From a virus (taxonomy: Duplodnaviria; Heunggongvirae; Uroviricota; Caudoviricetes), in the IMG/VR virus record IMGVR_UViG_2684622769_000003: a stretch of DNA of 15,513 nt, one strand, 5' to 3'. The notes below the pieces were generated by a model, which ran no database searches, was not told the origin of the DNA, and saw only the letters and a list, made by a program, of their open reading frames with translations. This document shows, one piece after another, positions 1 through 15,513 of the stretch; within the stretch, counting starts at the first letter, position 1; each line of letters begins with the position of its first letter. The translations under genes and the position numbers were made by a program.

Positions 1-263
1 CTCTGCACCTGCAGCCGCCGGTCGGCCTCACTCAGCCAGGGCAGACCACCGGGGTGGCTGTGGACCAGTGCCACAATCTCACCCTGCATCTCTGCCTGCA
101 GCCAGTCTTCCGGCGACATACGGAAATACGCCTCCGGCTCACCGGAGATATTCACGCAGGGGAAATATCTTTCCCCCTCCGGCGTTCTTACCACGAAGCC
201 GCACGACTCCGCTGGAGCACATCGCCGGGCGTGCGCCAGAATCGCTGATTCTGTCTCTGTCAT
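1..263 (-). CDS. K: Tail tip assembly protein K, N-terminal part (3' end lies beyond window position 1)
   Basis: Hand translation of the minus strand is open from the window edge up to an ATG at 263..261, 5 nt after the L stop. It reads MTETESAILAHARRCAPAESCGFVV...YFRMSPEDWLQAEMQGEIVALVHSHPGGLPWLSEADRRLQV, matching lambda gpK. A JAMM/MPN-type motif H-S-H-x7-S-x2-D is visible. The start I recall for the lambda annotation corresponds to the internal ATG at 119..117. Confidence 0.85.
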   Translation of the reverse strand, partial: MTETESAILAHARRCAPAESCGFVVRTPEGERYFPCVNISGEPEAYFRMSPEDWLQAEMQGEIVALVHSHPGGLPWLSEADRRLQVQ

Positions 264-268
264 GGGAT

Positions 269-967
269 TTACTGCGAAAGTTTGTTAATGGAAAGGAAGC
301 CGCCAAAGTTGCCGACGTTATTGCGAAACTTACAGCCACTCAGGCATTTGCTGCATTTATCCTTCGTGATGTCGGACGTTGGCTGGTCATATTCATCCGC
401 GACCGCCGGACCGTGATAACCGCACTCATCGCCGCGATAGGTCCAGGTGCAGGTGTTGGCCAGCATGATACGTCCCGGAAAAACAGCGCCATCTGTTTCC
501 GTCGGCGTGGACAGTACAAAAGAGGCACTCACCGCGCTCAGTTCGCTGCACTGCTCAATGCGCCAGCGGCTGATCACCTCCTGCTCCGGATCGGCGTCAC
601 TGTTTCCGTTGACGAAGTTCACCGCATCCAGAAAACGGGCGTAAACCTTACGCCGGACCACCGTTCCGCCGACCAGACTCTGTAGATCTTCCGCCATCCC
701 GGTGACCATACCGTACAGGTTAGAAACCATCAGCGTGGGGCGCGTACTGGTGCCTTTGCCATTCAGTTCAAAACCACTCCCCTGAATGGGATACGGCTGA
801 TACTGTCGCCCCTGCCAGGTGACCGGCTCACCTTTTTCGTTCTGCTCATTACAGAAAAAATAACGTTCTCCACCGACCTCTGTCAGATCGATTTCCCAGA
901 GCACCACGCTGGCCGACTGCTCCGCACGGGTGCATTCATTCAGTGTTTCCTGCCGGATATCCTGCAT
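269..967 (-). CDS. L: Tail tip assembly protein L
   Basis: ORF track 269..967, 232 aa, same length as lambda gpL; C-terminal Cys cluster (CSKCLSGC); start ATG at 967..965 overlaps the M stop. Confidence 0.93.
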   Translation of the reverse strand: MQDIRQETLNECTRAEQSASVVLWEIDLTEVGGERYFFCNEQNEKGEPVTWQGRQYQPYPIQGSGFELNGKGTSTRPTLMVSNLYGMVTGMAEDLQSLVGGTVVRRKVYARFLDAVNFVNGNSDADPEQEVISRWRIEQCSELSAVSASFVLSTPTETDGAVFPGRIMLANTCTWTYRGDECGYHGPAVADEYDQPTSDITKDKCSKCLSGCKFRNNVGNFGGFLSINKLSQ

Positions 968-1296
968 CAGTTCACCACCTGTTCAAACTCTGCGCTGAAC
1001 TCAACACGCAGCATACTGACCCGCGACGACCATTTTGCGCAGGTCACCTTTATCTGCCGCCACTCATAAGGCGGCGTCCACAGAAAGGCTTTCCAGCCCC
1101 CGTGCTCTTCCAGAAACGACTCCAGTACCATGGCCTCCTCACGGGGGACAGAAAGCGTCACGCTGTACGTTTTCAGGTTGGCATTCAGCCCGGCAGGCGC
1201 TCGCTGGGAATAGCCATCACCAAAGCGCACCTTTCTTACAGAAGGGGCCGAAGCCACATCCATACCGGGTTTCACTTTCCAGCGGAAGGTTTTCAT
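967..1296 (-). CDS. M: Tail tip protein M
   Basis: ORF track 967..1296, 109 aa, matches lambda gpM (MKTFRWKVKPGMDVASAP...); start ATG 1296..1294 overlaps the H stop. Confidence 0.93.
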   Translation of the reverse strand: MKTFRWKVKPGMDVASAPSVRKVRFGDGYSQRAPAGLNANLKTYSVTLSVPREEAMVLESFLEEHGGWKAFLWTPPYEWRQIKVTCAKWSSRVSMLRVEFSAEFEQVVN

Positions 1297-3848
1297 CGTC
1301 CACCTCCGGAGAACAGGCCACCATCACGCATCTGTGTCTGAATTTCATCACGGGCACCCTTGCGGGCCATGTCATACACGGCCTTCATCATCTGTGGACC
1401 TGGCAGACCATTCGTACCGTCGTTCTGAATCACCACGTGATTGTTCTGATTAAAATTAATGCCTTCAGCCCGCCGCATCTGCGCCGGACTTCCGGCACCG
1501 CCCACATAACCACCTTCCGCATAGCCGCGCATCAGCCGGTAGAGATTCCCCACGCCAATCCGGCTGGTTGCCTCCTTCGTGANNNNNNNNNNNNNNNNNN
1601 NNNNNNNNNNNNNNNNNNNNNNNNNNNNNNNNNNNNNNNNNNNNNNNNNNNNNNNNNNNNNNNNNNNNNNNNNNNNNNNNNNNNNNNNNNNNNNNNNNNN
1701 NNNNNNNNNNNNNNNNNNNNNNNNNNNNNNNNNNNNNNNNNNNNNNNNNNNNNNNNNNNNNNNNNNNNNNNNNNNNNNNNNNNNNNNNNNNNNNNNNNNN
1801 NNNNNNNNNNNNNNNNNNNNNNNNNNNNNNNNNNNNNNCAGCATCGCCGCCATATTCTGTGCAATACCATCAAAGGTCTGCGTGGCTGCACTTTTAACCT
1901 GTGACATACTGTCCGTGGCGCTCTCTTCCCACTCACTCCAGCCGGACTTCAGGCCTGCCATCCAGCTCCCGCGAAGCTGGTCTTCAGCCGCCCAGGTCTT
2001 TTTCTGCTCTGACATGACGTTATTCAGCGCCAGAGGATTATCGCCATACTGTTCCTTCAGGCGCTGTTCCGTGGCTTCCCGCGCTGCCTGCCGGTCAGTC
2101 AGCCCCCGGTTTTTCGCATCAATGGCTGCCCGTTTTGCCCGTTGCTGCTGTGCGAATTTATCCGCCTGCTGCGCCAGCGCATTCAGGTGCTCCTGATACG
2201 TAACCTTGTCACCAAGTGCAGCCAGCTGGCGTTTGTACTCCAGCGTCTCGTCTTTATGCGCCAGCAGGGATTTCTCCTGTGCGGACAGCTGGCGACGTTG
2301 TGCCGCCTCCTCCAGTACCGCGAACTGACTTTCTGCCTTCCACAAATCCCGGCGCTGCTGGCTGATTTTCTCATTCGCTCCGGCATGCTTCTCCAGCGTC
2401 CGGAGTTCTGCCTGAAGCGTCAGCAGGGCCGCATGAGCACTGTCTTCCTGACGATCGCCCGCATACACCTTCACGCCGGACTGTTTCGGCTTTTTCAGCG
2501 TCGCTTCATAATCCTTTTTCGCCGCCGCCATCAGCGTGTTGTAATCTGCCTGCAGGATTTTTCCGTCTTTCAGTGCCTTGTTCAGTTCTTCCTGACGGGC
2601 GGTATATTTCTCCAGCGGCGTCTGCAGCCGTTCGTAAGCCTTCTGCGCCTCTTCGGTATATTTCAGCCGTGACGCTTCGGTATCGCTCTGCTGCTGCGCA
2701 TTTTTGTCCTGTTGACGCTGTTGATCTACCCTCTTTTGGGCTGCATCCCGCTCCAGGCGTTTTTTTTCACGATCATCCCAGTAACGCGCCCGTGCTTCAT
2801 CGTTAACGAAATAATCATCCTTGCGCAGATTCCAGATGTCGTCTGCTTTCTTAAACGCAGCCTCTGCCTTAATCAGCATCTCCTGCGCGGTATCAGGACG
2901 ACCAATATCCAGCACCGCATCCCACATGGATTTGAATGCACGTGCAGTCCTGTCTGCCCAGGTCTCCAGCGTGCCCATGTTCTCTTTCAGGCGGCGGGTC
3001 TGGTCATCAAACCCTTTCGTTGCGGCCTCGTTCGCCGCCTGCAATGCCCCGGCTTCATCGCCGGAACGCTGCAACTGAGCAACATACGCAATCTGCTCCG
3101 CCGTCACGTTATGGAACTGGCGTGCCATCGCCGTCAGCCCCGACGTCGGGTCTGTGGTCAGCTTCCCGAAGGCTTCAGCGACCTTGTCCACCTCCACGCC
3201 GGATGCATAGGAGAAACGCGCCACACTCTGGCTGATGGACGCAATCTGAGCCTCACCGCTTACCCCCGCCTTAACCAGTGCGCTGAGTGACTCGCTGGTC
3301 TGGTTAAACGTCAGCCCTGCCGCCTGCCCGGCTCTGGACAGGACCAGCATACGATCTGCCGTCAGTCCCGCCTGATTACCGGAAAGGACCAGCGTTTTGT
3401 TGAAATCGGACAGGGTTGAGTTGCCCTGATACCAGGCATACGCCAGCGCACCGGTCGCCACCGCCAGCGAGGTGGCCCCCACCATCGGCAGGGTGATCGC
3501 GCCGGCAAGCCCCCTGAACATGGGGATCATCCCGCCGAAGGAGTCCTTAACCTGACCACCCTGTTGCAGCAGGATCAGCCAGGGATTCTGCCCCCCTGCA
3601 AGCTGCGTGGCCACGTCGGTGAACTGTGCAGGCAGCATACGCATGGCGGCTTTATACTGCCCGACGGAAATCCCCGCTTTCTGTGCAGCCAGCGCCTGTC
3701 GGCTCAGCGACTGTTCAACGACTGCCGCTGTTTTTTTCGCATCACTTTCCGTACCGGAAAAATGACGCCTGACTCTGGCCATCTGCTCGTCAAATCTGGC
3801 CGCATCCAGACTCAAATCAACGACCAGATCGCCTACCGGTTCAGCCAT
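1293..3848 (-). CDS. H: Tail tape measure protein H, interrupted by an N-run
   Basis: ORF track 1293..3848, 851 codons including X positions; N- and C-terminal parts match lambda gpH (MAEPVGDLVVDLSLDAARFDEQ... / ...KAVYDMARKGARDEIQTQMRDGGLFSGGGR); coiled-coil-like Q/A/K/E-rich middle; the frame is consistent across the 256-nt gap. Confidence 0.92.
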   Translation of the reverse strand: MAEPVGDLVVDLSLDAARFDEQMARVRRHFSGTESDAKKTAAVVEQSLSRQALAAQKAGISVGQYKAAMRMLPAQFTDVATQLAGGQNPWLILLQQGGQVKDSFGGMIPMFRGLAGAITLPMVGATSLAVATGALAYAWYQGNSTLSDFNKTLVLSGNQAGLTADRMLVLSRAGQAAGLTFNQTSESLSALVKAGVSGEAQIASISQSVARFSYASGVEVDKVAEAFGKLTTDPTSGLTAMARQFHNVTAEQIAYVAQLQRSGDEAGALQAANEAATKGFDDQTRRLKENMGTLETWADRTARAFKSMWDAVLDIGRPDTAQEMLIKAEAAFKKADDIWNLRKDDYFVNDEARARYWDDREKKRLERDAAQKRVDQQRQQDKNAQQQSDTEASRLKYTEEAQKAYERLQTPLEKYTARQEELNKALKDGKILQADYNTLMAAAKKDYEATLKKPKQSGVKVYAGDRQEDSAHAALLTLQAELRTLEKHAGANEKISQQRRDLWKAESQFAVLEEAAQRRQLSAQEKSLLAHKDETLEYKRQLAALGDKVTYQEHLNALAQQADKFAQQQRAKRAAIDAKNRGLTDRQAAREATEQRLKEQYGDNPLALNNVMSEQKKTWAAEDQLRGSWMAGLKSGWSEWEESATDSMSQVKSAATQTFDGIAQNMAAMLXXXXXXXXXXXXXXXXXXXXXXXXXXXXXXXXXXXXXXXXXXXXXXXXXXXXXXXXXXXXXXXXXXXXXXXXXXXXXXXXXXXXXXTKEATSRIGVGNLYRLMRGYAEGGYVGGAGSPAQMRRAEGINFNQNNHVVIQNDGTNGLPGPQMMKAVYDMARKGARDEIQTQMRDGGLFSGGGR
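1583..1838. other. Run of 256 N (unsequenced or masked) inside H
   Basis: Literal n characters in the sequence. Confidence 1.
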
Positions 3849-4281
3849 ACCGGACTCCTCCTGCGATCCCTTCTGATACTGTCATCAGCATTACGTCATC
3901 CTCCGTCATGTCCGCCACATCCGGGGAAGCGGGGATAACTTCATTCCCGTCCGGGCCAAAGCGGACACCTCCGGCAAGCCCTGCCGCTTTCTGCATCAGC
4001 ACATCATCTTCAGGCTCTTCGTCAGCCTCGCGCCGGTTCAGCAGACTGAAATCCAGCGGATGCATCTCCGGATCGCTGAAAAACAGGCTGAGCACGGTGT
4101 ACGTCAGCCCGGAAAAGTGCATATCCAGCAGAACATCATGAAAATAATGGGTACTGTAAAAGCGGTGCCAGTCGGCATACTCCGTGGATGACATCCCGGC
4201 AAGCATGGCGCGCCAGTCGGGTCGCCCCATCTCACGCGCCAGTTTCAGGGCAAAACTCAGCTCACCGTCGAACACTTTCCC
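3841..4281 (-). CDS. T: T reading frame: C-terminal extension of the gpG-T fusion, reached by a -1 programmed frameshift near the end of G
   Basis: ORF track 3841..4275 (-1 frame relative to G), translation matches the lambda T segment of gpGT; ends 5 nt before the H start; slippery heptamer lies at the G/T junction. Confidence 0.85.
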   Translation of the reverse strand, partial: GKVFDGELSFALKLAREMGRPDWRAMLAGMSSTEYADWHRFYSTHYFHDVLLDMHFSGLTYTVLSLFFSDPEMHPLDFSLLNRREADEEPEDDVLMQKAAGLAGGVRFGPDGNEVIPASPDVADMTEDDVMLMTVSEGIAGGVRYG

Positions 4282-4679
4282 GCAGAAACAGGCTCTGCAG
4301 GCCCGGCGTCCTCTGCCTGTTCAGGAGCATCATTCACCACAAACTCATACATACCGGACAGCCGGTACACCACGTTTTCAGCATGAGAAATTGCCTCTGT
4401 GGGCCAGGTGGTAAGCACTTCCTGCTCAATCTGTTTAACGGCTTCATTCATGGACGGCATCTGCGTCTTCTTCGGATGGTTATGCCACAGGGACATCGCA
4501 ACCACAAAAGCGCCGGTTCTGATGGCGTCTTCCACAGTAAACTTCCGGTTGCTGTCTGACTCCGCCTGTTCTGCCTGCCGTTTCATCAGGTCGAGATGCT
4601 CAATACGCTGCAGGGCTGACAGTTCAGAAAGCGTGACGGTCACACCGTTATGTTCAAATGATTCGGTTTTCAGGAACAT
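4257..4679 (-). CDS. G: Tail assembly chaperone G
   Basis: ORF track 4257..4679, 140 aa, matches lambda gpG (MFLKTESFEHNGVTVTLSELSALQRIEHL...); ATG at 4679..4677. Confidence 0.93.
   Translation of the reverse strand: MFLKTESFEHNGVTVTLSELSALQRIEHLDLMKRQAEQAESDSNRKFTVEDAIRTGAFVVAMSLWHNHPKKTQMPSMNEAVKQIEQEVLTTWPTEAISHAENVVYRLSGMYEFVVNDAPEQAEDAGPAEPVSAGKCSTVS
4275..4281 (-). promoter_or_regulatory. -1 programmed ribosomal frameshift slippery heptamer G GGA AAG (plus strand reads ctttccc)
   Basis: Heptamer read directly at 4275..4281, positioned at the last codons of G (..AGK..) where the T frame becomes open; this is the known lambda G-T frameshift mechanism. Confidence 0.8.
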
Positions 4680-4694
4680 CGCTGACTCTCCGGA

Positions 4695-5435
4695 TTAACT
4701 GGCGGTGACGTTGATTTCTGCAACCGCAGCAAACTCACCATTACCAGATACGACCGGAATGTTGACCTTGCCTGCAGCAACACCTTTCACGGTGATGGTC
4801 ATACCACTGACCGACACGGTGGCTTTTGTTTTATCCGCAGACACCGCACGGAAGCTCTTGTCGGTTGCGCCATCCGGCTGGAATGCCACGGTCAGCGTGG
4901 TGCTCTGCCCTTTCACTACGGAAGCACTGGCGGGTGTCACCGTCATGCCGGTCGTCGCCGTCACCGTGCTGCGATCTTCTGCCATCGACGGACGTCCCAC
5001 ATTGGTGACCTTCACCGTGCGGGTAATCACCTCCTTCGCCGTCACCGCCTTACCGATACTGCTGACCCAGCCACGGAACACATCGACCGTGCCGTTCGGG
5101 AAGCGGATTTTATAGGCACGGGTATCACCTTCATTAAACCACGCCAGCAGCGCCTGCTGCCCCTGCTCTCCGGGCATCCACGCCAGCGTGAAGCTGGTAT
5201 CTCCGGCAGATTTCTGCCCCTGCCCGGTCGCAGTCCAGTCTGCATCTTCATCATCGAGATAGCTGTCGTCATAGGACTCAGCGGTCAGTTCGCCGGGCGT
5301 CAGGTCTTTAACTTTTGCCAGACGCGACCAGTCAACGTCTGAAAGCGGGTTCGCATAAGGGTCACCGCTCCCCTTATAAACCCACAGGGTGGTCCCGGCA
5401 CCTTTCACCGGCATTGTAGGATTTGGTACAGGCAT
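4695..5435 (-). CDS. V: Major tail tube protein V
   Basis: ORF track 4695..5465; the lambda-type start [22 protein letters not shown] is the ATG at 5435..5433, giving 246 aa as in lambda gpV; C-terminal Ig-like region present. Confidence 0.93.
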
Positions 5436-5442
5436 AGCGTCC

Positions 5443-5838
5443 TCACATTTCATAGATAATGACATAAGTCAGATCGGCTGAACTCCACAGGCCCGCATCA
5501 TCGTCGCGCCGGTAGTCATAGCCGCTGGCCACCATACTGGTGATCAAATCTGACAGTGCCGGGATATCGCTCATCACAGGATAAATCCGGGACTCCATCC
5601 ACGAATCCAGCTCTGAATCCGGCACCTGAGCAGGCAGGAAAACTTCAATATGCAGCTCCGCCTGCCAGGTATCGCTGTCCAGCTCTTCGCCCGTGTATTC
5701 AGCGCCGGTGAGATAAACGGCAATTGCCGGAAAATCTTCCTCATCAAAAACAGCGGGGCGACCATCAAAAAGCGTCGCCCCGGTGTCATGCTTCTCCAGT
5801 GCATCCAGTACGGCTGCACGGAGTTCAGTATGTTTCAT
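5443..5838 (-). CDS. U: Tail terminator protein U
   Basis: ORF track 5443..5838, 131 aa, matches lambda gpU ([37 protein letters not shown]...). Confidence 0.93.
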
Positions 5839-6413
5839 CGCTTTATTACCATTCTCAGTTGATGCTGCAGCGCATAGCCCAGCTCTTTCGGAAGACGTTC
5901 ACGCCGTATCCGTTCAATATTCTGTTTAAACGCCGTGGTCAGCGGCACCGCCATCGGGATTTTCACCACATCAATGGGGTAACGGTTTTTCCCGGCCACA
6001 CGCTGCATAACATGCCACCGGCCGTTTTTCAGTTGCTGAATAAACGCGCCGGGAATACGACGGTTACCCACCACAAGCACGCTGCCGCCACCTTTCAGGG
6101 ATGAACGCTGCCCCTTTTTATGACGCCTGCGGCGGGACAGGACAACCCGCGCATTACCCAGCTTGATTACGGGCAAATCCCCCCGGTTAACTTTGATTCT
6201 GGCCTGCGGATTTTTGACCGTGGCCCTTTTCAGCCTGGCCCTTTCCTTTACCAGTTTCCGGCGTACCTTTGTCTCACGGGCAACCTGTGACGCAGACTGC
6301 GATATCGCGGATGAAGCAACGCGGTTAATGGCCATTGCGGCGGCACCGGGCACCGCCGTTTTGCTGATACGGCTGAGGTTTTCAACGGCCTGCTCAAGAC
6401 CTTTTATGGCCAT
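5835..6413 (-). CDS. Z: Tail completion protein Z
   Basis: ORF track 5835..6413, 192 aa, matches lambda gpZ; 4-nt overlap with the U start. Confidence 0.92.
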   Translation of the reverse strand: MAIKGLEQAVENLSRISKTAVPGAAAMAINRVASSAISQSASQVARETKVRRKLVKERARLKRATVKNPQARIKVNRGDLPVIKLGNARVVLSRRRRHKKGQRSSLKGGGSVLVVGNRRIPGAFIQQLKNGRWHVMQRVAGKNRYPIDVVKIPMAVPLTTAFKQNIERIRRERLPKELGYALQHQLRMVIKR

Positions 6414-6424
6414 ACATCCCCCTT

Positions 6425-6778
6425 TCAGCGGCGACGGTTAACGGCAGGCGGTACGCCCCGTCCAAGCCAGAGATGACAACTTCCGCCATCATCCGGCGAA
6501 ACCCGATCTACCCAGAAATTTTCCTCACCGATGGTCAGCGTGTCTCCACGCCGCAGCTGCCGCACCTCATCAGTCCGGACAAACAGGGACGGGCTGGAGC
6601 CTTCAACGCGCACGCCCTGTCCGGCATAGCTGATATTTTCAGGGTCATCAAAAACACCACGTATCACCGCACCTGACTGCTCACCGGATGTCATGGTGGC
6701 TGACGTTCCCATGTACCCGCGTATCGTTTCATCGGCGCGGGCAATGGCAGCATCGAACAGGTTATCGAAATCAGCCAC
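6425..6778 (-). CDS. FII: Head-tail connector protein FII
   Basis: ORF track 6425..6778, 117 aa (MADFDNLFDAAIARADETIRGYMG...), matches lambda gpFII; the start codon is GTG. Confidence 0.92.
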   Translation of the reverse strand: MADFDNLFDAAIARADETIRGYMGTSATMTSGEQSGAVIRGVFDDPENISYAGQGVRVEGSSPSLFVRTDEVRQLRRGDTLTIGEENFWVDRVSPDDGGSCHLWLGRGVPPAVNRRR

Positions 6779-6789
6779 AGCGCCTCCCG

Positions 6790-7188
6790 TTATTGCATTC
6801 TGGCCAGGCCGCGCTCTGTCATTTCGGCTGCCACACCGGCAGAGACACGAAACGCCGTTCCCGGCAGCACAAATGCCACAGGTTTATCCCGCGTGGCGTG
6901 AAGTGCATCAGTATGCAGCGTCACCAGTGCCACGACCGTGACCAGTTCAGCCGTATCCTGAATCACGGTATCCGGCTGCGCTGATACCACCTCATTTTCA
7001 TGCCCGGTCAGCACATTTTCCCGGCTGAGAGGGGTGTCCTGACCGGCAGTTTCATCCGTGTCATCAAGCTCTTCTTCCAGCTCTGCCACACGAAGCGCCA
7101 GTTCTTCTTTCGTTCCCGTCAAACTGACATCGCGGTTCAATTGCTCACCCAGCTCCTGAAGACGGGCAATCAGTTCATCTTTCGTCAT
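6790..7188 (-). CDS. FI: DNA packaging / head assembly protein FI
   Basis: ORF track 6790..7227; the lambda-type start MTKDELIARLQELGEQL is the ATG at 7188..7186, giving 132 aa as in lambda gpFI. Confidence 0.9.
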   Translation of the reverse strand: MTKDELIARLQELGEQLNRDVSLTGTKEELALRVAELEEELDDTDETAGQDTPLSRENVLTGHENEVVSAQPDTVIQDTAELVTVVALVTLHTDALHATRDKPVAFVLPGTAFRVSAGVAAEMTERGLARMQ

Positions 7189-7229
7189 GAACTCCTCCAC
7201 AGAGAGAAAATGGCCCCGAAGGGCCATGA

Positions 7230-8255
7230 TTACGCCAGTTGAACGGACACGAACTCATCAGGATCAGCCAGCAGCATCAGCGGTGCTGACTGAATCATGG
7301 TGAACTCACGCGCCGGATCGCCGGTGGTCACCCAGTTTTTCGGGTAACGGGCAGAAGCGTTAATGCCTTCGCGCTGTGCGTCCGCATCCTGAATGCAGCC
7401 ATAGGTGCGCAGACCGCGAGCCTGAGTGTTCCCCAGCACCATCGTGTTGTCCGGCAGGAAGTTCTTTTTGACGCCGTTTTCCACGTACTGTCCGGAATAC
7501 ACGACGATGGCCACATCGCCATACATTCCCTTATAGGACACCGCTTTGCCCAGGTCTTTTACCGCTGTCTCCAGCTCGGAATGAGAGCCGCGACGGGTAT
7601 CCAGCTTCTCCTTGACGGCTTTGAAGGAACGGAACAGCGCCCAGCCTTTCGGGTCAAACACGATGATATTCACCACACCGCTGGCGTTCAGCGCGTAGGC
7701 TTCGATATCGTCGGTCGGGTCATACGTGGACTTGTCACGCTTGCTCCACTCCGTGACGCCGGACTGTGTGATGTTGTTCGCCGCACTGCGGCCCATATCC
7801 ACCTCAACCGGATCGAAGGCTTCACCGGTCATGGTGTATTTGCCCTTGAGCACGGCAGAAACTGCCTGCATCTCTTCGACCTGAGCAATGGCCAGCTCTT
7901 CGTCACGCATGTTCTGCATGATGATGCGACGGCGGCGGTAAGCCGGGTCCGCCAGATTCTGCGGATCTTCATCCGGCAGGCGACGCAGGGTCATCTGCGG
8001 ATTCACCTCATGCTTGGGTTTGACATATCCCGGCGTAAATTCAGAGGTGGAGCCGCCACGGGAACGGATAACCTCACCGGAAACAATCGGCGAAACGTAC
8101 AGCGCCATGTTTACCAGTCCCGGAATTTGTGAGAGATAGACTTTCTCCGTAGTGAAGGGATAGCTCTCACGGAAAAAGAGACGCAGAAACAGCGGATCAA
8201 ACTTAAATTTCTGCTCATTTGCCGCCAGCAGCTGGGCGGTTGTGTACATCGACAT
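7230..8255 (-). CDS. E: Major capsid protein E
   Basis: ORF track 7230..8282; the lambda-type start MSMYTTAQLLAANEQKFKFDPLF is the ATG at 8255..8253, giving 341 aa as in lambda gpE. Confidence 0.94.
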   Translation of the reverse strand: MSMYTTAQLLAANEQKFKFDPLFLRLFFRESYPFTTEKVYLSQIPGLVNMALYVSPIVSGEVIRSRGGSTSEFTPGYVKPKHEVNPQMTLRRLPDEDPQNLADPAYRRRRIIMQNMRDEELAIAQVEEMQAVSAVLKGKYTMTGEAFDPVEVDMGRSAANNITQSGVTEWSKRDKSTYDPTDDIEAYALNASGVVNIIVFDPKGWALFRSFKAVKEKLDTRRGSHSELETAVKDLGKAVSYKGMYGDVAIVVYSGQYVENGVKKNFLPDNTMVLGNTQARGLRTYGCIQDADAQREGINASARYPKNWVTTGDPAREFTMIQSAPLMLLADPDEFVSVQLA

Positions 8256-8310
8256 AAAAAAATCCCGTAAAAAAAGCCACACAGGCGGCCTTTAGTGATG
8301 AAGGGTAAAG

Positions 8311-8643
8311 TTAAACGATGCTGATTGCCGTTCCGGCAAACACGGTCCGTTTTTTCGTCTCGTCGCTGGCAGCCTCCGGCCAGAGCACATCCTCATAACG
8401 GAACGTGCCGGACTTGTAGAACGTCAGTGTGGTGCTGGTCTGGTCAGCAGCAACCGCAAGAATGCCAACGGCAGCACCGTCGGTGGTGCCATCCCACGCA
8501 ACCAGCTTACGGGTGGAGGTGTCCAGCATCAGCGGGGTCATTGCAGGCGCTTTCGCACTCAATCCGCCGGGCGCGGTTGCGGTATGAGCCGGGTCACTAT
8601 TGCCCAGCGGCTGGTAATGGGTAAAGGTTTCTTTGCTCGTCAT
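8311..8643 (-). CDS. D: Capsid decoration protein D
   Basis: ORF track 8311..8649; the start [12 protein letters not shown] is the ATG at 8643..8641, giving 110 aa as in lambda gpD. Confidence 0.94.
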
Positions 8644-8652
8644 AAACATCCC

Positions 8653-9160
8653 TTACACTGGTGTGTTCAGCAAATCGTTAACGGCATCAGATGCCGGGTT
8701 ACCTGCAGCCAGCGGTGCCGGTGCCCCCTGCATCAGACGATCCAGCGCAGTGTCACTGCGCGTCTGTGCACTCTGTGGTGCTGCGNNNNNNNNNNNNNNN
8801 NNNNNNNNNNNNNNNNNNNNNNNNNNNNNNNNNNNNNNNNNNNNNNNNNNNNNNNNNNNNNNNNNNNNNNNNNNNNNNNNNNNNNNNNNNNNNNNNNNNN
8901 NNNNNNNNNNNNNNNNNNNNNNNNNNNNNNNNNNNNNNNNNNNNNNNNNNNNNNNNNNNNNNNNNNNNNNNNNNNNNNNNNNNNNNNNNNNNNNNNNNNN
9001 NNNNNNNNNNNNNNNNNNNNNNNNNNNNNNNNNNNNNNNNNNNNNNNNNNNNNNNNNNNNNNNNNNNNNNNNNNGCAGCCTCGGTATCCAGCACAGCCTG
9101 CACGGACAGGCCGGTATATGCCGACACCTTCTGTGCAAACATCCGGCGGGTTGCATCCAT
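8653..9160 (-). CDS. nu3: Scaffolding protein Nu3, translated from an internal in-frame start within C; interrupted by the same N-run
   Basis: An ATG at 9160..9158 is in the C frame at C residue 239 (MDATRRMFAQKVSAYTGLSVQAVLDTEA...), where the lambda Nu3 start falls; shares the C stop at 8653. Confidence 0.75.
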
Positions 9161-9854
9161 CCGGGACTGCAATGTTTCCCGGACATCATCCGGTAGATGG
9201 CTGTAGGGGTTGCCATCCACCTTATGGCTGCCGCTGTAAATCAGCGTGATTTCCACGCCCTGTTTCTCCAGTGCAGCGCCGTAATTACTGTGAGCCATCA
9301 TGACGCCGATGGAGCCTGTCCGGGCGGTCTGCGTGACCAGACGCCGGGAGGCGGCACTGGCAAGCAGCTGACCTGCGCTGCAGTTCATGTCATTGGCCAG
9401 CGCCCATACCGGCTTTATGTCACGCACACGGGCGATGATGTCAGCGCAGTCAAATGCTCCCGCCACCATTCCGCCCGGTGTGTCCATATCGAGCAGAATG
9501 CCGTCCACCATCGGGTCGCTGGCAGCCTGTTGCAGACGGGCGATAATGCCGTTGTAACCGGTCATCCCCGAGTACGGCTGCAGCGCCCGCGTCCGGCTGA
9601 CCAGCGTGCCGGACACCGGCAGCACGGCGATGCCGTTCATTACCTGATAACTGCGGGCCTGTCGTGGTCCGTCATCATCACCGGATAACGCCAGCGCCGC
9701 GGGTGCCTCTCCGGCAGTCAGGCTGTCGCCGGATACTGCATCCGTCAGGCAGCTGATCCCAAGCTGGCCTGCAAGCGCACAAAAGAAAACCCGCGCATAG
9801 GCGGGTTCAAGCATCAGCGGCTCATTAAAAGCCATGCTGGCAATATGCGGGAGA

Positions 9855-9874
<20 letters not shown>
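8653..9874 (-). CDS. C: Capsid assembly protease / scaffold protein C, interrupted by an N-run; the two flanks are in different frames as written
   Basis: The N-terminal part (GTG at 9874..9872, then TAELRNLPHIASMAFNEPLMLEPAYARVFF...) and the C-terminal part (...AAPQSAQTRSDTALDRLMQGAPAPLAAGNPASDAVNDLLNTPV, stop at 8653..8655) both match lambda gpC. The span is 1222 nt, not a multiple of 3. The start lies 20 nt inside the end of B, as in lambda. Confidence 0.85.
8786..9074. other. Run of 289 N (unsequenced or masked) inside C/Nu3
   Basis: Literal n characters in the sequence. Confidence 1.
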
Positions 9875-13620
<3,746 letters not shown>

Positions 13621-13646
<26 letters not shown>

Positions 13647-14166
13647 TCAGCAACCCCGGTATCAGTTCATCCAGCGCGGCTGCTTTGTTCATGGCTTTGA
13701 TGATATCCCGTTTCAGGAAATCAACATGTCGGTTTTCCAGTTCCGGAAAACGCCGCTGCACCGACAGGGGGATCCCGTCGAGAATACTGGCAATTTCACC
13801 TGCGATCCGCGACAGCACGAAAGTACAGAATGCGGTTTCCACCACTTCAGCGGAGTCTCTGGCATTTTTCAGCTCCTGTGCGTCGGCCTGCGCACGCGTA
13901 AGTCGATGGCGTTCGTACTCAATAGTCCCTGGCTGGAGATCTGTCTCGCTGGCCTGCCGCAGTTCTTCAACTTCCCGGCGCAGCTTTTCGTTCTCAATTT
14001 CAGCATCCCTTTCGGCATACCATCTTATAACGGCGGCAGAGTCATAAAGCACCTCATTACCCTTGCCACCGCCTCGCAGAACGGGCATTCCCTGTTCCTG
14101 CCAGTTCTGAATGGTACGGATACTCGCACCGAAAATGTCAGCCAGCTGCTTTTTGTTGACTTCCAT
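13621..14166 (-). CDS. nu1: Terminase small subunit Nu1
   Basis: ORF track 13621..14166, 181 aa (MEVNKKQLADIFGASIRTIQNWQEQGMPVLRGGGKGNEV...), matches lambda gpNu1 with an N-terminal winged-HTH; ATG at 14166..14164. Confidence 0.95.
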
Positions 14167-14343
14167 TGTTCATTCCACGGACAAAAACAGAGAAAGGAAA
14201 CGACAGAGGCCAAAAAGCCCGTTTTCAGCACCTGTCGTTTCCTTTCTTTTCAGGGGGTGTTTTAAATAAAAACATTAGGTTACGGCGAAGAAGAACGGAA
14301 ACGCCTTAAACCGGAAAATTGTCATAAATAGCGAAAACCCGCG
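14167..14343 (-). other. cosB-like terminase binding region with three R-element repeats
   Basis: A perfect 16-bp inverted pair, agaaaggaaacgacag at 14191..14206 and ctgtcgtttcctttct at 14232..14247, plus a third related copy (aacggaaacgcc) near 14292..14303. These sit between the Nu1 start and cosN, as the gpNu1 R sites do in lambda. Confidence 0.75.
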
Positions 14344-14355
14344 CGCCTTCCGCCC
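14344..14355 (-). other. cosN-equivalent 12-mer (cohesive-end position); reads GGGCGGAAGGCG on the minus strand, not the canonical lambda 12-mer
   Basis: Flanked by ...ACAGGTTACG upstream and CGCGGGTTTTCGC... downstream in phage orientation, both as in lambda; the 12 nt between them were read directly. Confidence 0.7.
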
Positions 14356-14391
14356 CGTAACCTGTCGGATCGCCGGAAAGGACCCGCAAAA

Positions 14392-14406
14392 TGATAATAA
14401 TTATCA
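14392..14406. promoter_or_regulatory. Perfect 7-1-7 palindrome TGATAATAATTATCA, identical to the Fur-box core consensus; function unproven
   Basis: Read directly; part of a 17-bp perfect palindrome atgataataattatcat at 14391..14407, about 36 bp outside cosN and about 150 bp upstream of the plus-strand RHH gene. Confidence 0.3.
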
Positions 14407-14554
14407 TCTACATGTCACAACGTGCATCTACGCCATCAAACCACGTCAAATAATCAATTATGACGCAGGTATCGTATTAATTGATCTGCATCAACTTAAC
14501 GTAAAAACAACTTCAGACAATACAAATCAGCGACACTGAATACAGGGCAACCTC

Positions 14555-14788
14555 ATGTCAACGAAGAACAGAACCCGCAGAACAACAACCCGCAACATCC
14601 GCTTTCCTAACCAAATGATTGAACAAATTAACATCGCTCTTGTTCAAAAAGGGTCCGGGAATTTCTCAGCCTGGGTCATTGAAGCCTGCCGCCGGAGACT
14701 GTGCTCAGAAAAAAGAGTTTCGCCTGAAGCAAACAAAGAAAAGAGTGACATTACTGAATTGCTCAGAAAACAGGTTAGACCAGATTGA
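14555..14788 (+). CDS. Small ribbon-helix-helix-like DNA-binding protein, YnfO/YlcI-like (DUF3950-type prophage protein)
   Basis: ORF track 14555..14788, 77 aa (MSTKNRTRRTTTRNIRFPNQMIEQINIALVQKGSGNFSAWVIEACRRRL...); basic N-terminal tail, then a beta-strand plus two helices typical of RHH; opposite strand to the late operon. Confidence 0.7.
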   Translation: MSTKNRTRRTTTRNIRFPNQMIEQINIALVQKGSGNFSAWVIEACRRRLCSEKRVSPEANKEKSDITELLRKQVRPD

Positions 14789-14845
14789 AGCAATTTAGAT
14801 AATCGTGCAGACTACGCCCCCTCATATCACATGGAAGGTACTACA

Positions 14846-15256
14846 ATGGCTCAGGTTGCCATTTTTAAACAAATATTCGATAAAGTGCGAAATAATTTAA
14901 ACTATCACTGGTTTTATTCTGAACTAAAACGTCACAATGTCTCACATTACATTTACTATTTAGCCACAGAGAATATTCATCTTGTTCTTGAAAACGATAA
15001 TACGGTTTTAATAAAAGGACAGGGTAAGGTTGTAAATGTAAGATTTTCAAAAAATAAATGCCTTATAGAAGCCACCTTAAAAGGATTCAAATCAGGAGAG
15101 TTATCATTTTACGAATACAGGAAAAATCTTGCTACAGCAGGGGTTTTCAGATGGATTACAAATATCCACGAAAACAAAAGGTATTACTATACCTTTGATA
15201 ATTCATTACTCTTTACTGAGAACATACAGAACACTACACAAATATTTCCGCACTAA
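14846..15256 (+). CDS. YdfO/YbcV-like prophage protein (DUF1398 family), function unknown
   Basis: ORF track 14831..15256; I prefer the second ATG at 14846 ([43 protein letters not shown]...), which has GGAAGG 6-12 nt upstream, giving 136 aa; visibly AT-rich compared with the structural genes. Confidence 0.75.
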
Positions 15257-15264
15257 ATCATAAC

Positions 15265-15293
15265 GTCCGGTTTCTTCCGTGCCAGAACCGGAC
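15265..15293 (+). other. Hairpin-forming inverted repeat just after the YdfO-like stop (8-bp stem gtccggtt / aaccggac, 13-nt loop)
   Basis: Read directly; no U-tract follows, so it is not a canonical intrinsic terminator. Confidence 0.3.
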
Positions 15294-15301
15294 TCGCTGG
15301 C

Positions 15302-15511
15302 ATGATGAAATATGTGTACCCGGTAACCCCGGTGTGCATCGTTTTTGATTATTCCCGCACACTCGCGCAGAAGGAGTTCCCCGTCGGGCTACGGTCTCTG
15401 TTAATACGGGAATACGGCGACGATTGGATTTGCCCCTATATTTCCAGACATCTGTTATCACTTAACCCATTACAAGCCCGCTGCCGCAGATATTCCCGTG
15501 GCGAGCGATAA
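15302..15511 (+). CDS. Hypothetical small protein (69 aa), unassigned
   Basis: ORF track 15302..15511 (MMKYVYPVTPVCIVFDYSRTLAQKEFPVGLRSLLIREYGDDWICPYISRHL...), complete with stop TAA at 15509..15511; no family recognised and no clear RBS checked. Confidence 0.25.
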   Translation: MMKYVYPVTPVCIVFDYSRTLAQKEFPVGLRSLLIREYGDDWICPYISRHLLSLNPLQARCRRYSRGER

Positions 15512-15513
15512 CC

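Follow-up and report, generated by a model that had tools for sequence, protein, structure and literature searches.

The terminase nicking site of the lambda-like phages, cosN, lies between cosQ and cosB, and its 16-bp core comprises the 12-mer of the cohesive end together with a conserved CG dinucleotide outside each nick (PMC9026076, PMC4669245). A two-fold symmetry of 10/16 has been published for the lambda core (PMC9026076). The flanking CG dinucleotides, the left half of the 12-mer (bp 1-6) and cosQ, a highly conserved 7-bp site, are conserved, and differences at bp 7-12 are common among the lambda-like phages (Feiss et al. 2015, PMC4669245): N15 and phiD326 differ from lambda at bp 9 and 12, and Gifsy-1 does so at bp 8, 9 and 11. 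Many mutations of the right half have a minimal phenotype, and in the part of the work of Xu & Feiss (1991) that is recounted in PMC4669245 the change G2C costs about 10-fold and its symmetric counterpart, C11G, has no phenotype. Lambda with the cosN of N15 gives 132 vs 120 pfu per cell, and a 2-bp mismatch between cohesive ends costs about 4-fold (PMC4669245). By the documented rule, the half of cosN nearest cosB may vary freely, since the terminase large subunit (TerL), anchored by the small subunit (TerS), nicks regardless of the sequence there.

Here we describe a stretch of viral DNA of 15,513 nucleotides (Caudoviricetes, IMG/VR record IMGVR_UViG_2684622769_000003), referred to below as the window, in which the left half of the 12-mer is that of lambda and the right half reads AAGGCG. 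The published tolerance consists of single changes and the 2-bp difference of N15 (PMC4669245), whereas the window has five simultaneous changes. Variation of the class to which AAGGCG belongs has already been described and explained, and the comparisons below make it very probable, in our estimation, that the site is a functional natural allele of cosN. An initial annotation of this DNA had implied that the change was unusual, an impression that does not survive a reading of the literature, where the variation at bp 7-12 is on record together with the fact that lambda terminase is indifferent to it (PMC4669245).

The cos region of the window

The elements of cos in the window are as follows.

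14344..14355, minus strand: cosN cohesive-end 12-mer, allele GGGCGGAAGGCG (bp 1 = 14355, bp 12 = 14344)
14342..14357, minus strand: 16-bp cosN core, the 12-mer plus 5'-CG-3' outside each inferred nick position
14379..14385, minus strand: cosQ heptamer GGGTCCT (bp -30..-24), with the sequence and spacing of lambda
14291..14306, minus strand: R3 of cosB, the critical binding site of TerS (Nu1), AGGCGTTTCCGTTCTT (bp 50-65), 16/16 identical to lambda
14187..14290, minus strand: rest of cosB, with the I1/IHF region, R2 and R1 (bp 66-169), 7 differences from lambda

In phage orientation, which is the minus strand, the sequence runs ...ACAGGTTACG GGGCGGAAGGCG CGCGGGTTTTCGC..., or with wider flanks ...ATCCGACAGGTTACG GGGCGGAAGGCG CGCGGGTTTTCGCTA..., and the 12-mer is exactly the one that the initial annotation had quoted at 14344-14355. 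That annotation had given the canonical lambda end correctly: alignment to the reference lambda cos (NC_001416, bp 1-12) gave GGGCGGCGACCT and not the 12-mer of the window, and GGGCGGCGACCT is found again in a second lambda record (PV340536) and in a feature of phage DE3 annotated 'cos site'. The two 12-mers differ at bp 7, 8, 9, 10 and 12 and nowhere else, with C11 common to both, so that the left half, GGGCGG, is identical at 6/6 positions and the right half is AAGGCG in the window vs CGACCT in lambda. The comparison also bears out the further statement that 5 of the last 6 positions differ between flanks that are almost unchanged. The 15 bases on either side of the 12-mer are those of lambda, and the CG dinucleotide is present at both nick flanks (...TTACG, then GGGCGGAAGGCG, then CGCGGG...). 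The retention of C11 would be meaningful if C11G were deleterious; this idea was dropped, as it is G2C that is deleterious and C11G has no phenotype (PMC4669245).

Farther from the 12-mer, the window differs from lambda once in bp -19..-1, once in bp 13-49 and nowhere in R3 (coordinates bp 50-65 from PMC9026076), and bp 13-65 contain no indel, which leaves the spacing between cosN and R3 as it is in lambda. The region bp -35..-20 contains a single difference, and it falls outside the cosQ heptamer, whose exact position in lambda we take to be bp -30..-24. The seven differences in the rest of cosB include C71 and C97, both of which are statistically linked to AAGGCG, as discussed below. The one change within the spacer between cosN and R3, at window position 14321 (cos bp 35), is A to C (ATGACAATTTT vs ATGAAAATTTT), and the same change is found in 7/74 AAGGCG sites and 2/133 canonical sites. 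A change in the flank is also seen in the Stx1a-converting phage Stx1_9793 (LC645428), whose 12-mer is canonical and whose bp 13-18 read CGAGGG vs CGCGGG in lambda, i.e., with C to A at bp 15, directly beyond the conserved CG outside the bottom-strand nick.

Among the described systems closest to the window is lambda itself, with which it has in common the place of cosN between cosQ and cosB, bp 1-6, C11, the CG flanks, the cosQ heptamer, R3 and the spacing, as well as a terminase that is 98-99% identical. It departs from lambda at the five positions of the right half and in symmetry, which by our count is 8/16 for the core of the window vs 10/16 for lambda (the same figure as published) and for N15; the central symmetric pair bp 6/7 and the pair 3/10 have been lost, and the pair 4/9 has been gained. 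The cosN of N15 and phiD326 (GGGCGGCGTCCG) is likewise a natural right-half variant of a lambda-type end and has G12 in common with the window. The record for N15 annotates its virion end, GGGCGGCGTCCG, as a sticky end unlike that of lambda. The ends of N15 have been physically determined, and lambda terminase was shown by experiment to use the N15 site as well as its own (PMC4669245). N15 differs from lambda at 2 positions (9 and 12) and the window at 5; the window is not of the N15 type either, its right half differing from CGTCCG at bp 7, 8, 9 and 10. Moreover, the cosB of N15 is a simple one of its own, and its TerL has about 65% identity with that of lambda (PMC4669245), whereas the allele in the window stands beside a lambda-type cosB and a lambda-type TerL, gpA. 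Gifsy-1 (bp 8, 9 and 11) and mEp213/LLS (GGGCGGCGCGCT) also vary only within bp 7-12 and conserve the left half (PMC4669245, PMC12315714), but their sequences are different, their changes are fewer and their phage backgrounds are more divergent.

If the window follows lambda, Nu1 would bind R3 in cosB and position gpA, which would nick the top strand immediately 5' of bp 1 and, on the bottom strand, between bp 12 and 13; by homology these nicks are placed between 14356/14355 and between 14344/14343, respectively. Virion DNA would then carry 12-nt 5' overhangs, with 5'-GGGCGGAAGGCG at the left end and its complement at the right end. The only sequence needed would be that required for nicking by terminase, namely the left half, the flanking CG, cosQ and a correctly spaced R3, all of which are unchanged here, and the right half would be the part that a cosB-anchored TerL tolerates. 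Since the two ends of a chromosome are cut from copies of one duplex site, they will be complementary at cyclization whatever the 12-mer, and the energies for pairing of an end with its own complement are -18.6 kcal/mol for the allele of the window vs -19.0 for that of lambda. The end of the window pairs with a lambda end only through GGGCGG, at -9.5 kcal/mol; the corresponding value for the lambda-N15 combination is -15.3.

A change confined to the nicking site could also be the mark of a decaying prophage that is packaging-defective, its right half mutated beyond use and its DNA no longer packaged from this site. Such a reading would account for the alteration of 5/6 adjacent positions and the fall in symmetry to 8/16, and it would agree with the outcome of our scan for virion termini, in which no phage record, IMG/VR contig or metagenome contig starts or ends at the variant 12-mer. 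The changes in the window, however, lie only in the half of cosN where mutations have a minimal phenotype (PMC4669245), and the other elements of cos are intact.

Prophage context

The window aligns collinearly with bp 13-14394 of lambda (95-98% nucleotide identity), and leftwards from cos its genes are Nu1, A, W, B, C, D, E, FI, FII, Z, U, V, G, T, H, M, L and the start of K. All of the packaging and structural genes that can be read are intact. Three runs of N interrupt the sequence, and these are listed here with the two terminase genes.

13621..14166, minus strand: Nu1, terminase small subunit (TerS), intact ORF of 181 aa, 98.4% identical to lambda Nu1
11721..13646, minus strand: A, terminase large subunit (TerL), which nicks cosN, intact ORF of 641 aa, 99.4% identical to lambda gpA
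10583-10888: run of 306 N in the portal gene B
8786-9074: run of 289 N in the protease/scaffold gene C-Nu3
1583-1838: run of 256 N in the tape-measure gene H

Lists of open reading frames split the portal gene B, and likewise gene C, over two frames, which at first sight speaks for a decayed prophage. The lambda segments that the N runs replace are, however, 241, 387 and 262 bases long, and because these lengths are unlike those of the runs, ORF finders and tblastn report changes of frame in B and C that are spurious. We have accordingly rejected the B and C frameshifts as a sign of a defective prophage and regard them as artefacts of the N runs and not as mutations. Just past one of these runs the window has a mosaic joint at the C-terminal end of gpH, the last 96 residues of which (window 1293-1580) are 80% identical to lambda as compared to 97% for the rest of H. 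The gpA of the window differs from that of lambda by T151S, D185E, L404R and T466I, none of which is specific to AAGGCG. The change L404R (codon 404, window 12435-12437) occurs in 2/22 gpA proteins linked to AAGGCG and in 0/39 linked to the canonical site.

Distribution of the AAGGCG allele

For a search of 5,426 complete E. coli genomes we built a 42-base query in which megablast can seed only across the variant bases. The 42-mer of the window was found exactly in four genomes from unrelated sources, and about 64/5,426 genomes cover at least 80% of it. The canonical 42-mer is present in 4,436/5,426 genomes, at 8,380 places, and the canonical cos is roughly 70 times commoner than the AAGGCG allele. 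One AAGGCG prophage is that of APEC E14033 (NZ_CP126948). When the flanks were held fixed and the 12-mer was left free, the scan returned 130 canonical sites, 2 with AAGGCG, 1 with GGGCGGAGACCT (PhiR70_1) and 1 with GGGCGACGACCT. The last two are variants of a single base with flanks otherwise identical to lambda: PhiR70_1 (PV340577) has C to A at bp 7, and IMG/VR 2778261513_000005, the source of GGGCGACGACCT, has G to A at bp 6, the final position of a left half that is supposedly conserved.

A scan of IMG/VR was directed at non-canonical sites only (those in which bp 9 is not A) and was tallied among the first 120 matches listed. Among these 120 matches, the N15-type right half CGTCCG accounts for 49 and AAGGCG for 48, followed by CGTCCT with 10 and about a dozen rare alleles that include CAGGCG, CAGGCT and CGGCCT. 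The variant 12-mer is present as well in 31 metagenome contigs (human gut and food samples) and in 24 plasmids of PLSDB, all of them predicted to be non-mobilizable, ~33-92 kb and mostly 42-49 kb in size, and hosted by E. coli, Shigella sonnei, E. albertii and E. fergusonii. Two deposited phages have AAGGCG, YDC107_1 (genus Ravinvirus) and PhiR46_1. The latter, a linear plasmid-prophage that resembles N15, has ParAB, annotated telL/telR sites and a terminase, head and tail module that is of lambda type and complete. ECOR13 is named as the host in its record, a field from which one may suppose that the phage forms plaques.

At least 8 different upstream (cosQ-side) backgrounds carry AAGGCG, in every case with a lambda-type cosB flank and, where it can be read, a lambda-type gpA. 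Four AAGGCG loci, including IMG/VR 2645728091_000007, have a divergent TerS that is ~35% identical to lambda Nu1 and 47% to the TerS of N15, and the allele is thus used with at least two types of TerS. Near-identical copies of lambda cos also turned up in three unrelated bacteria, Raphidiopsis brookii D9, Aeromicrobium sp. PE09-221 and Alicyclobacillus fastidiosus (plasmid unnamed3), which have lambda bp 1-199 at 98.5-99.5% identity and nothing else of the segment compared (lambda bp 1-16000); this looks like the cos cassette of a cosmid or fosmid vector left in the assemblies and not like phage biology.

This distribution bears on two of the readings that the initial annotation had put forward. 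The first, a sequencing or assembly error confined to the window, might seem plausible for an assembly with gaps or masked stretches, such as the three N runs, but the 42-mer recurs in four complete genomes and the 12-mer in well over 100 independent assemblies, and an error would not copy a pre-existing allele of the population base for base. We have therefore rejected it, and consider the chance that it is correct to be negligible. The second is the dead site: decay would be expected to differ from one prophage to another, whereas here one and the same 12-mer recurs across well over 100 assemblies, on no fewer than 8 upstream backgrounds, and in non-mobilizable phage-plasmids spread over four species.

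In the searchable text of the literature the variant 12-mer is absent from phage papers; the one match, in a paper on a Ginkgo promoter, was set aside as a chance match. A survey of the natural cosN variants of lambda-like phages has reportedly been made by Vahanian et al. 2017 (Virology 509:140; cited in PMC9026076 and PMC12315714), and AAGGCG may well be among the variants that it covers.

The terminase genes beside the two alleles

Intact Nu1 and A genes stand beside 33/38 (87%) of the AAGGCG sites for which the downstream sequence can be read, vs 36/65 (55%) of the canonical sites, and the A genes linked to AAGGCG have a pN/pS of 0.047. The terminase genes that accompany the allele are thus intact more often than those beside the canonical cos and are under purifying selection, which argues against a site that has fallen out of use. 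With the other cos elements and all readable genes intact and the 12-mer recurrent, a packaging-defective prophage appears to us very unlikely. The reading that the evidence supports is another that the initial annotation had offered, namely a different cohesive-end sequence, given a recurrent allele in which the required elements of cos are intact.

It can also be asked whether cutting at AAGGCG depends on a terminase large subunit that is co-adapted to it, in which case site and enzyme would form a specificity pair separate from that of lambda. Residues 9, 21 and 466 of gpA do differ in frequency between the allele classes (0.36-0.51), but no residue is fixed between them (22 proteins linked to AAGGCG and 39 to the canonical site), the gpA of the window itself has the lambda residues at 9 and 21, and two identical gpA proteins are each found beside both alleles. 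Synonymous divergence between the classes is 0.075, equal to the diversity within them (0.064-0.077), and it is at the N-terminal codons closest to cos (residues 9 and 21) that the associations peak, as physical linkage predicts. Compared with lambda gpA, the 27 full-length gpA genes that adjoin AAGGCG have identities of 98.9-99.8%, and those that adjoin canonical sites fall within the same range. No co-evolution of terminase with the allele was found either residue by residue or by synonymous divergence, and the specific terminases of lambda and N15 have been described as lacking specificity for cosN (PMC4669245). A dedicated enzyme is, in our view, highly improbable.

Origin of the right half

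The AAGGCG allele is linked to particular polymorphisms of cosB: C at bp 71 is present in 42/46 carriers of AAGGCG vs 13/129 canonical sites, C at bp 97 in 40/46 vs 17/129, and G at bp 137 in 39/46 vs 26/129. This linkage is incomplete. Perceval, Stx1_9793 and PhiR47_2 have the canonical 12-mer with a cosB that differs from that of the window at only 2/177 positions, and PhiR46_1 and YDC107_1 have the 12-mer of the window with a cosB that differs at 5/177. Measured against the nearest cosB haplotype, that of Perceval, Stx1_9793 and PhiR47_2, the window differs at 5 of the 6 bp vs 2 of the 177 bp that follow (Fisher p = 8e-8), and the contrast persists (P = 1.3e-5) even if the neighbouring terminase gene's divergence at synonymous sites is taken as the rate for the 6 bp. 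Clustering so far beyond chance indicates that the right half is a deeply diverged block that has moved between backgrounds, and not the product of local point mutation. The invariance of bp 7-12 within allele classes had been considered as proof of purifying selection on the block and was abandoned, since with 6 sites and a polymorphism of ~6% in cosB the finding of zero polymorphic sites is not significant.

The 6-bp block would have passed from one cos background to another by recombination at or beside cos. Ordinary crossovers in the conserved flanks are one possibility. Another is the segregation of a cohesive-end heteroduplex after packaging between unlike cos sites, a process demonstrated experimentally for lambda and N15 after cos-to-cos packaging (PMC4669245) and an attractive one because the crossover falls exactly at the nick; with five mismatches it may be inefficient. 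As to how the block itself could have arisen, a stepwise path can be drawn from CGACCT through CGGCCT, (CAGCCT), CAGGCT and CAGGCG to AAGGCG, and 3/4 of the intermediates have been seen, in lambda-like phages that are more distant.

Implications

The allele has some practical consequences. Programs that find cos by means of the canonical 12-mer will miss ~1% of the lambda-like cos sites of E. coli and a sizeable share of those of N15-like phage-plasmids, and oligonucleotides directed against the sticky ends of lambda will not anneal to those of AAGGCG phages.

It is conceivable, though we think it rather doubtful, that ends of the AAGGCG type define an incompatibility group of cohesive ends, with bp 7-12 selected for the matching of ends and not for nicking. 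This would explain why the right half exists as a few discrete, deeply diverged alleles, each nearly invariant, despite the lack of constraint from terminase. Recombination between co-infecting or co-induced lambda-like phages could then give rise to mixed ends, and a chromosome with one end from a canonical cos and the other from an AAGGCG cos would pair only via GGGCGG and would probably fail to cyclize. Mixed packaging would thereby be penalised, the majority allele would be favoured and intermediates would be rare.

For general biology the import of the allele is small, in that AAGGCG is one more example of the documented freedom of the right half. It is also, of the right halves found with a cos and terminase otherwise identical to those of lambda, the one that diverges most, and as such it offers a convenient natural substrate for learning how far the tolerance of the right half extends and how many cohesive-end mismatches are survivable at cyclization.

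Follow-up and report, generated by a model that had tools for sequence, protein, structure and literature searches.

The palindrome beside cosQ in a lambda-like phage genome matches a published Escherichia coli Fur site and frequently accompanies lambda-type cos

We analysed a 15,513-nucleotide stretch of viral DNA (IMG/VR record IMGVR_UViG_2684622769_000003; the window), which runs from the tail genes of a lambda-like phage or prophage toward its right end. Judged by alignment, the palindrome next to its cos site is identical to the nohB/nohD Fur site of prophage DLP12 and closely resembles the nohA site of Qin; as a Fur site, this element is already known and not new. Several independent published experiments on identical or homologous copies indicate that Fur very probably binds it. 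Among phages with a lambda-type cos, the box is an optional yet widely conserved companion of that site. The full explanation that we favour, in which the palindrome is a genuine high-affinity Fur operator cluster gating transcription at the boundary between right end and cos, stands at about an even balance of probability; transcriptional gating, taken by itself as the function of the box, is tentative and falls somewhat short of even.

The palindrome is an inverted repeat of the form 8-1-8, ATGATAAT-A-ATTATCAT, at 14391..14407. In a palindrome of odd length the central base has no pairing partner, so the "perfect 17-bp palindrome" described in a preceding sequence-only reading consists of two arms of eight. 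That reading had also placed an exact 7-1-7 Fur-box core inside it, and the match was confirmed: the 15-mer TGATAATAATTATCA at 14392..14406, read within the stretch aaTGATAATAATTATCAtc, has the form TGATAAT-A-ATTATCA, agrees with TGATAAT-n-ATTATCA at 14/14 specified positions and is the same in the DLP12 and phage 434 copies. When the 7-1-7 pattern TGATAATNATTATCA was searched with up to 2 mismatches, this was the single match in the whole window against 0.03 expected, and 6 of 200 shuffled sequences gave any match. The classical 19-bp Fur box GATAATGATAATCATTATC was matched at 16/19 positions (3 mismatches) at 14387..14405, the sole match in the window, and none of the 200 shuffles produced one. 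In 1.17 Mb of related phage loci we found 48 perfect 7-1-7 matches, all 48 of them cos-adjacent. The shuffles, together with the cos-adjacency of every perfect match, exclude a chance origin of the palindrome.

The cos elements of the window were placed by aligning 14160..14560 to the Qin and DLP12 cos regions and the phage 434 right end, and the lambda right end was also compared. The 12-nt cohesive-end segment of cosN, a variant reading GGGCGGAAGGCG, was located at 14344..14355 by alignment with lambda, Qin and DLP12. On the minus strand, cosQ (AGGACCC, or GGGTCCT as read on that strand) occupies 14379..14385, the same place at which the phage 434 record annotates it, and the cosB/I2 region, whose role is assigned from the cos literature, fills 14167..14343 between cosN and the Nu1 start, as aligned with the K-12 prophage cos regions. 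The genes for the terminase small subunit Nu1, a NohA/NohD homologue (13621..14166), and for the terminase large subunit (11721..13646) lie on the same strand, as do the head and tail genes, of which the window carries a full set. On the plus strand are a gene for a YlcI/YnfO-family RHH small protein (14555..14788; Pfam DUF3950, E=2e-20; NCBIfam YlcI_YnfO_N) and a YbcV/YdfO-family gene (14831..15256; Pfam DUF1398, E=3e-43), which is probably co-transcribed with it. The palindrome starts 36 nt past the cosN overhang and 6 nt past cosQ and ends 148 nt before the RHH start codon (14555), in agreement with the earlier estimates of about 36 bp to cosN and about 150 bp to the RHH gene. From the box centre at 14399 to the Nu1 ATG at 14166 the distance is 233 nt. 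An Rfam search of 13500..15513 returned nothing relevant.

Two minor features of the window were recorded along with these elements. In the minus-strand reading, its cohesive end differs from that of lambda, GGGCGGCGACCT, at overhang positions 7, 8, 9, 10 and 12, and another IMG/VR locus (L038) carries the same variant. Positions 7-12 of the cohesive end are published as varying freely among lambda-like phages, and the window variant fits this. In the regions of the tape-measure, C/Nu3 and portal genes, ORFs look split because of masked N runs at 1583..1838 (256 nt), 8786..9074 (289 nt) and 10583..10888 (306 nt), respectively; a frameshift in the portal gene was considered and rejected, its apparent split being due to a masked run instead.

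Alignment revealed that the window from 14387 through the RHH start is identical to the nohD-ylcI intergenic region of DLP12 and to phage 434, and that Qin and lambda carry a slightly different variant, GTGATAATGATTATCAT. The DLP12 nohB/nohD site has the same position relative to cosQ, cosN and the Nu1 homologue as the site in the window. The two differ in one base immediately after cosQ (14386, G versus A) and in the cohesive-end sequence, and DLP12 is a decayed prophage, whereas the window retains its structural genes. The Qin nohA site and the lambda box likewise occupy the homologous position with a perfect 7-1-7 core, but their central base is G instead of A, and a G outside the left arm makes the minus-strand -10 read TATCAC, lacking the final T of TATCAT in the window. 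In Qin, as in the window, 233 nt separate the box centre from the Nu1/NohA start codon, which equals the published "nohA -233". The lambda copy, TGATAATGATTATCA at 48452..48466, is 6 nt from cosQ (48473..48479), and the earlier statement that lambda has a near-identical palindrome at the same place was correct. About three quarters of complete E. coli genomes contain the cos-box region, with up to nine copies per genome. Across the window, DLP12 and phage 434, the spacer at 14408..14554 is itself invariant (essentially 100% identity), and Qin and lambda come close to this.

Copies of this site have been linked to Fur by several methods. Chen et al. (2007, PMC2189734), using a model built from footprinted sites, scored the DLP12 nohB cluster, which has the identical sequence, at 25.3 bits, placing it in the third row of their Table 4 of strong clusters and counting 4 sites in 28 bp; as the source of the nohB Fur site they cite Stojiljkovic et al. 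1994, a Fur titration study. Through its identity with DLP12, the window element thus has a high model score with overlapping sites 6 bp apart. The nohA cluster of Qin scored 22.3 bits at -233, with a second overlapping site 6 bp further out; it was recovered by in vivo selection (Vassinova and Kozyrev 2000, as cited in PMC2189734), and Chen et al. (2007) observed a gel shift with 150 nM Fur in their own assay (PMC2189734). Among the loci that Myers et al. (2013) list as Fur-bound is "nohA", with a ChIP-seq summit at 1634625, the site centre being 1634624; the immunoprecipitation was done with an anti-FNR antibody, and it is the authors who interpret the signal as Fur.

For CFT073, Gao et al. 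(2023, PMC10164565) give in their supplement a Fur ChIP-exo peak, P53, at 1424699-1424711, found in the iron-replete condition only. We found that this peak overlaps the box CGAGAATAATTATCA at 1424694..1424708, which belongs to a phage-21-like prophage and is 5 nt away from its cosQ. Like the box of the window, it is near cosQ and beside a terminase small-subunit gene, but its core, CGAGAAT-A-ATTATCA, has 2 mismatches against the perfect core of the window, and its right flank holds a small secreted protein gene in place of YlcI/YnfO. The MG1655 and BL21(DE3) ChIP-exo peak lists contain no peak at the DLP12, Qin or DE3 boxes (PMC10164565), which may reflect multi-mapping of two or more near-identical copies. 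Identification of the palindrome as a Fur box is supported by the identical DLP12 and near-identical Qin copies, which are published Fur sites, and by the CFT073 peak. The accompanying statement that its role had not been assigned holds for the phage records and the cos literature searched, but not for the E. coli Fur literature on nohA and nohB. In the records of phages 21, 434, phi80 and lambda and in the cos literature searched, the box is neither annotated nor discussed, and in the phi80 record it falls within a feature labelled "cosQ; aka R4 region". A phage element ranks among the strongest Fur sites predicted in E. coli, and in lambda it lies 6 bp from the packaging-termination signal.

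We then surveyed lambda-type cos sites in IMG/VR with a pattern of cosN-left, 21 N and cosQ; the query does not contain the box and is hence unbiased. The scan gave 123 matches, of which 84 had a 7-1-7 core at 0-3 mismatches within 40 nt past cosQ and 38 had 6-9 mismatches; the one match with 4 mismatches was a chance cos match with no terminase nearby. Mismatch counts were therefore bimodal (0-3 or 6-9), with no decaying intermediates. As a negative control, the same scan of genome contigs returned chance matches only, in G+C-rich genomes, none of them followed by a Fur box. When the IMG/VR matches were clustered by the sequence lying past the box, 47 groups emerged, and the box was present in 26 of the 41 terminase-linked lineages and absent from 15, the other groups being chance matches or satellites. 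In all 26 box-bearing lineages, including lambda, 434, 21, phi80 and N15, it started 3-7 nt past cosQ, and the box-less lineages had no displaced box within 1.5 kb. These results bear out the earlier suggestion of a conserved right-end element: the position relative to cosN and cosQ is fixed, and the element is not present in all phages of this cos/terminase type.

The box was kept where Nu1 shares only 38-57% and gpA 66-69% identity with those of the window (box-bearing lineages overall span 38-100% and 66-100%), and it was missing from five lineages whose Nu1 and gpA match the window proteins at 98-99% identity. Two viable phages from a phage collection, 4A7 and 2B8, also lack it. Like cosQ, cosN, I2 and cosB (with its IHF site I1) in lambda-like phages, the box is a physical component of the conserved core of cos, and it resembles I1 in being a host-protein site; unlike those subsites, it is neither universal nor required for viability.

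Counted from the box start, columns -3 to +21 were highly conserved across the 26 diverged cos lineages, and beyond +22 conservation fell to noise. In the window this corresponds to a block at 14389..14413, AAA-YGATAAT-R-ATTATCA-wTTrCA, which consists of the core and a flanking hexamer on each side. The pattern reads as the classical 19-bp box plus a further hexamer, as would be expected for overlapping Fur dimers. Because mismatch counts are bimodal and the block has sharp edges amid unrelated flanks, we consider it to be under purifying selection.

The genes and signals around the box vary from lineage to lineage. RHH (YlcI/YnfO) homologues adjoin the box in only about 4 of the 26 box-bearing lineages. 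In one lineage (L009), Rz and endolysin genes pointing toward cos directly precede it; in N15 it overlaps the stop codon of gene 59, and in phi80 it lies between a gp59-like gene and cosQ, so that in all three the box-adjacent gene points toward cos. The spacer between cos and the RHH gene of the window contains a single promoter-like site, a sigma-70-like match (10/12) on the minus strand at 14391..14418, with a -35 GTGACA at 14418..14413, a 16-nt spacer and a -10 TATCAT at 14396..14391. It points toward cosQ, cosN and Nu1, and the Fur box covers its spacer and -10. On the plus strand, a simple scan from the box to the RHH gene detected no promoter-like site. A promoter over the box is not conserved among the lineages: one toward Nu1 was found in 8/25 and one away from cos in 4/25, and CFT073 has no promoter match over its box.

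The phi80 record names a 76-aa ORF at 44960..45190 (1961..2191 of IMG/VR locus L247) a "putative Fur-regulated protein". Apart from the cos-adjacent box, no Fur box lies within 3 kb of this ORF, and the protein matches no NCBIfam family.

From these observations, gating of transcription would operate as follows. When iron is sufficient, Fe2+-Fur dimers would occupy about 25 bp (14389..14413), beginning 3 nt past cosQ. The effect that we infer to be most likely is repression by bound Fur of transcription that starts in the boundary or passes through it. In the window the candidate target would be the promoter-like GTGACA-16-TATCAT reading toward cosQ, cosN and Nu1, and the divergent YlcI/YnfO-YbcV accessory genes may also be repressed.

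Published expression data from fur mutants differ among strains. In the CFT073 fur deletion, log2 values against wild type were +2.33 for C_RS07340, +2.95 for C_RS26755 and +2.13 for C_RS07370; the authors assigned peak P53 to two transcription units, whose members belong to the Fur regulon of that strain (PMC10164565). C_RS07370 is the fifth gene of the CFT073 terminase operon. The other unit, TU53 (C_RS07340, C_RS26755), we infer to be a divergent unit of small ORFs, because the sizeable ORFs in the interval from the box to C_RS29640 are all directed away from cos; one of these encodes a signal-peptide protein. General induction of the prophage in the fur mutant could also account for the CFT073 rise. 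In the MG1655 fur deletion, nohD, nohQ, ydfO and ybcV were unchanged and almost silent, and in that of W3110, ybcV, ybcW, ylcI, nohD, ynfO and ydfO fell 4-40 fold together with appY (PMC10164565). The W3110 drop is the reverse of derepression, unlike the result in MG1655. A copper-stress study likewise lends no support to Fur derepression of ybcV, which was down-regulated there.

Several of these results count against the explanation that we favour, namely that no promoter is conserved with the box, that the genes were unchanged in MG1655 and down in W3110 upon fur deletion, that the MG1655 and BL21(DE3) lists have no peak at the DLP12, Qin or DE3 boxes, and that the CFT073 rise could come from general prophage induction. 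Transcription alone also leaves the constant spacing of 3-7 nt from cosQ unexplained. If Fur only gates transcription, the box amounts to the familiar situation of a prophage connected to a host regulon. What remains of interest is that a top-affinity Fur site is paired so tightly and so widely with cosQ.

This pairing is one argument for an alternative in which the box is an optional host-factor subsite of cos and Fur acts in cis on DNA packaging. Bound Fur might, for example, pause the terminase motor just before cosQ and cosN or affect how the right chromosome end is handled, with termination coupled to Fur occupancy. The invariable location of the box just past cosQ in 26 lineages, from which it is never displaced, agrees with such a role, as do the facts that cos/terS is its sole constant neighbour, that no promoter is conserved, and that in N15, phi80 and the L009 lineage the gene next to the box is directed toward cos. 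IHF at cosB sets a precedent in the cos literature for a host factor at cos. One cos insert from the Feiss laboratory (lambda 48446-182) includes the box, so work with it cannot separate the contribution of the box. On the other hand, lineages with 99%-identical Nu1 and gpA, like phages 4A7 and 2B8, do without it; because viable phages have lost the box, any packaging role is not essential. The spacing also varies by 4 nt, which gives no fixed helical phase. Saturation mutagenesis by Wieczorek and Feiss in 2001 reportedly limited cosQ to 7 bp, which counts against packaging as well. A literature search for links of Fur to cos, terminase or lambda growth found nothing and gave no fur phenotype for lambda, the key cosQ papers being outside its reach. 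We regard a packaging role as unlikely, and its more specific form, in which lambda-type cos has an optional fourth subsite in the Fur box and packaging termination is tuned by host iron status, as quite unlikely. If such a role were true, a textbook packaging system would gain an iron input and a second host factor; the idea is testable with existing lambda genetics.

It is distinctly improbable that the rightward accessory operon (YlcI/YnfO-YbcV in the window) is the sole target, so that the box would be the iron switch of a moron and its proximity to cos an accident of module boundaries. The 5-8 fold rise of TU53 in the CFT073 fur deletion (PMC10164565) and the RHH-DUF1398 pair 148 nt downstream of the box in the window are consistent with this explanation. 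Many box-bearing lineages, however, have no gene running away from cos and only Rz/endolysin or gp59 running toward it, and the window has no plus-strand promoter-like site between the box and the RHH gene. The K-12 data argue against it too, since ydfO and ybcV were unchanged in MG1655 and ynfO, ydfO, ylcI and ybcV fell in W3110.

Another possibility is that Fur binds without consequence for the phage, the box serving as a decoy or as a titration site, or being a relic that travels with the cos module. The lack of any expression change in the MG1655 fur deletion would fit, and the nohB site, credited as it is to a Fur titration study, is able to titrate Fur when on a plasmid; the region is also repeated up to 9 times per E. 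coli genome. But bimodal mismatch counts and a sharp-edged conserved block point to purifying selection, and we consider an inconsequential site very unlikely.

The remaining readings, that the palindrome is an operator of the RHH protein (YlcI/YnfO), a hairpin or terminator, or a chance match, are extremely improbable and effectively excluded by the rare RHH co-occurrence, the weak fold and the shuffle statistics. Inverted repeats are indeed targets of RHH proteins, and no rightward ORF is closer than the RHH gene, but the suggestion in the sequence-only reading that another dimeric regulator might be involved is not supported for this neighbouring protein, whose gene accompanies so few of the boxes. 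Minus-strand RNA from the palindrome could form an 8-bp A-U stem followed by UUUU; the hairpin is nevertheless weak (-3.3 kcal/mol as DNA) and not significant (z = -1.6), its stem is A-T only, no intrinsic terminator was called at the box, and box variants do not covary to keep pairing.

Several observations were made at related loci. Lambda contains, at 48140..48345 on the minus strand (L244), a YlcI/YnfO-like ORF beside cos that is unannotated in the lambda RefSeq record; its start is conserved, and a homologue is annotated in the DE3 prophage of BL21(DE3). In CFT073, a "TonB family protein" gene at 1423654..1423980 (L252, 2155..2481) lies about 0.7 kb from the cos-adjacent Fur box, so that this prophage carries an iron-uptake-related accessory gene close to a Fur site. 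A different arrangement was seen at 4160..4760 of locus L013, and also in L052 and L054, where two inverted cosQ-cosN copies lie about 560-775 bp apart beside capsid genes. In these elements, which may be capsid-forming satellites, a G+C-rich intrinsic terminator abuts cosQ in the place of the Fur box.

Follow-up and report, generated by a model that had tools for sequence, protein, structure and literature searches.

The window, by which we mean the whole 15,513-nt stretch of DNA that was analysed, derives from a lambdoid phage or prophage and lies in reversed orientation relative to the lambda map. The features with which we are concerned are as follows.

11721-13646, minus strand: terminase A, 54.1% GC.
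13621-14166, minus strand: Nu1, 52.7% GC.
14344-14355, no strand assigned: 12-nt cosN-equivalent segment, placed by alignment to lambda, Qin and locus L157, outside the two genes.
14356-14554, plus strand: conserved non-coding leader of 199 nt, from cosN to the ynfO start codon.
14379-14385, within the leader: cosQ-like AGGACCC.
14391-14407, within the leader: palindrome ATGATAAT-A-ATTATCAT.
14453-14485, within the leader: inverted repeat ATCAATTA...TAATTGAT.
14555-14788, plus strand: ynfO-type gene (ORF1), 77 aa, 44.4% GC, YlcI/YnfO family (DUF3950).
14717-14718, plus strand: mosaic junction in ynfO (codon 54/55), with lambda-like cos-proximal sequence to the left and the Qin-type tail plus cargo to the right.
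14769-14785, plus strand: PdhR-box-like palindrome AACAGGTTAGACCAGAT in the 3' end of ynfO, overlapping the -35 element of the ydfO promoter-like site.
14776-14803, plus strand: sigma-70 promoter-like site for ydfO (TAGACC, 16-nt spacer, GATAAT; 9/12 in a consensus scan).
14846-15256, plus strand: ydfO-type gene (ORF2), 136 aa, DUF1398, 31.4% GC.

The first-pass annotation had described two plus-strand ORFs, opposite in direction to Nu1 and terminase A (both minus), and these are present on the anti-late strand at the lysis/packaging junction. Their placement beyond cos agrees with the positions of the cosN equivalent and the cosQ-like motif, and the second gene is AT-rich as stated (31.4% GC for ydfO and 44.4% for ynfO against 52.7-54.1% in Nu1 and terminase A). 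One boundary required revision. ORF2 had been called from 14831 to 15256 (plus strand, 141 aa); the gene is real and its end holds, and the start is likely to be 14846, giving 136 aa, as a GGAAGG Shine-Dalgarno sequence lies 7 nt upstream of this codon and the RefSeq genes at this position are 411 nt long. No Shine-Dalgarno sequence was found before the alternative ATG at 14831. The resulting gene order, nohA/Nu1 – cos – ynfO – ydfO, is that of the Qin prophage of Escherichia coli K-12.

The cosN and cosQ equivalents were located from the lambda positions of these elements. The cosN equivalent, CGCCTTCCGCCC (also written GGGCGGAAGGCG), differs at 5 of 12 positions from that of lambda, AGGTCGCCGCCC; this variant was seen in the window and in six IMG/VR loci, and the lambda-type core AGGTCGCCGCCC at about 85 loci. 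The leader is identical at 187 of 199 positions to that of locus L157 and at 189 of 199 to those of both lambda and Qin. As synonymous sites of the neighbouring ynfO core differ from L157 by 46%, the leader is more conserved than that core, which implies functional DNA, presumably with packaging signals, transcription signals or both. Packaging termination signals, or a promoter or operator for ynfO, would be candidates; a promoter scan of the leader gave no strong sigma-70 match on the plus strand upstream of ynfO. The lambda-type leader is missing where the YnfO core adjoins an HNH-type packaging module, and its palindromes should thus not be taken as YnfO operators; autoregulation of YnfO through them is speculative. 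The only Rfam matches at the E-value threshold, to miRNAs and falling on the cosB region, were judged spurious.

Assignment of the small gene to the YlcI/YnfO family is supported by profile scores above curated cutoffs (72.8 bits against a cutoff of 25 for Pfam PF13132, DUF3950; 35.2 bits against 30 for NCBIfam NF041551, YlcI_YnfO_N), by a match to PHROG 949 (E 6e-33) and by its divergent position beside nohA/Nu1 and cos. Residues 1-50 form a nearly invariant basic N-terminal core with a net charge of about +7.5, behind which at least five unrelated C-terminal tails occur in the family; the tail in the window is of the Qin type (CSEKRVSPEANKEKSDITELLRKQVRPD). Comparison of the 50-codon core with diverged alleles gave pS of 0.46-0.52 and pN of 0.04-0.06 (pN/pS about 0.1), and the core is protein-coding and under strong purifying selection. 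It is also a conserved anchor gene that always adjoins the first packaging gene divergently, this gene being Nu1 in 54 sampled IMG/VR contigs and HNH, as part of an HK97-type HNH-TerS-TerL module, in 12.

Whether YnfO is a ribbon-helix-helix (RHH) protein, as the first-pass annotation had proposed, was examined by modelling and profile comparison. An AF2 monomer, made from a shallow alignment and with the strand lying beyond the scope of a monomer model, has an extended basic arm (residues 1-18) followed by helices at 19-32 and 34-53, with a core pLDDT of about 89. Alignments with hhalign gave P values of 0.016 for Arc, 0.0038 for AmrZ (31% identity across 35 columns) and 0.0012 for a combined Arc/Mnt/AmrZ profile. 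All three share a single register on YnfO, in which N14-x-R16 falls in the putative strand, P18 opens helix A, G33 follows fifteen residues on and S38 caps helix B. Low-Z structural matches were to RHH antitoxins of ParD/ParE, RelB/RelE and MazE6/7 type modules. Searches of Pfam with 19 YnfO family members at E values up to 10 returned DUF3950 and no RHH family, and PDB sequence searches, with the single sequence and with a profile, returned only noise. The model and the weak profile alignments thus make an Arc-like RHH DNA-binding protein a plausible, not a proven, identity for YnfO. The DUF1398 part of the earlier call was borne out.

The downstream protein matches Pfam PF07166 (DUF1398; YdfO/YbcV/YcgX) with 147 bits against a cutoff of 22, across profile positions 1-119 of 119, and E. 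coli YdfO of known structure (PDB 2HH8) with an E value of 1.4e-69 and about 76% identity. That structure has been available since 2006 (NMR), and the protein of the window shows the same two alpha-alpha-beta-beta-beta repeats. Positions conserved in the YdfO alignment are chiefly aromatic, aliphatic, Arg, Thr, Asn and Gly; no column of conserved Asp, Glu, His or Cys was found, leaving the protein without a catalytic signature, nor was there a hydrophobic segment, signal peptide or membrane segment. The basic charge of YdfO is not kept in its chromosomal relatives. YdfO is a soluble (alpha-alpha-beta-beta-beta)x2 protein with an orphan fold that has no relative of known function. The gene evolves with a pN/pS of 0.24-0.37.

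An exhaustive HMMER search across 1.84 billion cluster representatives detected YdfO relatives in only 189 clusters, and all credible hosts were Enterobacteriaceae. Reports of ynfO or ydfO genes outside this family represent contamination with lambda control DNA. Within E. coli the region is common: a megablast search with positions 14400-15300 gave matches in 3802 of 5426 complete genomes, 2654 of them at a coverage of at least 80%, and the best were 99.9% identical, with the RefSeq labels 'YlcI/YnfO family protein' and 'DUF1398 domain-containing protein'. Both are already catalogued 'y-genes', which lambda has as well as some 70% of the complete E. coli genomes. Some deposited lambda records have no feature at the YlcI-like ORF.

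A literature search found no published function for YdfO or YnfO. Transcription of ydfO in K-12 is strongly and transiently induced by ionic liquid (PMC4077768). The one functional claim that could be traced, protection against oxidative stress by over-expression of YdfO (PMC4077768), was discounted, as the paper cited for it does not contain ydfO and reports YfdK, YfdO and YfdS of CPS-53; the claim appears to be a confusion of the names YdfO and YfdO. An 'essential' call for ydfO from TraDIS (PMC5821084) was likewise not accepted as essentiality, since strains with deletions of the whole of Qin are viable, as are DLP12 deletion strains (PMC3105296). A more than 1000-fold increase of ybcV/ybcW with T4 MotB was rejected as H-NS evidence because BL21(DE3) carries lambda DE3, the late transcripts of which could have been assigned to the near-identical ybcV and ybcW. 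The lambda homologue of ydfO, p78, is dispensable for lytic growth, its knock-down giving an efficiency of plating of 1.9 (PMC10695390).

Between ynfO and ydfO lies a spacer of 57 nt (to 14846), and a block with regulatory features extends from the 3' end of ynfO into it. The order GGTnAGACC...GATAAT...GGAAGG is kept upstream of the DUF1398 genes of the window, Qin and lambda. The palindrome at 14769 is the sole occurrence of GGTNNNACC in 14300-15513 and is orthologous, with one spacer base changed, to K-12 AAcaGGTcagACCAgaT, which is listed as a PdhR genomic-SELEX site, 'ynfO > ydfO < gnsB' (PMC7660256). The same study found mRNA of ybcV to be 10-fold lower in a pdhR mutant. The box agrees with the PdhR consensus at 10 of 14 positions and was missed by a search at up to three mismatches; because of this weak match, it is the K-12 experiment, rather than the motif, that supports a PdhR site. 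By analogy with K-12, ydfO may be under the control of host PdhR in this phage. A scan for an intrinsic terminator-like site on the plus strand after 15256 found none.

Comparison with lambda clarified how the region was assembled. By blastn against a lambda-type reference (genome O276, locus L001), positions 14356-14717 match the lambda right end at 95% identity, a stretch that reaches codon 54 of its YlcI-like ORF. After this, the window has 54 bp where lambda has 613 bp, the latter made up of the tail of lambda type, p79/ybcW in opposite orientation and an annotated N-terminal extension of p78. Homology with lambda returns at 14772 at 83% and stops at 15425, before bor, the window itself ending at 15513. 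The ydfO upstream block begins exactly where the homology to p78 resumes. The mosaic junction that the first-pass annotation had suggested, inside or just after the small gene, was recovered inside it, and a junction of this kind recurs across the family. The accompanying statement that the downstream gene differs needs correction, as this gene is not foreign to lambda: p78 is its homologue (103 of 136 residues identical), and what is extra in lambda is p79/ybcW and bor.

A pattern scan of IMG/VR for the YnfO core gave an arbitrary sample, unranked by similarity, in which 70 contigs extended 1.3 kb or more beyond the core on its downstream side. A DUF1398 gene was present within this 1.3 kb in 24 of the 70 and absent from the other 46, in which PerC-like, TonB_C-like or Bor genes, or directly Rz, were found. 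Gene-context look-ups likewise placed PerC, TonB_C or lysis genes behind DUF3950. The type of YnfO tail goes with the downstream cargo across these 70 contigs, and a CS(E/V)KRVS-type tail was followed directly by DUF1398 in all 17 sampled contigs that carry it. The tail has thus been swapped together with the cargo behind it, and the 17 of 17 would also fit a functional match between tail and cargo. DUF1398 in turn occurs without the small gene. When one genome of each species was scanned, about 37 diverged DUF1398 genes (28-53% identity) came to light in Enterobacteriaceae chromosomes. Those of Escherichia/Shigella were of the YcgX type, and Citrobacter, Klebsiella, Kluyvera, Pseudocitrobacter and Salmonella diarizonae had further copies; no YnfO core or Nu1 lay within 4 kb of any of these genes. 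In lambda and DLP12 the small gene and the DUF1398 gene are parted by a gene on the opposite strand. The two genes therefore assort independently and are accessory. Horizontal acquisition of the cargo as a moron, as the first-pass annotation had argued, agrees with the variable content between the YnfO core and Rz, with presence or absence of the region among related phages, and with the strong AT-richness of ydfO (31% GC against 53-54%).

The two genes are the same pair as Qin ynfO-ydfO. We consider it probable that each of them is an accessory unit of its own, set at the point where the lysis and packaging regions of a lambdoid phage or prophage meet. Their neighbourhood would then stem from a recombination junction and not from a joint function. 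The data do not indicate a role of the region in defence, toxin-antitoxin activity or packaging, and these alternatives are considered below.

Expression from the prophage of cargo for anti-phage defence or superinfection exclusion appears unlikely. The setting is one in which it might be expected, with variable cargo at the lysis/packaging junction in related phages (Bor, PerC-like, TonB_C-like) and an AT-rich gene on the anti-late strand that most E. coli genomes carry. Against this, PADLOC-DB v2 gave no match for YnfO and, as the best for YdfO, Csx23 at noise level (E 0.023, 12.7 bits); nuclease, NTPase and membrane features were not found in the proteins, the literature search revealed no reported defence phenotype, and stand-alone chromosomal DUF1398 copies occupy non-phage contexts.

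The first-pass annotation had likened the genes to an antitoxin-toxin or regulator-effector pair. Were this a type II-like arrangement, the RHH core of YnfO would bind DNA and the Qin-type tail would neutralise or co-regulate YdfO. A small basic DNA binder followed by a larger gene is the expected layout, a constant N-terminal domain with a variable tail mirrors RHH antitoxins, the CS(E/V)KRVS-type tail precedes DUF1398 in 17/17 sampled contigs, and ydfO was insertion-free in one TraDIS study (PMC5821084). Co-occurrence is, nevertheless, far from obligate, with the YnfO core lacking DUF1398 in 46 of 70 contigs and DUF1398 standing alone at about 37 chromosomal loci, and lambda p78 is found with a different YnfO tail and an opposite-strand gene in between. 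The 57-nt spacer and the 3' end of ynfO, moreover, provide ydfO with a promoter-like site and a PdhR box of its own. In YdfO, residues of catalytic type are not conserved, and neither its family nor its fold is that of a known toxin. Strong toxicity of YdfO is argued against by its production for NMR (2HH8) and by a glycogen screen in which YbcV was over-expressed from the ASKA library. The two genes are inherited independently, which does not support a matched toxin-antitoxin pair, and we regard this arrangement as quite improbable. A ybcV::kan Keio mutant exists, which bears on dispensability rather than toxicity.

A function in the virion or in packaging, as a head or envelope protein or as a cos-binding accessory factor, is suggested by database labels (PHROG 413, 'head protein'; lambda p78, 'putative envelope protein'), by the constant position of the YnfO core beside the first packaging gene and by the unusual conservation of the cos-proximal leader, but is highly improbable given that plating was undiminished by knock-down of lambda p78 (PMC10695390), that DUF1398 is missing from about two thirds of the sampled YnfO-bearing phages, that both genes run opposite to the late operon, that YnfO also lies beside HNH-type modules without a lambda cos flank, that small cos fragments are enough in cis for lambda packaging, and that neither a signal peptide nor a membrane segment is present in YdfO, its lack of a hydrophobic segment leaving both labels without support here.

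Under the preferred reading of two independent accessory units, the YnfO core may fold as an Arc/Mnt-like RHH dimer and act as a sequence-specific DNA-binding repressor, for which leftward (anti-late) transcription from the conserved leader would be the likeliest target. The ydfO gene is an AT-rich, variably present DUF1398 moron with its own promoter-like region. From the putative PdhR site in that region, we infer that its expression may be set by host regulators (PdhR, as shown in K-12) and not by the phage late programme. YdfO itself could be a binding protein, small, soluble and without enzymatic activity, through which host physiology is modulated in the lysogen.

A broader possibility, to which we give only a small chance of being correct, is that lambdoid phages, lambda among them, share in YnfO an Arc-like regulator that has so far gone unrecognised, which is fixed at the lysis/moron–packaging boundary in both the Nu1-type and the unrelated HNH-type packaging system and controls transcription across this boundary, with the exchangeable tail able to tie it to the neighbouring cargo. 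If so, YnfO could gate leftward moron expression or modulate the entry of late transcripts into the head genes, and the Qin-type tail could bind YdfO. Both proteins are ubiquitous yet have no assigned function, and the anchoring of YnfO across two packaging systems, the linkage between tail and cargo, and the conserved promoter block with its PdhR box provide leads for their study.

Among known regulators, Arc/Mnt of phage P22 and AmrZ share with YnfO an ungapped spacing from strand to helix B, and are similar in size and in having a basic N-terminal arm. The sequence and structure matches are, however, not significant, and YnfO is located at the packaging junction, unlike the P22 immI region. 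Modules with RHH antitoxins (ParD/ParE, RelB/RelE, MazE6/7) likewise place a small RHH-like protein with a variable tail upstream of a larger gene. They differ in that here the partners assort independently, an internal promoter-like region separates them and the downstream protein has an orphan fold without a toxin signature.

The closest relationships are with lambdoid elements. The lambda right end and DLP12 (ylcI-ybcW-ybcV-borD) have the same leader and first 54 codons of the small gene (95%), and lambda p78, with DUF1398 and 103/136 identical residues, occupies the same strand and the same slot between cos and the lysis genes. Lambda differs in having another 15-aa YnfO tail, an extra segment of about 560 bp with p79 on the opposite strand, bor downstream and the canonical cosN. 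In Qin, ynfO (b4533) and ydfO (b1549) lie beside nohA in an identical layout and with identical lengths (234 and 411 nt), colinearity with the window extends across 13638-15294 at 93%, 75 of 77 YnfO residues are identical, and the promoter-like block and PdhR box are kept. The YdfO proteins, in contrast, share just 102 of 136 residues, so that Qin carries a different DUF1398 allele from that of the window; and whereas Qin is a decayed prophage, the terminase genes of the window are intact.

The cargo downstream of ynfO was predictable from the type of its C-terminal tail, and the recombination boundary within the gene lay at about codon 50, where the variable tail follows the conserved core (loci L164-L243 and L157-L163 of those compared with the window).

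Types of YnfO C-terminal tail and what accompanies each
CS(E/V)KRVS: DUF1398
INEK(H/Y): opposite-strand PerC-like genes
ATDATHL: a TonB_C-domain gene and an HNH-type packaging module
STE(S/N)SGMNYI: Rz directly next
TSEKRAYTSI (lambda-type): ybcW and DUF1398, or bor, or Rz

The lambda homologue of ydfO, p78, is annotated as a protein of 177 aa (928-1461 of the lambda-type locus, L001) that includes an N-terminal extension (…IMQTTRPRITWKVLPMAQVAIF). The homologous stretch of the window (14805-14848) has a GTG at 14805 that is one base out of frame with ydfO. This offset argues that the annotated p78 extension is non-coding and that the conserved start of the DUF1398 gene would be the ATG of MAQV….

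Beyond the 3' end of ydfO, homology with lambda over the p78-bor spacer reaches 15425 and then stops (window 15258-15513), and the closest loci, L008 and L009 among them, gave no detected bor 3' of ydfO. Two ORFs overlap one another here:

15258-15461, - strand, ORF with a weak PHROG match
15302-15511, + strand, ORF with a weak PHROG match

The matches were to phrog_6954 ('Rz-like spanin', E 1.7e-11) and phrog_20197 (E 2e-10). Both ORFs look like poor coding candidates, and the window stops at 15513.

The DUF1398 and YnfO matches that a scan of genome contigs gave in Pseudomonas, Kitasatospora, Brevibacillus, Arcanobacterium, Flavobacterium and elsewhere consist of the right end of lambda. In these loci (L015-L036, L038 and L047-L051), the YnfO core, p79, p78, bor and Rz are about 100% identical to those of lambda, and in many cases the contig is about 3.5 kb or 48.5 kb long, with the Arcanobacterium match sitting on a 'plasmid' of 3566 bp. 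On this sequence evidence, they look like contamination with lambda control DNA; the size of about 3.5 kb fits that of the Nanopore control amplicon. Many error-ridden ENA proteins also derive from sequences of 3.4-3.6 kb, and such contamination probably lies behind these and behind papers that place the two families in S. aureus, Arcanobacterium and a fungus.

Only one statement on the function of YdfO was found in the literature, namely that its over-expression raises resistance to oxidative stress (PMC4077768, citing Wang et al. 2010). We reject this role because the source paper credits the effect to three CPS-53 prophage proteins, YfdK, YfdO and YfdS, and makes no mention of ydfO (Wang et al. 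2010, PMC3105296); the claim is probably a mix-up of gene names that later papers have repeated. K-12 ydfO has also been classed as 'essential only by TraDIS' (PMC5821084), contrary to the viability of whole-Qin deletions (PMC3105296). This status is probably an artefact, arising, for example, if reads align to more than one of the paralogues ydfO, ybcV and ycgX or if protein occludes AT-rich DNA.

Two features lie between Nu1 and ynfO:

14185-14252, cosB region, rich in inverted repeats, between cosN and the Nu1 start
14344-14355, cosN equivalent, reading CGCCTTCCGCCC

Rfam miRNA matches in the cosB region were sub-threshold (at most 25.5 bits against gathering scores of 72-98); these matches, and the terminator-like hairpins found there on both strands, are noise of the repeat structure rather than signs of an RNA gene. 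The cosN equivalent differs from the lambda segment, AGGTCGCCGCCC, at 5 of 12 positions, and the cohesive end would therefore be GGGCGGAAGGCG. This variant is in the minority, being found also in six IMG/VR loci (L088-L091, L098 and L121), whereas the lambda-type core is present in about 85. L008, from E. albertii, encodes a terminase A 100% identical to that of the window, yet its cosN is lambda-type.
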